Part shown: one piece after another, positions 1-64,000 of the stretch
Layout: every line of letters starts with the position of its first letter
Numbering within the stretch: the stretch's first letter is position 1
Source of the DNA: an uncultured Bacilli bacterium
Lineage (GTDB): Bacteria > Bacillota_I > Bacilli_A > RFN20 > DUOF01
DNA length: 64,000 nt
Assembly: GCA_944363575.1 (NCBI GenBank)
Contig: CALVUJ010000021.1
Coordinates: 18,226 to 82,225 of the forward strand
Direction of reading: 5' to 3'
Made by a program: the position numbers and the translations under genes
Notes under the pieces: generated by a model
Told to the model about the DNA's origin: nothing
The model's input: the letters and a program-made list of their open reading frames with translations, nothing else
Database searches by the model: none

Positions 1-2672
1 TCTAATGATTCTTCTTTTATTTCAAGTATTGGCTTATCTACTAATTCAAAATCAAAACGCAATTGATTATCATCTTGAACACTAATCATTTGAGCGTATT
101 TTAACACTTTAGAATAGTTATATTTTAAAGTTTCTCTATTTAAATTAAATGAATCTAAAGCCCCGGCATCTATTAGTAAATAAACTTGATTTTCATTTAA
201 TTTATATTTACTCATTCTAACAATAAAATCAATATAATCTTTAAATAAAACTTTGTTACTTTCTTCAATAATATTTTTTATAAACTGGCTATTAATTCCT
301 TTAATATGACTTAACCCATAACTAATTTTATCTTTGCTAATGGCTTTAAAAGCATAATCGCTATGATTGATATCTGGAAGCACTAACATAATGCCGTTTT
401 CCTTAGCTTCACTTACATATTCCGAAAACTTATCTCCAAAAGCAAAAGATTTCATCACGCATGCAAAGAAAATTGCTGGATAATATAGTTTTAAGTATGC
501 CATTTGGACTGCTACTAAAGCATAACAAATAGTATGAGCCTTGTTAAATCCATAACTAGCAAACTTTAAGATAAGACTAAATACTTCATTTGCTTTTTCT
601 TTACTATGTCCTTTATTTATGCTCCCTTTTATAAACTCTTCTTTTAAAGCAATCATTTTACTTTCTTCTTTTTTAGAAATAGCTCTTCTTAAAATATCAG
701 CTTTGGCTAAAGAAAAACCTGCAAAAGTTGTAGCAATTTGCAAAATCTGTTCCTGATAAACAATAATCCCATAAGTTGGTTTTAAAATACTTTCTAAACA
801 TGGATCAATGTATTCTATCTTTAATTTGCCATTTTTTCTTAGGGTAAATTCTTCGATAAAGTCACGAGGACCTGGCCTAAATAAAGCTATGATTGAGGCT
901 ACATCATCAAAATTTTGAGGATTTACTATCTTAATAGTTTTCTTCATTCCTTCACTTTCAAGTTGAAATAAACCAGAAGTTTTACCTTCTGCTATCATTT
1001 TATAAATTTTAGAATCATCATAATTAATATTATTTAAATCGATATGTACATCATAAAGTTTTTTTATTTCTTTTAAGCATTCATCAATAATTGTTAAATT
1101 GCGTATCCCTAATAAATCCATCTTTAAAAGACCTAAATCTTCTAAATAATTCATATCATATTGGACGACTAAGTTTTTTCCATCACTAATGATTGGTAAA
1201 ATATTGACTAAACTATCGTTTGCAATAATGATACCTGCCGCATGTAATGATGTTTGTCTTGGTAAATCTTCTAATGCTAAAGCAATATTATAAACATCTA
1301 AATACTTTTCATCACTTTCAATAAAATCTTTAAATTCTTTTGATAGTTCAATCATCTTTTTTAAACTAGAATGTCCACTTCGATGTGCCTTTTTAGAAAG
1401 TAATTCTATATCTTGCTTGCTAAGGCCCATTACTTTTGCACAATCTCTTAAAACTTGCTTAGCAGCTAAAGTAGAAAAGGTAACAATATTAGCAACTCTA
1501 TCATACCCATATTTTTCTTTTAAATAAAGCACTACCTCATCTCTTCTATTATCTTGAAAATCAATATCAATATCAGGCATACTTATTCTTTCAACATTTA
1601 AAAATCTCTCAAATAATAAATCATATTTTAAAGGATCTACATTAGTAATTCCTAAAACGTACGCTACTAGACTACCTGCTCCACTTCCTCTACCAGGCCC
1701 TACTAAAATATCGTGTGTTTTTGCATACTTTACATAATCATAAACAATTAAAAAATAATTAGCAAAACCCATTTCGTTAATAACTTTTAATTCTTTTTCC
1801 AATCTATCAACATATTTTTTATCTTTAATAAAAGCACTATTTCTTTTTTCTAACCCTTTGTAAGCTAGTTTAGTTAAATATGCACTAGAGTCAAACCCCT
1901 CTTCTTCTTTATATTTAGCAATTTTCAAAGGTTGCTTACTAAATTCTAAATTAACTAATGACACTATCTCTTTAACATTTTCAATTTCTTCATAAGTAAA
2001 ATTATTCCTTTTTTCATCATCACTTAAAAAATACCCATTTTCAATATATTCTTTATTTCTGGCATACCCTATTATTTCATTATTTTTAATAGCTTTCAAA
2101 ACATCGATATTTTCTAAATCTTTCCTATCTTTACTAACAATATTATTAAAATATACTTTTTTACAATTTAACTCTCTTAAATAAGAATTAAAACGATATA
2201 AATCTTTATTTTCATAATACTCCATACCTATATAAAAATAAGGAAAAGTTTCTTTATAATAATCTAAAAAGCAAGCACAATCTTCCTTACTAAATTTACT
2301 TAACCCTCTAAACCCTGGGACAATAACAATAAAATGATTTCTATACTCTTTTATCATTTCTAAAGATAACTTATTATTCTTACCATCATTAATAAAACTA
2401 GATAGTTTAACTAACCCTAAATACCCTTCATAATCTTTCGCTATTAAACAAAGAGTAACACTATTATCCAAGTCAAACTCCACTCCTATTAAAGGTTTAA
2501 TATGTTCTTTTAGACAATTATTATAAAACTCCATACATCCATACATAACATTTTTATCCATTATCCCTAAAAATTTATATCCCCTTTGTTTAGCAATCAT
2601 AATAATATCATCTACTTTAAGAGTGCTAGAAAGAAAAGTATAACCTGTTTTTAAACATAACTCTCCTTCCAT
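1..2672 (-). CDS. dnaE: DNA polymerase III alpha subunit (3' part runs off the left edge)
   Basis: Not in ORF track; manual translation gives PHP-like N-terminus MEGELCLKTGYTFLSSTLKVDDIIMIAKQRGY and the conserved GPGRGSGAGSLVAYVLGITNVDPLKYDLLFERFLNVERISMPDIDIDF motif near 1560-1700. Confidence 0.95.
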   Translation of the reverse strand, partial: MEGELCLKTGYTFLSSTLKVDDIIMIAKQRGYKFLGIMDKNVMYGCMEFYNNCLKEHIKPLIGVEFDLDNSVTLCLIAKDYEGYLGLVKLSSFINDGKNNKLSLEMIKEYRNHFIVIVPGFRGLSKFSKEDCACFLDYYKETFPYFYIGMEYYENKDLYRFNSYLRELNCKKVYFNNIVSKDRKDLENIDVLKAIKNNEIIGYARNKEYIENGYFLSDDEKRNNFTYEEIENVKEIVSLVNLEFSKQPLKIAKYKEEEGFDSSAYLTKLAYKGLEKRNSAFIKDKKYVDRLEKELKVINEMGFANYFLIVYDYVKYAKTHDILVGPGRGSGAGSLVAYVLGITNVDPLKYDLLFERFLNVERISMPDIDIDFQDNRRDEVVLYLKEKYGYDRVANIVTFSTLAAKQVLRDCAKVMGLSKQDIELLSKKAHRSGHSSLKKMIELSKEFKDFIESDEKYLDVYNIALALEDLPRQTSLHAAGIIIANDSLVNILPIISDGKNLVVQYDMNYLEDLGLLKMDLLGIRNLTIIDECLKEIKKLYDVHIDLNNINYDDSKIYKMIAEGKTSGLFQLESEGMKKTIKIVNPQNFDDVASIIALFRPGPRDFIEEFTLRKNGKLKIEYIDPCLESILKPTYGIIVYQEQILQIATTFAGFSLAKADILRRAISKKEESKMIALKEEFIKGSINKGHSKEKANEVFSLILKFASYGFNKAHTICYALVAVQMAYLKLYYPAIFFACVMKSFAFGDKFSEYVSEAKENGIMLVLPDINHSDYAFKAISKDKISYGLSHIKGINSQFIKNIIEESNKVLFKDYIDFIVRMSKYKLNENQVYLLIDAGALDSFNLNRETLKYNYSKVLKYAQMISVQDDNQLRFDFELVDKPILEIKEESL

Positions 2673-2676
2673 AATA

Positions 2677-3993
2677 TCACCCCTCTTCTATATTATTTAT
2701 TATTTCAAAATCTTTTTTTATTTCACCTTTATAATGATAATAGTTTTCACAATCATTTTCTACTTCTTTTAAATGTTTTAAAAGATCATTTTTTAATATT
2801 ATACTAGAATATTTTTTCTCTATTATATAAATAACTATACAATATAAACAAATACAAACTAAATTTATTACTAATAAGATATTATAAACATTTAACGAAT
2901 TACTGAAACTTGCTATAAGTAATGCAATATAAGAAATTACTCTTCCTATATTTAAGAAAACTTCCGCTATTATGTTATGCTCTACTGCATATTTAATTTT
3001 CCCTGTAATTCTTATTATTCCCATTCTTTTTTGCGAGTTTATGTTATCAGGAACAATCATAGCAACTGTATATAAGATATTAAAAATAACAATGGTCGTT
3101 TTACTTATCTCTAAAAATAAAGTTCCAATTCCTACTACACATAACCCTAAACATAAAAAGATTATTTTGGAATATTTAGAAGAATAACCTTTCATAAATA
3201 AAAAGGTAGTTACAATAGCTACTATAGACATTATTGAAGAAAGTGAACCCAAACTGACATTACTATTAAAAGTTAAAACAATTAAAATAGTTATTAAGGT
3301 TCCTGTACTTGCTCTTAATCCATTAGCAAAACTCATTAAGTAGCATTCTATAAAAGCCTTTTCTTGTTTATTCTTTTTAATATCGCGAATTAATCCTTTA
3401 ATGCAAAGCTTTTTTTCTTCTTCTTTTCTATTAATGAGTAAGAAGGTGCAGAAAAATAAAATGGCACAAATGATACACGCATAAACAACTGTTTGAATAA
3501 AAGAACCTGCATCTATAATAGATCCTAGAGCAATAGGTGCTACAATACTAACAATATACCCCCAAATGTTATAGATTCCATAAAATTTTTGCATAGATTT
3601 TGAACTAATAGCTTCATTCATCATAACATTATAACTAGACCAATATATCCCTGAAGTTAACCCATAAAGCAAGGCTACTATCACAATATAATCCGTTATC
3701 TTATCTTTTAATAAAGCAATAACAATTAAAAAGATATATTTAAGAAAGATAGATAAGCGATAAAAATATAATTTATTTCCTTTATGTAAAAAACAACTGA
3801 AAATAGAATAAAAAACACCTAATCCTATATAAAGTACTATATAATACAAAGCAACGTTAAATATATTCCCATTAGAAACAGTTAAAATATACGCTACTAA
3901 AAAAGTTGATACAAATAACTCAATTATTTTCATCAAACAATTGCATACAATATATCCCACTGCTTCTTTTTTTAACTTACCATCTTTCTCCAT
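2677..3993 (-). CDS. MFS-like multi-pass membrane transporter
   Basis: 438 aa with about 12 hydrophobic segments in two halves. Confidence 0.7.
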   Translation of the reverse strand: MEKDGKLKKEAVGYIVCNCLMKIIELFVSTFLVAYILTVSNGNIFNVALYYIVLYIGLGVFYSIFSCFLHKGNKLYFYRLSIFLKYIFLIVIALLKDKITDYIVIVALLYGLTSGIYWSSYNVMMNEAISSKSMQKFYGIYNIWGYIVSIVAPIALGSIIDAGSFIQTVVYACIICAILFFCTFLLINRKEEEKKLCIKGLIRDIKKNKQEKAFIECYLMSFANGLRASTGTLITILIVLTFNSNVSLGSLSSIMSIVAIVTTFLFMKGYSSKYSKIIFLCLGLCVVGIGTLFLEISKTTIVIFNILYTVAMIVPDNINSQKRMGIIRITGKIKYAVEHNIIAEVFLNIGRVISYIALLIASFSNSLNVYNILLVINLVCICLYCIVIYIIEKKYSSIILKNDLLKHLKEVENDCENYYHYKGEIKKDFEIINNIEEG

Positions 3994-3997
3994 GCTA

Positions 3998-5020
3998 CTA
4001 CCTCAACTCTGTAATAATTTCACATTTACCCTCTTTATATTTAAAAGTTGTAATACTCCCATTAACTAAAGTAATCATTGGTTTAACATGCCCTATATCA
4101 GCATCATATATAATTGGAACTTTTAAATTACCTAGTACTTTTTTTAAAGCTTTTGCATAACTAATTTTAACTGTTTGATTATCGTAAAAAAGAGGCCTAC
4201 CAAAAACAATACCCTTACAATACTTAAAATAACCAGCTTGTTTTAATTGATTTAAACATATCATGAATTGACTAGAAGTCATACTAAATGTTTCTAAATA
4301 CCATACAATACCATCCTTACGATACTTATATATAAACTTCTTTACTTTATCATATTTTGTACCTACTAAAGTATTTATAACATCTTGACACCCACCAATT
4401 AACCTTCCTTTTATCTCCACTTCTTTTTCACCATGTAAAGTTTTCCATTCTACTTTTTGACTATAAGTAGGTAAAGCAAATATATTTTCTTCATTCTTTA
4501 TTTCTTCATATTTTTCAAAACTATGTTGAACTAAGTTTTCTCCTTTTAATAACTTTAAATTATTTATAGCGGATTCACTTAAAGAATCTGTTCCAAACTC
4601 GGTTATGCCATTACTATAAATGCTTGCAACATCACATAATGTAGTTAATAAGAAAGTTATATGAGTCGTGTCGCTGTAGCCCTGTACCCATTTAGGTGTG
4701 CTATTTTTAATTTTAGAATAGTTGATATAAGGAACCGTTTCATATTCAAAATCCCCACCTGCTACGTTAAAAACCATTTTAGATGTTTCATTTAAATAAG
4801 CCTCATTAAACTTATGACCCCTTACTCTAGCAGAAGCACTCCTATGCATACGATACTTTAAGCAATGATCTTGCATTTCTACTTTAAAACCTTCTTTTTC
4901 TAAATTATCAATTGCTTTTAAATATTTTTTTCTTCTATCTAAATCGTTTTTCCTTACCCCATTAGATAAAGCTGTTAAAATGATATTATCTCCTTTTTTT
5001 AAAAATGCTGGGTACTTCAT
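3998..5020 (-). CDS. S66 family peptidase (LD-carboxypeptidase/MccF-like)
   Basis: GG and GYSDTT catalytic Ser region, GRLIGGC, WYLETF, DADIGH motifs. Confidence 0.9.
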   Translation of the reverse strand: MKYPAFLKKGDNIILTALSNGVRKNDLDRRKKYLKAIDNLEKEGFKVEMQDHCLKYRMHRSASARVRGHKFNEAYLNETSKMVFNVAGGDFEYETVPYINYSKIKNSTPKWVQGYSDTTHITFLLTTLCDVASIYSNGITEFGTDSLSESAINNLKLLKGENLVQHSFEKYEEIKNEENIFALPTYSQKVEWKTLHGEKEVEIKGRLIGGCQDVINTLVGTKYDKVKKFIYKYRKDGIVWYLETFSMTSSQFMICLNQLKQAGYFKYCKGIVFGRPLFYDNQTVKISYAKALKKVLGNLKVPIIYDADIGHVKPMITLVNGSITTFKYKEGKCEIITELR

Positions 5021-5889
5021 TTTCTATCTCCTTTGATAAAACATTTTTGCTTTAAACTAGCTTCATAAGCAATTATAGTTGTAGCAATCGCTACATTTAA
5101 AGAATCACATTGTCCTAACATTGGAATCATAATCATTTCATAATCTCCTTCATACCAAGGTTTCGTAATCCCATAACGTTCACTTCCTACAATCAAGGCC
5201 ACTCGCCCTTCAAATTTATCTTCATAATATGCCTTCTTAGCCCTAGTGTCTGTTAAATAGATTTTAAAGTTTTTCTTAAGCAACCAACTTTTACAATCTT
5301 CTACACTATTAAATTCTACAATAGGGATAGTAAAGGCTGCCCCCATACTACCTTTAATAATTTTAGGGTGAGTAATTCTGGCCCTTCTATTACAAATAAA
5401 CACACCATCAATTCCTGCTCCATCACAAGTTCTTAAAATAGTCCCTACATTACCAGGTATTTCTAATCCATCTAAAACAATAATAATATTATTTTTATTT
5501 AGTTTTATATCATCTAAAGAAGATAAAGGAAATTTACAAATAGAAATCATCCCTTTAGGATCATCCTTTTCACATATTTTCATAAATGTTTTTAAAGATA
5601 CTTGATAGGTTTTTTTAGCTTTTTTAAAAAAACTTTCTACTAAATTCATAGCTTCTGGACTAGTAATTATCTCTTGGCAAAAAATAAAAGAATCAACTTC
5701 TAAATCATTATTTAAAGCTTTTTCATGTGCCCATATACCATCTATAATAAAAAAATGTTGCTTGTTAGGTTTAGTATTATTAAGAAGAGCCATAACTTCT
5801 TTAATCTTTCCATTTTGTGGCCCGATAGCTTCTATTTTATTTTTATTTTCTTCCATAAACTTTTTAATTCTAACTTCTACACTATCCAT
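5017..5889 (-). CDS. TrmH/SpoU family RNA methyltransferase
   Basis: LDGLEIPGNVGTILRT, VGSERYG, IPMLGQCDSLNVA SPOUT motifs. Confidence 0.92.
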   Translation of the reverse strand: MDSVEVRIKKFMEENKNKIEAIGPQNGKIKEVMALLNNTKPNKQHFFIIDGIWAHEKALNNDLEVDSFIFCQEIITSPEAMNLVESFFKKAKKTYQVSLKTFMKICEKDDPKGMISICKFPLSSLDDIKLNKNNIIIVLDGLEIPGNVGTILRTCDGAGIDGVFICNRRARITHPKIIKGSMGAAFTIPIVEFNSVEDCKSWLLKKNFKIYLTDTRAKKAYYEDKFEGRVALIVGSERYGITKPWYEGDYEMIMIPMLGQCDSLNVAIATTIIAYEASLKQKCFIKGDRK

Positions 5890-6002
5890 GAAATCACCTT
5901 TTATATTATAAACTATTTTATTCTTTTTTTTAAATAAAAGCTAAATACTATTATTATTTTTTTGTGTGTGATATACTTTTAGTAAAGAAAGGTACAGGGA
6001 AG

Positions 6003-6203
6003 ATGAAAGGTAGAGTAAAGAATTTTAATAATAAAAAGGGTTATGGTTTTATTAAAACGGAAGAAGGAAAAGATTTATTTTTCCACTACAGCGATATTAT
6101 AATGGAAGGATATAAAACCGTAAGTGCTGGACAAATCGTAGAATTTGAAGTAATAGAAACCGATAAAGGACTAAGGGCCATTAATATTAAAGTTATTGAA
6201 TAG
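6003..6203 (+). CDS. Cold-shock protein (likely start ATG 6003 rather than 5964)
   Basis: KGYGFI (RNP1) and LFFHYS (RNP2) motifs. Confidence 0.95.
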   Translation: MKGRVKNFNNKKGYGFIKTEEGKDLFFHYSDIIMEGYKTVSAGQIVEFEVIETDKGLRAINIKVIE

Positions 6204-6310
6204 CAATAACTTTTTTATTTTATTATTTTTTTAGTTACTTTTCTTTATTATACTAGTATATTTAGGTATAATATTTGTGTGATTATTTCACAAGGAGGAT
6301 TAGACGTTAG

Positions 6311-6514
6311 ATGAATGGTACAGTAAAGAGTTTTAACAAAAGAAAGGGTTACGGGTTTATTAACACTAATGATGGCGACTCAGTTTTCTTCCATTATAGC
6401 GAATTAAAAATGGATGGTTTCAAAACTATTAACCCTGACCAAAAAGTTAACTTTGAACTTATTGAATCAGAAAAAGGCTTAAGAGCTATTAACATTTCAA
6501 TTGAAAACAACTAA
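6311..6514 (+). CDS. Cold-shock protein, second tandem copy
   Basis: KGYGFI and VFFHYS motifs; GGAGG RBS upstream. Confidence 0.95.
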   Translation: MNGTVKSFNKRKGYGFINTNDGDSVFFHYSELKMDGFKTINPDQKVNFELIESEKGLRAINISIENN

Positions 6515-6540
6515 AAGCAGCAAATAATTTGCTGTTTTTT
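6514..6540. terminator. Bidirectional intrinsic terminator
   Basis: AAAAGCAGCAAATAATTTGCTGTTTTT hairpin between convergent genes. Confidence 0.75.
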
Positions 6541-6544
6541 TATA

Positions 6545-8455
6545 CTAATTTACGATTTTCAGATAACCAAAATATTCTTTTTTAAATTTATTATAAAAAA
6601 GTTCAAGTAATATCAAAACACTAATTCCAACAATACTTACACTAACATTAAAAATGAAAAGATACTTTTTCATTTTTTTAATTTTATTAACCAAATAATT
6701 AATAATTTCTTTATACTCGTTATAATCTACATAATCATCTTCTTTTATCTCTTCATAAATCAAAATATTTTTAATTACTAAATCTTCATTCAAAAAATTT
6801 AACTTATATTTAAAAAAATCATAACTCCACTTACTATTTTGATAAAAAAGATATTCATCACTATCAATAACATCTTTAATCAATAAACTAACTTTTTCAA
6901 CACTATCTATATACTCAAAAAATAATTCAATAATCTCCCCCTTACCTTTATTAAGAAGTAAACTTAATTTAGAAGAAATAATTATTTCATCTAAAGTTAA
7001 CTTATCATTTACTACTTTTAAAGATAAATCACTTATATCTTCCTCATCTATTTTAATCAATGAATAAAAAGGCTTAATATAATTACAATTATATCCCTTA
7101 TCTAAACAAACAATATATTTAGAATAATCTATATTTTCATCATAATTACACCCTTCTTTTTTTTCTACTAAATATCTAACATAATCATCTGCTTCTCCAA
7201 TCTTGGTATACTCAAATTCCACTAACAAATCATCCTCATTAATTAAAGAAAAAAGTTCATTAACCTTTTCTTTACTAACATCAAAATAGTACTCTACATA
7301 TTCATAATCTTCCCTAACTTTATTAAATCTATTATTACTTAAAATAACATTATCCTCACTAGCAAATATTTCTTTAATAATATAATTAAAATTATTAATA
7401 GATTTATTAACTAATAAAGTTTGAAGATGTTCTTCATTACATACTTTAATATTATTATTTTTACAAAATAAACGATAATTTAACCCTAAAACTATTTCAT
7501 TTTCTTTTAAATCTTTTTCAATATATTCAATTGAAGTTAAAAGAAAACCATTATCAATATATAAACCATCACTAGTTAAATCAATTTCATATAACTCTTG
7601 ATGATAGTAGTTTGCATTATAATTTTTAATAAAAGATGCCAGTTTTTTTACTACTTCATAAAAAAGATGATCATTTATTTCTAAGATTTTACTCTTTCTT
7701 CTTACATATTGCCCCTCATTAGAGTAAATATTAAAATCTTTAAGATAATTATTAAGATATATAAACCCATACACAATAAATAAGATAGATAATAAAAAAA
7801 TTATTTTTTTTATTAATTGTTTTTTTAAATAGAATAAATAATATTTAAAAGCTATCTTTTTCTCTTCTTTTTTTTGAAGATTTGAAAAAGGCTTTACTTT
7901 CAAACTTTTTAATTTATCTAAATTAATAATTGTTCCCTCTTTAAAACTATTTTTATGGGAAGAAATAATGACTAATTTATCTTTAGAAAGCACTTCTAAT
8001 AAAGAAGTAGCTTTAATTTCATTATCTTTTGATAAAGCACTGAAAGGTTCATCTAATAAAATAATTGTTTTAGATGTATTTAATGCTAAATTTAAAATAA
8101 CTAATTGTTTTTCCCCTAAAGATATTTTACTTACCTTTTTATCTAACAAATGAGTAATACTTAAATACTCGATAAAAGTTACCTTTTCTATATCTATAAA
8201 AAGTTTTAATATATCTTTAACTTTTAAATCACTAACTAATTTACTATCACTACTAAAATATAAAGGAGATTCTTTTACATACAAACTACCTTCATACTTA
8301 TCATCTTTACCCCCTAAAATATTTAAAAGTGTTGTCTTGCCTTTTCCGCTTTTACCTATGACTAAATACAACCCTTTTTCCGCAAATTTATAACTAAAGT
8401 TTTTAAAGATATAAGATTTGCTATATCTTTTAGATAACTTAAATATTTTTATCAT
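6545..8455 (-). CDS. ABC ATPase fused to a permease/extracellular region (MacB/FtsX-like)
   Basis: Walker A GKSGKGKT, signature-like ISLGEKQ, Walker B ILLDEP, then a TM helix and long extracellular region. Confidence 0.75.
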   Translation of the reverse strand: MIKIFKLSKRYSKSYIFKNFSYKFAEKGLYLVIGKSGKGKTTLLNILGGKDDKYEGSLYVKESPLYFSSDSKLVSDLKVKDILKLFIDIEKVTFIEYLSITHLLDKKVSKISLGEKQLVILNLALNTSKTIILLDEPFSALSKDNEIKATSLLEVLSKDKLVIISSHKNSFKEGTIINLDKLKSLKVKPFSNLQKKEEKKIAFKYYLFYLKKQLIKKIIFLLSILFIVYGFIYLNNYLKDFNIYSNEGQYVRRKSKILEINDHLFYEVVKKLASFIKNYNANYYHQELYEIDLTSDGLYIDNGFLLTSIEYIEKDLKENEIVLGLNYRLFCKNNNIKVCNEEHLQTLLVNKSINNFNYIIKEIFASEDNVILSNNRFNKVREDYEYVEYYFDVSKEKVNELFSLINEDDLLVEFEYTKIGEADDYVRYLVEKKEGCNYDENIDYSKYIVCLDKGYNCNYIKPFYSLIKIDEEDISDLSLKVVNDKLTLDEIIISSKLSLLLNKGKGEIIELFFEYIDSVEKVSLLIKDVIDSDEYLFYQNSKWSYDFFKYKLNFLNEDLVIKNILIYEEIKEDDYVDYNEYKEIINYLVNKIKKMKKYLFIFNVSVSIVGISVLILLELFYNKFKKEYFGYLKIVN

Positions 8456-10161
8456 AGTTTCACTCTCCTTTTATAACTTTTATTTACTAGAATCCTACTA
8501 ACAAATAAAAAACTAAAAAGGATGAAAAGATATATTTTAATATTTATAAAGATTTTAGAAAAAAGAAAATAAAAAAGTAAAACATTAACGATTAAACTTA
8601 ATAAAAAAGATGTAATAATTAAAAAGTTTTGTTCTTTATTAATAAAAAGAGAAGCTTTAAGACCCATTGCTTTAAAAAAAGATATTTCTTGATTCTTAGA
8701 CTTAATTTTCTTTTTAAGTAATTTAATTAAGTAATAAAAAGAAAAAAGAATTAAGATAATGCTATATTTTTGAAGACTTTTTGTACTAGTTAATAAAAGA
8801 TTGTTAATTTCTTGATAAGTTTTGTATGTAGATTCATATTCTATATTATTTTTAGTAAATAGAGATATATTTATGTTTTTAAAATAAACAATATATTTAT
8901 AATTATCAATTTTCAAGTTATGATAATAATCATATAATGATTCAGCATTATTAATTAATTTTTCTTCTTTTAAATAGTTTTCTAGTAATTCATAATCTAA
9001 ATAGTAATAATCATTTTTAAAAAGAAAAGAATCAGAGGAAATGCCCACTACTTTTAAAGTAATAGGTTTAGAGTATAAATCTGTTTTATGGTCTTTTAAC
9101 ACTTTAAAAGAAGATAAAGTAATTGTATCTCCTAAATGATATTTATCATTAGTTATAATTTCATTATACTCTAAAGGATATCTCCCTTCTTTTAAAACTT
9201 TATCTTTTCCTTTTATAACATTAAATTTACTTGTGTCATAAATATAATTCATTAAAAGTTCATAATTATAACTTATTTCTTCCTCATTATTTTCAATTAT
9301 TTTTAAATGTTCTTCATCTAAGTTAAAGCATTGTTTAATATTATTAGATTGCTTACACTGCTTTAAGTAAAACTTATTATAATCTAATATACTTTGTTGA
9401 TTATTGCTTATATAATTTTTTAAATCTTTTTGAATAGTAAAATAAAATATAAAAAGAAAACTTAAAAAGAAAAAGATGATAAAAAAAAGAAGGTTTAAGC
9501 CCTTGTGATATTTTAAAACTTTAAAAAGATAAAAAGTAAAATGATACTTAACTTTAGATTTTTTTATTTTTGGATTAGTTAAATGTTTTTCTTTAATTAA
9601 ATTTAGTTTAGTATCGTTTATTTCATATATATAATCACTATATTTATAAACACTCTCTTTTTCATGGCTTACTAATAAAACGATTTTATTTTTACTAATT
9701 TTTTTTATTTCTTTCATAATTAAAGAAGCGTTATACTTATCTAAGTGACTTGTTGGCTCATCAAATACTTTTAAATTAGATGATGAATATAAAGCTAAAA
9801 GAGTGGCAATTCTTTGTTTTTGTCCTAAAGATAATTCTTTAGGTAAATTGTTTAATTTAGAAAATAAGTGAAATTTTTTTAAAATAAGGGGGTTAATTTT
9901 GAACATTTTGAAATGTTCTAAAATAGTTAAATGCTCTAATAAATTGGTTTCTTGGGAGACAAAAGAGACTCTTTTATATTTATTAATCACTTTACCTTTA
10001 TTTACTTTAATAAACTTGCAAATAATATTTAAAAGAGTGGTTTTTCCACTTCCATTTGCACCAATAAAAGAATATAGTCCTGCTTGATCTATTTTTAAAT
10101 TGATTCCGTTTAAAAGAATCTTTTTACGGTAACATTTACTAACTTTAACTAACTTTATCAA
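8452..10161 (-). CDS. ABC ATPase-permease fusion (MacB/FtsX-like)
   Basis: GANGSGKT, LSLGQKQR, VFDEPT; N- and C-terminal TM segments. Confidence 0.8.
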   Translation of the reverse strand: MIKLVKVSKCYRKKILLNGINLKIDQAGLYSFIGANGSGKTTLLNIICKFIKVNKGKVINKYKRVSFVSQETNLLEHLTILEHFKMFKINPLILKKFHLFSKLNNLPKELSLGQKQRIATLLALYSSSNLKVFDEPTSHLDKYNASLIMKEIKKISKNKIVLLVSHEKESVYKYSDYIYEINDTKLNLIKEKHLTNPKIKKSKVKYHFTFYLFKVLKYHKGLNLLFFIIFFFLSFLFIFYFTIQKDLKNYISNNQQSILDYNKFYLKQCKQSNNIKQCFNLDEEHLKIIENNEEEISYNYELLMNYIYDTSKFNVIKGKDKVLKEGRYPLEYNEIITNDKYHLGDTITLSSFKVLKDHKTDLYSKPITLKVVGISSDSFLFKNDYYYLDYELLENYLKEEKLINNAESLYDYYHNLKIDNYKYIVYFKNINISLFTKNNIEYESTYKTYQEINNLLLTSTKSLQKYSIILILFSFYYLIKLLKKKIKSKNQEISFFKAMGLKASLFINKEQNFLIITSFLLSLIVNVLLFYFLFSKIFINIKIYLFILFSFLFVSRILVNKSYKRRVKL

Positions 10162-10200
10162 AAAGATCCCTTTAATATCTATACTAATATTTTCGTATCT

Positions 10201-10389
10201 TTACTCTTTACTTTCAATTTTTTTTACGGCTTTTTCAAATTTATATTTGCTAAGCATAACAACATGTCCGCATCCTAAACACTTAATTTTAACATCTGCT
10301 CCTACACGAATAATTTGCCATCTATTGCATCTAGTTTCACAAGGATGTTCTTTTTTAGTTACAACTATATCATTTAATTTATATTCCAT
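10201..10389 (-). CDS. DUF951 family small protein
   Basis: KKEHPC...WQIIRVGADVKIKCLGCGHVVML pattern. Confidence 0.85.
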   Translation of the reverse strand: MEYKLNDIVVTKKEHPCETRCNRWQIIRVGADVKIKCLGCGHVVMLSKYKFEKAVKKIESKE

Positions 10390-12056
10390 TAAAATAACCC
10401 CTCAATCTTTCCTTCACTATTAATATTTATTTTAGTCGCCGTAGGTACTCTAGGTAACCCTGGCATGGTCATAATATCACCTGTAAGGACTACAGCAAAC
10501 CTAACACCATTAGAAATTCTTACTTCTTTAACATGAATCGTAAAATTTTCCGGCCTTCCAATAAGTTTTTCATCATCGCTTAAAGAAAATGGTGTTTTAG
10601 CCATACATACTAAAAGATTTTTGTTTAGCCCTGATTTAGTTAAAAAATCAATATTTTCTAAAGCTTCTTTAGAAAATTCAAGTTCTTTTGCACCATATAT
10701 TTGTTTACAAATCGTTTCTATTTTCTTTTCTAAATTATCTTTAATATCATACAAATAAGTAAATTTAGAATTATCCTTTTCACATAATTCAATGACTTTT
10801 TTAGTTAAAGATATTGCACCTTGTCCGCCTTTAGCAAAACCCTCACACAGCTCTACTTCATAACCATTTTGTTTACACCAATTAGTTAAATAAGAAATCT
10901 CTTTATCCGTATCGCTAAAAAACTTATTAATAGCTATCACACATGGCAAATGATATTTTTGAATATTTTCTATATGTTTTACTAAATTAGGAATTCCTCT
11001 TTTTAAAGCATCAATATCTTCTTTATCTATATCTTCCTTTAAAATACCACCATGCATTTTTAAAGCCCTAATTGTCACTACTAAAACAACGGCATTTGGT
11101 TTAAGGTTACCTTCCCTACATTTAATATCAAAAAATTTCTCTGCACCTAGATCTGCCCCAAAACCTGCTTCAGTAATACAATAATCCGCTAATTTTAAAC
11201 CCATTTTAGTAGCAATTAAAGAATTACAACCATGAGCAATATTGGCAAATGGCCCACCATGAATTAAAACAGGATTATTTTCTAGTGTTTGTACTAAATT
11301 AGGCTTAATTGCATCCATCATCAAAACTTTTAAAGAACCCACTATTTTTAAATCTTTTACTTTAACAACTTTATTATCATAAGTATAAGCTACAATAGCT
11401 TCACCTATACGATAAGCAAAATCATCTAAATCTTTACACAAACATAAAATAGCCATTACTTCACTAGCCACCGTAATATTAAAATTATCTTCTCTTTTAA
11501 TTCCTTTACCAACATCAACTTCTACTTTTCTTAAAGAACGATCATTTAAATCCATACATCTTTTCCAAACAATTCTTTTTGGATCTATGTTTAGTTCATT
11601 ACCAAAATATAAATGATTATCTATACACGCACTTATTAAATTATTAACACTAGTTAAAGCATGCATATCTCCAGTAAAATGTAAGTTAATATCAGACATT
11701 GGAACAACTTGAGCATAACCTCCTCCTGCTGCTCCTCCTTTTAAACCAAATACGGGTCCCATTGATGGCTCTCTTAAAGTTAAAATAGCTTTTTTTCCCA
11801 ACTTAGCAAAAGCTTCTGCTAACCCAATTGTCGTAGTCGTTTTCCCTTCTCCTGCTTTCGTAGGATTAATTGCCGTAACTAATACTAACTTTCCATCTTT
11901 TTTATCTTTTAATTTTTTCATAATATCTAAGTTTATCTTAGCTTTATATTTTCCATACATCTCTAAATATTCATCATCTATTCCTATTTCTTTAGCAATC
12001 TCACTAATAGGTCTCATTTTACATTCACTAGCTATTTCTATATCACTTTTAAACAT
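10389..12056 (-). CDS. fhs: Formate--tetrahydrofolate ligase
   Basis: TAINPTKAGEGKTTT, GGAAGGGYAQV, HGGPFANIAHGCNS, IMTMPGLP. Confidence 0.98.
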   Translation of the reverse strand: MFKSDIEIASECKMRPISEIAKEIGIDDEYLEMYGKYKAKINLDIMKKLKDKKDGKLVLVTAINPTKAGEGKTTTTIGLAEAFAKLGKKAILTLREPSMGPVFGLKGGAAGGGYAQVVPMSDINLHFTGDMHALTSVNNLISACIDNHLYFGNELNIDPKRIVWKRCMDLNDRSLRKVEVDVGKGIKREDNFNITVASEVMAILCLCKDLDDFAYRIGEAIVAYTYDNKVVKVKDLKIVGSLKVLMMDAIKPNLVQTLENNPVLIHGGPFANIAHGCNSLIATKMGLKLADYCITEAGFGADLGAEKFFDIKCREGNLKPNAVVLVVTIRALKMHGGILKEDIDKEDIDALKRGIPNLVKHIENIQKYHLPCVIAINKFFSDTDKEISYLTNWCKQNGYEVELCEGFAKGGQGAISLTKKVIELCEKDNSKFTYLYDIKDNLEKKIETICKQIYGAKELEFSKEALENIDFLTKSGLNKNLLVCMAKTPFSLSDDEKLIGRPENFTIHVKEVRISNGVRFAVVLTGDIMTMPGLPRVPTATKININSEGKIEGLF

Positions 12057-12145
12057 AGAATCACCTCTTCTTTAATTATACCGATTAATGTTAATTTATT
12101 AATCTTTTTTATATAAAAAAAAGAAACAAGTTTATTGTTTCTCTT

Positions 12146-12577
12146 TTACAAAGATTTATCTACGTTTTTATTATTTATTTTCTTTTTCAAATTAGCTACT
12201 TTTAATCGGTTTTTCTTTGTTAGCTCTAACGCATTTGTCTTATCATTAGCTCCAAAATAAATTGTAACGACATATTTATTACCCATTTGCCTATTCTTCT
12301 CTAAACTATAACCTTTAATTTTTTTATTCCCATTAGCAAACTCAATAGAGTCATAACCATTATCTCTACACTTATAAGGATCAATAATATTGCAATAATA
12401 ACTATCTATACCTCTTTGATCTGTAACTTTATTATAGTATTTTTCTAGCACCTTTCTTTGCTTAGCACTTATTCCCTCTATTGAAGGACATACCGCAAAA
12501 GGAACGATACCATCATTAATATATTTTTCTAAATCCTTAGATTCTATTACACTCATCATAATTTTCATCTTAACCAA
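12146..12577 (-). CDS. Hypothetical protein
   Basis: 143-aa ORF with RBS and its own promoter; no motif recognised. Confidence 0.65.
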   Translation of the reverse strand: MVKMKIMMSVIESKDLEKYINDGIVPFAVCPSIEGISAKQRKVLEKYYNKVTDQRGIDSYYCNIIDPYKCRDNGYDSIEFANGNKKIKGYSLEKNRQMGNKYVVTIYFGANDKTNALELTKKNRLKVANLKKKINNKNVDKSL

Positions 12578-12591
12578 CTCCCATTATTTAA

Positions 12592-12620
12592 ATCATAACA
12601 TTTAATAAAACATTAAGCAA
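12592..12620 (-). promoter_or_regulatory. Sigma70-type promoter
   Basis: Minus strand TTGCTT-17 nt-TATGAT upstream of 12146-12577. Confidence 0.6.
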
Positions 12621-12638
12621 CATTTTTAAAAACATCTC

Positions 12639-13364
12639 TTATTTACTAACAACTTTTTTATAAATATAATAAGCACATAAAAAGCCTGCTACTGATGGAG
12701 TGAAAATAATACTTGATGGAGGACACTTTTCTTTTAGAGTCTCACCCTTTTCATTAACAATTACACTTTGTTTACACGAGTTTTCTTTAGAAAAAACAAC
12801 ATTAATTTTTTTCATATCTTTTTCTTTATTTTCTTTTCTTATTAGTTCTCTTAACTTTTTAGCAACTGGATCATAGTTGGTTTTATCTAAAGTAGTAATT
12901 TCAATTTTAGTTAAATCCTCTTTATTACCCATTCCCATACTACTTATAAAATCAATTTTATTATCTAAACATAACTTAATTAACTCATATTTGCAACTAA
13001 TCGTATCAATTGCATCTACTACATAATCTACATGTTCATTTAAAATTAAAGAAAGATTATCTTTGTTTAAAAATACATTGTATGTTTTAACATTACATTT
13101 AGGATTAATATCTAAAACTCTTTTTTTACATACTTCTACTTTATCTTTACCTAACGTTGATTCTAGTGCAATAATTTGCCTATTTATGTTAGTAATATCT
13201 ACCTGATCTTTATCTATTAAAACAAAATTCTCTACGCCTAACCTTGCAAGTGCCTCTACTGCATAAGACCCTACTCCTCCTATGCCTACCACACACACTT
13301 TAAGTTTGCTTAATTTATCACATGTTTCTTTACCAAAATATAATTCATTACGAATAAATCTCAT
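12639..13364 (-). CDS. tcdA: ThiF family tRNA threonylcarbamoyladenosine dehydratase (TcdA-like)
   Basis: VGIGGVGS, DITNINRQ, VVDAID, SSMGMGNK, DPVAK. Confidence 0.85.
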   Translation of the reverse strand: MRFIRNELYFGKETCDKLSKLKVCVVGIGGVGSYAVEALARLGVENFVLIDKDQVDITNINRQIIALESTLGKDKVEVCKKRVLDINPKCNVKTYNVFLNKDNLSLILNEHVDYVVDAIDTISCKYELIKLCLDNKIDFISSMGMGNKEDLTKIEITTLDKTNYDPVAKKLRELIRKENKEKDMKKINVVFSKENSCKQSVIVNEKGETLKEKCPPSSIIFTPSVAGFLCAYYIYKKVVSK

Positions 13365-14269
13365 AAGCTATCCTCCAAATAGTTAATAACGTCATTAATT
13401 GTTTCACTAAAATTATCTAAATTGACATTAAACCATTTAACATCAAATTGATTATTAAACCAAGTATATTGTCTCTTGGCATAATTCCTTGATTTCTTTT
13501 TTATTAATTCAATAGCTTCTTTATAACTTATCTCATTTTTATAATACATAAATAATTCTTTATAACCAATAGCTTGTAAAGACTTATAATTTTTATCATG
13601 ATATTTATCATATAGTTTCTTCGTTTCTTCAAGTAAACCATTATCAATCATTAAATCTACTCTTTTATCAATTCTTTTATATAATTCTTCTCTAGGTAAT
13701 GTTAAGCCAATGAAATAAGTTTCATATAATGGTTTATGTTCTTGTGCTTCTAATAGTTCACTTTTCTTCTTTTGCGTGTTTTTAATAATATTTAAAGCTC
13801 TTTCTACTCTTCTTCGATTATTTACATGTAATTTATTAGCTTCTTTGGGATCCAATTTGGTTAACAAGGCATATAACTGTTCATTGGACATAGAAGCATA
13901 TTCTTCACTACGATTACTTTCTTCTTTATTAAAAGTATAATCGTATAAACTAGCTTTTAAATAAAGCCCCGTTCCTCCTACTATTAAAGGAAGCATCTTC
14001 TTTTCTTTAAAATATGCTATTTTTTCTCTTAAATCTTGTTGATATTCATACACACTATAATCTTCTTCTATTTCTTTAAAATCTAATAGATGATGCTTTA
14101 TTCCTTCTTTTTCTTCTTCGCTTACTTTGGCACTTCCAATATCTAATTCTTTATATATTTGCACACTATCACCATTAATAATCTCAGTATGAAAATACTT
14201 GGCTAATGCGATACTTAACTTTGTTTTTCCTACTCCTGTAGGTCCTACAATTACAACTACCTTATTCAT
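13361..14269 (-). CDS. miaA: tRNA dimethylallyltransferase
   Basis: GPTGVGKT, DSVQIY, VGGTGLY, QAIGYKE, YAKRQYTW. Confidence 0.98.
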   Translation of the reverse strand: MNKVVVIVGPTGVGKTKLSIALAKYFHTEIINGDSVQIYKELDIGSAKVSEEEKEGIKHHLLDFKEIEEDYSVYEYQQDLREKIAYFKEKKMLPLIVGGTGLYLKASLYDYTFNKEESNRSEEYASMSNEQLYALLTKLDPKEANKLHVNNRRRVERALNIIKNTQKKKSELLEAQEHKPLYETYFIGLTLPREELYKRIDKRVDLMIDNGLLEETKKLYDKYHDKNYKSLQAIGYKELFMYYKNEISYKEAIELIKKKSRNYAKRQYTWFNNQFDVKWFNVNLDNFSETINDVINYLEDSL

Positions 14270-14271
14270 CC

Positions 14272-16026
14272 TTAAACCCTTTTAAACATCTTATCTAACT
14301 CATAACTATCATATACAATTAAAGTAGGTCTTCCATGAGGGCAAGTAAACGGATTATTACACGTAAACAAATTATCTAGTAATGTTTGCATTTCTTGCAT
14401 AGATAATACTTTATTAGCTTTTAGGGATGCTTTGCATGCTAAAGTAGAAATAGCTTTTAATCGCAAATCACCTATTTTAAGTCTTCCATTATTTGATAAT
14501 ACTTGCTCAATCATGTCATCTATATATTCACTAGCATTTGCCTCTTTCATCCATATTGGTATAGTAGAAACTTTATAAGAATTAATTCCAAATGGTACCA
14601 TTTCTATTCCAATGTCTTTAAAAAGACTTAAATAATCCATTAATCTTCTAGATTGAGAATTACTCATATTGACTACAATAGGCACTAATAAATCTGTATA
14701 TAACCACTTTTCTTGATCATTTAACTCTTTTTGAAATTTTTCATAGTTTATACGTTCTGCCGCAGCATGTTGATCTACTATGTACAAGGCCTTTTCATCG
14801 TAAGCTAATATATATTTAGCATGCAACTGACCAATAGGATTCAATCTAATATATTTTTTTTCTTCATTAGGAACACTTGAGAAATCAACAAAATCATTTA
14901 CTTCTTCACTATCTTCTTTTATCAAATTCTCATTAATAGCTATTTCTTCCATAAAAGATGCTTTACTATTATAAAAGGTATCTACATCTAATTCTATTTG
15001 AGCACTTTTACTACTTGGTTCACTATAAATTCTTGGAGCAATATTTTCTACTTTAAAGACTTCTCTAATCGTTTTTTCCACCAGGCTTTTCAATTCATTT
15101 TCTTTAGATAATCTAACCTCGTGTTTAGCTGGATGTACGTTAACATCTACTAAAGTAGGATCTATCTCAATGTTAATAACAGTGATAGGAAAACGATCAT
15201 CACTTAAATATGTTTTATACGCATCTATCACAGCATTAACTACACCAATCATTCTTACACATCTTCCATTTAAAATAGTAATAATAAAATTACGATTAGA
15301 TTTAGATATCCCTAATGAACTAGTATACCCACTAATTACAAAATCGTCTGTCTCTCCACTAAATTTTTTCATTTCTCTAGCTACACTTATACCATATAAA
15401 CTTGAAATAACTTCTAAAACATCTCCTCGACCTGTACTAGAAAAATTAATCTTATCATCAATATATAATGTAAAACTAATATTTGGATGTGCTAAAGATA
15501 ACTTAGAAACAATTTCATTAATATGAGATATTTCAACATTATCTGATTTTAAATATTTAAGTCTAGCTGGAGTATTATAAAATAAATTTTCTACTTTGAT
15601 GGTTGTACCTTTTCTAGAAGCACAAGTTTCCTCTTCTACAACATTGCTATTAACTAGTTTCAGTTTAGTTCCCGCTTCACCAGTACTAGTTTCAATAGTC
15701 ACATTTGCTACTGCTGCAATAGAAGGAAGAGCCTCTCCTCTAAATCCTAGTGTATGTATGTTAAATAAATCTCTTTCTTTGATAATCTTCGATGTAGCAT
15801 GTCTTTTAAAAGCTAAATGAGCATCTTCTTTGTCCATCCCTTTACCATTATCACTAACACTAATTATTTTTTTACCTGCTTCTTTAATTTTTATTTCAAT
15901 ACTAGTAGCCCCAGCATCAATAGAATTTTCCACTAACTCTTTAACAACACTTGCTGGTCTTTCAATAACCTCTCCTGCTGCAATTTTATTGGCAAGTGCC
16001 GAATCTAACACTTTAATTAGGCTCAT
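14272..16026 (-). CDS. mutL: DNA mismatch repair endonuclease MutL
   Basis: IAAGEVIERP, LGFRGEAL, DVNVHPAK, DQHAAAER, ACK, CPHGRP. Confidence 0.98.
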   Translation of the reverse strand: MSLIKVLDSALANKIAAGEVIERPASVVKELVENSIDAGATSIEIKIKEAGKKIISVSDNGKGMDKEDAHLAFKRHATSKIIKERDLFNIHTLGFRGEALPSIAAVANVTIETSTGEAGTKLKLVNSNVVEEETCASRKGTTIKVENLFYNTPARLKYLKSDNVEISHINEIVSKLSLAHPNISFTLYIDDKINFSSTGRGDVLEVISSLYGISVAREMKKFSGETDDFVISGYTSSLGISKSNRNFIITILNGRCVRMIGVVNAVIDAYKTYLSDDRFPITVINIEIDPTLVDVNVHPAKHEVRLSKENELKSLVEKTIREVFKVENIAPRIYSEPSSKSAQIELDVDTFYNSKASFMEEIAINENLIKEDSEEVNDFVDFSSVPNEEKKYIRLNPIGQLHAKYILAYDEKALYIVDQHAAAERINYEKFQKELNDQEKWLYTDLLVPIVVNMSNSQSRRLMDYLSLFKDIGIEMVPFGINSYKVSTIPIWMKEANASEYIDDMIEQVLSNNGRLKIGDLRLKAISTLACKASLKANKVLSMQEMQTLLDNLFTCNNPFTCPHGRPTLIVYDSYELDKMFKRV

Positions 16027-16051
16027 TTTAATACCTCCTGCTACTATTCTA

Positions 16052-16678
16052 TCATTTTTTTCTAGGTATTACTTCCTTTTTATAGATAATTCTTTTTTCT
16101 TCTAACATATTAATTATTTCTTGAACGTTTGTTTGTTTATCTTCTTTGGATCTTAAAGCAAAAATTAATTTATCTGGGAAAAAGAGACCTTCCGTCCATA
16201 ATTCTTCTTTTATATCACATATTTTTTGGCCATTTAATGTATGGCCAAGAGTTAAATCGATAGATATATTTTTATATAAATAACATTGTGATTGACTATT
16301 TTTAAGAGAATCATCAATTGCATTTTCTAACTCTCTTTTTCCTTGAACAAACCAAAATGTTGGGTAATATTCTTCTGGTAATTTCATTGTATTTTCAAGT
16401 ATAGTAGTCGTATATTTTATTCCTTTTTCATCTAATTTTTTTATTATTTCTTCTTCGTTTGATATTACATTCTCGAAAAAAATAATAATGCCACTATCTT
16501 TACTATAAAGGCAAGAATCATAAGGTAATCTCATTTCTTTTTTTCCATTAATACTAAATTCACAAGTACAATTTAAATACAAAGTATTATCTTTAGAATT
16601 TTTATTAATTTTTTCTAAAGCACTTTCATCATGCCTTGAAACTGACCATATATTAATAAATTTCCCCATCTCAACCAC
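16052..16678 (-). CDS. Hypothetical protein between mutS and mutL
   Basis: 208-aa ORF, same strand, short gaps to both neighbours. Confidence 0.7.
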   Translation of the reverse strand: MVEMGKFINIWSVSRHDESALEKINKNSKDNTLYLNCTCEFSINGKKEMRLPYDSCLYSKDSGIIIFFENVISNEEEIIKKLDEKGIKYTTTILENTMKLPEEYYPTFWFVQGKRELENAIDDSLKNSQSQCYLYKNISIDLTLGHTLNGQKICDIKEELWTEGLFFPDKLIFALRSKEDKQTNVQEIINMLEEKRIIYKKEVIPRKK

Positions 16679-16688
16679 CGTTTTTATT

Positions 16689-19214
16689 CTAATCTATTTT
16701 CTGCTTCAATTCAACTAAATAATTTAATGCCTCTAATGGGGTCATATTTAAAGGATCTAGACTTTTAACTTCTTTAATATATTCTGGTTCTACTTCCTTA
16801 ATAACAATTTCCTTTTTCATTGCACTAGAAGCATCATTCTTTTCTAAACTAATTAATATTTGCTTTGCCCTATCTAATAATGAATCAGGTAAATGTGCCA
16901 ACCTTGCCACATTGATACCATAGGACTTATTCGCACACCCTTCTTGTAAAGTATATAAAAAGGTTACCTTATCATTTTCCTCATGAACTGCCACATTTTT
17001 GTTAACAATTCCACTTATTTTATTTTCCAAAAAAGTTAACTCGTGATAATGCGTAGAAAATAATGTTTTAGCTTTAATATTAATTGCAATATATTCAATG
17101 ATAGACTGTGCTAAGGCCATTCCATCATAAGTAGATGTCCCTCTACCAATCTCATCAAAAATAATAAGTGAATTACTTGTCGCATTTCTTAAAGCATTAT
17201 TTGCTTCCATCATTTCCACCATAAACGTAGACTTCCCACTGACTAAATCATCACTTGCCCCAATTCTTGTAAAAATCTTATCAAACAAGCACAAATTAGC
17301 TTCTTTACTCGCCACATAGCACCCTGTTTGGGCCATGATAACGGCTAAAGCTATTTGACGCATAATGGTCGATTTTCCACCCATATTAGGTCCTGTAATA
17401 ATTTGTAAAAATCTTTCATTATCAATGTAAATATCATTTTTAACAAAGTTTTCTTTACCTACAAGTTGTTCTAAAACAGGATGTCTAATCTCTTTTAAAG
17501 AAACTATTCCCTCTTCATTAAAATTAGGCCTAGCATAACCATTATTAACGGAAACTTCCCCAAAATCACTTAAAACATCAATCATTGAAAGAATATCTGC
17601 TAAATTTTGAATATCTTCAGTTACTTCTTTAACTTTATCTCTTATCTCAATAAATAAATCATACTCTAACTTAACAATTTTTTCTTCCGCTTTTAAAATC
17701 ATATCTTCTTTTTCTTTTAACTCATTAGTTATAAATCTCTCTGCTCCTGTTAAAGTTTGTTTTCTAATATATCCATACTCATCTTTAACCATATTTAAAT
17801 AGGAATTAGTTATTTCAATATAATAGCCAAAAACCTTATTATACCCAACCTTTAAATTTTTAATTCCTGTTCGTTCCCTTTCAGTAGTTTCAATCCCAGC
17901 AATAAAACTTTTCCCATTATGAGAAATATACTTTAATTCATCTAATTCTTTATTATATCCTTCCTTAATTATACCCCCTTCTTTAATAGCTAAAGGAGGA
18001 TTATCAATGATTGCTTTATCAATTAAATCTACGATTTCTGGTAAAGTTTTTATTCTACTTGAAAGGACAAACAAATCCATTTCCCCACTATCTTTTAATA
18101 AAGTTTTAATTTCAGGAACAACACTTAATGATTTTTTTAATTGGATTAAATCTCTAGCATTAGCATTTCCATAACTAATTCTAGCTACTAATCTTTCTAA
18201 ATCATATACTTCTTTCAATAATTCAATAATTTGTTTTCTACATAAAAAGTTACTTACAAAACTATCTACTACCTTTAATCTTCCTTCAATTTCTTTTAAA
18301 TCATACAAAGGATTGTTAAGCCACCTTTTAAGCATTCTTGATCCTGCAGCAGTCTTACATTTATCTAAAATCCAAAGCAATGACCCATATCGTTCTTCGC
18401 TTCTAAGTGTTCTCGTTAATTCTAAATTATTTCTAGAATACCCATCTATTTGTAATAACTTTTCTTTATTAATAACTCTAGCTTTCTTTAAATAATCTAA
18501 GTTTCTTTTTTGAGTTTTAATTAAATAGCCTATTAGCCTATTTATTGATTTAATAGCTCTATAATCACTGATATCTTCACTTATATGTGCATACTCTTTT
18601 TCATCAGCAAGTTCTTTTTGATAAGAAATAGTTAAACGATTGTTTTCTTTAATTTTTAAAATCATCTCACTAGAAAAATCTTCACTAACAACAATCTCTT
18701 TACATTCTAAAGTATCTATTTGTCCTTTTAATGCATTATATGTTCTTTCAATACAAGAAACATTGATTTCTCCAGTAGATAAATCAACGTAACTAACAAT
18801 ATAGTTATTCCCTGTTTCTTCAACTTCAAGTAAATAGTTATTCTTTTTTTCATTTAATCCTAAATCAATCAAAGTTCCAGGAGTAATAATTTGCACTACA
18901 TCTCTTTTAACAATTCCCTTACAAGTCGCAGGATCTTCTAATTGCTCTACAATTCCTACTTTATAACCACGATCAATCAATCTTTCAATATACCCTTTAA
19001 CACTATGATAAGGAACCCCACACATAGGAACCTTTTGATCTACTCCAGCATCTCTACCAGTTAATACTAGCTCTAATTCTCTAGAAGCAATCTTTGCATC
19101 TTCAAAAAACATCTCATAGAAATCACCTAAGCGATAAAAGATTAAAGTATCTTCGTATTGTTCTTTCACTTTCAAGTATTGCATCATCATTGGTGTATAA
19201 CTTTTTTTCTCCAT
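16689..19214 (-). CDS. mutS: DNA mismatch repair protein MutS
   Basis: TPMMMQY, RLGDFYEMF, TGPNMGGKST, DEIGRGTST, STHYHEL. Confidence 0.98.
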   Translation of the reverse strand: MEKKSYTPMMMQYLKVKEQYEDTLIFYRLGDFYEMFFEDAKIASRELELVLTGRDAGVDQKVPMCGVPYHSVKGYIERLIDRGYKVGIVEQLEDPATCKGIVKRDVVQIITPGTLIDLGLNEKKNNYLLEVEETGNNYIVSYVDLSTGEINVSCIERTYNALKGQIDTLECKEIVVSEDFSSEMILKIKENNRLTISYQKELADEKEYAHISEDISDYRAIKSINRLIGYLIKTQKRNLDYLKKARVINKEKLLQIDGYSRNNLELTRTLRSEERYGSLLWILDKCKTAAGSRMLKRWLNNPLYDLKEIEGRLKVVDSFVSNFLCRKQIIELLKEVYDLERLVARISYGNANARDLIQLKKSLSVVPEIKTLLKDSGEMDLFVLSSRIKTLPEIVDLIDKAIIDNPPLAIKEGGIIKEGYNKELDELKYISHNGKSFIAGIETTERERTGIKNLKVGYNKVFGYYIEITNSYLNMVKDEYGYIRKQTLTGAERFITNELKEKEDMILKAEEKIVKLEYDLFIEIRDKVKEVTEDIQNLADILSMIDVLSDFGEVSVNNGYARPNFNEEGIVSLKEIRHPVLEQLVGKENFVKNDIYIDNERFLQIITGPNMGGKSTIMRQIALAVIMAQTGCYVASKEANLCLFDKIFTRIGASDDLVSGKSTFMVEMMEANNALRNATSNSLIIFDEIGRGTSTYDGMALAQSIIEYIAINIKAKTLFSTHYHELTFLENKISGIVNKNVAVHEENDKVTFLYTLQEGCANKSYGINVARLAHLPDSLLDRAKQILISLEKNDASSAMKKEIVIKEVEPEYIKEVKSLDPLNMTPLEALNYLVELKQKID

Positions 19215-19398
19215 TTTACCACTCCTACTTCGGTTATTTATTATAACATTTATTCATTTTATAAGAAAGATTAAAAAAGCGTAAATTTCTTAAAAAAATA
19301 AATATAATTTATACATTATTGCTACTGTGCTAAGTAAAAAAAATCTTGATAAAAGAAAAAGCTTTGTTATAATATGAATATAGTTGGGGGTTAGATAC

Positions 19399-19797
19399 AT
19401 GAGTGCTTTATTAAAAAAGAAAAAAGATGATACTATTTCAAAAAAAGATAAGAAAGGAGCAGTTTCAAAATTGAACACAAGCAATCGTTCTTCAAAGAAG
19501 GTGACTGGAGTTTCACTTCCTAAAGATTCAAAACCAAGTGAGACTAAGAAAAAAACAACGATTGTTTCCAAAAATTATAAAAAGGGCAATATGAGTATGC
19601 CAAAAAGTAGTATGCAAAATTCCACTGAAATTTATAATCTTTCTGTGATACATGATGGAAAATGGAAAGTTGTTAATAGAATTGATAGAAAAGTTCTAGG
19701 TACCTTTGATACTTCTGAAGAAGCAATTGCTTTTGGAAAAGATATTATTACTAGTCAACACAAGACAAAAAAGGCAAATACTCCAAAGAAAAGATAA
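19399..19797 (+). CDS. Basic low-complexity protein with a C-terminal DUF2188-like domain
   Basis: HDGKWKV...FDTSEEAIAFGK pattern; likely start ATG 19399. Confidence 0.6.
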   Translation: MSALLKKKKDDTISKKDKKGAVSKLNTSNRSSKKVTGVSLPKDSKPSETKKKTTIVSKNYKKGNMSMPKSSMQNSTEIYNLSVIHDGKWKVVNRIDRKVLGTFDTSEEAIAFGKDIITSQHKTKKANTPKKR

Positions 19798-19888
19798 AAA
19801 AATCATCTTTACACTTTAATTCTATAAACTTAAATTTTAAGCAAACACTACTAGTGAAATCTTAATTTATATTTGTAGAATTTTTATG

Positions 19889-19920
19889 AAAAGCTTTACG
19901 ATAATGTAAGGCTTTTTCTT
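19889..19920 (+). terminator. Intrinsic terminator
   Basis: AAAAGCTTTAC-GATAAT-GTAAGGCTTTTT hairpin with T-run. Confidence 0.6.
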
Positions 19921-20175
19921 TTTATGAAAAATAAATAATAAAATTAATTACTAGATTATCAAAATTTTAACATTATTATCAGTTCTTTTATATAGTTAAT
20001 ATTTCAGGTAACTTTTATTTTTTATGTTTTTCTTTTTCTTCTTTATAGGATAACATTTCTATATTATTGTAGATTTCTATTTTGTGTTCTCTAAAAATGT
20101 AAATTATTTAAAAACTCATTGTAAAAAAAGAAGATTTTGCTTATAATTATATTTGTTTTATGGAGGTTTGTATTT

Positions 20176-20580
20176 ATGTTTTTTTGGAAAAAGAAAAATA
20201 AAGAAGAAGAAAAGAAAAAGGTTGAAAAAGAAGTTGTTGTAGAAACTAGTGAGGAAAGAAAAGAAGTTCCCGTAAAGGGTAGTGATACTAAGAAAAAAAC
20301 AAATAAAGATACTACTAAAAAGGAAACTCCTGTAAGTGAAGAGAAAGCAACTGAAAAGAAAGCAACTAATAAAGTTTATCATGTTTCTTTAAGAAAAGAA
20401 GATGGAAAATGGCAAGTTAAATATGGTGGAGGAGAAAGAGCTATTAAATTGTTTGACACGCAAGCTGAAGCTATAGAATTTGCTAAGAAAAGAGCAGAAA
20501 GTCAAGATGGATCCATTTCTATTCATAAGAAAGATGGAAAAATTCGCAAACAAAATTATAGTAAAAAGGAAGAAAAATAA
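20176..20580 (+). CDS. DUF2188 domain protein with a charged N-terminal linker
   Basis: YHVSLRKEDGKWQVK...FDTQAEAIEFAK...IHKKDGKIR; likely start ATG 20176. Confidence 0.85.
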   Translation: MFFWKKKNKEEEKKKVEKEVVVETSEERKEVPVKGSDTKKKTNKDTTKKETPVSEEKATEKKATNKVYHVSLRKEDGKWQVKYGGGERAIKLFDTQAEAIEFAKKRAESQDGSISIHKKDGKIRKQNYSKKEEK

Positions 20581-20642
20581 TTTTAAAGTAGTATTCATAG
20601 AATATTACTTTTTTTATATATTATAGAAAAGAGGGTTATATA

Positions 20643-22082
20643 ATGAATGATAAGAAAAATGAAAGTATTACATCAAGAGATGTTGATTTTGCTAAATGGT
20701 ATACTGATGTTGTAAGAGCAGCTAGATTAGCAGATTATTCTAATGTAAAAGGATGTACGGTATTTGAACCTAATGGTACTGCTTTATGGGAAAAAATACA
20801 AAAAATTTTAGATGATATGTTTAAGGAAACAGGTCATCAAAATGTAATGATGCCACTTTTAATTCCTGAAGGTTTAATGAAAAAAGAAGGCGAATTAATT
20901 GAAGGGTTTGCACCAGAAGTAGCTTGGGTTACAATGGGAGGCAGTAAGCAACTAGAAGAAAGACTTTGTATTAGACCTACTAGCGAAACTTTATTTAGTG
21001 ATTATTATAGTACTGTCGTTAATTCCTATCGTGATTTACCTTTAAAGTATAATCAATGGTGTAATGTTATGCGTTGGGAAAAGGAAACTAGACCTTTTTT
21101 AAGAACTAGAGAATTTTTTTGGCAAGAGGGGCATACTGTGCACTCTACTAGTGAAGAAGCTGAAAAAGAAACACATGATATGTTAGAAACTTATCGTACT
21201 TTTTTTGAAAAATATTTAGCAATTCCTGTTATTGCTGGAAAGAAAACTGAAAAAGAAAAATTTGCAGGTGCAGAATACACCTTAACTATTGAAGCTTTAA
21301 TGTATAATGGTATTTCTTTACAATCCGCTACTAGCCATTATTTTGGGCAAAAGTTTTCTAAAGCTTATGATATTAAGTTTTTAAATAAGGAAGGTAAATT
21401 GGAATATGCTTATCAAACTTCTTGGGGTTCTACAACAAGAATGATTGGAGCACTTATTATGGTTCATGGTGATGACAATGGTTTAATTTTACCTCCACGT
21501 ATTGCTCCTAAACAAGTTGTTATTGTTGGTATTGGTAAAAATGAAGAAATTGTAAATGAAGCAGTGGCTACTTGTTACAATAAATTAAAGGAAGCTGGTA
21601 TCTCTGTTTATATTGATTCTAGTGATAAAACTCCTGGATTTAAGTTTGCGGAAGCCGAAGTTAATGGTATACCTGTAAGACTAGAAATTGGTAAAAGAGA
21701 TTTAACTAATAATAAGATAACTGTTGCAAGAAGAGATACTCGTGAAAAAGTTTTGTTTGATTATGATGATACTCTAGTGGAAAACATTAAAAATCTTCTA
21801 GAAGATATTCAAAACAATATGTTTAATAAAGCTAAAGAAAGAATGGAATCTTTAACTTTTGAAGCTAAAACATTTAAGGATGTAGAAAAGATTATGAATG
21901 AACATCCTGGTTTTGTACATGCTTCTTGGTGTGGAGATCAAGATTGCGAATTAAAAATGAAAGAAATAAGGGGAACTAAATCTCGTTGTATTATGGAAAC
22001 TTATGAAGGAAATCACAATCACAAATGTGTGGTATGTGGTAAAAAAGCAAAACATAATGTCGTTTGGGGAATTCAATATTAA
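20643..22082 (+). CDS. proS: Proline--tRNA ligase (short, archaeal/eukaryote-like type)
   Basis: IRPTSET, WEKETRPFLRTREFFWQEGH, QTSWG, ends WGIQY. Confidence 0.97.
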   Translation: MNDKKNESITSRDVDFAKWYTDVVRAARLADYSNVKGCTVFEPNGTALWEKIQKILDDMFKETGHQNVMMPLLIPEGLMKKEGELIEGFAPEVAWVTMGGSKQLEERLCIRPTSETLFSDYYSTVVNSYRDLPLKYNQWCNVMRWEKETRPFLRTREFFWQEGHTVHSTSEEAEKETHDMLETYRTFFEKYLAIPVIAGKKTEKEKFAGAEYTLTIEALMYNGISLQSATSHYFGQKFSKAYDIKFLNKEGKLEYAYQTSWGSTTRMIGALIMVHGDDNGLILPPRIAPKQVVIVGIGKNEEIVNEAVATCYNKLKEAGISVYIDSSDKTPGFKFAEAEVNGIPVRLEIGKRDLTNNKITVARRDTREKVLFDYDDTLVENIKNLLEDIQNNMFNKAKERMESLTFEAKTFKDVEKIMNEHPGFVHASWCGDQDCELKMKEIRGTKSRCIMETYEGNHNHKCVVCGKKAKHNVVWGIQY

Positions 22083-22136
22083 AATTAATTCTATTTTTTT
22101 GACTATTTAACTACAATTAAATAGGAGGAAAATTAT

Positions 22137-22754
22137 ATGAATTGGTCTATTCTTTTAGTCGTTTTTTTGTTAATGCTGGGCACCTTATGGGTATCTAACT
22201 ATTTTTTAGGAAAGAAAGGATTATGTTTATTTACTTCAGTTAGCATTGTTTTATGTAGTGTACTAGAAGTAGCTAGTGTTTTTGATTATCCTATACCTAT
22301 TGGAGCAGTCATTAATACTTTTTGTTTTTTTGTAGTAATTTACACTTGTTTTAAACATACTAGAGAAGATGCTAAAAAGATAGCAATATTTACAATTTGT
22401 GCTTGTTTATTGCACACTTTTATTAACTTGACTCAATTACTATATATAGATTCTATTACTTGGAAAGAAGCACTATATGCAATTTCTATTCCTTTCTCTC
22501 TAGCACTAGCTTTTTTACTAATCATTATCTTATCTAGCAAATTAAAAGTTAATAATTCATATTTAAAAAATGGAATTATTGGTGCATGTGCTATTTTAAT
22601 GGAATGCATAATCTTCTCTTTACTAGCTAATCTTCTGTATTTCTCTTTTAAAGATGCATTGTTTATTATGTTAATATCCTTGTTCATTAAACTATTAGCA
22701 ATAATTATACTCTGTGCTTTACAATCATTTATAAAAGAAAAAGGCTCACAATAA
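22137..22754 (+). CDS. Membrane protein, possibly VUT/queuosine-precursor transporter-like
   Basis: About 6 TM helices; N-terminal YFLGKKGL resembles the VUT family. Confidence 0.45.
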   Translation: MNWSILLVVFLLMLGTLWVSNYFLGKKGLCLFTSVSIVLCSVLEVASVFDYPIPIGAVINTFCFFVVIYTCFKHTREDAKKIAIFTICACLLHTFINLTQLLYIDSITWKEALYAISIPFSLALAFLLIIILSSKLKVNNSYLKNGIIGACAILMECIIFSLLANLLYFSFKDALFIMLISLFIKLLAIIILCALQSFIKEKGSQ

Positions 22755-22766
22755 TGTGAACTTTTT

Positions 22767-23798
22767 TTATTCATAATCAACATGGCTTCCACCATACTTA
22801 TCAAAAGATATTTTTTTAATTTTTCTAGCACTATAACCAATATTAGAAGTAATCGAACTAACAAAAGTAAATATCTCACTATCCTCTATTCCCATTTTTC
22901 TCATCTGCCTTAAAAATCTTTTATTAACTTTTAAAGCAATAGAGTACGCATAATATCTTTGCCAAATAGTTACTCCCATTAAAGGAGAATCTTTTAAACT
23001 ACTCCATTTCTTAAGATGCTTTTTAAAGCCTTTCCATCTTTTATAATCTTCTTTACCCTTCTCACTAAAATCATTGTAGTAACAAGTAATATTAAATAAA
23101 TAAGAAATAATAAACTTAAAACTCCAAAAAAGAAGCGCTACCACAAGTAAAAAGACTATTACAAAAATAATATCTTCATTAATAACATCTAGCCCCTCTA
23201 GACTTATGGCAAAAAGAAAACTAGAAATACTTGCTAATATCGTAGTTACCTTATTAACAACTTTATATACTCTTTCTTTTCTTATTCCTTCTTTTTTACT
23301 AAAAAAATCACGTTTTTTTGCTGTTTGCTGAATTTGTCTTAAAAACTCACCCAAAAAATTTTTATCTATATTATTTTTATATAACTTAGCACTCAAATCC
23401 TCTTGATGTATTTCTTTTTTATCTTCAAAAAGATACTCGATTAACATCTTTTCATATTTTTTTAAATTTTCTTCTTTTTCAAGAGAAAGCAAATACACTC
23501 CCTTATCATCATTCAACTTACCTTTAACTAATTTTAAATTAATAACTTTTCTTCCTATCAAATCAAATAATGTTGACGATATTTCCCTTTTCCCTATTTT
23601 TTGAAAGTTTACAAGGTAACCTACAATCGCAGGTTCATAATCTTTAATAGAAATAGTTTCTACAACATCCATATTCGTTATTCCTAATTTAATATAAAAT
23701 CTTATTGTTTCTATGATTAGGTATACACTATAGAAAACACAAAATAAAACCGGTAAAATAAATATTATTGTAGACAAAATAATGACGAAAATTACCAT
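22767..23798 (-). CDS. DUF2207-like membrane protein
   Basis: EPAIVGYL...STLFDLIGRKVI...WKGFKKHL...WQRYYAYSIAL pattern. Confidence 0.7.
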   Translation of the reverse strand: MVIFVIILSTIIFILPVLFCVFYSVYLIIETIRFYIKLGITNMDVVETISIKDYEPAIVGYLVNFQKIGKREISSTLFDLIGRKVINLKLVKGKLNDDKGVYLLSLEKEENLKKYEKMLIEYLFEDKKEIHQEDLSAKLYKNNIDKNFLGEFLRQIQQTAKKRDFFSKKEGIRKERVYKVVNKVTTILASISSFLFAISLEGLDVINEDIIFVIVFLLVVALLFWSFKFIISYLFNITCYYNDFSEKGKEDYKRWKGFKKHLKKWSSLKDSPLMGVTIWQRYYAYSIALKVNKRFLRQMRKMGIEDSEIFTFVSSITSNIGYSARKIKKISFDKYGGSHVDYE

Positions 23799-23835
23799 AA
23801 TATCACCTTTGCTATTATAGCAAATCGTTTAATTA

Positions 23836-24570
23836 TTGTATATAATGTTAAAGGTGATTTTAATGAGGCTGGATAAATATTTAAGAGATTTAGGAATAGG
23901 AAGTAGAAAAGAAGTTAAAGAATATATTCGTAAAGGTCTTGTAAAAGTTAATGAATTAATTATTAAAGATGATGATTTTAAAATAAAAGAAAATGAAGAT
24001 TTGGTTTATTTTAATAATGAATTATTAAAGTATGAAAAAATGATTTATTTAATGCTAAATAAACCTGCTGGAGTTATAAGTTCTACAGAAGATTATAAAG
24101 ATAAAACTGTTCTTGATTTAATTAGTGAGTATAAACATTTGGATCTTTTCCCTTTTGGAAGATTAGATAAAGATAGTGAAGGATTATTAATTATTAGTAA
24201 TGATGGTGAATTAGGTCATAAACTTCTTTCTCCTAAATATCATGTTAAAAAGAAGTATTATGTTGAAGTAGAGGGTGAAGTTAATAGTGAGGATATAAGT
24301 GAATTTAAAGCAGGAATTTATCTTGATAATGAAAAATGCCAAAGTGCTTTGTTAGAAATTATAGAGAGTAATAATATTAGTAAATGCTATGTTACAATAT
24401 GTGAAGGTAAATATCATCAAATAAAAAGAATGTTTGAAAGTGTAAACAAAAAAGTACTCTATTTGAAGAGAATTACTTTTGGTAATATTACTTTAGACGA
24501 TAACTTAAAATTAGGAGAATATCGTAAATTAACTAAAGAAGAAATAGAATTATTAAAAGATAGTAAATAA
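23836..24570 (+). CDS. RsuA family rRNA pseudouridine synthase (likely start ATG 23863)
   Basis: S4 domain MRLDKYL, LNKPAG, GRLDKDSEG, EGKYHQIKRMF. Confidence 0.93.
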   Translation: MYIMLKVILMRLDKYLRDLGIGSRKEVKEYIRKGLVKVNELIIKDDDFKIKENEDLVYFNNELLKYEKMIYLMLNKPAGVISSTEDYKDKTVLDLISEYKHLDLFPFGRLDKDSEGLLIISNDGELGHKLLSPKYHVKKKYYVEVEGEVNSEDISEFKAGIYLDNEKCQSALLEIIESNNISKCYVTICEGKYHQIKRMFESVNKKVLYLKRITFGNITLDDNLKLGEYRKLTKEEIELLKDSK

Positions 24571-26129
<1,559 letters not shown>

Positions 26130-26245
26130 TCTTTTTACTATTTTGAAAATAACTATTAATTATCCGAACAATAATCATATATTTTTCATATTACAACTTA
26201 TTATTTAATCATTTTTATATGTATACCTGAAATCAGATAGTTAAC

Positions 26246-26854
26246 TTATATTTCTTTTGTAAAAATATAACTTACATGTGCCGTTGGAACATTACTTTCA
26301 AAATATTTTATTACTTCTTCATCTACCTTTGAAACTTTATAAAATACTGCTCCACAAACTTCATTTTGATATTCATCAACAACTTCATAATTATATTTAT
26401 TAGCCTTTTTTATAAGATCAGTCGTAGCAAAATCACTTACTTGCACTAAAAGAGTTGGAGTATACCCATTTTTTAAATAAACGTAACATGCTCTAATTCT
26501 AGCACCTAAAGATATCCTTTTTACTCCTTTACTTTTAAGTCTTTTTTCTATCTCTTTTAAAAGCATTGAAGAATAACCTTTACCTCTATATTTCTTTTCC
26601 ACTGTTAAAGCATAAATTGTAGCTTCCTCATCACTCACATCTTTAATAGCAACAGTACCTACAATTTCCCCTTCATTCTCTAAATATATTAATAAACTAT
26701 TATCTTTTTCAAACTGTTCACTAATCTTAGAATACGTGTTAAACATTGGGTAATAATGTTCATTATACTCTACAGCATCTTCATAAAATACTTTAGTAAA
26801 AAAATCATAATATTCCTTTAATTTTTCTTTTGAATCAACATTTTTTATTTCCAT
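26246..26854 (-). CDS. GNAT family N-acetyltransferase
   Basis: LTVEKKYRGKGYSSMLL acetyl-CoA binding motif. Confidence 0.85.
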   Translation of the reverse strand: MEIKNVDSKEKLKEYYDFFTKVFYEDAVEYNEHYYPMFNTYSKISEQFEKDNSLLIYLENEGEIVGTVAIKDVSDEEATIYALTVEKKYRGKGYSSMLLKEIEKRLKSKGVKRISLGARIRACYVYLKNGYTPTLLVQVSDFATTDLIKKANKYNYEVVDEYQNEVCGAVFYKVSKVDEEVIKYFESNVPTAHVSYIFTKEI

Positions 26855-26868
26855 AATTTATCTCCTTT

Positions 26869-27708
26869 TTACTTTGAATATTCTTCTATTTTATTTTTTA
26901 AAGCTATTTCTTTTAACAGGTCCTTTACAATGTTATCCATTTTAGAATTTTCACTATAACAGGCTGGAGCAATAAAGTTAACTCTCCCATCTTTAAATAA
27001 CTTTTTAGCAATTTTTTCTTTTTTCTCTGAATGAGGGTTATAAACACAAATAGAATGACCCCCATATATTTTAACAGTCTTCATACATGGTACATCTGTT
27101 TCTCCATCTCCAACATAAATCATGTTAGTATACGGTAATAAACTTGAACGATCTTCAACATATTCATTTAATTCGTATGCATCATATAATTTATCTAATT
27201 GATTTTTTCTTATACGATATATATATTGTGTTTTTGAGGTGAAATTAATTGCCTGAGAGGCCCATATTGGTTGTTTGGTTTCAGAATCATAAGCAAAATT
27301 ACAAGCAAAAATTCTTTTAAACTCTTTAGCAATTAAAGTTCCCTCTACTATTTCTTTTAACCCACAGGAAATAATATAGTGCTCTACTTCTAACCCTAAA
27401 CTATTACCAAATTCATTAATTCTTTTAAACCAACTTTCTACTCCTTCAAAAAAAGTTATCATCTTTCCTTGATTAAAGAACTCTTCTCTGCTTATTTTAA
27501 GTTTCTTTTCTTTCACTAGTTTAATAGACATATACATGTATGATAAAATACTATCCATATTATGTTCCTTAGCAAAATCACTTGCAGCTTTCCAAAATTC
27601 TTCTTTACTTATCTTAAGATTAGGAATAAAAGCATACTCTTGCATATTGCCTGGTGCTAATGTTTCATCAAAATCATACATAATGGCAACTTTCTTCTTA
27701 ACATCCAT
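26869..27708 (-). CDS. HAD superfamily hydrolase
   Basis: YDFDETL motif I, YVGDGETD motif IV. Confidence 0.88.
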   Translation of the reverse strand: MDVKKKVAIMYDFDETLAPGNMQEYAFIPNLKISKEEFWKAASDFAKEHNMDSILSYMYMSIKLVKEKKLKISREEFFNQGKMITFFEGVESWFKRINEFGNSLGLEVEHYIISCGLKEIVEGTLIAKEFKRIFACNFAYDSETKQPIWASQAINFTSKTQYIYRIRKNQLDKLYDAYELNEYVEDRSSLLPYTNMIYVGDGETDVPCMKTVKIYGGHSICVYNPHSEKKEKIAKKLFKDGRVNFIAPACYSENSKMDNIVKDLLKEIALKNKIEEYSK

Positions 27709-27733
27709 ATTAACACCTCCATCAAATAAATCT

Positions 27734-28264
27734 TTACTTTTTAAATATCTCTTTATATCTTTTTAAACTATCTTCAATTATTTTTTTACTTACTTCAATA
27801 TTTTCTACCCTTTCAATGTAAGTATCTTTTCCCTCCAGTTGCTTATATACTTTAAAGAAATGTTGCATTTCTTCAAGCATATGTTTAGGTAGATCGTTAA
27901 TATTATGATAATTACTCATAAAAGGATCATTTTCTACTACAGCAATTATCTTTTCATCTACTTCTCCTCCATCTATCATTAAAACAACACCAATCGGACG
28001 ACATTTAACTAAAGACATTGGCTCTAACACTTCTTGACAAAGCACTAATACATCTAAAGGATCATTATCTCCTGCATATGTTAAAGGGATGAACCCATAA
28101 TTTGCTGGATAATGTGTAGAAGTATATAAAATTCTATCTAAAATAATAAGTCCTGTTTCTTTATCTAATTCATACTTTTTCTTACTTCCTTTAGATATCT
28201 CAATACATACTATAAAACTATCTTTACTAACTCTATTTTCACTTAAATCATGCCAAACATTCAC
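27734..28264 (-). CDS. ppa: Family I inorganic pyrophosphatase
   Basis: KYELDK, YPANYGFIP, DNDPLDVLV, FFKVYK. Confidence 0.95.
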   Translation of the reverse strand: MNVWHDLSENRVSKDSFIVCIEISKGSKKKYELDKETGLIILDRILYTSTHYPANYGFIPLTYAGDNDPLDVLVLCQEVLEPMSLVKCRPIGVVLMIDGGEVDEKIIAVVENDPFMSNYHNINDLPKHMLEEMQHFFKVYKQLEGKDTYIERVENIEVSKKIIEDSLKRYKEIFKK

Positions 28265-28266
28265 TA

Positions 28267-31200
28267 CTACTCACCCATTTTTTTCAATCTTTCAAATCTC
28301 TTTATAGCATATTCTTTTGATAATTCTAATAGTTCATCAGCTTCTTCTGGATTAGCAAATGGTAATCTATTATACCTTGTTTCACTTAACAAGAAGTTTT
28401 TAAATCTAGAAAAATCAGGTTGTTTAAAATCTAATTGCAAAGGATTCTTTCCTTGTCTTTCAAGTCTTGGATCATATCTAAATAAGTTAAAGTATCCACA
28501 TTCAGTAGCTTCTTTTTGTGCTTCTTGATGGTTCATTAATCCTCCTTTAATTCCATGTTCAATACATGGCGAATAAGCAATAATTAATGATGGTCCATCA
28601 TAACTTTCTGCTTCTTTTAAGGCTTTAATTGCTTGCATGTTATTTGCACCCATGTTAATTTGTGCTACATAAACATGACCATAAGCCATAGCAATTGCTG
28701 CTAAATCTTTCTTAGCCGTTTTCTTACCTGAAGCGGTAAACTTTGCAATCGATCCTGTTTGACTTGATTTAGATGATTGCCCTCCTGTATTAGAATATAC
28801 CTCTGTATCTAAAACTAGGATATTAACATTTTCATTATTAGCAAGCACATGGTCTAATCCACCATATCCTATATCGTAAGCCCAACCATCTCCACCTATT
28901 ATCCATTGTGATTTACTTACTAAATCTCTTTTAAAATCTAATAGTTCTTTAACATAAGCATTAGATGATTCCTCAACCATCTTTATCATCTTTGGAGCAA
29001 GTTCTCTTTCTTTTTCACGATTACCTAAATTATTTAAATACTCATTCATAACATCTTGTAATGGTTTCTCTAAATAAGGTAAATTCTTATTAATGATGTT
29101 TACTATTTGATATTGTTTGTACGCAGAAGCTATACGCATACCAAAACCATACTCAGCATTATCTTCAAATAAAGAATTAGCCCAAGCAGGACCATGTCCA
29201 TTGCTATCTTTAACGAATGGTGTTGATGGAGTAGACCCACTGTAAATAGAAGAACATCCTGTCGCATTAGCAATAATCATATCCTCACCAAATAATTGCG
29301 ATACCAAACGATAATAAGGTGTTTCACCACATCCAGCACATGCTCCACTTACTTCAAAATAAGGTTTAAGTAACCCTGTACCTTTAACAGTAGTTTCTGG
29401 AAATAATCCCTTTTTATAGAAGTTTCCTGTATATAAATAATCAGCACCTTCTTCTTGTTTCTCTTGTTCTTTTACAGGTTCCATAGTTAAAGCTTTTTTA
29501 CCATTTAATCCTGGACATTCAACAGCACATAACCCACATCCTACACAATTAAGTGGCGATACTTGTACACGATACTTTAACCCTTTCACGTTAGGTCCTC
29601 CCATTGCATCTACCAAATCTTTTCTAACAACACTAGGAGCATTTTTAACTTCTTCATCATTTAATAAGAATGTTCTAATCGTAGCATGCGGGCACACAAA
29701 TGAACACTTATTACATTGAATACAATTTTCTTTATGCCATACTGGTACTTCTTCTGCTATATTTCTCTTTTCTTTAAAAGAAACATTATTTTGCATAGAG
29801 CCATCTAACAAATTATATTTAGTAAAAGTAGATACTGGTAAATCATAACCTTCCATGTGTGTAATAGGATAAACAAACTTATCAAAGTACTCATCACCAG
29901 TTTCTTTATGAGTATTAGCCACTCTTAGTTTACTCCATTTAGGATCAACTTCAATTTCCTCAACTTCACAACCTCGATCAATAGCTAAATAATTTGCTTT
30001 AACAACTTCTTCACCTTTTTTACTATAAGATTTTTTAGCCATTTCTTTCATTAACTTTTTAGCTTTTTCATAGTCCATTAGTTTAGGATTTAATTTAAAG
30101 AAAGCACTTTGTAAAATGGTATTAGTCCTTCTTCCCATACCAATATTCTTAGCTATATCAGTAGCATCTATAATATAAAATTTAGCATGTTTATCTGCTA
30201 GTTGCTTTTTAACTCTGTTAGGTAAATATTTCAATAGTTCTTCTTTTTTAAACTCTGTATTTAATAAGAATGTTCCCCCATCTTTAAGATTACTTAACAT
30301 ATCATACTTAATCAAATAAGAATCCATTGAACAAGAAATAAAATCCGCATTTTTAACATAATAAGTTGAACGAATTGGCGAATGACCAAATCTTAAATGT
30401 GATCTAGTAGTCCCTCCAGATTTTTTAGAATCATAGGCAAAATAAGCTTGGATATACATATCAGTGTTATCTCCAATTATTTTAATTGAGTTTTTGTTTG
30501 CACTTACAGTTCCATCGCTTCCTAGCCCATAAAATAAACAAGAAGTGTAATCCCCATCAATATGGAATGATTCATCTACTGGTAAAGATAAGTGCGTAAC
30601 ATCATCATTAATGCCTATTGTAAAACCATTTATTGGCTCTTCTTTATCTAAGTTATCATAAACGGCTTTAATTTGATTAGGTTGAGTATCCTTACTAGAT
30701 AAACCATATCTTCCCCCAACAATAACATCCATCTTAACTTTAGCTTGATTTAAAACTGCTACTACATCTAAATACAAAGGTTCCCCAGTAGCACCACTTT
30801 CTTTAGTTCTATCTAAAACAGCTATCTTCTTTACAGATTGTGGTAAAACCTTTAATAAATATTTACATGAAAAAGGTCGATATAAATGAACTTTAATTAG
30901 CCCTACCTTTTCTCCTTCTTTAGTTAATTTATCCACTACTTCTTTAATTGTTTCTGTTACAGATCCCATAGCAACAATTACTTTAGTAGCATCTTTACTA
31001 CCATAATAAGTAAATGGCGCATATTCTCTTCCTGTTATTTCTGAAATCTTTTTTAAATAATCAGCTGTCGTTTCTACAATATCATCAAAATGTTTGTTTT
31101 GAGCTTCTCTTCCTTGAAAATAAATATCATCATTTTCAGCTCCACCTCTAGTTAAAGAATTAGTATGAGGATTTAAAGCTCTTGACCTGAATTCTTCAAC

Positions 31201-31803
31201 AGCTTTACGATCAATTAATTCTCTTAAAACTTCATAATCTAATAACTCTACTTTTTGTATTTCATGACTCGTTCTAAACCCATCAAAAAAATGAATAAAA
31301 GGAGAACTAGCTTTAATGGCACTTAAATGGGCTACTGGTGCTAAATCTGCTGCTTCTTGTACTGAATGTGAACATAACATAGCAACTCCAGTTTGCCTAG
31401 TCGCATATATGTCTTGGTGATCACCAAAAATAGACAAGGCTCTCCCCGCAATAGCTCTTGCTGAAACATGTAAAACACCAGGTAACATTTCTCCTACCAT
31501 TTTGTATAAATTAGGTATCATTAAAAGTAATCCTTGTGAAGCTGTGTATGTAGATGCTAAAGTTCCTGCTTGTAATGCTCCATGTACTGCTCCACTTGCT
31601 CCTGCTTCAGATTGCATCTCTACTACCTTTACTACATTTCTAAATAAATTTTCCTTACCTTTACTTGCCCACGCATCTACATGCTCGGCCATTGTTGAAC
31701 TTGGTGTAATTGGATAAATTGCTGCTACTTCACTAAAAGCATATGAACCATATGCTGTAGCTTCGTTTCCATCTAAAGAAGTTTTAAATTTTCTTGTTTC
31801 CAT
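28267..31803 (-). CDS. nifJ: Pyruvate:ferredoxin (flavodoxin) oxidoreductase
   Basis: YPITPSS, EMQSEAGA, CIQCNKCSFVCP, CVGCGLC, ACAGCGET, GDGWAYDIG. Confidence 0.98.
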   Translation of the reverse strand: METRKFKTSLDGNEATAYGSYAFSEVAAIYPITPSSTMAEHVDAWASKGKENLFRNVVKVVEMQSEAGASGAVHGALQAGTLASTYTASQGLLLMIPNLYKMVGEMLPGVLHVSARAIAGRALSIFGDHQDIYATRQTGVAMLCSHSVQEAADLAPVAHLSAIKASSPFIHFFDGFRTSHEIQKVELLDYEVLRELIDRKAVEEFRSRALNPHTNSLTRGGAENDDIYFQGREAQNKHFDDIVETTADYLKKISEITGREYAPFTYYGSKDATKVIVAMGSVTETIKEVVDKLTKEGEKVGLIKVHLYRPFSCKYLLKVLPQSVKKIAVLDRTKESGATGEPLYLDVVAVLNQAKVKMDVIVGGRYGLSSKDTQPNQIKAVYDNLDKEEPINGFTIGINDDVTHLSLPVDESFHIDGDYTSCLFYGLGSDGTVSANKNSIKIIGDNTDMYIQAYFAYDSKKSGGTTRSHLRFGHSPIRSTYYVKNADFISCSMDSYLIKYDMLSNLKDGGTFLLNTEFKKEELLKYLPNRVKKQLADKHAKFYIIDATDIAKNIGMGRRTNTILQSAFFKLNPKLMDYEKAKKLMKEMAKKSYSKKGEEVVKANYLAIDRGCEVEEIEVDPKWSKLRVANTHKETGDEYFDKFVYPITHMEGYDLPVSTFTKYNLLDGSMQNNVSFKEKRNIAEEVPVWHKENCIQCNKCSFVCPHATIRTFLLNDEEVKNAPSVVRKDLVDAMGGPNVKGLKYRVQVSPLNCVGCGLCAVECPGLNGKKALTMEPVKEQEKQEEGADYLYTGNFYKKGLFPETTVKGTGLLKPYFEVSGACAGCGETPYYRLVSQLFGEDMIIANATGCSSIYSGSTPSTPFVKDSNGHGPAWANSLFEDNAEYGFGMRIASAYKQYQIVNIINKNLPYLEKPLQDVMNEYLNNLGNREKERELAPKMIKMVEESSNAYVKELLDFKRDLVSKSQWIIGGDGWAYDIGYGGLDHVLANNENVNILVLDTEVYSNTGGQSSKSSQTGSIAKFTASGKKTAKKDLAAIAMAYGHVYVAQINMGANNMQAIKALKEAESYDGPSLIIAYSPCIEHGIKGGLMNHQEAQKEATECGYFNLFRYDPRLERQGKNPLQLDFKQPDFSRFKNFLLSETRYNRLPFANPEEADELLELSKEYAIKRFERLKKMGE

Positions 31804-31978
31804 TTTATTTCCCCTTTTCTTGTATTTTTTATAGTAAACGTCACTTTTATAATAAAATTATACTTTTTTTGTTTTTGATTAACAATAAAAGCTGTAATTT
31901 ATCTAATTAAGTTTTTTTTGTATTTTTTACATAAAACCAAATATTTTTGTTATTATAAAAAAAAGGAGGTTTAGTTAT

Positions 31979-33214
31979 ATGCAAACTGAATCTAAATTAA
32001 ATTATAAAAGGACTTTTTTTATAGGCTGTGCTTTTTTTACAATTATGTTACTATGGCAAGTCTACAATTACATGTGTCCTTTATTTTTAGAGGAAATGGG
32101 CATTAATGATACTTATAAAGGATTAATTATGGCTGGAGATAACATTTTTGCTTTAATTATGCTACCTGTATTTGGTTCATTAAGTGATAAAACAAAAACA
32201 AAATTAGGAAAAAGAATGCCTTATATTGTAGTAGGAACGATACTAGCAGCAGTTACCTTCCCTTTTGTAGCAGCGTTTGGCATAAAGCAAAATGTAATTG
32301 GGTTACTAATTACAATGGGATTAATTTTATTTTTTATGAATATATATCGTGCTCCTGCGGTTGCTTTGATGCCTGATTTAACTCCTAAAGTTCATCGTTC
32401 TAAAGCAAATGGCATTATTAATCTTATGGGTGGAATTGGAGGTATATTTGCTTATGGTGCGGCTTTATTATTTGGTAGTAAATATCCCTTTGTCCCTTTT
32501 TTAGTAACAAGTATTTTAATGATTGTTGCCTTAATTATTTTGCTTTTAACTGTAAAAGAAGCTAAGATACTTGCAGAAGTAGAAAATGATGAAGAAGTAG
32601 TTAATTTAAAGCCTTTAGATAAACATCAAAAAATTAACTTAATATTTATATTATGTGCTGTTTTCTTTTGGTTTTTTGCTGTTAATGCAGTAGAAACTTT
32701 TTGGGGAACTTATTCGTGGGATATCTTTTTTGATAATGATCCTAGCAATAAAACAACAGGTGCCATTGCTTTATTAATATTTACAGTAGCATCTATTTTT
32801 TCTTATTTACCTGGTGGCATTATCGCTACTAAAATAGGTCGAAGAAATACTATTATTATTGGTATTGTTTGTATTTGTACAGCTTTCTTAATTGCTTCGT
32901 TTTTAACTAATTGGAATTTAGTAGGATTTATTGCTTTATTCATTTTAGCAGGTTTTGGTTGGGCTGCAATTAACGTTAATTCTTATCCAATGGTTGTAGA
33001 GTACGCAAGTGGTTATAATGGTGGTAAATTTACAGGCTTTTATTATACAGCTTCCCAAATGGCTCAAACAATTACACCATTTATAATTGGAGGAATAATG
33101 GACTTAATAGGAAGAAGATGGATGTTTCCTTATGCTACTTTATTTTTATTAGTTTCACTAGTTTTCATGCTTATTTCAAAAGATAATAGTAAAAGTAAGA
33201 AAACACTTAATTAG
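31979..33214 (+). CDS. MFS transporter (SLC45/sugar-like)
   Basis: GSLSDKTKTKLGKRMPY MFS motif A variant; about 12 TM. Confidence 0.85.
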   Translation: MQTESKLNYKRTFFIGCAFFTIMLLWQVYNYMCPLFLEEMGINDTYKGLIMAGDNIFALIMLPVFGSLSDKTKTKLGKRMPYIVVGTILAAVTFPFVAAFGIKQNVIGLLITMGLILFFMNIYRAPAVALMPDLTPKVHRSKANGIINLMGGIGGIFAYGAALLFGSKYPFVPFLVTSILMIVALIILLLTVKEAKILAEVENDEEVVNLKPLDKHQKINLIFILCAVFFWFFAVNAVETFWGTYSWDIFFDNDPSNKTTGAIALLIFTVASIFSYLPGGIIATKIGRRNTIIIGIVCICTAFLIASFLTNWNLVGFIALFILAGFGWAAINVNSYPMVVEYASGYNGGKFTGFYYTASQMAQTITPFIIGGIMDLIGRRWMFPYATLFLLVSLVFMLISKDNSKSKKTLN

Positions 33215-33245
33215 TCTTTTTTTCATTCATCATTAATATACTTTA

Positions 33246-34286
33246 ATGGTGATTTTAATGAAAAGAATTATTGAAATTAATTCTAAAAATTTATTATTTA
33301 ATTACGATTATTATTCTAAAAACACATGTAAGCCAATAATTGCTATTATCAAGGATAACGCATATGGTCATGGTGTAAAACAAGTTATAGAAGTTTTAGA
33401 AAAAACTAATGTAAAGATGTTTGCAGTAGCAACTATAGAAGAAGCAATAGAAGCTAGTAATTATACAAAGAAGGATATTTTAATTTTGGACAAAGTTACA
33501 GATTTTGATAAGGTTACAAAACAAATGATATTAACCATAACTAGTAAAGAACACTTGCAAGAAATTATTGATAGTGAGTATGATTTAAGGGTTCACATAA
33601 AAATTAATACAGGAATGAATAGAAAAGGGATTTTGCCTGCAGAATTTAATGACTGTAGAAATGTTATTGAAAATAATGCACATCTTATTTTAGAAGGAAT
33701 TTATACCCATTACGCATCTAATAAAAAAAGTAATTTAGAGAAACAGTTTAATTGCTTTAAAACTACACTTTCTAATATTGATCGTAAAAAATATTTAATT
33801 CATGCTTCTAGCAGTGTTTCTGCCTTAATTTTAAGGGAAAATTTTACTAATGCTTGCCGAATTGGCATTGGTTTATATGGATTAAATCACAAGTATGAGA
33901 TAATGAAATCATTGAGACCTGTTTTAAGTTTATATTCATACATTGACAAGTGTTCATACGTGAAGAAAAATAGTAAAGTGGGATATGATTATTTGTTTAA
34001 AACCCCTGCGAATGGATATTTAGTGCTATCTCCAATAGGATATGGCTTAGGCTATTTAATTAAAAGAAGATATCTTGCTTTTTATAAAGGAGAATATCTA
34101 AAACAAATGTGTAGAGTATCAATGGATTGTTGTATTTATTTTTCAAATAAACCTATTCCGATTGGTGAAAGAATCGAACTATTTGGCGAACATATTCTCG
34201 TTGATAATATTGCTAAAATGAATAGATGTAGCCCTTATGAAATAGTGACATTATTAAATAAAAATATAAAAAGAGTAATAATTTAA
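33246..34286 (+). CDS. alr: Alanine racemase
   Basis: AIIKDNAYGHG PLP-lysine motif, HIKINTGMNRKG, EGIYTHYA, RVSMD. Confidence 0.9.
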   Translation: MVILMKRIIEINSKNLLFNYDYYSKNTCKPIIAIIKDNAYGHGVKQVIEVLEKTNVKMFAVATIEEAIEASNYTKKDILILDKVTDFDKVTKQMILTITSKEHLQEIIDSEYDLRVHIKINTGMNRKGILPAEFNDCRNVIENNAHLILEGIYTHYASNKKSNLEKQFNCFKTTLSNIDRKKYLIHASSSVSALILRENFTNACRIGIGLYGLNHKYEIMKSLRPVLSLYSYIDKCSYVKKNSKVGYDYLFKTPANGYLVLSPIGYGLGYLIKRRYLAFYKGEYLKQMCRVSMDCCIYFSNKPIPIGERIELFGEHILVDNIAKMNRCSPYEIVTLLNKNIKRVII

Positions 34287-34304
34287 TTTAAGCAAATAAT
34301 ATAT

Positions 34305-34733
34305 TTGGTGATATTTGTGCATGTTTTTAATAAAATTTGGCATTTTTTAGTTAACTGTGGATTGGCACTTTTTTCATTAACTATAATGTTAGTGGGAGCT
34401 ATATCTTTGTTTTCTTTAACTAACAGAGGAACTGTATATTATGGTAATAGATGTATATCATCAATTGATGATAAAGCTTTGAAATATTTAAATCAAGATG
34501 AGATAATCGCTTATGACTATGAATTACAATGCAATACTTTATATTTAGATTTGGTGGTAGATGATGAGATAACTAAAGATGAATCTATTTCTCTTTTAGT
34601 TAGGATAGCTAATTATTATAATTCTATCGAGTATAATACGAAAGCACAAGTAACTTTAAAAAATAGCAGTTACCTAATCTTAGCTAGTTTAATAGGTGAT
34701 GGCACTGTTTCTTTAAGTGTTAGTGAAATATAA
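34305..34733 (+). CDS. Hypothetical membrane-anchored protein
   Basis: 142 aa with an N-terminal TM helix. Confidence 0.6.
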   Translation: MVIFVHVFNKIWHFLVNCGLALFSLTIMLVGAISLFSLTNRGTVYYGNRCISSIDDKALKYLNQDEIIAYDYELQCNTLYLDLVVDDEITKDESISLLVRIANYYNSIEYNTKAQVTLKNSSYLILASLIGDGTVSLSVSEI

Positions 34734-34770
34734 AAAAAAGCCTAGTTTTTACTAGACTTCATATACATAT

Positions 34771-34846
34771 TGGTGACCCGTACAAGACTCGAACTTGTGA
34801 CCCATTGATTAAGAGTCAATTGCTCTACCAACTGAGCTAACGGGCC
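34771..34846 (-). tRNA. tRNA-Lys (CTT)
   Basis: Cloverleaf; anticodon arm ATTGA-CTCTTAA-TCAAT; T-loop TTCGAGT; encoded CCA. Confidence 0.97.
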
Positions 34847-35062
34847 AACTGCTTTTTTATGATATGACATTTTTAAATAAATATCAATATCTTTTTACAA
34901 TTTTTAATAAATTTAACACTATATATTAAACCTCTTATACATTTCTATATTAATTTAGAATACTTTTATATTATAAATTTTTATGCATAAAAGTTTTTTT
35001 TCGACAATCTTTTACCTCTTATTATAATTTAATAGATATTATATGTAGAGAGGGGAAAAGAA

Positions 35063-35383
35063 ATGGAAGAAACGGTTGTTGCGGTAGATAAAAAGAAATT
35101 ATATAAATTAATTAATGTGAAAAAATATGATAAGGCTAGAAGTTACTTATATGATGAACAAAATAATATTTATCAAATGGCTATTGAAAGGTTAAATCCT
35201 TATATTGAACATGGTATTGTTTATGAAGAAGAAATAGATACTTTTATTCAAATAATTGAAAAAAATATTATTTATAATATGCTTAAAGATAAGAAAAATA
35301 TTGGGGTAAATGCTTTGTATTTAAATGAGATTATTGAAAAGAAGAAAAAGTTAGAGGAAATGAAAAAGGTTAAGCGTTGTTAA
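35063..35383 (+). CDS. Hypothetical protein
   Basis: 106-aa ORF with purine-rich RBS and a downstream hairpin. Confidence 0.6.
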   Translation: MEETVVAVDKKKLYKLINVKKYDKARSYLYDEQNNIYQMAIERLNPYIEHGIVYEEEIDTFIQIIEKNIIYNMLKDKKNIGVNALYLNEIIEKKKKLEEMKKVKRC

Positions 35384-35473
35384 TGCTTAACTTTTTTATT
35401 TAGGTATTCGTGCATTTTTTACACTTTATCTTTTTTTATTAATATTATGTAGTGAATAAAAAGGGGTGAAATA

Positions 35474-35890
35474 ATGGATAGTAAAATACTAGAAATAAAT
35501 AATTTATCTAAAAGTTTTTTTACTCTTGATGGTGAAATTGAAGTTTTAAAAGATATAGATATGAGTTTAAATGAAGGAGAGAAAATAGCTATCGTAGGTC
35601 CTAGTGGCTGTGGTAAATCGACTATTTTAAATTTGATAAGTGGGTTGATTAGTCCTAGTAAAGGTAATTTTGTTTTAAATGGTGATGTTGGGTACATGTT
35701 TCAAAAAGATAATTTACTAGAGTGGAGAACAATTTATAAAAATATTACAATAGGTTTAGAGATAAAGAAAAAACTTGATAAAGAACAAAAAGAAAAAATT
35801 GATGAGTTATTAAAGAAATATGATTTATATGAATTTAAAAATAGTTACCCATCAGAATTATCTGGTGGTATGAGGCAAAGAGTTGCTTGA
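35474..35890 (+). pseudogene. 5' part of NitT/TauT-type ABC ATPase, interrupted by the island
   Basis: Walker A GPSGCGKS, Q-loop MFQKD, ends at signature ELSGGMRQRVA* at the attL junction. Confidence 0.95.
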
Positions 35891-35938
35891 ATATGCTTAA
35901 GACACTTAAGCAAATAGCGATAAAAGTTGCTTTATAAT
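35882..35938 (+). repeat. 57-bp att-arm motif, copy 1 (attL)
   Basis: GTTGCTTGAATATGCTTAAGACACTTAAGCAAATAGCGATAAAAGTTGCTTTATAAT; 50/57 identical to copy 3. Confidence 0.9.
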
Positions 35939-35954
35939 AAATAATATTAGTAGA

Positions 35955-35996
35955 AAGAAAAATAACTAGAGTTTCAAATTTCTAGTCTTTTTTTAA
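35955..35996. terminator. Hairpin/terminator downstream of the first cargo module
   Basis: ACTAGAGTTT-C-AAATTTCTAGT imperfect hairpin flanked by A and T runs. Confidence 0.5.
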
Positions 35997-36009
35997 TTTT
36001 ATTAATTAT

Positions 36010-36603
36010 TTAATTGAAATTAACTTTTTTCCCTTTTTTATACACTTCTTCTCCAATAAGGAATTTTTTATTATCTAAATCAATATTTAATCTCTTAACT
36101 TCAATATAATGCTTCTTTTCTCCTTTTCTTCCTCTATCAACTCTAATTAAATATTTTTGATATTCTTTTTCTGCTAAAAAATATAAGTTGGAAAATGACT
36201 TTATTTGCTCTGAATCTGCTATTGGCTCAATTCCTGTAAAAATGAAAGAACAAAAATCAAAAACCTTTTCCATTGCATTTCTTTTTGTGGTCTTAGATAT
36301 CTCATATACTACATATGGTTCAGGATACATTTCTTTTAGAGATTGTAGAATGTTTTCATATTTTTTACCGTTTCCTTCTTTTCTTAAGACTAATTCGGTT
36401 AATTCTAATTCAATTATTTAATAAGTAATCAATAGATACATTAAATAGTTTAGATATTTCCCTTAAATTCTCCGCATCTGGCAATCCTGAATCATTCTCC
36501 CATTTAGTTATTGCTTGTCTTGATACATTAATACTATTTTGCTAATTCTTCTTGCGAAAGATCAAATTCCTTTCTAATCTTTCTTATTTTTTTCAAGTTT
36601 CAT
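36010..36603 (-). pseudogene. XRE family HTH regulator pseudogene; the 106-aa ORF 36010-36330 is its C-terminal fragment
   Basis: Fragments MKLE / KIRKIRKEFDLSQEELA / INVSRQAITKWENDSGLPDAENLREISKLFNVSIDYLL / ELELTELVLRK...MYPEPY, joined by about 3 frameshifts. Confidence 0.85.
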
Positions 36604-36707
36604 AACCTTTCACCTCTTTGGCTATATTAAATCATTATTTCTATCTCCTTATCAGCAACTTTACTTTACATTTATGCTACTTATCGTGGCATTTTTAAAT
36701 ATTCTAA

Positions 36708-37435
36708 TTATTCTTTTATTTTCCAATATCCAGTTTTATCAGAACCAACTCTTTCTACAACATTCTCCATTTTTAATTTTCTTAAAACTTTATAGATTGT
36801 AGATTCTGTTCTATTAAGAATACTCGCAAGTTCAGAAGTTGTAATATTAGAATTACTTCTTATTAGAGATATTATCTTTTGTTCAGTAAGATTAAATTTT
36901 ACACCTGAATTTACAATGTTAACAAATAAAGTATCATCAGAAATAGAAAGTCCCTTATCTTTGAATAACATCATTAAATATTCAAATGATAGTTTCTTTT
37001 TATTTGTTTTAATATCTATTAATTTGATATTAGCATCTAATAATTTGGTATGTAACTTTTCTATTTGTTCTTCACTCATACTTCTACAAGTAGAGCCTAT
37101 ACGAATATAACAACCGTTAGAGCTTCTTCCGTATTTTTTAATATAGTAAAGAGCATTTCCTTTTTTCACATTAACATAGATGATTTGTTTGTTTTCAATG
37201 TACTTAGTACCTATTTCAATTAATTCTTGAGGATTAGGCAAAATAGCAGTAGTTATAATATCAGATATCTTCTTTAATGATTCATCTATATTGTCTATAC
37301 CTGTTATAGTTCCATCATCTTCTACCCTATATAAATAGTTCCATCAAAACTATTTAAAAATGCTACGATTTCTTTTTCTAAAGTATCGTTTATTTTCCTT
37401 TTTAATTCGATTGATTCACTTTCACTAAATTTCAT
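36708..37435 (-). pseudogene. AlbA/Schlafen-like DNA-binding protein with a C-terminal wHTH, frameshifted
   Basis: MKFSESESIELKRKINDTLEKEIVAFLNSFDGTIYIG, then a frameshift near 37329 into VEDDGTITGID...ILPNPQE; C-terminal HTH ending VERVGSDKTGYWKI; the usual central domain appears to be missing. Confidence 0.85.
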
Positions 37436-37593
37436 TAAATCATCTCATTGTTACACAATTAGTTTACCATATTTAATAAAATATTAAGCAAAATAATTAA
37501 GCAACTTTAATAATCTATGAAAATTAATTTTATACTATTACGTTTATTTTTAGCTTTTAGACTGCTAATGTAAAATTATAGTTGAAACAATTT

Positions 37594-37650
37594 GTCGGTT
37601 GGATGCCTTTATGGTACCAAGTTAAATGGTGTTGAATATTGCTTTATAAC
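37594..37650 (+). repeat. 57-bp att-arm motif, copy 2 (diverged)
   Basis: GTCGGTTGGATGCCTTTATGGTACCAAGTTAAATGGTGTTGAATATTGCTTTATAAC; ungapped 37/57 to copy 3 and 35/57 to copy 1. Confidence 0.75.
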
Positions 37651-37657
37651 AATAACA

Positions 37658-39361
37658 TTAATGCCTAGCTCCAGGTTTAAAACCTGGGTTTTGTATAGAA
37701 CTACTAGCACCCACTGATGTAATTGTAGAATTTACCGTAAAGGTTGATAATTTTGTTGATCCTCCATAAAGGTTGTAAGTTGTCCCAACTTCTAATTCAG
37801 CGCAAGAAAAGATAATTGATTGTGCTGATTTAGTTAATGTATAAGATAATATTTCATTGTCATCAGAATCCGTTAGCGTAATTATTGTTCCTGCACTAAT
37901 TAAATTTTTGTGGGCAAAGGAAACAACATTTTGATTTGAATTTGAAGCAGGAGTTTCTACCATCCCTAGTGCACCAGAAGCAAACACAGTTCAACCATTA
38001 ACAATAATATTACCATCAGCATCTAAAGCAGCATCTGCACCATTTGTGCTGCCAGAAACAAAAAGAGTGCCACCACTTATCAAAATACTTCCATTACTAT
38101 CAACGCCATCTCCATTTGCATTAACACTAATTGTTGCTCCACTTATTATAATATGACAGTTATTATTAGCTACATTTATTTGAGTTTTTGATCCATCAGC
38201 TGCATTAATACCGTCATCAACTGCTTTTACATTAATTTCTCCACCACTTATTTCTACCTTAGCACTTTCAATACCTTCGTATGAATTATTAATTGTTATA
38301 TTCCCTGCTAATATTTTTAATAATGTTTCTGAATGGATTCCATCATCTCCACTAGTTATATCATAAGTTCCGCCATTAATTACTAGTTCACCATTACTAT
38401 GAATAGCATCATCATTAGCATTAATGGCTGTATTTCCTCCTTCTATATATACTAAATAATCACCACTTATTTCTTTATCTTCACTTCCCCAATCAATTGT
38501 ACCTGCTTTTATACCTTTACCTTCACCATTATCTGAAGATGTTTCTGTAATATTTGTTGGAGCACCTCCGTTAGTTAAAATATTTAAAGTTGATTCTTTA
38601 ATGTATACAAACGTATCTCCCTGTATTCCATCATTTAAGCTATTAATAGTAATATTAGCATTCTCTAAATAAACATAACCACCTGCTTCATAAGAAAAAC
38701 TAGGAACTGTTTCTAAATCATCATAAGCACCTATTTCTGCATGTATTCCATCTTTATTAGCTTCAATATCTAATGTAGCCCCCTTAACTATAACACGATT
38801 TGCTGAAATACCATTTTTAGTTGAACTTATAGTTAGTGAGCCAGGTCCATTAATTATTAAATCGCCTTCACAATCAATAGCGTTAGAACCACTTTCATTA
38901 CTATTTGAAATAGTATTATCACCAATTAAAGTTAATGTGAAAGAAACACTACTTTCAATTACTTTTTTCTCATTTGATAAATTTGCATTATTTAAATACA
39001 ATGTTACTCCTTGACTACTAACTGTTATCTTTTTATTTGTAATAGTAGTACTAACATAATAATTACCTGGACTAGTAATTTCATATTTATCTGTAATTTG
39101 AGTTGCATCACTAGGAACTTGACTCAATGATTCACCTGTTTCTAATACATTATTTAAGGCTTCATTAACACTATTATCTGAGCTTTCTACAGGAGTATCC
39201 GTGGCTACTTTTCCTCCACCTAAGCTATCCCCGGGATTAATAAAAATATCGTCATCATTATTTTTATTAAGACTACACCCACTTAAAATACACATCATAA
39301 ATGCTGCTAAAATTATTCTTTTTTTCATAAAGTTTCTCCTATTCTTTTTTATTTTACTCAC
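37658..39361 (-). pseudogene. Lipoprotein with carbohydrate-binding beta-helix domain (Cthe_2159/DUF4353-like), split by one in-frame TGA
   Basis: Lipobox ILSGC; DGI/DAIHS repeats; ORFs 37991-39361 and 37658-37987 are in one frame: GNIIVNG*TVFASGA. Confidence 0.85.
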
Positions 39362-39673
39362 TTTTTCTTAAAAAAAACTTAAAATATATAGATGAAATAA
39401 TTAATTTTTAAAGCAGATTCTCTAATTTTGTTATTAGGTCAATTAAGATGAAGTTTAAAAATTTTATATTCAAAATATAAATGTGTAACAAAAAAATAAA
39501 AAATGTTTCACATTTTAAATAAAAAGCCTGTAATAATTATATGAAATGAATCATTTTAGATTGTTTCGCGTAAAAAGGTCTATATTTCTTTAGATATAGT
39601 TAACTGATTTTTATATTACCTGCATACACCATTTAAAGTTTTCCCATAAACAAGTATAGTACTATTCTAACTT

Positions 39674-39730
39674 GTTGGTTGAATGTGCTTAAGACACTCG
39701 AGCAAACAGCGATAAAAATTGCTTTATAAC
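39674..39730 (+). repeat. 57-bp att-arm motif, copy 3
   Basis: GTTGGTTGAATGTGCTTAAGACACTCGAGCAAACAGCGATAAAAATTGCTTTATAAC; 12 nt from the stop codon of 39743-40579. Confidence 0.9.
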
Positions 39731-39742
39731 ATTTTTATATTA

Positions 39743-40579
39743 TTATAAAGGACGCAAAACTAGTATTTTTAGCGATATTGTTATTTCTTTAATATTTAAT
39801 TTACTTGTTTCAAAATTATGTGTAAGAGGAGTCATTTTTACTATGTCATTAGACAATTCTTTATTGATAGGCATTGTATATTCTAATTTTTTAGTTTCTA
39901 AAATCGTATTATTTTTTTTCAGATTATCTTCAACTAACTTTTCATTATCATACTCTTTGTGTCCTAATTCCCGTCTTATTTCTTTGAGATAATTTGCTGT
40001 AGGCAATACTTTAATTATAATTCCATTTTCTTTTAAAATTCTTTTGCATTCCTTTTTTGATCCAGGAGATAAAAAATCTAATATAACATCAATTGAATTA
40101 TCAACCAATGGAATGTTTTCTACATCAGCAACCAAAGATATAATATCATTATATACATAATCCGAAGATAACTCTATTGCATCTTTTGCTAAATCTATTG
40201 CGCATTTGAATTCTAAACTTAGTTTTTCACATATCTTATTTAAATGAGAACTTTCCCCACTTCCAATATCTAATATTGATGTAGGAATAGAAATATATTT
40301 TCTTATTAAATCAATAATTTCTACATGAATAGAATTATATATTCCGTTGTTTATAACACTTCTTCTAGACACAAACAATTCTTTTGTGTATATTGTCGAA
40401 TTTGGCAAGGAACTTAAGGATGTTAAGCAAAGATAACCTTTTTTATTTATATCAAAGCAGTGGTTATTTTCACAAGTAAAACTAGTATCAACAATTTTTA
40501 AATTTTTCTTACAATGAGGGCATATAAAATTGTCAGAATATTTTTTTAACAACTCAATAATTAGCTCTTTTTTTGACAT
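39743..40579 (-). CDS. RlmA-like 23S rRNA (guanine-N1) methyltransferase
   Basis: Zn finger CPHC...CENNHCFDINKKGY and SAM motif ILDIGSGE. Confidence 0.8.
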   Translation of the reverse strand: MSKKELIIELLKKYSDNFICPHCKKNLKIVDTSFTCENNHCFDINKKGYLCLTSLSSLPNSTIYTKELFVSRRSVINNGIYNSIHVEIIDLIRKYISIPTSILDIGSGESSHLNKICEKLSLEFKCAIDLAKDAIELSSDYVYNDIISLVADVENIPLVDNSIDVILDFLSPGSKKECKRILKENGIIIKVLPTANYLKEIRRELGHKEYDNEKLVEDNLKKNNTILETKKLEYTMPINKELSNDIVKMTPLTHNFETSKLNIKEITISLKILVLRPL

Positions 40580-41030
40580 AGTATCACCCTTTCACAAATA
40601 TATTACACTTAAAAAGTTTTTCATAAATATAGATTTTAGTTCAAATTTACAGGCACAAATTTTAATTTATGATTATCTTACCATTATTTCTCAAAGATAA
40701 ATAATCATCTCCTTGTAATTTATTTAAAATTATACCAAGGATGTTATCATAAACAACATTTATCAATCAATAAAAGATGTGCCTCTTTTTCTAGAACATA
40801 AGGGTATAAATGATTCCGATATACAACCTATGATAGCTTTCAATTCTCCGTTTCTTTCTAAAGCAAATAATTCGTTTTTTTTATTTTCCTATTACCTTCA
40901 GATTAAACCTGTACATTTTTTGCACAAGCTGAGTTTCCATCTAATTGAAAATCATTATCTATAAACATTACTACTTCATATTTACCCCTGCTTTTACTAT
41001 CTATCTCATTAGTATCTACACAAGATTTTT

Positions 41031-42623
41031 CTAAAAATTCCATTTAATTTCAATATTTCTAGAATTTGTTAAAACATCCATTTTTCCTATATAAATCTTA
41101 TCTATAAACTCATCTACAATTATTTTATTTAATTTATTTAAAGAAATATATTTTTCAAAAAGAAGATTCGTCTTTTCTATTGAATAATCTTTCATCTCGT
41201 AAATCTCAATTTTTCTATTTATATTTTTTATTTCTTTAGTTAAATGATTTGATTTATCTAAGTATGAATGAGTTAAATCTTTAAATTGATCAATAGATAT
41301 AAAACCATTTATCCTATCTTCATACAGTATTTTTAAACTATTTTTATTTCTTGCTATTTGTTTTTGTAATTCTTCTTTAGTTTTCTTTAAAGCATTTATT
41401 TTGCTTTTAAAATTATTTGATTTATCTTGAAGGCTATATTTTTCTAATTCTTTTAAATCATAATAATCATTTATCTTTTTATTTATTTCATCTAAAATAA
41501 TACTTTCTAAAACATCATATCTAATACTTTTTTTATTTACACAATCACTATATCCATCCAAATTACTAGAACATACTAGATACTCATGCCTTGCACTATT
41601 TTTCTTTCTTAAATATTTCCCACACTCTTTACAATAAACTTTGCCAGAAAACAAATGCACAACCCCTAAATTTGTTTTAGCTTTAGTTCTTCTTTTCATC
41701 TCAAGTTGTACAGCCTTAAAAGTATCCAGATCAATTATTGCTTCGTGAGTATTTTCTTTTCTAATCCACAAACTTTTATCTTTCTTTTTAACCTTATGAT
41801 TTTTATAACTAACTGTTGTTCTTTTTCCTTGTATTAAATGCCCTAAATATAATTCGTTTGTTAAAATTGTTTTTATCGCATTAGTAGTCCATTTAATACT
41901 CTCTCTATCCCGATTGCTTGTAACGTTAAGTTTGAGGCCTTTTTGATATTTATAAAGAGAAGGACATGGTATTTTCCTATCATTTAAATTTTTTGCCACT
42001 CCCGTTAAACCATATCCTTTTAAATATAACAAATAAATATCTTTTACAACTTCACTAGCAACTGGATCTATGACCAGTTTGTTATTGTTTTCTTTACTTA
42101 CTTCATAGCCATAACTTGCAAATGGAGATATATATTCCCCTTCTCTCATTTTAGCAATAAAAGCACTACGAATATTTTTTGACACATCTTCTAAATACCA
42201 TTCATTTACTAATCCATTTATTTGCCTAGCTTTTTTGTTTCCACTTACACTAGTGTCCGCATTATCTACTATCCCAATAAACCTAATTCCCCACTCAACA
42301 AATTTATTATGCAAGTATCTTTCAATTACTTCCATATCTCTTGAAAACCTTGATTGACTCTTACACATAACAATATCAATCTTTCCTTTTTCACAATCTT
42401 TAATTAACCTTTCAAACTCTGGCCTATATGTTCCTGCTCCTGATAAGTTTTCATCACAATACTCATCAACTAAAATATAGTTAGGATTTTTATTTACTTC
42501 ACTTATTAACATGAGTCTTTGATTTTTAATAGACTCGCTATCATCGCATTTATTCATTTTATCTTCATCTTCATCAGATAATCTAAGATATATACCCACT
42601 CTATAAAACTCTTTTTCACTCAT
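41031..42623 (-). CDS. Large serine recombinase (resolvase + recombinase + zinc-ribbon/coiled-coil)
   Basis: YLRLS catalytic Ser, SIKNQ, KSQSRFSR, YGYE, NELYLG, HEAIID, SGKVYCKECG. Confidence 0.96.
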   Translation of the reverse strand: MSEKEFYRVGIYLRLSDEDEDKMNKCDDSESIKNQRLMLISEVNKNPNYILVDEYCDENLSGAGTYRPEFERLIKDCEKGKIDIVMCKSQSRFSRDMEVIERYLHNKFVEWGIRFIGIVDNADTSVSGNKKARQINGLVNEWYLEDVSKNIRSAFIAKMREGEYISPFASYGYEVSKENNNKLVIDPVASEVVKDIYLLYLKGYGLTGVAKNLNDRKIPCPSLYKYQKGLKLNVTSNRDRESIKWTTNAIKTILTNELYLGHLIQGKRTTVSYKNHKVKKKDKSLWIRKENTHEAIIDLDTFKAVQLEMKRRTKAKTNLGVVHLFSGKVYCKECGKYLRKKNSARHEYLVCSSNLDGYSDCVNKKSIRYDVLESIILDEINKKINDYYDLKELEKYSLQDKSNNFKSKINALKKTKEELQKQIARNKNSLKILYEDRINGFISIDQFKDLTHSYLDKSNHLTKEIKNINRKIEIYEMKDYSIEKTNLLFEKYISLNKLNKIIVDEFIDKIYIGKMDVLTNSRNIEIKWNF

Positions 42624-42652
42624 AACTATTATAACCTATAAGCACTAAGTTC

Positions 42653-42784
42653 TTATAATTCATCTTCTAGTTCCCTTTCTAAAAAACAAATTATTTTATA
42701 TAGTTTTTTATTTATTATTTCTTTTAAATTATTTAATGATAAATTTTTAGTGTAAGAGTGAATCACATTGTACTTTATACCCAT
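42653..42784 (-). CDS. 43-aa ORF directly upstream of the recombinase
   Basis: GAGGATG RBS then MGIKYNVIHSYTKNLSLNNLKENNNKKLYKIICFLERELEDEL; below the ORF-track size cutoff. Confidence 0.5.
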   Translation of the reverse strand: MGIKYNVIHSYTKNLSLNNLKEIINKKLYKIICFLERELEDEL

Positions 42785-42976
42785 AAAAATCATCCTCATT
42801 AGATTATATTAAAAATTTTTTACTTCGTTACTTTTTGCACAAAAAAGCAAGAGCATACTCATCTAAGTATTATAACTAACTAAAATATTATCAACGTTTA
42901 CTAGGTGTTATTCCCTTATCAATTGTTTTAATATTTACTTCTTTAATTATTTCTTTAACAGCTTGTTTTGGTAAAA

Positions 42977-43570
42977 CTACACATTCTTCTTTTTTTTTAT
43001 ATATTGGCTTAAAATATTATCGTTCTTGTCTGGACTTTTATTAATTAAATATGTTTTCCCTTCTGTTTTACATAAAGCTAATTCGTATTGATTTGAATTA
43101 TCATAAACATATGCTCTATCTGCAACTTCAATTACTTTTTCCAATAACCCCATTGATTTATAATAACGAGAAACAATCTTCTCTTCAGGAACATCGTGCC
43201 CACCTTCTTTTACTCTTTTATGTACTCGCTCTATATTAATAGATGGATTTTTCGTTGTAACATAAAAGAGAATAACCTCGTAACCTTTTTGTTTAGCCAA
43301 TTTTAATAATTCTAAATTTCTATCTGTTGAAAGCACTGTCTCAAAAGAAAAATCTTCGCCTTTTTCTATCTTATCATGACGCATTTTTTCGGCATATTGT
43401 GCTGCTATTAAGTTTCTTTCGTTAGGATCTTTAATTACAGCAAGTGAATCTAATCTTGCTATATTATCAGCATTAATGAAAGGAACCTTAAGTTCATTTT
43501 CACTAACAATTTTAGCAAACAAAGTTGACTTTCCACTACCATTTGGCCCCGCAAAACAATAAACTTTCAT
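42977..43570 (-). CDS. Zeta-toxin-like P-loop ATPase/kinase (likely start ATG 43570)
   Basis: FAGPNGSGKST, FINAD, FSFETVLS, RVKEGGHDVPEEKIVSRY. Confidence 0.85.
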   Translation of the reverse strand: MKVYCFAGPNGSGKSTLFAKIVSENELKVPFINADNIARLDSLAVIKDPNERNLIAAQYAEKMRHDKIEKGEDFSFETVLSTDRNLELLKLAKQKGYEVILFYVTTKNPSINIERVHKRVKEGGHDVPEEKIVSRYYKSMGLLEKVIEVADRAYVYDNSNQYELALCKTEGKTYLINKSPDKNDNILSQYIKKKKNV

Positions 43571-43574
43571 CGTT

Positions 43575-43913
43575 TTATCTCCTCTTCTTATCATTAACAA
43601 AAGATTCTAAATCTTCATAGTCTATGTCTAACATTTTATTTATTATATCATCTGCTTCTTTAAAAGAAGGTATTTTTCCTTTACCTAACCCTTCTCCTTG
43701 AATTACATATTCAAGTTTTTTTAATGTTTCTTTATCATTATAAATAACCTTTTTAATAGCTAATGCAACATCCTTTTCTTCACTAGATTCATACATTTTT
43801 AACAAGTAATCTTTCTTTTCTTTTTTTACAAGCAAATATAATAAAGCTAAATTATATACCTTTTTATTTTTTTCTAATTCTCTCATCAAAATATCTATGT
43901 TCATCTTAATCAC
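43575..43913 (-). CDS. Small helical protein, candidate antitoxin partner of the zeta-like gene
   Basis: 112 aa ending 5 nt before the P-loop gene's likely start; role inferred from position. Confidence 0.55.
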   Translation of the reverse strand: MIKMNIDILMRELEKNKKVYNLALLYLLVKKEKKDYLLKMYESSEEKDVALAIKKVIYNDKETLKKLEYVIQGEGLGKGKIPSFKEADDIINKMLDIDYEDLESFVNDKKRR

Positions 43914-43996
43914 CTAAAGTTATTATATCATAATTTATATATCTATTAAAATATTAAATTATAGTCAATTAATTTAATTATGATTTATATATGATG

Positions 43997-44027
43997 GTGT
44001 CTTAAAAATAGTCATCCAGTTGCTTTA
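43997..44027 (+). other. attR of the LSR island
   Basis: GTGTCTTAAAAATAGTCATCCA-GT-TGCTTTA; the left arm is an inverted match (17/22) to the arm at attL. Confidence 0.85.
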
Positions 44028-44363
44028 ATCAGAACACTCGTTTTAAATCCCTCCATTTTATTACTAGATGAACCGTTTAGTGCTTTGGATGCTCAAACAA
44101 AAATAGCAGTAAATGAAGATGTTTATAATATTGTAAATAAAGAAAATAAAAGTGTTATTTTAGTTACTCATGATATTGCTGAAGCTATTGCTTTTTGTGA
44201 TAGAGTAATTGTTTTAACTAAAAGACCTACTTCTATTAAAAATATATATGAAATAAAGTTTGATGATTTAGAAAACAGAACACCTCTTAAAGCACGAAAG
44301 CACGTTTTATTTAAAGATTATTTCGATAAGATTTGGGGTGATTTAGATGAATTCAAAAAGTGA
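44019..44363 (+). pseudogene. 3' part of the interrupted ABC ATPase
   Basis: [28 protein letters not shown] (Walker B, D-loop), LVTHD H-loop; in frame with 35474-35883. Confidence 0.95.
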
Positions 44364-45150
44364 AGAAGCAAAAAAATATATTAAAAAGCAAAAAATAAAA
44401 AGAGTAAAAGTTATTTTTGCACAGATATTTATTTTAATAAGTTTCTTTCTTTTATGGGAATTCTTTTCTAGAAAAGAAATAATTGATAGTTTCTTATTTT
44501 CTAGTCCTAGTGCTATTTTTGATTTACTTAAGCAATATATCGTAACAGGTGAACTTTATAAGCACATTTATATTTCTGTTTATGAAACTATGTTAGGTTT
44601 AATAATTGGAACTTTTATTGGTATTATAATTGCTATTCTTTTATGGTGGAGTAAAACTTTAGCTAAGATATTAGATCCATTTTTAGTTGTTCTAAATGCT
44701 TTACCTAAAACAGCATTAGCTCCTATTTTTATCATTTGGGCTGGTACTGGTGTTAAAGGTATTGTGGTAGTAGCTGTCTCCATTTCTCTTATCATTACCA
44801 TTTTATCTGCTTATAACTATTTTAAGAGTGTAGATGAAGAGAAAATAAAAATGTTAAAGAGTTTTGGGGCTAATAAATGGCAAATATTATGGAAACTTGT
44901 TTTGCCATCTAACATGGTAAATTTAGTAAATATTGTGAAGATTAATATTGGTATGTCATGGGTTGGTGTTATTATGGGTGAGTTTATTGTATCCCGTGCA
45001 GGTATTGGTTATTTAGTAATGTATGGAAGCCAAGTGTTCAAACTTGATTTAGTAATGATGGGGGTTTTTATTCTAGCAATTATTGCTTATGTTATGTATC
45101 AAATAGTTAATGTTATTGAAAAAGGTTTAAAAAAGAAAATTAGTAAATAA
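44347..45150 (+). CDS. NitT/TauT family ABC permease
   Basis: LNALPKTALAPIF, EAA-like MLKSFGANKWQILWKLVLP, GEFIVSRAGIG. Confidence 0.92.
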   Translation: MNSKSEEAKKYIKKQKIKRVKVIFAQIFILISFFLLWEFFSRKEIIDSFLFSSPSAIFDLLKQYIVTGELYKHIYISVYETMLGLIIGTFIGIIIAILLWWSKTLAKILDPFLVVLNALPKTALAPIFIIWAGTGVKGIVVVAVSISLIITILSAYNYFKSVDEEKIKMLKSFGANKWQILWKLVLPSNMVNLVNIVKINIGMSWVGVIMGEFIVSRAGIGYLVMYGSQVFKLDLVMMGVFILAIIAYVMYQIVNVIEKGLKKKISK

Positions 45151-45205
45151 TCACCTTTTTGGTTTTATTTAATACTTTATTAATAGAGAAAATGGAGGAA
45201 ATTGA

Positions 45206-46240
45206 ATGAAAAAAATTAAATATTTATTTATTACTTTATTAGCTTTTCCTTTCCTTGTAATTAATGGGTGTAGCTGTGATAAGGATGATGGATTAAAAAA
45301 AATAACTGTTGCAGAAGTGACCCATAGTGTCTTCTATGCTCCTCAATATGTAGCTGCTAGTAAAGGATTCTTTGAAGAAGAAGGCTTAAAAGTTAGTTTT
45401 GTAAATACTAATGGGGCTGATAAAACAATGGCTGCTTTATTATCGAAAGATGCTCAAATAGGTTTGATGGGCAGTGAAGCTTCAATTTATGTTTACAATG
45501 AAGGACAAAAAGATTATGCGATTAACTTTGCTCAATTAACACAAAAAGATGGAAGTTTCCTTGTAGGTAGAACAGATATTGAAAACTTTGAATTATCTAT
45601 GTTATCTGGTAAAGAAATACTTGGAGGAAGGCTTGCAGGTATGCCTGAAATGGTTCTTGAATATATTTTGAAAAATGCTAATTTAGAAATTGGTGTTAAT
45701 GATGATAGTAAAGATGTAAATGTAAGAACAGATGTTCAGTTTTCTGCAATGGCAGGAGCTTTTACTTCAGGTGAAGGAGATTATGTTTCTTTATTTGAAC
45801 CTACTGCTTCTAGTTTAGAAAAAAATAATCAAGGATATATCGTTGCTTCTTTAGGTGAATTATCTGGTAATATTCCTTATACAGCTTACTCTACTTTAAA
45901 AAGTTATATGAATAAAAATAGTGACACTATTCAGAAATTTACAAATGCTATATATAAGGCACAAAAATGGGTTTATGAACACAGCGATGAAGAAGTAGCT
46001 GAGGCTATACAATCATACTTTATTGATACAAGTAAAGAAGATTTAACATCCGCTGTTAAAAACTATCGAACTATAGAAGCTTGGGCTAAGGATCCTACGT
46101 TAACTGTTGAATCACTAGATAAATTAATGGATATTATTGAACTAGCAGGTCAACTTGATAAACGTGCTCCTTATGATAAAATAGTTACTACTGAGTATGC
46201 TAGAAAAGCAATTGAAAGTTTAAGCGAAAAAGGTTCATGA
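45206..46240 (+). CDS. NMT1/THI5-like ABC substrate-binding lipoprotein
   Basis: Signal peptide/Cys, EVTHSVFYAPQYVA, GADKTMAALLS, FEPTAS, PYTAY. Confidence 0.9.
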   Translation: MKKIKYLFITLLAFPFLVINGCSCDKDDGLKKITVAEVTHSVFYAPQYVAASKGFFEEEGLKVSFVNTNGADKTMAALLSKDAQIGLMGSEASIYVYNEGQKDYAINFAQLTQKDGSFLVGRTDIENFELSMLSGKEILGGRLAGMPEMVLEYILKNANLEIGVNDDSKDVNVRTDVQFSAMAGAFTSGEGDYVSLFEPTASSLEKNNQGYIVASLGELSGNIPYTAYSTLKSYMNKNSDTIQKFTNAIYKAQKWVYEHSDEEVAEAIQSYFIDTSKEDLTSAVKNYRTIEAWAKDPTLTVESLDKLMDIIELAGQLDKRAPYDKIVTTEYARKAIESLSEKGS

Positions 46241-46253
46241 TGAACCTTTTTTT
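46227..46253. terminator. Bidirectional intrinsic terminator
   Basis: AAAAGGTTCA-TGA-TGAACCTTTT perfect hairpin. Confidence 0.85.
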
Positions 46254-46254
46254 A

Positions 46255-46578
46255 TTACTCATTTTTAAATATTTCAGCCATTCCTATAGCTTCTTCAACA
46301 GGTAGAACAAATGATAAAGCATGAGCTTTAGTGTTCATCCCAGCTTTGTTACTAATTGATTCAACAATAGCTTTAGTTTGCTCTTGTTTACATAAAATCA
46401 TAATTATTTGCTTGTCAGGTTGAATATTTAATTTATAAAATTTATTATTCTTTTTGGTACTACCCCTAGCATTCACAATTGTCGCTCCTTGTGCTCCTGC
46501 TTCTTTTGCAGCATCTACGACATATTCGCTATATCCACCATCTGCAATTGTTAAAATGCACTCATATTTATTCATCAT
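46255..46578 (-). CDS. P-II family nitrogen regulator-like protein
   Basis: AAKEAGAQGATIVNARG, FVLPVE. Confidence 0.85.
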   Translation of the reverse strand: MMNKYECILTIADGGYSEYVVDAAKEAGAQGATIVNARGSTKKNNKFYKLNIQPDKQIIMILCKQEQTKAIVESISNKAGMNTKAHALSFVLPVEEAIGMAEIFKNE

Positions 46579-46909
46579 CTTCTTCCTCCTTTAATAAATA
46601 ATTTAGACTTTTCATACTAGATATTCCTTTTACTGGTACTCTAAACACGATTGTATTTTTTAAATGGTCACTATTTTTCAAACTTTCCATTATTAAGCAT
46701 GCATCGCTTTCATTACTTGGATAAATCAAAATATCTTTCTCTACTTCTCCTATTCCTAAATATTCTAATAAGGAAGAAGAGGCACTTCCTTTACCATAAA
46801 ATGAAAAATAATTATCGATGCCTTTTTCTTTTAAATAATTAATTATTTTATTAACTTCATCACGATCAGTAATCAAAAATGTAAACTTTAGTTTTTTCTC
46901 TACTTTCAT
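46568..46909 (-). CDS. P-II-like protein
   Basis: YGKGSA...LGIGEVEKDIL...FRVPV; located between DUF1538 and P-II genes. Confidence 0.7.
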   Translation of the reverse strand: MKVEKKLKFTFLITDRDEVNKIINYLKEKGIDNYFSFYGKGSASSSLLEYLGIGEVEKDILIYPSNESDACLIMESLKNSDHLKNTIVFRVPVKGISSMKSLNYLLKEEEDDE

Positions 46910-46911
46910 AC

Positions 46912-48390
46912 TTAAACCTCCAATTCCACATATTCTTCAACTTCAACTTCTTCATATTTGCTAACTTTACTAATTTTATGATTATATAAAATCCCTAAAA
47001 TTTGAATACTTATTAATGGCGTTAAAGCTATAAAAGAAACCAGACCAAAAGCATTTAAAATAACATCATTTCCCAAAGCTGAACATGCCCCTATAGCAAA
47101 TGGTAAAATAAAAGTCGCAGCCATTGGACCACTTGCTACCCCTCCTGAATCAAAAGCTATTGCTGTAAATAATTTAGGAGTGAAAAAAGTTAATAATAAA
47201 GCGATTAAATATCCAGGTATCAAAATATAAAAAATAGAAATGTTAAAAACGACTCTAACCATAGCTAAACTGACAGCAATTGAAACACCTATAGCTAAAC
47301 TAATAGTTAATGATTTACGAGTAATAAGACCACTTGAAATCTCTTCTACTTGTTTATTTAAAACGTATACCGCAGGTTCTGCTAAAATAGTTAATAATCC
47401 CATAATCATCCCAATAGGAATTAAGATCCAATAATAATCTTTACTAGCTATTTGTTCTCCTAAATATTTACCTACATTCATAAATCCATAGTTAACTCCT
47501 ACCAAAAACATAACTAAACCAACAAATGTATAAACAATACTAATTATTATTTTTAGTAAAGCCTTTTTTGGTATTTTTAAAAAGAAGATTTGAAATAAAG
47601 CAAAGAAAATAATAATTGGACATAAAGCAATAAAGATTTCTTCACAATACATAGTAATATATTGCCAAATATTTAAACTGCTTTCCATAAATTCATATTC
47701 ACTGTTTCCTTTTTGAAAAAATAAACTCAAAATTAAAACTGCTAGAATAGGTCCTATTGAACAAATACCAATTAAACCAAAGCTATCATTTTTAGAATTT
47801 TCACTCCCATTAACAGAGGCAATTCCAATTCCAAGTGCCATAATAAAAGGAACTGTTATAGGGCCTGTTGTTACCCCACCTGAATCAAATGATAAAGGAA
47901 CAAACTTTTCAGGAATAAAAAAGGCAACAAGAAAAATAACAAAATAAAAAACAATAAGTATTTTTGATAAACTTATCTTAAAAACAACCCTTAAAGCTGC
48001 TAATACTAAAAAAATACCCACTCCTATTGAAACAGTAATGATTAATGTTAAACTAGGTAAGTGGCTAGCTTGATCTGCTAAAACTCTTAAATCAGGTTCT
48101 GCTAATGTAATAAAGGTTCCCATTAAAAAACAAGTTATAATCATCAATGAAAGTTTCTTATGTCTAGATAAAAAAGATCCTATCTTATTACCCATAGGCA
48201 TCATCGCATTATCTGCACCTAAAGCAAATAAAGACATCCCTATCATTAAAAACAAAGTTCCAACAATAAAAGAAATCATCATTTCTTTACTTAATGGAAT
48301 AATTGTAAAATGAAAAACGATTACTAGTAAAAACACTGGTAGTATCGATATACATGACTCTTTAATTTTTAAAAGTAACTCTTTAAACAT
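46912..48390 (-). CDS. DUF1538 double-domain membrane protein
   Basis: Repeated AEPDL/AEPAV and FDSGGVTTGP/FDSGGVASGP motifs. Confidence 0.9.
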   Translation of the reverse strand: MFKELLLKIKESCISILPVFLLVIVFHFTIIPLSKEMMISFIVGTLFLMIGMSLFALGADNAMMPMGNKIGSFLSRHKKLSLMIITCFLMGTFITLAEPDLRVLADQASHLPSLTLIITVSIGVGIFLVLAALRVVFKISLSKILIVFYFVIFLVAFFIPEKFVPLSFDSGGVTTGPITVPFIMALGIGIASVNGSENSKNDSFGLIGICSIGPILAVLILSLFFQKGNSEYEFMESSLNIWQYITMYCEEIFIALCPIIIFFALFQIFFLKIPKKALLKIIISIVYTFVGLVMFLVGVNYGFMNVGKYLGEQIASKDYYWILIPIGMIMGLLTILAEPAVYVLNKQVEEISSGLITRKSLTISLAIGVSIAVSLAMVRVVFNISIFYILIPGYLIALLLTFFTPKLFTAIAFDSGGVASGPMAATFILPFAIGACSALGNDVILNAFGLVSFIALTPLISIQILGILYNHKISKVSKYEEVEVEEYVELEV

Positions 48391-48589
48391 CTTTTCACTT
48401 CCTATGATAATTATATCTAAAAAGTTTATTTTATTTGTTATTTTTATTATAAATTTTAGAATTTTAATTATTAATTATATTTTAAAGCAGAACATAAACT
48501 TTTGCATTTTTATATGAATCTTGATTTTTGTTAATTTTTATATAAAATAAAAACTTACGAACTATTAATCCGTAAGTTATCTCTTCAAA

Positions 48590-48663
48590 TGGAGCAGGCG
48601 AGGGGAATCGAACCCCCGTAGTCAGCTTGGAAGGCTGAAGTTCTACCATTGAACTACGCCTGC
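48590..48663 (-). tRNA. tRNA-Gly (TCC)
   Basis: Anticodon arm TCAGC-CTTCCAA-GCTGA; T-loop TTCGATT; CCA. Confidence 0.97.
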
Positions 48664-48702
48664 ATGTATATTTAAAGCAGTTATTCACTCCACCATTTTT
48701 TT

Positions 48703-48779
48703 TGGTGACCCGTACGGGATTCGAACCCGTGAATGCATCCTTGAGAGGGATGTGAGTTAAGCCACTTCTCCAACGGGCC
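48703..48779 (-). tRNA. tRNA-Glu (CTC)
   Basis: Anticodon arm CATCC-CTCTCAA-GGATG; T-loop TTCGAAT; CCA. Confidence 0.95.
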
Positions 48780-48785
48780 CTTAAG

Positions 48786-48876
48786 TGGCGGAGCAAGAGG
48801 GACTCGAACCCTCGCGCCAGTTTCCCGACCTATATCCTTAGCAGGGATACCTCTTCACCAACTTGAGTATTGCTCC
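48786..48876 (-). tRNA. tRNA-Ser (GCT)
   Basis: Anticodon arm TATCC-CTGCTAA-GGATA; long variable arm; CCA. Confidence 0.96.
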
Positions 48877-48933
48877 AATAACTACTGCCCTAAGATATTA
48901 ACACAAATTAAAAACTAGTGCAATAGATAATAG

Positions 48934-49920
48934 TTATTTTTCATCGTTTTTATCAATAAATTTTTGTAGCTCTTGTATTTCTTTAAGAACATTTTTTAAT
49001 TCATTATCAAAGTCTTCTTTATAAGGCTTTGAATATGATTTATAGGCATAAATATAATGAAATTGCTTTAAGGTGCAAAGTGGGCTAGACACAACACAAA
49101 AAACTAATGCTGATAATAAATAAATAGTTGAAGCAGATAACACTTCATATGAAGAAAGCCATGTATTAGTTAAGTAAGCTAAACCTAATGGTAATAAAAA
49201 TAACAAAACAATTATTAAATTATTTATAAAAAATTGAAAATATTTCCCCTTTAGAATTTTAGCATTCATATTAATCGCTCTTTTGCTATTAATTGGCATT
49301 TCAAAAGCAATAAAAGGAATAAAATCTCTTTTTAATTTTAAAGAAAAATAAACGAAGTATCCTATAATCAACGAAATAATATTACCCACATCTAATAAAT
49401 TTTTAACTTCCTCAATTTTTAACATTTCTTCATAAGTATATACAAAAGTATCATAGTTGGATAAAGCTTCTTGAATATTAGGAATTGTCTCACTAGCAAC
49501 ATTTATAGCTCCCGTTAAGAAAAAAGAATAACTAATAATTCCTACTAATAAAGCAACGAAAAAAGGTTTTAAGATTACCACAAAATAAATCCTAATACTT
49601 TTAAAGAAAGTTAAAAAACCTATCTTTAAACTACGATATTCAACTTGGGCTTTATCATATGATTGATAAAGACAAAATTTCAAACTTATAATTGCGGGAA
49701 TAATAATTATTATACCTGCTAAAAGCATTCCTAGTATTGATTGACCAATTAATACCCCTATAAAAACAATTACTCCAAACACAAAAGAAATAGCTAAGTA
49801 GTCTCCTAGATTTCTTTTAAATGATTGAAAAGCCAATTTTAAATTATCAAACAATACAATCTCCTCCAGACACTTTACTATTATACTAAAAAGGCAAAAA
49901 AAAACAATCACTATTGACAT
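48934..49920 (-). CDS. Multi-pass membrane protein of unknown function
   Basis: Several TM helices; no catalytic motif recognised. Confidence 0.7.
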   Translation of the reverse strand: MSIVIVFFCLFSIIVKCLEEIVLFDNLKLAFQSFKRNLGDYLAISFVFGVIVFIGVLIGQSILGMLLAGIIIIIPAIISLKFCLYQSYDKAQVEYRSLKIGFLTFFKSIRIYFVVILKPFFVALLVGIISYSFFLTGAINVASETIPNIQEALSNYDTFVYTYEEMLKIEEVKNLLDVGNIISLIIGYFVYFSLKLKRDFIPFIAFEMPINSKRAINMNAKILKGKYFQFFINNLIIVLLFLLPLGLAYLTNTWLSSYEVLSASTIYLLSALVFCVVSSPLCTLKQFHYIYAYKSYSKPYKEDFDNELKNVLKEIQELQKFIDKNDEK

Positions 49921-49952
49921 AATGATTGTTTATTTTATTTAAATGCTCGTTT

Positions 49953-50960
49953 TTACTTTACTCCAACTACTTCTAATCCGTTAGCAATATCAATGTAATT
50001 AGTAACAGTCAAGTTATCTCCATATATTGTACACTCTACTCCATTATACAAATAAATAACTTTATCAGTATCTAAACAAGCAAAGCCATTAACTAATAAA
50101 ACTAAATCTCCTTCTACTTCTGTGATACTCATTTCATCACTACCTTCAATGATTTTTTGAACAACAGTGAAAGCTACATCTCCTTCATAAGATACTAAAT
50201 AAACATTTTCTCCATCAATACTAGCATTTGTTTGGTCTTTAACAGAAACATTCATATCTGCTCCAGTTAACAAAAGAGGTAAGTCATCAAAAGTAGAACT
50301 AGTGCTAGAAGATAAATTTTGTCTTGATTCATCCATGTTTTTAGATAAATTGAAGTAATCTTCAGAAAATTCTACACCTGTTTCAACTTTAGTAAAAGTT
50401 ACGTTTACTAAAACTTCATTTTTATCGTTATATAAATGAACCCATAATGGAACTAAATCTTTAGTAAACTTAATTTCTTGTTTTGTGTATTGAGGAGCAT
50501 TTTTATATGTTGGCTCACTAGTAACAATTATACCATCATCAACTTTTTTAGTAGTATAATCTCCATCAAACACTTCTAATAACGATTGATAAATATATGG
50601 CTTTGGACTATTTAATGGCCATCCAGATTTGAATTGATAAACTTGATTTAATGTAGGAGTTAAAACATACACTCCCTCTTCATTTCTTAACATAATTTGT
50701 TCTTGATTAAGGGTAGTATCATATAAACTCACTCTAAATAAATCTTGATCTTCTTTTTTCAAGTAAGAAACATTAACATTAAAAGTTCTTTGTTCCTCTC
50801 CATTGTTTAACTCCATACTTGCTTCTAATTGATAAGAATTCAAATTTTGATTAACATTTTTTAAAGTGTCTGAAATAGACTTACCTGAGAAAAATACTTT
50901 CCATACTCCTACCCCTAACAATGCTAAAACGACAACTACTACCATAATTTTTTTAAACAT
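49953..50960 (-). CDS. LolA-like/YdcC-like membrane-anchored protein
   Basis: N-terminal anchor; EQIMLRNEEGVYVLTPTLN...WP...PY pattern resembles B. subtilis YdcC-type proteins. Confidence 0.55.
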   Translation of the reverse strand: MFKKIMVVVVVLALLGVGVWKVFFSGKSISDTLKNVNQNLNSYQLEASMELNNGEEQRTFNVNVSYLKKEDQDLFRVSLYDTTLNQEQIMLRNEEGVYVLTPTLNQVYQFKSGWPLNSPKPYIYQSLLEVFDGDYTTKKVDDGIIVTSEPTYKNAPQYTKQEIKFTKDLVPLWVHLYNDKNEVLVNVTFTKVETGVEFSEDYFNLSKNMDESRQNLSSSTSSTFDDLPLLLTGADMNVSVKDQTNASIDGENVYLVSYEGDVAFTVVQKIIEGSDEMSITEVEGDLVLLVNGFACLDTDKVIYLYNGVECTIYGDNLTVTNYIDIANGLEVVGVK

Positions 50961-51075
50961 TTTTTATTCACCTATCCTTTTTTTACAAGTCTATGCATTA
51001 GGTTTTTAAAAAATGTAAAAATATGAATTATTTTTTTAAAAATGGATATATTAATAAAGAAAAGGGAGGATTTTT

Positions 51076-51306
51076 ATGAATATTGTTCAAAAAACAGCGC
51101 TTGTTCTTACGATTATCGGTGCTTTAAACTGGGGTATGATTGGTTTATTTAATTTTGATTTAGTAGCTACTATTTTTGGCAGCATGACTATTGTTACAAG
51201 AATTATTTATACTCTAGTAGGAATCGCAGGATTAGTAAACATCATGTTATTTTTTGTAAATCTTGATGAAATGGTTGTTATTGATAACAGAGAACGCGCA
51301 AAATAA
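51076..51306 (+). CDS. DUF378 family small membrane protein
   Basis: LTIIGALNWGMIGLFNFDLV...RIIYTLVGIAG. Confidence 0.9.
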   Translation: MNIVQKTALVLTIIGALNWGMIGLFNFDLVATIFGSMTIVTRIIYTLVGIAGLVNIMLFFVNLDEMVVIDNRERAK

Positions 51307-51342
51307 AAAACTGTCTTTGATTTCTAATGAATCATTAGAAAA

Positions 51343-51371
51343 AAAAATAAGCGATTTTTCGCTTATTTTTT
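51343..51371. terminator. Bidirectional terminator
   Basis: AAAAATAAGCGA-TTTT-TCGCTTATTTTT. Confidence 0.8.
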
Positions 51372-52026
51372 ATTTCTTTTTTATTCCATTAATTTCTTTG
51401 AAACTTATCATAGATTCATTATGGTAATCATAAATTTTTTTCGCCGCTTCATTAATTGATTTAATAGAAAATTCATTTAAATTACATTCTTTTTCATAAA
51501 CTTCAATAAACTTTTCAAAATCATCTTCAAATAAAACAAATTCTTTTTTATTACTACTTTCAATTTTATTAGTAACAACTGGTTTTGATAAATATATAAT
51601 ATTTACAAAATCTTCCATGGAATTATCCAAAAGATTAGATAAAATTTTAATTCTTTTTTCATTATTTTTTAAAGGATTTTCAATGTGTATTAATTTATTT
51701 CTACGATATAAAACCCATTTTTCATCAATAGCTTTAGCATTCAAATAACCATAATATACTCTACAAGCAATGACATAAATATATTTATTTCCAATCATGA
51801 TATGATCAATTTTTATATATTTATTTTCTCTTACTTGAATAACAACATCACTTAGCAAAGGAAAATCATGGTCAATAGCAAACTTTTTTAATTTACTAGT
51901 AATTCTTTTTTTCTTAGTTATACCTATAAACAAATTTTTTAATTCATCTAAAAAAATAAAACACACTGAAAAAATAATTAATAAAAAGATAAATAACATC
52001 ATTAACCAAAAGCCAAGTTTATCCAT
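51370..52026 (-). CDS. NERD nuclease-related domain protein with N-terminal TM
   Basis: IDHIMIGNKYIYVI...G...W...NPL pattern. Confidence 0.75.
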   Translation of the reverse strand: MDKLGFWLMMLFIFLLIIFSVCFIFLDELKNLFIGITKKKRITSKLKKFAIDHDFPLLSDVVIQVRENKYIKIDHIMIGNKYIYVIACRVYYGYLNAKAIDEKWVLYRRNKLIHIENPLKNNEKRIKILSNLLDNSMEDFVNIIYLSKPVVTNKIESSNKKEFVLFEDDFEKFIEVYEKECNLNEFSIKSINEAAKKIYDYHNESMISFKEINGIKKK

Positions 52027-52736
52027 TATTGTTCACTCGCTATTTCTAAGGCTATATACATCATATCTTTAAAGCCTGTCTGTCTTTGTTCACTACTCGT
52101 TTCTTCTTTGCTTACTAAACTATCGGAAACACTTAAGATAGTTAAAGCTTTTTTTCCACATCTTGCAGCATTTATATACAAAGCATATGATTCCATCTCA
52201 ACTGCTAAAACTCCTAAGTTAGCCCATTTCTTCCAATAATTAACATCGTCATCATAAAAAATATCACTACTTAAAACATTACCTACATGACAAACAAAAT
52301 TACTTTCTTTAGCTATCTTAGCCCCTTTTTCTAATAAAGAAAAATCAGCAATCGCACTATACGTACCATTAAGGTTAAATTGTGAAGCATAGTTAGAATT
52401 AGAACAAGCTCCTGCTGCTAAAATAATATCGCCAATTTTAATATTTTCTTTATAGGTACCTGCTGTTCCTACTCTAATAATGGTATCTACATCATAATGA
52501 TTATATAACTCATATGAATAAATGCCCATTGAAGGTATTCCCATGCCACTTCCTCCAACTGTTACTAGTTTGCCCTTATAAAAACCTGTGTAATAGTACA
52601 TGTTACGTACACTATTAACTAACTTATAATTTTCAAGATAATTTTCGGCTATAAACTTTGCTCTGAGTGGATCCCCGCATAATAATACAACCTTGGCTAT
52701 TTCTCCTTCTTGTGCTCGATTGTGTGCTGTAGACAT
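52026..52736 (-). CDS. deoD: Purine-nucleoside phosphorylase
   Basis: GDPLRAK, GSGMGIPSMGIY, IIRVGTAG, AVEMES. Confidence 0.96.
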   Translation of the reverse strand: MSTAHNRAQEGEIAKVVLLCGDPLRAKFIAENYLENYKLVNSVRNMYYYTGFYKGKLVTVGGSGMGIPSMGIYSYELYNHYDVDTIIRVGTAGTYKENIKIGDIILAAGACSNSNYASQFNLNGTYSAIADFSLLEKGAKIAKESNFVCHVGNVLSSDIFYDDDVNYWKKWANLGVLAVEMESYALYINAARCGKKALTILSVSDSLVSKEETSSEQRQTGFKDMMYIALEIASEQ

Positions 52737-52738
52737 TT

Positions 52739-53212
52739 TTAATCATCCTCACTTTCATATAAATCAATAACTTTTGTCTTAGCTATTATATCCGCTAAAT
52801 CTCTTTTATCTTTTCTTAAACTCATAATTACAACAGAAGAAACAATTGTAATTCCTAAGGAAGCAAAATTGATAAAAATTCTTCCCATTCCTTCTCTATA
52901 AAACATCGTTTTATAATCTACATCACTATTATCTTCTTTAACAATTTTTAATTTAAATATTTTTTTGCCAATTGTTTGCCCTTTAAATAACAAAGGCACT
53001 ACCACATAATATATTAATAATAAAACACAATAAATAATACCTAACCTAAACATATCAATAATAAATTTAGAAGTAACAACATGCTCATCTGATCTTAACA
53101 TACTCACAATAAATGGTATTTTTATTAAAGTAATCACTATCAAAACAGCTAACATGATAGCAAAATCCAATAACGCTGCCATTATACGATGTCTAACTTT
53201 AGCTAATTTCAT
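52739..53212 (-). CDS. RDD family membrane protein
   Basis: RIMAALLD, GQTIGKKIFKLKIV, DIIAKTKV. Confidence 0.9.
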   Translation of the reverse strand: MKLAKVRHRIMAALLDFAIMLAVLIVITLIKIPFIVSMLRSDEHVVTSKFIIDMFRLGIIYCVLLLIYYVVVPLLFKGQTIGKKIFKLKIVKEDNSDVDYKTMFYREGMGRIFINFASLGITIVSSVVIMSLRKDKRDLADIIAKTKVIDLYESEDD

Positions 53213-53225
53213 TTACATCACCTCT

Positions 53226-54605
53226 TTATGAAAATAAGGGAATTAAAAATTCTTTGGCTATTGAAAAATAGATAAGAATTGCTAAAGCATCTGCTAAAGT
53301 GGTAACTAAAGGGCCCGCCATTACTGCCGGATCTAACTTACATACTTTTGCTAGAATAGGCAAACTAGTAGCAATAGCTTTAGAAACAATCACTACACAC
53401 ATCAAACTAAGAGCAACAGCTACAAAAATATAATTAGCATTATACTCTACTTCAATAATTCCCACACTTTTTTCAAACCAAAGGAACAAATAGCAAATAA
53501 TTGCTAAACATCCCCCTATTAGTATACCAACAGTTAATTCTTTTCTCAATGCTTTAAAGAAATCTTTTGTTTTAATCGTCCCTAGTGATAATCCTCTTAT
53601 TAATAAAGCCGTTGTTTGACTACCTGCATTTCCTGCTGTAGCTGTAATCATAGGCATAAACACTGTTAAAATGGCAATCGTAGATATAGTGCTTTCTGCT
53701 TTACTCAAAATAAAAGTAGATAAAATAGAAGCAAACAATAAGATAGTTAACCAAACAATCCTTTTTTTAAACATTTCAAAAGCTGATACTTCAAAATAAT
53801 CATCTTCTAATGGAGTCATATTAGCCATTTTTTCAATATCTTCTGTAGCCTCTTCTTCAATAACATCAATGATATCATCAACCGTAATAATACCAAGCAT
53901 TTTCATTTCACTATTAGTAACAGCAATGGAACTTAAATCGTATTTTTTAAAAATATTAGCTACGTTTTCTTTATCATCATCTACCATAACACTAACAAGA
54001 TCTTTTTCCATAATATCTTTTATTTTCACATTTTCTTCACTAAATAAAATATCTTTTAAAGAAATATAGCCTTTTAAAGTTCTCTTATTATCTACAATGT
54101 AGCAATATGCTATTGTCTCCGCCCCTTTACCATCTCTTCTTATTTTATTTAAGGCCGTTTTACATTTATCATTTTCTTTCAATTCTACGTATTCAGTAGT
54201 CATAATAGACCCTGCACTATTTTCTTTATAACTTAAAAGTTGATTAATTTCTCCTCTTAAATCTTTATCAATAACTTTCAAAACTTTCTTTACAATATTA
54301 GAAGGCATTTCCTCTATAAAATCAACAATATCATCCGTATATAACTCTTCTATCACATTTTTAATATCTTTACTTGTTAAAAAGCCTATTAACTTCTCTC
54401 GATATTCACTATTTAAATAACTAAAAACTTCCGCTGTTAAATTAGAGGGAACTGTTTTAAAAATAAAAACCGTTTTTTTGATATCTAAACTACTAACAAT
54501 ATCTGCTAAATCAACACTATTATATTCATTAAAAATATTTCTCAATTCATTTATATTTTTCTTATCAATAGTTTCTTCTAATTTTTCAATAGTAAGTTCA
54601 TTCAT
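53226..54605 (-). CDS. mgtE: Magnesium transporter MgtE
   Basis: SAGSIMT, CBS pair, GIITVDD, AGNAGSQ, DPAVMAGP. Confidence 0.95.
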   Translation of the reverse strand: MNELTIEKLEETIDKKNINELRNIFNEYNSVDLADIVSSLDIKKTVFIFKTVPSNLTAEVFSYLNSEYREKLIGFLTSKDIKNVIEELYTDDIVDFIEEMPSNIVKKVLKVIDKDLRGEINQLLSYKENSAGSIMTTEYVELKENDKCKTALNKIRRDGKGAETIAYCYIVDNKRTLKGYISLKDILFSEENVKIKDIMEKDLVSVMVDDDKENVANIFKKYDLSSIAVTNSEMKMLGIITVDDIIDVIEEEATEDIEKMANMTPLEDDYFEVSAFEMFKKRIVWLTILLFASILSTFILSKAESTISTIAILTVFMPMITATAGNAGSQTTALLIRGLSLGTIKTKDFFKALRKELTVGILIGGCLAIICYLFLWFEKSVGIIEVEYNANYIFVAVALSLMCVVIVSKAIATSLPILAKVCKLDPAVMAGPLVTTLADALAILIYFSIAKEFLIPLFS

Positions 54606-54696
54606 AGAATCCCCCTTTTTTAATTATACCTTTTTTTGTTATTTAATTACCTTTTTTTTAACTTTTTTATAAATAAAAAGGAGTACTACTCCTTAA

Positions 54697-55806
54697 TTAC
54701 TTTAACTTATTGAAACTCTTTTCATATTTATTGAAGATTTCCATTTTATCAATACTTTTTATTCTTTTATTTTCAAGAAATAAATCTCTCTTACTATTAT
54801 CTATAACGGTATCTAATAACTCTACAAAATCCATTTTACCTTTCCATAAATAAAATGAATATGATCCAGGTATTGCATTAATTTCATTAACGTATAACTT
54901 ATCTTTGTATAAAAAATCAATTCTAATAACACCTTTCGCTTCAAAATACTTATATATTTTAATCGCTTTTTCTTGTATTTCTTTTTCTAATTTTTCCGAT
55001 ATTTTCGCAGGTAATATTCTTTTTGAAGAAGCCATACCCTTGCAACTATCTCCTTCATATTTTTGCTTATAATCTAAAACATTATCCCCTTTAACAACTT
55101 CTTCAATATAAGAAACAATTATCTCTTTATCTTTTTCTACTACAGAAATATTATATTCATGACTATCACTTAAAAATTCTTCAACAAGTACTTTTTTATC
55201 ATACATAAATGCTTCTTCTACTACTTCTTTCAACTCTTCTTCATCACTTACTTTTCTTACCCCTATTGATGATCCTAAAGTATTAGGCTTAACTACTAAA
55301 GGATACTCTAACTCTTTTATTTTCTTTATTTCTTCTTTGCTAGTTAACTCTACAAATTTTACATTATCAATTTTTAAATCATTTAAAACTCTTTTAGATA
55401 AAACTTTGTTTTGTGCTAAAGCATAGAAAGATAAAGAATCACTTATTACAGGAATCTTTTTAAATTTTAAATATGATAATAAAGTACTATCTTCCATACC
55501 TTTACCATGCACTATAGGAAAAGCAATATCAAAATATTTATTCTTTTTAAAGTTTTTCCTTTTTAGATAATACTTTTTATTTATCTTCTCTATACTAACT
55601 TCATTTTTCTTTTTTAACACTTTGCTTAAATTTTTAAATGCTTCTAAATCTTTAAACTTTTCTAAATAATATAACTTATTTTCTTTACTAATATAGAGAG
55701 GTAAAACAGTATAGTTAACACTTAAAGCACTCATTACTTGACTTGCTGTAATTATACTTATTTCATGCTCTACACTTTCTCCTCCAAACAAGACTAAAAT
55801 ACGCAT
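54697..55806 (-). CDS. ddl: D-alanine--D-alanine ligase family protein
   Basis: FGGESVEHEISI, HGKGMED, KPNTLGSSIG, NEINAIPG. Confidence 0.9.
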   Translation of the reverse strand: MRILVLFGGESVEHEISIITASQVMSALSVNYTVLPLYISKENKLYYLEKFKDLEAFKNLSKVLKKKNEVSIEKINKKYYLKRKNFKKNKYFDIAFPIVHGKGMEDSTLLSYLKFKKIPVISDSLSFYALAQNKVLSKRVLNDLKIDNVKFVELTSKEEIKKIKELEYPLVVKPNTLGSSIGVRKVSDEEELKEVVEEAFMYDKKVLVEEFLSDSHEYNISVVEKDKEIIVSYIEEVVKGDNVLDYKQKYEGDSCKGMASSKRILPAKISEKLEKEIQEKAIKIYKYFEAKGVIRIDFLYKDKLYVNEINAIPGSYSFYLWKGKMDFVELLDTVIDNSKRDLFLENKRIKSIDKMEIFNKYEKSFNKLK

Positions 55807-55816
55807 ATCATCACTC

Positions 55817-57319
55817 CTATTTTAAATATATGCTTGGCAAATCATTTTCTATCAAAATTATTTTGTTATCATCGTATATTTTTTTTATGTATTCCCATGC
55901 TTCTATAAAATATTTCTTTTCAATAATTTTCTTTTCATCAAACCCTTCTTTTATTAATCCTTCTTTTATATAATGAGCATTCTTTTCTACTAAGATAATC
56001 AAATCTACTTTACTAGCCATATACCTACCTAATTCATAATTAAGATTTTCACTATTGTTTCCTTGTTCAATAATTCCTGGTGTTATAACTATTTTCTCTT
56101 CTTTCATCAAGTTTAAAATATCAATAGCCTTTTTAAATCCTATTTCATTAGAATTAAAACTATCATCAATAACTTTTATATTATTTATTTTTTTAATTTG
56201 CAAACGATGCTCAACAGGTCTAATTTCTTTTACTAATTTATCAATATCACTTAAATTTATATTTAATCCCTTTAACACTCCAATCGCTCCTAAAATATTA
56301 AGAATATTGTGTTCTCCCAATAAGGATGTACTTAACCTTTTTAAATATTTATTATCTACATATAAATCAAAGAGAGATCCTTTATTAGTTATTTCAATAT
56401 TTTTAGCCATGATATCACTATTGCTTATAATTCCATAAGTAATTATTTTACACTTCAATTCTCGATATGCTTTACTTAAATACTTATTATCATTGTTAAG
56501 TACTACTACTTGATCACTATTTAAAACTTTAGCTAATTTTATCTTTTCTTTATAAATATTTTCTATATTTTTAAAGGTTAGTAAATGTTGATTCCCTATT
56601 TCAGTTATTAAACTTATATGCGGTGTAACAACTCTCAATAGTTTATCCATTCCTCCTTTTTTATCCACTCCATATTCACATATAAAATAATCATCAAATA
56701 AACTAACTTCCTCACGAATGCTCTTTATGATTCCTACTTTTGTATTATATGATTTAGGAGTTTTACTAACATTTACTTTATCTTTTAATAAATCATATAA
56801 AATATTTTTGCTACTTGTTTTACCATAACTTCCTGTTATTCCAATTACTATTTTATTTTTTATTTTACATTTAGCATCTTTGAGATAATAATACAAAATT
56901 CCTTTTTCTAAACATGAGGATAAAATATGAATGATAATGAGATAAATAATAAAAGCGCTATTTATAGTATTAAAGGTTGTTATTATATTAAATGGTAAAA
57001 AAAGAAATAAAGCATAGGTTAATAAAAAGTAAATTAATAAAAATCTTTTTGTTCTTTTAGTGTATTTTAAATTATTTTTATTTATTAAAATGGTGTTAGT
57101 TAGAATAGTTGATATTAAAGTTAAGTAGAGTGATACTTGTTTAAAAGAAAAACTTAAAAGTAGCAAAGATAATAGAAGTATTTGTAAGAGTATTTTTTTA
57201 ATTGGTTGATAATAGAAATATTTTTTGAGTTCGTAGTGTTGAGATTGAATAATCGTGTATTGTGATATTAAAATAGGTAAGAAAAGAAAAGGCATAAAAG
57301 TTATAAAAAGGTACGACAT
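55817..57319 (-). CDS. murF: Mur ligase (MurF-like) with N-terminal TM region
   Basis: GITGSYGKTS, TPKSYN, IDDSFNSN, TPGIIEQG, LIENDLP. Confidence 0.8.
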   Translation of the reverse strand: MSYLFITFMPFLFLPILISQYTIIQSQHYELKKYFYYQPIKKILLQILLLSLLLLSFSFKQVSLYLTLISTILTNTILINKNNLKYTKRTKRFLLIYFLLTYALFLFLPFNIITTFNTINSAFIIYLIIIHILSSCLEKGILYYYLKDAKCKIKNKIVIGITGSYGKTSSKNILYDLLKDKVNVSKTPKSYNTKVGIIKSIREEVSLFDDYFICEYGVDKKGGMDKLLRVVTPHISLITEIGNQHLLTFKNIENIYKEKIKLAKVLNSDQVVVLNNDNKYLSKAYRELKCKIITYGIISNSDIMAKNIEITNKGSLFDLYVDNKYLKRLSTSLLGEHNILNILGAIGVLKGLNINLSDIDKLVKEIRPVEHRLQIKKINNIKVIDDSFNSNEIGFKKAIDILNLMKEEKIVITPGIIEQGNNSENLNYELGRYMASKVDLIILVEKNAHYIKEGLIKEGFDEKKIIEKKYFIEAWEYIKKIYDDNKIILIENDLPSIYLK

Positions 57320-57320
57320 T

Positions 57321-58019
57321 TCAAACCCCCCTTAAAAATTTTTGAATAGCTAGTTTAGTGAATTGTATGTTTTCTAGGTATGCAAAATGACTTCCTTTTA
57401 AAATATGAAGGTGACTATTTTCTAGTTGTTTTTGTAGTTTTAAAGCTTTTGATAATGGTACTTGTTTATCTTCTTTTCCCCATATTAAAAGTATTGGTAT
57501 TTTTATATCTTTTAAATAATTATCGTAATGAGTGTTAACGACATTTATGAAGAATTTTTTCATTTTAGAAGGGCAGTTTTGATAGTCTTCACTTCCTAGT
57601 TTTTCAATATTCTTATGAAATTTTTTTCCTATTTTATATTTTATAATTTTGTAGTAATATTTTAATGTTCGTGTAGGTTTTAATATTGGACTTGCGATAA
57701 TAACTATCTTTTTTAAATCTTGATATTTTAAATAATATTCAATAGCAAGTTTTCCCCCAAAGGAGTGTCCTACAATGTACGTTGGTAGTAAATTTTTTTC
57801 TTTTAAAAAAGTTCTTATTTGCTCTACATATTCATGTATGTTATCTATATCGTTGAATGCAGACTCGCCAAACCCAGGTAAATCTAATACAACGCATTTA
57901 TATCTATATTTTAATTCATCTATTAAAGGAGTCATCATTTCTTTATTTTGTCCCCAACCATGTAAAAACAAAACTACTTCTCCTTCTCCTATACAAGTAT
58001 AATTAATATTAATAGGCAT
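57321..58019 (-). CDS. Alpha/beta fold hydrolase
   Basis: LHGWG, DLPGFG, GHSFGG nucleophile elbow, His near HFAY. Confidence 0.9.
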   Translation of the reverse strand: MPININYTCIGEGEVVLFLHGWGQNKEMMTPLIDELKYRYKCVVLDLPGFGESAFNDIDNIHEYVEQIRTFLKEKNLLPTYIVGHSFGGKLAIEYYLKYQDLKKIVIIASPILKPTRTLKYYYKIIKYKIGKKFHKNIEKLGSEDYQNCPSKMKKFFINVVNTHYDNYLKDIKIPILLIWGKEDKQVPLSKALKLQKQLENSHLHILKGSHFAYLENIQFTKLAIQKFLRGV

Positions 58020-58076
58020 TTACTCACCTCTAATATTAGAGTATGAAACGCATAAAAAAGAGTGAGTATTTTATTC

Positions 58077-58895
58077 TCACTCCTCAATAAATTTTGAATA
58101 CTTGGTTTCTAATAATTTTATTATTTGTTTAGCTGATGTTTGTAGTAAAGGATCTTCACTATTTTCTTCTACATCTTTAAAAAGTAGATAGCCTTCCTTT
58201 CTAGCAACATATTCTCCTTCTTTATAATTCTTTAAAAGAGGATTGACATATAAATGAGCTAAAAAATATTTTAAATAACAATCAGTTAAATCATTCTCAT
58301 CATATATTTTTTTAGCTTCTATGACATAATTTCCAAAACTGTTAACTAAACTCTCTTCTTCTCCTTTTTCAGCTATTTCTCCTAAATAGTATTTAGCATA
58401 TAAAAGTTTTGATAATCCCTTTATCCTAGTATCTTTATTTCTACTCATTAAATCAGCCCATGCTAATGCTATTGGAGAATTTTTATTATTGTAATCAAAT
58501 GCCAAATTATTTTGTCCATACAAACCACTACAGTTAAGAGCGTATTCTATTAATCCTTGTGGATATTCATGATTAGCAGCTTTTTGTAAATATTTCCTAG
58601 CTACTATTTTACGAGCTTTTTCATTATCTATTTCTTTTTCTCTTTTAGTTGCTAGAACGCTTTTATCTTCCAATATTTTTTTTAGAAATAAAGGATTAGT
58701 TTCTGGCAACTTGCAAAAGAACTGACAAAGACTATAGTAACACTCTCCTTTTTGAGTATTATTAGCAGCTTTTAAAGCTTTTTCTAAATGCTGTAATGCT
58801 TGTTCATATTTTTCATTATTCAAGCAATCCATTCCATTTTGTAGTTCTGTTTTTTCTTCTACTAACTCAATTTCTTTTTTCATAATGACACTCAC
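58077..58895 (-). CDS. TPR/Sel1-like helical repeat protein
   Basis: GMDCL...YEQALQHLEKAL; YLQKAANHEYPQG pattern. Confidence 0.55.
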   Translation of the reverse strand: MSVIMKKEIELVEEKTELQNGMDCLNNEKYEQALQHLEKALKAANNTQKGECYYSLCQFFCKLPETNPLFLKKILEDKSVLATKREKEIDNEKARKIVARKYLQKAANHEYPQGLIEYALNCSGLYGQNNLAFDYNNKNSPIALAWADLMSRNKDTRIKGLSKLLYAKYYLGEIAEKGEEESLVNSFGNYVIEAKKIYDENDLTDCYLKYFLAHLYVNPLLKNYKEGEYVARKEGYLLFKDVEENSEDPLLQTSAKQIIKLLETKYSKFIEE

Positions 58896-59024
58896 CAGCC
58901 TTTTATTATTTTTATTTTACCTTAGAATTCCAATTATTTCAATAATACGTAAAACTACATTTTAAGTATTCATAATTGTTTAATTTTTTTTACATTATTG
59001 TTATAATGAGTTTGAAATGAGGGA

Positions 59025-59480
59025 ATGTTTATGGAACAAGTTTTAAATTTAATGCCCTGGATTTGGGGAGCAATTATTGTTATTACACTTGTAATTGAAT
59101 TATTTTCAGCAGATATTGATGCTATATGGTTTTCAGCTGGAGCGGTTGTATCTTTAATTTTGTCATTTTTTGATGTACATATTGCTATTCAATTAGCTGT
59201 TTTTGTTGTTGTTACGGCTGTTCTTTTATTTACAATAGGTAAATGGGCGAAGAAAATGCTAATGTCAAAAAATATTTCTACTAATTCTGATTCGTTGATA
59301 GGTAAAGAGATTTTGATTTTAGAAAGTGCTAATGAGTTTGATAAAGGTAGTGGTGTTATTAATGATGTTGTTTGGACTGTTATTTGTCAAGCAGGTGTTA
59401 GTGTTGAAAAAGGTAAACATGCTATTATAATTGCTATTGATGGCAATAAATTGGTAGTTAGGAGTAAGGAGGAAAATTAA
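59025..59480 (+). CDS. NfeD family protein
   Basis: TM N-terminus, LIGKE, GSGVINDVVWTV; adjacent to the SPFH gene. Confidence 0.88.
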   Translation: MFMEQVLNLMPWIWGAIIVITLVIELFSADIDAIWFSAGAVVSLILSFFDVHIAIQLAVFVVVTAVLLFTIGKWAKKMLMSKNISTNSDSLIGKEILILESANEFDKGSGVINDVVWTVICQAGVSVEKGKHAIIIAIDGNKLVVRSKEEN

Positions 59481-60385
59481 TGGCTATTTTAATTATAATT
59501 TTTGTGCTTTTTATTTTTATTTTATTGATGTTTTCAATGTCTGTTAAAATTGTTAGGCAATCAACTGCTTATGTTGTTGAAAGACTTGGAGCTTATTCTA
59601 GAACTTTAGGAGTTGGGGTTCATCTTATTATTCCTTTTTTTGATCGAGTGGCTAAAAAAGTTACTTTAAAGGAAACAGTTGAAGATTTTCCTCCTCAACC
59701 AGTTATAACTAAAGATAATGTAACAATGCAAATTGATACAGTAGTGTACTTTCAAATAACTGATCCTAAGTTATTTACTTATGGTGTTAATAATCCTATT
59801 AATGCTTTAGCTAATCTGACGGCGACTACTTTGCGTAATATTATCGGTGATTTGGAACTTGATGAAACTTTAACTTCGCGGGATACAATTAATGGTAAAA
59901 TGAGAATTATTCTTGATGAAGCAACTGATCCATGGGGAATTAAAGTTAATCGTGTAGAAGTTAAAAATATTATTCCTCCTCATGATATTCAAGAAGCTAT
60001 GGAAAAGCAAATGCGTGCCGAAAGAGAAAGAAGAGAAGCTATTCTTAAAGCGGAAGGTGAGAAAAAGGCTGCTATTTTAACTGCTGAAGGAGAAAAAGAA
60101 TCTACTATCTTGCGTGCAGAAGCCCAAAAATTAGCCCAAATTGCTGAGGCTGAAGGTAAAGCTCAAGCTCAAAAAGCTTTATATGAAGCTCAAGCTTATG
60201 GTATTGAAATTGTAAATAAAGCTAACCCTAATCAAGCATATTTAACTTTACAAGCATATGAAGCATTGAAAAAGGTTGGAGATGGGCAAGCTACCAAATT
60301 AATTATTCCTTCTAATCTTCAAGAAATAGCAGGTTTAATTACTTCTATAAATGAAGTTTTAAAAGATAAAGAAAAAAAGAATTAG
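59480..60385 (+). CDS. SPFH/stomatin-like protein
   Basis: VVERLG, VITKDNV, LRNIIG, WGIKVNRVE, QMRAER. Confidence 0.95.
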   Translation: MAILIIIFVLFIFILLMFSMSVKIVRQSTAYVVERLGAYSRTLGVGVHLIIPFFDRVAKKVTLKETVEDFPPQPVITKDNVTMQIDTVVYFQITDPKLFTYGVNNPINALANLTATTLRNIIGDLELDETLTSRDTINGKMRIILDEATDPWGIKVNRVEVKNIIPPHDIQEAMEKQMRAERERREAILKAEGEKKAAILTAEGEKESTILRAEAQKLAQIAEAEGKAQAQKALYEAQAYGIEIVNKANPNQAYLTLQAYEALKKVGDGQATKLIIPSNLQEIAGLITSINEVLKDKEKKN

Positions 60386-60413
60386 TTAAAAAGTCTTCTT
60401 TGTTTGTTAAGAA

Positions 60414-60443
60414 AAAAAAGTCTTAGTTTGTCTAAGACTTTTT
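60414..60443. terminator. Intrinsic terminator
   Basis: AAAAGTCTTAG-TTTGT-CTAAGACTTTT. Confidence 0.8.
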
Positions 60444-60560
60444 ATATGTTCTTATTGCACTATTTTGGTACAATTATTCTATTTATTCTAACAAGTTTCG
60501 CCTTCAATCAAAAACATGTTAAAACTATAATATTCAAATCATTTAAAATAAAACTACCAA

Positions 60561-61397
60561 TTATCTTTTTGAACTTTGTTGTTTATTTTCTTGTTCCCTT
60601 TCTTGCTCATTAAATTTATTTTGTATACGATAAATTGCATCACGAACTTGCTCTTTAATATTTCTGCACTCTGAAAGATTTTTTTCTACTTCTTTTCTTA
60701 AAGATCTTTCTTGTTTAAGAAGATTATCAATATCATACATTTCATCTAACATTTTATCTATAACACGATATTTTTTGGCTAAAATTTCATTTTTTCGGGA
60801 TGCTGATTCAAATCTCGTTCTACAATCACCTAGTTTATTTCTGCATATATCGATTCTATAAACCAAAAAGTAGTCTTTAAAGTTTTGTTCTACAGCATCA
60901 ATTTCCGAAAAAGCTGAACTACTATTTTTATAAAAATCATTTAGGCATCCTACAATCACTCCATTTTTTCTAAAATTAATCATTTTTATTTGTTCGTCAT
61001 TTAAATTAGGAAAATCGTATTCAACAAAAGACAATTCTTCATCAAAAGCCTTACTTAAAGCAGAAATATTACCACGCATATAATCACTATATTCAGATAC
61101 TGATAATGTTTCTAAGAAATTTGTATATATTTCTTTAAAGTCAGCATTATATTTCGCTATTGCTAAAGTTTTACTAATTTCATACAAAAAATCTTCTATT
61201 TCTTCGGAAGATTTTCCATGATGAAGGGCAAGTTCTAATTCTTTCATTTGTTTTTCAAGACGATTAACAGTGCTATATACTTTAGAATACATATTTATAC
61301 ATTCACTTTTAAATTTATTTAATTTAGCGGCAATTTCTTCAACTTTCTCATTATTAGAAAAATTATTTGCTAGAGTTCTAACATCACGCATTCTCAT
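60561..61397 (-). CDS. Hypothetical coiled-coil protein, paralog A
   Basis: 278 aa, GAGGTGG RBS. Confidence 0.8.
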   Translation of the reverse strand: MRMRDVRTLANNFSNNEKVEEIAAKLNKFKSECINMYSKVYSTVNRLEKQMKELELALHHGKSSEEIEDFLYEISKTLAIAKYNADFKEIYTNFLETLSVSEYSDYMRGNISALSKAFDEELSFVEYDFPNLNDEQIKMINFRKNGVIVGCLNDFYKNSSSAFSEIDAVEQNFKDYFLVYRIDICRNKLGDCRTRFESASRKNEILAKKYRVIDKMLDEMYDIDNLLKQERSLRKEVEKNLSECRNIKEQVRDAIYRIQNKFNEQEREQENKQQSSKR

Positions 61398-61608
61398 AAA
61401 AAACCACCTCTATTTATCAAAAATAATATCACATTAATAGCTATATCACAACTTTTTTTATAAATCGTAATTGCACCTTTGTTTAACTTTTATATTTTTC
61501 TACTTCTTTAAAAATATTTATTCTAATATAGTTTAAGAACAAGTTTCGCCTTCAATCAAAAACAAGTTAAAACTATAATATTCAAATCATTTAAAATAAA
61601 ACTACCAA

Positions 61609-62442
61609 TTATCTTTTTGGACTTTGTTGTTTGTTTTCTTGTTCCTTTTCTTGCTCATTAAATTTATTTTGTATATGATAAATTGCATCATGAACCTGCT
61701 CTTTAATATTTCTGCACTTTGAAAGATTTTTTTCTACTTCTTCCTTTAAAGATTTTTCTTGTTCAAAAAGATTATTAATATCATCCATTTTATCTAAAAT
61801 ACTAGACTTTTTTTCTGCTAAAATTTCATTTTTTTGAGTCAATGACTCAAATCTTATTCTACAATCACCTAGTTTATTTCTGCATTTATCGAATCCATTA
61901 ACTAGAAAGTGGTCTTTAAATTTATGTTCTACATCATCAATTTCCAAAAAAGCCGGATTACTCTTTTTAGAAAAATCATTTAAGCATCCTACAATCACTT
62001 TATTTTTCTTAAAATTAAGCATTTTTATTTGTTCATCATTTGAATCGGGAAAATCATGTTCAATAAAAGATAATTCTTCCTCAAAAGCTTTACTTAAAGC
62101 AGAAATATTACCAAGCATGTAATCACTATATTCAGATAGTGATAATCTTTTTAAGAATTTTGTATATGTTTCTTCAAAGGCTGCATTATATTTCACAATT
62201 CCTAAAGTTGCATTAATCTCACACAAAAAATCTTCTATTTCGGAAATTTTTCCGTGACGAAGAGCAAACTCTAATTCATATATTTTATTTTCAAGACGGC
62301 TAATAGCATTAGTAACTTTAGAATACATATTTATGCATTCTCTTTTAAATTTATCTAATTTATAGGCAATTTCTTCAACTTTCTCATTATTAGAAAAATT
62401 ATTTGCTAGAGTTTTAACATCACTCATTCTCACAAAAACCAC
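61609..62442 (-). CDS. Hypothetical coiled-coil protein, paralog B (likely start GTG 62433)
   Basis: Aligns end to end with paralog A (TLANNFSNNEKVEEIA...KFNEQE.EQENKQQS.KR). Confidence 0.8.
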   Translation of the reverse strand: MVFVRMSDVKTLANNFSNNEKVEEIAYKLDKFKRECINMYSKVTNAISRLENKIYELEFALRHGKISEIEDFLCEINATLGIVKYNAAFEETYTKFLKRLSLSEYSDYMLGNISALSKAFEEELSFIEHDFPDSNDEQIKMLNFKKNKVIVGCLNDFSKKSNPAFLEIDDVEHKFKDHFLVNGFDKCRNKLGDCRIRFESLTQKNEILAEKKSSILDKMDDINNLFEQEKSLKEEVEKNLSKCRNIKEQVHDAIYHIQNKFNEQEKEQENKQQSPKR

Positions 62443-62870
62443 CTCTATTTATTGAAAATAATATCACATTAATGATTATATCACAACTTTTTTTATAAAT
62501 CGCAAATGTACCTTTTATTCACAAATATCTATATTTTTATCCAGTTTTCTTTAAAATTACAACACTTTTAATTTTGATACAATTCCAAGTCCTGAGTTTG
62601 TAATCGTTATTTATTATCCAAATCGTTACGTTTGTTTTCAAAAAAATTCGAACGCAACCCCAAGCCCGTTTGCAAGAGTAAAAGTGGTAGAGATTTAGAC
62701 TCCCCCCACCATACGAATATGAGTTCATTGCGATTTTTACTTATTATTTGGTATTTGAAGATAAATCTTTATTGTAAACTCGTAGTACAAATTATTTTGG
62801 AGGTGTTAACTTGTGACTAGAGACGGAACAACATTTGGTGGTTATGTTATCAAAAGTAAATTATTATATT

Positions 62871-64000
62871 TTAATAGTTAAACCAAGGATTTAAACCTTG
62901 ATCAATATTCACTAATTCATTTTGATTTATATTTAAGTTTTGTGTATTTAAAGCTCCACTCATTATTATTTGTATTTCATTTTTAAGTGCAAAATTTTTG
63001 ACGCAATTTATAACCACATTAGTTGGCAATTTGTCATCAACAAATTCTTGTATAACTGCATCAATACATAGATACTCTGCAAATGGCATTCCTTTAAAAT
63101 TATTTTTTATAAATTTGGCCATAGTTAGATACGTTGATAGTTGCCATAATGTCATTCTTGCTTTGCTTCCTGGCATATATATTTTTTCTTTATTGTTACC
63201 TTCTTTATCCTTTTCTGTTATTACAGCATAGACAGATACCTTGGCAGGATTGAAAATAAGTTTAAAATTATCTTTAGAAAAATCATTTTTTACAAGTTGA
63301 ATTTCATTAAATAATTTATATGTATTGGTCAATAAATCATTAAATCTTTTTAATGTGTTTGCATCAACCATATTATTTAACATATTAATTTCTTTATTAT
63401 TAGCTTGTATTTTTTCAGACTTTTGTTCTATTTGTCTATCTATATTGTTTTCATTATAGTTTTGAAATGCATTGTCCAAAATGTTTACAATCTTAATTTT
63501 TTCGTCATATGTAAATTTGTCTAATCCCGTATTTATGATATTAATTTGTTTATCTATTTCTTCCTTTTTCGCTTTCAAGTTATGTAAACTGGTTTCATAA
63601 TCCTTTATATTCAACAATGATATATCTTTATCGTTATCTTGTATATCTTTTTTTAATATATTAATTATTTCTCTATTAGAATCATTTTTAGAAAGAATAG
63701 TATTTAACATTTCTAATAGTTTATTTGATTTTTTAATATTATCTGATTCATATTTAGCTTGTTTTTGTAAAAACATTTGGTATTTTATTTCTTCCGCCAG
63801 AATTTGAGAAGCTTTTACCAAATACAGCAAATCTTTATTTTTGACACTTTTGTTGTCTGACTGTAACGTTTTTTTGTATTGCAAAAATTTGTCTTTCATT
63901 TCTTGTATGCTATCAGTGCTTTCAAAAGACAGTTTTGACATGTTTTCTCGTATTATTTTTTCCGAAAAAGCAGATCCGTCATTAGTCAATCTTAATTCTT
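62871..64000 (-). CDS. C-terminal part of an SMC-like coiled-coil ATPase, possibly DUF3732/LmuB-like; 5' end lies beyond the window
   Basis: Frame stays open to the window edge; long coiled coil, then PGSKARMTLWQL and YLCIDAVIQEF (signature- and Walker B-like). Confidence 0.5.
   Translation of the reverse strand, partial: ELRLTNDGSAFSEKIIRENMSKLSFESTDSIQEMKDKFLQYKKTLQSDNKSVKNKDLLYLVKASQILAEEIKYQMFLQKQAKYESDNIKKSNKLLEMLNTILSKNDSNREIINILKKDIQDNDKDISLLNIKDYETSLHNLKAKKEEIDKQINIINTGLDKFTYDEKIKIVNILDNAFQNYNENNIDRQIEQKSEKIQANNKEINMLNNMVDANTLKRFNDLLTNTYKLFNEIQLVKNDFSKDNFKLIFNPAKVSVYAVITEKDKEGNNKEKIYMPGSKARMTLWQLSTYLTMAKFIKNNFKGMPFAEYLCIDAVIQEFVDDKLPTNVVINCVKNFALKNEIQIIMSGALNTQNLNINQNELVNIDQGLNPWFNY

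Follow-up and report, generated by a model that had tools for sequence, protein, structure and literature searches.

The analysed stretch of DNA (64 kb, called the window below) carries an 8.14-kb serine-recombinase insert (35882-44018) that splits an ABC-transporter ATPase gene in two, and our analysis supports its description as an island bounded by attL and attR (Table 1). We consider that this island was probably formed by sister elements that accreted or nested at one site and later decayed. A preliminary description of this DNA had offered either an accreted composite or an integron-like cassette array; the first fits the modular island, but the second is not supported, given the lack of arrays in related loci, a middle repeat copy that looks decayed and the decay of the cargo.

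The ATPase gene was broken at the codons of the ABC signature motif (LSGGMRQRVA/L), with GT as crossover dinucleotide, and the frame of its 5' fragment stops at an element-derived TGA (35888-35890). Rejoining the two parts gave a 250-aa protein that aligned in one stretch to ABC ATPase models, and because removal of the insert rebuilds a continuous ATPase, we read the insert as an element inside this gene. Hybrid att bounds and a restored host sequence are what is expected of an integrative element of a large serine recombinase (LSR). Reconstruction gave an almost palindromic attP, GTGTCTTAA-N13-GT-N13-TTAAGACAC, as it did in the related locus L045; in both, the arms mirror each other about the central GT, giving the imperfect inverted-repeat arms around a non-palindromic dinucleotide that are typical of LSR elements. 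The identity common to attL and attR in L045 comprises AGT only.

Table 1. Features of the island and its junctions (window coordinates; a slash marks the crossover point)
Feature	Position	Strand	Basis
ABC ATPase, 5' part (NitT/TauT-type; attB left arm, ...GGTATGAGGCAAAGA/GT)	35474-35883	+	ABC_tran Pfam, residues 25-138
Motif copy 1, attL: GT (35882-83), P' half-site (35884-35905, 34 bits), 33-nt tail ending GTTGCTTTATAAT	35882-35938	+	
XRE-type helix-turn-helix gene with C-terminal extension, pseudogene	36010-36603	-	three-frame translation
AlbA_2 (Schlafen-like) + winged helix-turn-helix gene, one frameshift near 37330	36708-37435	-	frame analysis
Motif copy 2, degenerate left-end unit: arm 0.4 bits, tail end AATATTGCTTTATAACA	37594-37650	+	
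Cthe_2159-family lipoprotein gene, 556 codons	37658-39328	-	Pfam
Motif copy 3, internal: GT, P' half-site (39676-39697, 37 bits), 33-nt tail	39674-39730	+	
RlmA-like 23S rRNA guanine-N1 methyltransferase gene, intact, 278 aa	39743-40579	-	Pfam Zn_ribbon_RlmA + Methyltransf_11
Remnant of the gene that comes after the recombinase in relatives	40808-40885	-	tblastn
Large serine recombinase, 530 aa, intact	41031-42623	-	Pfam
Conserved small ORF immediately 5' of the recombinase gene (...KYNVI...LKEIINKKLYKII...)	42653-42799	-	
Zeta-toxin/AAA_33-like kinase gene	42977-43570	-	Pfam Zeta_toxin 2.8e-10
ORF of ~110 aa; overlaps the longest zeta-like frame at its start	43575-43913	-	
attR: P half-site (GTGTCTTAA-N13, 28 bits, 43997-44018) + GT crossover (44019-20)	43997-44020	+	half-site matrix
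ABC ATPase, 3' part (attB right arm, GT/TGCTTTAATCAGAAC...)	44019-44363	+	reading frame

A repeat search of the window returned a single repeat family, the three plus-strand copies of a 57-nt motif. Our recount of the ungapped identities gave the same values as the preliminary description (50/57 for copies 1 and 3, 35/57 for copies 1 and 2, 37/57 for copies 2 and 3). Over both strands of the 64-kb window (128,000 positions) the background match had a mean of 16-17 (sd 3.3-3.4) and the next-best match reached 32/57, so that copies 1 and 3 are unambiguous; copy 2 is weak but above chance. The homology between copies starts at the GT and stops at +57, and shuffle tests found no similarity beyond the 57 nt in 72-nt flanks on both sides (p = 0.3-0.99). 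Bases 1-24 are the GT crossover and the element-side half-site adjoining attL (P' arm), in agreement with the earlier reading of the first 24 nt as the attL arm, and bases 25-57 form a tail that closes in a CTTATAA-like box. Four related loci (L001, L007, L064 and L068) have this box on the same side of the crossover, 50-56 nt away, and L045 and L058 have a looser version of it, so that it recurs in about half of the related elements. Its constant place suggests that the 57-nt unit is plausibly the functional left end of the element family.

Half-sites were scored with a matrix built from nine family arms, three being the window's own sites. In the 64-kb window just three strong sites were found, copy 3, copy 1 and attR in descending order (scores in Table 1), the next best scoring 14.7 bits. 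Copy 1 is thus scored as an attL arm and is predicted to be a working attL; copy 3, the top score in the window, looks like an intact P' half-site, and copy 2 looks like a decayed relic of a left-end unit with no recognisable half-site. With only 0.4 bits in its arm and identities of 35-37/57, just 3-5 over the window background maximum of 32, copy 2 might be a chance or convergent AT-rich match, which would leave two real copies and a two-part composite. This is unlikely as copy 2 is the top non-self match of the other two, agrees with them in strand and register, and lies in an intergenic position directly after a stop codon, as copy 3 does. Its match to copy 3 amounts to 16/17 in the last 17 nt and 21/40 in the other 40 nt (about 12 expected), each individually unlikely. 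The distances to the cargo stop codons, 7 nt for copy 2 (37651-37657) and 12 nt for copy 3 (39731-39742), were reproduced as previously given.

One could also imagine that the copies arose when the left-end unit was duplicated inside one element, through unequal crossing-over, slippage or gene conversion and not through site-specific recombination, and that insertions of unrelated genes later separated them. Homology confined to 57 nt between dissimilar flanks, with no second right arm or recombinase relic, would agree with such an origin. We nevertheless regard it as improbable, since the copies begin exactly at the crossover GT and cover the presumed functional end of the family, limits that a random duplication is unlikely to respect. 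With divergences of 12% and 35-39% and kilobases of unrelated genes between the copies, several independent insertions would be needed anyway.

The right 4.35 kb of the island (39674-44018) carries the full set of parts of a self-contained member of the family, with a left-end unit, a cargo methyltransferase, the recombinase and its small upstream ORF, a toxin-like pair and a right att arm. The recombinase has the domain set that defines LSRs, all above cut-offs: the catalytic Resolvase domain (PF00239, 5e-18), Recombinase (PF07508, 6e-24) and a zinc ribbon (Zn_ribbon_recom, PF13408, 2e-11). It has more than 3,600 homologues. It resembles TndX and TnpX (Tn5397/Tn4451) in domain architecture, including a DUF4368-like C-terminus (22 bits, under the DUF4368 cut-off), is ~30% identical to TndX, and matches PDB 3g13, TnpX and TP901-1 in its N-terminal domain. 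The crossover dinucleotide of TndX and TnpX is GA, whereas that of the window element is GT.

The motif of the small upstream ORF recurs in ORFs of 36-48 aa that precede the recombinase in L004, L006, L007, L058 and L068, and DNA is conserved at 42687-42750 in this region; the ORF is a candidate regulator or directionality factor. In the zeta-like gene, a T-run near 43000 (an A-run on the coding strand) moves the last codons to another frame. The ORF at 43575-43913 had no family match in Pfam, NCBIfam or PADLOC and is a putative antitoxin by position only. On the other side of the recombinase, the remnant at 40808-40885 lies inside the broken reading frames of 40580-41030 and is, by tblastn, 54-62% identical over 26 aa to the ORFs that follow the recombinase in L002, L004 and L058. 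In L058 this gene is annotated as RhuM/Fic, and its L002 counterpart is equally placed. Besides the recombinase, the small upstream ORF and this downstream gene, tblastn found no remnants of the relatives' other proteins in the island. The NCBIfam RlmA, Erm(32), ChrB and MyrA models all matched the RlmA-like protein below their cut-offs, and its closest homologues (~52%) occur in chromosomal contexts.

The left 3.8 kb would represent two recombinase-less remnants, each headed by its own copy of the left-end unit (GT, 22-nt half-site and 33-nt tail), and the cargo of both is pseudogenised. At least two frameshifts and one stop leave the XRE gene scattered over three frames, and its 106-aa C-terminal ORF had no match in Pfam, NCBIfam or PADLOC. 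The AlbA_2 gene, which matched Pfam HTH_11, HTH_24 and MarR and more weakly AlbA_2, was called as 177-aa and 37-aa pieces in a second assembly. The lipoprotein gene has a nonsense mutation (GGA>TGA, 37988-37990) at a column where 6/6 full-length homologues (58-63% identical in the alignment) have Gly; its two closest homologues sit in ordinary chromosomal neighbourhoods. In all, four or five reading frames are broken in the 8-kb island, in contrast to the flanking 56 kb, which is tiled by long open frames. The most decayed cargo is that nearest copy 1, even though the arm of copy 1 is intact. Pfam bore out the family calls made beforehand (Resolvase/Recombinase/Zn_ribbon, Zn_ribbon_RlmA with methyltransferase, Cthe_2159, weak AlbA_2 with winged helix-turn-helix, Zeta_toxin), and it is also correct that the cargo faces one way, all island ORFs being on the minus strand, and that the island holds a single recombinase gene.

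As the source is a metagenome-derived contig, elements of different strains could have been joined at the repeat during assembly. The Logan contigs do break within the recombinase region, at 40721 and 42316. Such an artefact is very improbable, as a contig of the second assembly (Logan ERR4096492) is 100% identical to the window over 34811-40721, spanning the host flank and all three copies, and the assembly is 99.97% identical across attR. The longest exact run common to copies 1 and 3 is 13 nt, and no exact repeat between any copies exceeds 13 nt, far under assembler k-mer sizes, which makes a chimeric assembly through the repeat very unlikely. The contigs of the second assembly run unbroken over all four junctions and give no hint of abundant alternative junctions, although this is weak evidence.

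At least 11 distinct related elements, with recombinases of 57-77% identity and varied cargo, were found at the same site. Loci with the same B and B' arms flanking the recombinase are L001-L007, L045-47 and L058-L068; the B arm was located at attL in L001, L002, L004, L007, L045, L058, L064 and L068, and homologous B' arms at attR in L002-L005, L007, L045, L047 and L068. Elements with both junctions located measure ~3.7-11 kb. This family of integrative elements is widespread in uncultured gut Bacilli. Many members carry a relaxase and are therefore mobilisable, several relatives among L058-L067 having a Mob_Pre relaxase; no Mob domain, and so no relaxase of the kind that marks an IME, was found by Pfam in the window's island.

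The same relatives bear on whether the island is an active cassette platform, in which the recombinase inserts circles of one unit plus a gene at the attL-side unit in an integron- or SCC-like build-up. The sharp edges of the unit, the position of copies 2 and 3 shortly after a cargo stop codon, the co-oriented cargo with one recombinase, the excellent half-site of copy 3 and the module-to-module variation in the kind of cargo all agree with it, and Ccr recombinases prove the principle for serine recombinases (PMC11470126). Still, in each of the nine relatives whose contig includes attL the left-end unit was single, and neither it nor its arm recurred in direct orientation. The motif profile matched just the three window copies in 1.02 Mb (window and related loci), and exact scans of viral and metagenome collections with motif fragments gave no real match. 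The preliminary description had named variable cargo between motif copies next to homologous LSRs as its test; varied cargo at the same attB was found, but these nine relatives had no internal copy. Within the island, the half-site matrix recognised no second arm at copies 2 and 3, and the DNA to their left resembled neither an attP nor an attB arm, by the matrix or by eye. Serine integrases work as dimers and need sites with two arms, so that internal junctions with one recognisable half-site, and a copy 2 that is not a half-site, speak against the platform, as do the pseudogenised cargo and the modules' own upstream regions of 155-310 nt, which show that these are not promoterless cassettes. 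Taken together, we hold an active platform to be quite unlikely. The same low probability applies to the more specific proposal that the 57-nt unit is a portable one-armed site at which a TndX-like recombinase stacks or swaps single-gene modules at attL with no second cognate arm. If true, an SCC-like cassette system that operates on half-sites would exist beyond the staphylococci, and the island would be its first, partly decayed, example.

The proposal that the LSR serves as an integron analogue was likewise not upheld. Integrons are alike in form only: co-oriented genes, each followed by a recombination-site-like repeat, and a single recombinase. Pfam found no tyrosine-recombinase domain, and hence no IntI, in the 8 island ORFs scanned. 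In contrast to attC sites, the repeats do not form folded single strands (z-scores of -1.38 to +0.08 for three copies on both strands, no better than shuffles, with no shared structure), Rfam returned no match, and the island cargo has its own upstream regions and is decayed. Nor was there evidence of cassette turnover in the relatives, given nine with one unit each and the negative profile search. An integron-like gene-capture system is therefore not supported, given the single-unit relatives, the negative motif searches, the lack of a fold, the non-att left flanks and the broken genes, and a new gene-capture mechanism is not established.

Tandem SCC-like cassettes, delimited by several att sites and with recombinase genes in one cassette only, are mobilised by Ccr large serine recombinases, so the conceptual novelty claimed for such an arrangement already has a precedent (PMC11470126). 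The island is like SCC/SCCmec (PMC11470126) in that several direct att-type repeats divide it into modules, only one of which holds the LSR, and in having inserted into a conserved gene of the host; modules would also be expected to excise in nested fashion, singly or as the whole array. It differs in that the window recombinase is no Ccr (80.5 bits on NCBIfam CcrB against a cut-off of 900), in its target (signature-motif codons in mid-gene rather than the 3' end of rlmH (orfX)), in having one internal site that looks functional and internal junctions with one recognisable half-site, and in that arrays are no family trait among its relatives.

Under the accretion reading that we favour, order and mechanism can be inferred as follows. 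Sister elements would have reached the already occupied site one after another, each newcomer either nesting inside the resident, at a secondary site, or entering at a junction where one host arm was still authentic. DUF4368-bearing recombinases of the TndX-like clade are enriched for relaxed, multi-site targeting (PMC10083194), which makes entry into secondary sites plausible; the window sub-family, with at least 11 sampled elements, differs from that clade in using one site. Redundant right-hand parts, including extra recombinase genes and right arms, would have dropped out afterwards, for which homologous recombination between sister sequences in direct repeat is the simplest route, and the leftover parts would then have decayed. 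No relic of a second recombinase gene or right-hand att arm was found inside the island (half-site matrix, tblastn), so the proposed losses must have been traceless and have reached all the way to the following unit. To the left of copies 2 and 3 the DNA is not P-like, nor is it clearly B-like, and so it points to no particular entry site; the intact arm beside the most decayed cargo does not fit a simple order of ages. It also counts against accretion that the lipoprotein and RlmA-like genes have the look of chromosomal genes and not of the usual cargo of such elements. In all relatives the recombinase module has the opposite orientation, and the history must include at least one further rearrangement. 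As to present-day activity, the recombinase is predicted to pair copy 1 with attR still, releasing the whole island and restoring the ABC gene, and may pair copy 3 with attR to excise the right-hand element alone, while copy 2 would be inert.

Accretion of ICEs, IMEs and CIMEs in streptococci is site-specific, occurs at an occupied att site and leaves cis-mobilisable remnants. The island resembles these systems in its successive elements at one site, in recombinase-less remnants bounded by att-type repeats and in having relaxase-bearing, mobilisable relatives. Those systems use tyrosine integrases and have full att repeats at every junction, whereas the island has a serine recombinase and internal half-sites only.

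The analysis documents a large, apparently undescribed serine-recombinase family of gut Bacilli, with all members at the signature-motif codons of one ABC ATPase gene and one island in which sister elements seem to have piled up and left orphan half-sites behind. Clean natural attB/attP/attL/attR sets for at least 11 related recombinases may help the study of serine-integrase site recognition, and with the orphan half-site at 39674 one could ask if a single cognate arm is enough for a TndX-like enzyme to use a junction. Comparison of L068 with L069 revealed a mosaic exchange of cargo away from the att sites.

A repeat search found a single three-member repeat family in the window, all on the + strand, and an ungapped recount gave identities of 50/57 between copies 1 and 3, 35/57 between copies 1 and 2 and 37/57 between copies 2 and 3, confirming the preliminary description in the number and placement of the 57-nt motif copies. 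The best other position in the window, on either strand, reached at most 32/57, with a background mean of 16-17 (sd 3.3-3.4). Copies 1 and 3 are genuine beyond doubt. Copy 2 is weak but a real relative: its final 17 nt are identical to copy 3 at 16/17 positions, and its other 40 nt at 21/40, where ~12 would be expected. No homology was found past the 57-nt edges, as the 72-nt flanks on both sides aligned no better than shuffles. The gaps of 7 and 12 nt separating copies 2 and 3 from cargo stop codons, the shared orientation of the genes and the single recombinase gene had also been described correctly. Misassembly through the repeat is not credible because the longest exact run common to copies 1 and 3 is 13 nt. 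In a different assembly (Logan ERR4096492), one contig is 100% identical to window 34811-40721 and another is 99.97% identical to window 42316-45556.

Coordinates of the motif copies and associated features in the island (window positions)
Feature	Position	Strand	Remark
Motif copy 1, start	35882	+	precedes module 1 (XRE and AlbA_2 genes)
Motif copy 2, start	37594	+	precedes module 2 (Cthe_2159-family lipoprotein)
Motif copy 3, start	39674	+	precedes module 3 (RlmA-like, recombinase, zeta-like pair)
CTTATAA-like box (RTTGCTTTATAA in the window)	35925-35938, 37637-37650, 39717-39730		
RlmA-type 23S rRNA guanine-N1 methyltransferase gene	39743-40579	-	intact cargo
Inverted recombinase module	40808-42799	-	small ORF, recombinase, downstream-gene remnant
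Small ORF	42653-42799	-	just upstream of recombinase; also in L004, L006, L007, L058, L068

The island interrupts an ABC-transporter ATPase gene, whose N-terminal fragment ends ...LSGGMRQRVA and whose frame picks up at 44019 with VALIRTLVLNPSILLLDEPFSALD; once rejoined, the ATPase has 250 aa and aligns to ABC ATPase models in a single stretch. On the element side, attR carries GTGTCTTAA 13 nt left of a GT dinucleotide and attL carries TTAAGACAC 13 nt right of it, so the reconstructed attP is a near-palindrome centred on GT. The crossover could be pinned to this dinucleotide because AGT is the sole sequence common to attL and attR in one relative (L045). The first 24 nt of the motif, already taken for the attL arm, are indeed that arm and consist of GT followed by the element-side half-site P'.

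The recombinase (530 aa) has Resolvase, Recombinase and zinc-ribbon domains and a DUF4368 match below threshold; it is ~30% identical to TndX, and its N-terminal domain matches the structures 3g13, TnpX and TP901-1 integrase. More than 3,600 homologues are present in the protein collection. We fetched the genomic context of relatives 57-77% identical to it from MAGs and metagenomes, and all of them (L001-L007, L045-L047, L058-L068; at least 11 distinct elements) share the GT and the ABC ATPase gene used by the window island. DUF4368 recombinases belong to a TndX-like clade in which relaxed targeting of multiple sites is enriched (Durrant et al., PMC10083194); unlike this trend, the sub-family studied here looks site-specific. 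The cargo of the relatives is varied (TetR, Lin1244-like, zinc-ribbon membrane proteins, SocA/Panacea, DnaB-like ATPases, and a RhuM/Fic gene downstream of the recombinase). In many of them (L058-L067, e.g., L064 8098-9558) a Mob_Pre relaxase gene adjoins the recombinase, in some together with a DnaB-like ATPase gene, so that integrative mobilisable elements are among the members of the family. The window island carries neither relaxase nor DnaB-like genes, which it has lost or never had.

A half-site position matrix was built from nine half-sites of this recombinase family. Exactly three strong half-sites were found in the window, at 39676 in copy 3 (37 bits), 35884 in copy 1 (34 bits) and 43997 at attR on the opposite strand (28 bits), although these high scores are partly built in, the three sites being among the nine inputs of the matrix. 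The next-best half-site in the window scored 14.7 bits, and the arm of copy 2 scored 0.4 bits. Of the 33-nt tail seen in copies 1 and 3, the relatives conserve only the end. There, at 50-56 nt from the crossover, the attL side of L001, L007, L064 and L068 has a CTTATAA-like box, which L045 and L058 have in a looser form; the attR side of the relatives lacks it. In copy 1 the box reads AGTTGCTTTA, of which 10 nt are identical to the attB core and the start of the right host arm. The 57 nt are thus best read, from these comparisons, as the functional left end of the recombinase family, made of half-site, spacer and box, which would account for the similarity between copies ending where it does. 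The fold of the unit was no better than that of shuffles (z -1.38 to +0.08), an Rfam search of the island, the unit included, gave no match, and scans for consensus terminators and for promoters placed nothing at the motif, promoter-like sites not being enriched (56 found, 65 expected). The tail box was also considered as a sigma-70 promoter and rejected, as the -35-like hexamer matched at only 3/6 positions.

The preliminary description had named two readings of the island, an accreted composite and, as its inference, a serine-recombinase analogue of an integron. The second was checked by the test proposed there, a search for varied cargo between motif copies beside homologous recombinases. 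For each of the nine relatives with attL on the contig, the 57-nt unit and the 24-nt arm of that relative were used to search its locus; no second direct copy of either was found, the sole other match being the inverted arm at attR. An nhmmer profile made from the three copies and run over 1.02 Mb (the window and 69 loci) recovered only these copies and their duplicates in L057, a contig with the same DNA as the window; at the attL of the relatives the arm portion alone was matched. Neither the P' arm nor the tail had an exact match in viral contigs, and the exact P' arm scan of JGI metagenome contigs gave two chance matches within unrelated genes. When 57 loci were compared with themselves for direct repeats close to recombinases, only paralogous coding repeats (hsdS-like and methyltransferase genes) came up, and no att arrays. 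In the island itself, the sequence left of copies 2 and 3 scores neither as the element-side arm P nor as the host-side arm B, so the internal junctions have one recognisable arm at most. These left flanks were also tried as decayed P or pseudo-attB arms and rejected, since 5-8 matching positions are at chance level in AT-rich DNA. The contigs of the second assembly are continuous over all four junctions and show, as weak evidence, no sign of abundant alternative junctions. The integron-like reading was not supported, and it is improbable that the 57-nt unit works as a portable one-armed site.

The reading as an accreted composite, in contrast, was supported. In size and in its parts, the right 4.35 kb (39674-44018) corresponds to a complete family member, and the left 3.8 kb consists of two remnants, each keeping only a left-end unit and some cargo. 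Most likely, sister elements accumulated at one occupied site, by individual steps that we infer. Each newcomer would either have inserted into a secondary site within the resident or have used a junction where one authentic host arm was still present. Right-hand parts that had thereby become duplicated would later have been lost, and the simplest route is homologous recombination between sister sequences in direct repeat. The island holds no relic of a second right arm or of another recombinase gene.

The integron comparison fails on recombinase type, on site structure and on the comparative test. ICE/IME-CIME accretion is the tyrosine-recombinase counterpart of the accretion proposed here, and the nearest analogue of the island is found in staphylococci, whose SCC-like cassettes form tandem arrays. 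Within such an array several att sites delimit the cassettes, and one cassette encodes the Ccr large serine recombinases, which excise its neighbours too (PMC11470126). However, the window enzyme is not a Ccr, its target gene is different and only one internal site looks usable, so the resemblance is one of layout and not of membership.

As a further point against the integron-like reading, the cargo of modules 1 and 2 is dead or dying. The XRE-like gene is spread through three frames, the AlbA_2-HTH gene has one frameshift, and in the lipoprotein gene a GGA>TGA nonsense mutation has put a stop where 6/6 aligned homologues have glycine. Reading this TGA as Trp (a code-4 origin) was rejected, as the homologues have Gly and the host genes are open under code 11. 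In module 3, all that is left in the frame downstream of the recombinase is 26 aa of the gene that relatives have at this place, and the zeta-like gene is frameshifted at its end. Such decay is confined to the island, since the flanking 56 kb are tiled by long open frames. On Logan contig L057 (2848-4518, identical to window 37658-39328), the lipoprotein gene was called intact (556 aa) despite the in-frame TGA; the gene caller apparently read TGA as a sense codon, and public gene calls for this organism may therefore hide pseudogenes. The closest homologues, two for the lipoprotein and three for the RlmA-like protein, lie in ordinary chromosomal neighbourhoods. A tblastn search of the island cargo against all fetched loci returned chromosomal RlmA homologues only, and blastn of the intergenic parts of the island against these loci picked up nothing but the conserved stretch upstream of the recombinase. 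A 3'-end remnant of an RlmA gene beside copy 1 was rejected, because the copy 1/copy 3 alignment stretched to ~90 nt was at shuffle level. The RlmA-like gene gave sub-threshold matches to Erm(32), ChrB and MyrA, three G748 methyltransferases associated with macrolide resistance of the tylosin type. Carried by a mobile element, the gene might confer resistance; the homologues nearest to it (~52%) are housekeeping copies on chromosomes.

The recombinase module is turned round with respect to the att arms and the host gene. All relatives compared (L002, L004, L045, L047, L058, L064, L068) have the recombinase pointing towards attR and the 3' fragment of the ABC gene, whereas that of the window points towards copy 3, with a zeta-like gene pair between it and attR. 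No inverted repeats were found at plausible breakpoints. The small ORF upstream of the recombinase is conserved across the family (36-48 aa, ...YN(V/I)ID.VD...LKEIINKKLYKII...), as is the DNA at 42687-42750 within its region; it matched no family and could be a candidate regulator or directionality factor.

In L064 (13048-14962), a second, shorter serine recombinase gene (422 aa) immediately follows a shortened permease gene (223 aa, ~265 aa elsewhere), which suggests that another element inserted in the neighbouring gene of the same transporter operon. L068 and L069 encode one and the same recombinase, and to the right of a breakpoint at about 4355 their DNA is 99.8% identical for 8 kb. Left of this point, 176 nt inside the left end, they are unrelated, with attL in L068 and nSTAND/AAA genes in L069, which shows that the family exchanges cargo at breakpoints independent of att sites as well.

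Follow-up and report, generated by a model that had tools for sequence, protein, structure and literature searches.

Several described systems come close to the one considered here. The sites of the A118 / Listeria innocua (LI) prophage serine integrase include a pseudo-palindromic attP of about 50 bp with a 2-bp crossover; an inner recombinase-domain motif occupies the same place in attP and attB, and, by the rule drawn from the LI integrase-attP structure, the outer zinc-ribbon motif of attB is displaced inward by 5 bp (Rutherford et al. 2013, PMC3783163). The branch of TnpX (Tn4451), TndX (Tn5397) and the recombinase of structure 3g13 comprises large serine recombinases (LSRs) with a DUF4368-like C-terminal tail, which serve small integrative or mobilizable elements and not phages. 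DUF4368 is present in 63% of the multi-targeting LSR branch versus 0.73% of site-specific LSRs (PMC10083194). In the same study, Durrant et al. (2022) went from island limits to attL and attR and from these to attP and attB, and many diverged LSRs were seen to target one conserved gene. Finally, gene-disrupting mobilizable elements with serine recombinases are known, as is CIME accretion, the tandem accretion of decayed with incoming elements (Guedon et al. 2017, PMC5704250).

The locus described here lies in a stretch of 64 kb (the window, by which we mean the whole of the analysed DNA), of chicken-gut metagenome origin and with a G+C content of about 27%. It has something in common with each of the above systems. 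Its reconstructed sites share the layout of the A118/LI sites, both in the pseudo-palindromic attP with a 2-bp crossover and in the placement of the inner and outer motifs, but the motif sequences are unrelated, the protein is only a distant relative (no LI chain is found among the PDB matches at E≤1e-3), and the window sites are predictions from sequence. The TnpX/TndX branch supplies the best solved-structure matches to the catalytic domain, and the window integrase resembles it in a weakly matched DUF4368-like C-terminal tail and in the kind of element served. Unlike the mostly multi-targeting DUF4368 clade (PMC10083194), however, the window family is site-specific, with 11 of 12 clusters in one ABC codon and GT as the core; integration at many targets, the hallmark of the TndX-like clade, was not seen in the 12 sampled clusters. 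As in the sets of Durrant et al., the att sites follow from the island limits, and diverged LSRs target one conserved gene. Tandem left ends and decayed cargo are reminiscent of the gene-disrupting, accreting elements (PMC5704250), although the window island has no relaxase and the second half-site to be expected at its internal junctions is missing. A literature search found no published description of the att site of this family. Its att core strings were not found in the portion of the supplementary text of PMC10083194 covered by a limited check; they may already be listed there.

The island spans positions 35882-44018 (8,137 bp) and splits the gene of an ABC-transporter ATPase (Table 1). 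The 5' fragment of this gene ends in ...LSGGMRQRVA, followed by an island-derived TGA. Once rejoined, the two fragments encode a protein of 250 aa with one unbroken model match (6-225) that spans the joint; the models matched are of the nitrate/taurine/SaoA type. A 7-bp direct repeat, GTTGCTT, is present at both island ends (35882-35888 and 44019-44025). All island genes are on the minus strand, opposite to the target ABC gene, and domain and family searches revealed no phage, relaxase or conjugation genes among the island ORFs.

Table 1. Features of the island, its predicted attachment sites and the interrupted gene (positions in the window)
Feature	Position	Strand	Basis
ABC ATPase gene, 5' fragment	35474-35887	+	ORF list; Pfam ABC_tran residues 25-138
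Predicted B half-site of attB (left half of attL)	35860-35881	+	35.2 bits on relatives-only B-arm profile; top 0.02% of GT-anchored sites
Predicted GT crossover dinucleotide at attL	35882-35883	+	Sole symmetry centre; nine-element identity-block intersection
56-nt repeat copy 1 (GT + P' half-site + 32-nt extension)	35882-35937	+	Repeat search, family D1; reference copy
Predicted P' half-site of attP (right half of attL)	35884-35905	+	24.9 bits on relatives-only half-site profile
Orphan ORF	36010-36330	-	ORF list
AlbA_2/HTH gene, frameshifted	36708-37435	-	ORF list, domain match
56-nt repeat copy 2, with degenerate orphan P' half-site (37596-37617)	37594-37649	+	38/56 matches to copies 1 and 3
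Cthe_2159-domain gene, lipoprotein-like, two ORFs (37991-39361, 37658-37987)	37658-39361	-	ORF list, domain match
56-nt repeat copy 3, with intact orphan P' half-site (39676-39697)	39674-39729	+	50/56 identical to copy 1
RlmA-like 23S rRNA guanine-N1 methyltransferase	39743-40579	-	Family models
LSR (integrase), 530 aa, intact ORF	41031-42623	-	Pfam, PHROG and PDB matches
Zeta-toxin/AAA_33-like kinase	42977-43600	-	ORF list, domain matches
112-aa ORF upstream of kinase	43575-43913	-	ORF list; 26-nt overlap with kinase
Predicted P half-site of attP (left half of attR)	43997-44018	+	20.6 bits on relatives-only half-site profile
Predicted GT crossover dinucleotide at attR	44019-44020	+	Symmetry; nine-element identity-block intersection
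ABC ATPase gene, 3' fragment, begins VALIRTLVLNPSILLLDEPFSALD...	44019-44363	+	Translation; continuity with 5' fragment
Predicted B' half-site of attB (right half of attR)	44021-44042	+	26.3 bits on relatives' B'-arm profile; 0 GT-anchored null sites as high

The integrase matches its Pfam domains at near full length (Resolvase, 3-144 of 145; PF07508, Recombinase, 2-102 of 102; PF13408, Zn_ribbon_recom, 1-58 of 58). Its catalytic Ser16, located in YLRLS, aligns with the RVS serine of 3g13. The match to a PHROG integrase reaches 5.8e-100, and among solved structures the relatives of the catalytic domain are 3g13 (a recombinase of a C. difficile conjugative transposon; 3.3e-14), TnpX (2mhc; 1e-8) and TP901-1 (3bvp). 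In the window integrase the DUF4368 match is weak, at 22.2 bits versus a cut-off of 25 bits; precomputed matches to PF14287 (DUF4368) are found in most of its relatives. The gene is inverted with respect to all 12 of the 12 sampled clusters of relatives, in which the integrase is co-oriented with the target gene. Signatures of the arms, common with loci L045 and L047, suggest that the att arms kept the family orientation and that the rearrangement affected the island interior. Plausible breakpoints showed no inverted repeats. One inversion event, with one end at the integrase stop codon, was also considered, but beyond the P arm there is only AT-rich spacer homology, too weak to call. No directionality factor could be identified among the island ORFs.

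Relatives of the element were collected as 68 loci, by a scan of species-representative genomes and by protein-neighbour look-ups. The integrase family comprises 3,693 proteins at E≤1e-20, and the best 120 of these are 63-77% identical to the window integrase, with the exception of one 82%-identical fragment. In 11 of the 12 sampled integrase clusters (56-77% identical), the insertion point is one and the same codon in the ABC ATPase orthologue, and the islands of the relatives end in the same half-site consensus as the window island. Since many of these elements carry a Mob_Pre relaxase, the family is one of integrative mobilizable elements. The distance from the end of the integrase gene to the P arm downstream of it ranges in the relatives from 0 to about 1.5 kb, and in several of them it is 0-25 nt. 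The remaining cluster, whose integrase is 64% identical to that of the window, resides inside a cupin-domain gene (L067 and L068, 2511-12617). The site in the cupin gene is attB-like: it has a GT core, and both of its halves resemble the family B' half-site (top 0.04% and top 1%). The cupin-gene insertion is a natural retargeting event.

Two further observations concern individual relatives. In another gut genome (L063, 12772-15757; L066, 2827-5812) the same ABC gene is interrupted twice, once at the family site and again about 50 codons downstream. The second element there has an unrelated serine recombinase (27% identical) in the opposite orientation. The ABC gene is a recurrent landing site. 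Loci L057 and L058 are contigs with an identical integrase, and over 8 kb their sequences agree at 99.8%. The divergence begins some 150 bp in from the left end (about 4200-4355), with the P' arm and the ABC fragment absent from one of the two; it represents either a mosaic element or a chimeric assembly.

The island ends supply both parental sites. The P arm is GTGTCTTAAAAATAGTCATCCA (43997-44018), GT with the P' arm is TGCTTGAATATGCTTAAGACAC (35882-35905), and attB is reconstructed as ATCTGGTGGTATGAGGCAAAGA-GT-TGCTTTAATCAGAACACTCGTT. The initial annotation had described the joined ends as a 46-bp GT-centred attP, and this description holds: the strings it quoted are present at these positions, the outer 9-bp inverted repeats are perfect, and 17 of the 22 positions are symmetric. 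A symmetry of 17 is reached only with GT at the centre, compared with 4-9 at the 12 neighbouring centres tried, and random joins of window DNA gave at least 17 symmetric positions in 1.5e-5 of trials. The string GTGTCTTAA has exactly three occurrences in the 64 kb, all of them at the island half-sites in question.

Placing the crossover required the relatives. Within the window, attL and attR are identical over 8 bp (AGTTGCTT), and because the end repeat or identity block spans 7-8 bp, the window alone cannot place it. The identity blocks in eight other elements are CAAAGAGTTGC, AGTTG, AGT, AGT, CAAAGAGTT, GTTG, AGAGT and AGTT. Across all nine elements, GT is the only dinucleotide common to the attL/attR identity blocks, and it is also the symmetry centre. 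The nine-element comparison and the symmetry thus agree with the central dinucleotide that had been proposed from the window, and the prediction that GT is the crossover dinucleotide has strong comparative support.

The half-sites themselves are well defined within the family. The consensus of 20 half-sites is GTGTCTTnAnnAYATTCAaaSA, with invariant T-21, G-20, A-14, A-9, C-6 and A-1; the P arm of the window carries G at -8, a near-invariant position at which 19 of 20 family half-sites have T. On a profile made from the relatives only, the three half-sites of the window rank first in the 64 kb with 24.9, 23.2 and 20.6 bits, compared with maxima of 11.6-14.0 bits in the shuffled window. The reconstructed attP sites of the relatives are symmetric at 15-21 of 22 positions.

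Two motifs can be distinguished in these half-sites, an inner one, ATTCA..SA, common to attP and attB, and an outer one, GTGTCTT. The inner 9 columns of the attP profile fit most attB half-sites in register, 15 of the 18 having positive scores. For the outer 9 columns, the best fit to the 18 attB half-sites comes with a move of +5 bp toward the centre, at a mean of 1.3 bits versus -9.4 to -21.1 at the other 14 shifts. Of the two arms, B' fits strongly at the +5 shift (6.9) and B weakly (-4.3, which is still the best shift for B); the B' half-site of the window carries the outer motif at this shift. P-type and B-type half-sites can be told apart because the outer motif of attB sits 5 bp nearer the centre. 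With the outer motif at the +5 shift, the symmetry and the GT core, the att pair satisfies all the tests of an LSR site that sequence allows. The proposal of a complete LSR/attP/attB set is borne out at this level, by an intact LSR at 41031-42623 and by reconstructed sites that appear canonical.

The left end of the island is part of a wider pattern. GT, the P' half-site and a 32-nt extension together form a 56-nt direct repeat that is present in three P'-bearing copies, all pointing the same way; the rightmost module holds the only LSR. Copy 3 is 89% and copy 2 is 63% identical to copy 1; copy 2 is a clear top outlier, with 38 of 56 matches compared with 34 for the next best among about 128,000 window positions. 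The P' half-site of copy 3 scores 23.2 bits on the relatives-only profile. On the P-arm/half-site profile, the right arm of copy 3 has 33.9 bits and that of copy 2 has 2.4 bits (top 0.03%).

The same does not apply to the left arms of the two internal copies. Against the P-arm profile they score -36.9 bits (37594) and -31.9 bits (39674). If one indel is allowed, they fall at the 76th (37594) and 69th (39674) percentile of the GT-anchored null, and their inner 12 nt are at the 44th and 51st percentile; against the attB profiles the best p is 0.04-0.09. Decayed P arms could be dismissed, as the scores on the P-arm profile are at null level even when gapped, and so could pseudo-attB halves, for which the attB-profile p is no better than 0.04-0.09. 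Kinship of the left flanks of copies 2 and 3 with each other or with the attR flank was likewise rejected, the sequences being unrelated. No reciprocal partner junctions of the form P-GT-Y were found. Of the GT sites in the window, 10.8% have the left triplet [CT]A[AT], and 40 show the full core pattern quoted in the initial annotation. Since three junctions share the P' arm and the internal left arms are null-like, there is no symmetric core in four, contrary to what had been claimed: the internal left halves look like random GT-flanking DNA, and the triplet is both common and chosen post hoc. Nor could we uphold the related claim that the two internal copies are hybrid recombination junctions, for they carry only a P' half-site and their left partners are neither P-type nor B-type. 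The P-core-P' junction that tandem accretion would lead one to expect was also absent from both internal copies. Among the 68 related loci none has extra internal half-sites, and the 32-nt extension is absent from those relatives whose left ends were inspected.

The extension has several features of its own. In copies 1 and 3 (35906-35937 and 39698-39729) it contains a conserved inverted repeat, AAGCAA-N13-TTGCTT, and ends in TTGCTTTATAA. In copy 1 it includes AGTTGCTTTA, identical to the attB core, and a palindrome of the same copy, GCTTAAGACACTTAAGC, overlaps the outer motif. These features could be an accessory protein site or the fossil of an older junction. Elsewhere in the island, a fourth P-like 22-mer, TTTTCTTCACTAGATTCATACA, is found at 43774-43795. 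It scores 15.9 bits versus a shuffle maximum of 14.0, lies inside the intact 112-aa ORF and is followed by TT instead of GT; this likeness is probably due to chance.

The cargo of the island is partly decayed, and none of it is shared with the islands of the relatives at 58 related loci. The AlbA_2/HTH gene is in pieces in different frames, a 37-aa N-terminal piece (37322-37435) and a 177-aa ORF with a TTG start (36708-37241). A terminator-like hairpin is located at 37670-37688 on the plus strand, inside the second Cthe_2159 ORF. For orf106, which adjoins the repeats, no homologue was found. The methyltransferase scores 128.8 bits with RlmA(I) and 49-79 bits with Erm(32)/ChrB/MyrA-type models of tylosin-class resistance, all far below the curated cut-offs. 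Its nearest homologues are 52% identical and occur in chromosomal contexts without att sites. A mobile copy of such a methyltransferase in a poultry gut organism may be relevant to macrolide resistance. A leader peptide upstream of this gene was ruled out, as a Shine-Dalgarno-like AAGGAG directly abuts the ATG. The stretch 40692-40733, which is upstream of the methyltransferase and contains AAGGAG, also occurs in a second context outside the window, in the source run and two others. The kinase and the 112-aa ORF (43575-43913), the latter without a family match, stand beside the integrase and look like a toxin-antitoxin addiction pair.

How did this composite arise? The account that we favour, and consider probable as a whole, is that of an LSR element integrated by attP x attB recombination at GT, with the internal copies as relics. 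The element would have entered the ABC ATPase gene just after the LSGGMRQRVA signature, with strand exchange at GT and, because GT is non-palindromic, in a fixed orientation. The orphan P' copies would be relics of earlier related elements that had accreted at the same site and subsequently lost their P arm and integrase. One deletion could remove both, because in the relatives the integrase usually lies within about 1.5 kb upstream of the P arm. Given that the homology breaks exactly at GT, the loss may itself have been recombinase-mediated, with an internal site recombining with a weak pseudo-site; the sharpness of this break is partly forced, since the left flank of copy 1 is host DNA. Some features are at odds with the simplest versions of this history. 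The middle copy (37594) is the most decayed, which no simple order of events predicts, and the internal junctions expected from accretion, P-GT-P', are not matched by the observed left arms, even with one indel; nor are these arms B-like, as a pseudo-attB would be. The inverted integrase gene, the altered near-invariant position of the P arm, the missing reciprocal junctions and the lack of extra internal half-sites at the 68 related loci also speak against it.

As originally proposed, the internal copies would be genuine hybrid junctions made by the integrase, sharing a symmetric CAA-GT-TTG core with attL and attR; on such a reading the island would be an array of three site-specifically joined units. 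The P' homology begins exactly at GT in both copies, with T at -1 compared with A in 20 of 20 family half-sites. The copies also share one orientation, each lies at the 3' end of a gene module, and the left arm at 37594 (X2) reads CAA at -6..-4, as do 2% of GT sites; in addition, relaxed targeting and RDF-independent excision are known for the DUF4368/TnpX-like branch, in which the integrase is placed. We nevertheless regard this possibility as unlikely, because the left arms are random-like on P-type, B-type and inner-motif profiles alike, the triplet pattern is common and was recognized post hoc, reciprocal P-GT-Y junctions are absent, and the only extra P-like 22-mer (43774-43795) precedes TT inside an intact ORF. 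The break at GT carries less weight than it might seem to, being partly forced by the host DNA to the left of copy 1. A variation on this theme, which strikes us as distinctly improbable, takes the orphan X-GT-P' junctions for integrase products in a cassette-like array built with half-cognate sites. Within a tandem array, an internal site of attP type would have recombined in cis with weak pseudo-sites, deleting the neighbouring P arm and the integrase; alternatively, modules devoid of an LSR and having only a P' half-site would have been captured stepwise.

Explanations that do not involve the integrase are harder still to accept. A regulatory role of the 56-nt repeat, or one as a terminator or small RNA, with an incidental att likeness, might be suggested by the position of each copy, 8-72 nt downstream of a minus-strand gene, as well as by the inverted repeat AAGCAA...TTGCTT of the extension and the palindrome GCTTAAGACACTTAAGC of copy 1. 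Yet folding gives z-scores of -0.9, -0.3 and +0.5, the repeats have neither an Rfam match at E≤1 nor a terminator-like site, and on a half-site profile derived from other genomes the first 24 nt reach 24.9 bits in copy 1 and 23.2 bits in copy 3, which makes such a role very improbable. We give even less credence to the idea that the composite, with its three left ends and inverted integrase, is the product of metagenome mis-assembly. The source run does contain the 42-nt stretch 40692-40733, which lies between the methyltransferase and integrase modules, in another context as well and at comparable depth, which implies a branch in the assembly graph, but a single 5,911-bp unitig spans attL and both internal copies, a single 3,241-bp unitig connects the 5' end of the integrase gene with the P arm and attR, and contigs from other studies span the 39674 junction with zero mismatches. 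The path represented by the window remains, because the second context of the 42-nt stretch is contiguous on both sides in three runs.

We also looked for other forms of the element by comparing the contigs of eight public runs with the island. Neither an excised circle nor an empty site was found in the contigs of these runs, only the integrated form and the intact ABC homologues of other organisms. The comparison used assembled contigs only. Depth was about 10 for the source run and lower for the others, and the power for rare forms is low because assembled contigs at such depth or less drop rare variants. A search for an empty site of the same strain, by way of the exact permease protein, returned only the source sample. 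In viral and metagenome collections there were zero matches to the intact attP and zero to other copies of the extension of the 56-nt repeat.

Overall, the window island is an ordinary further LSR element: the logic of its reconstruction is routine, and the understanding of serine integrases does not change. What it offers, from an uncultured chicken-gut bacterium of low G+C content, is a candidate triple of integrase, attP and attB with well-defined limits. Together, the integrase, attP and attB are a reasonable candidate set for engineering, and for the orthogonal toolbox in particular, because the crossover and the half-site consensus rest on nine independent natural integrations. The triple belongs to a large gut-associated LSR family whose DUF4368 tail is otherwise tied to promiscuous targeting, and yet the family homes to one ABC-signature codon. 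The retargeted sub-lineage in the cupin gene could help to dissect how integrase specificity is determined.
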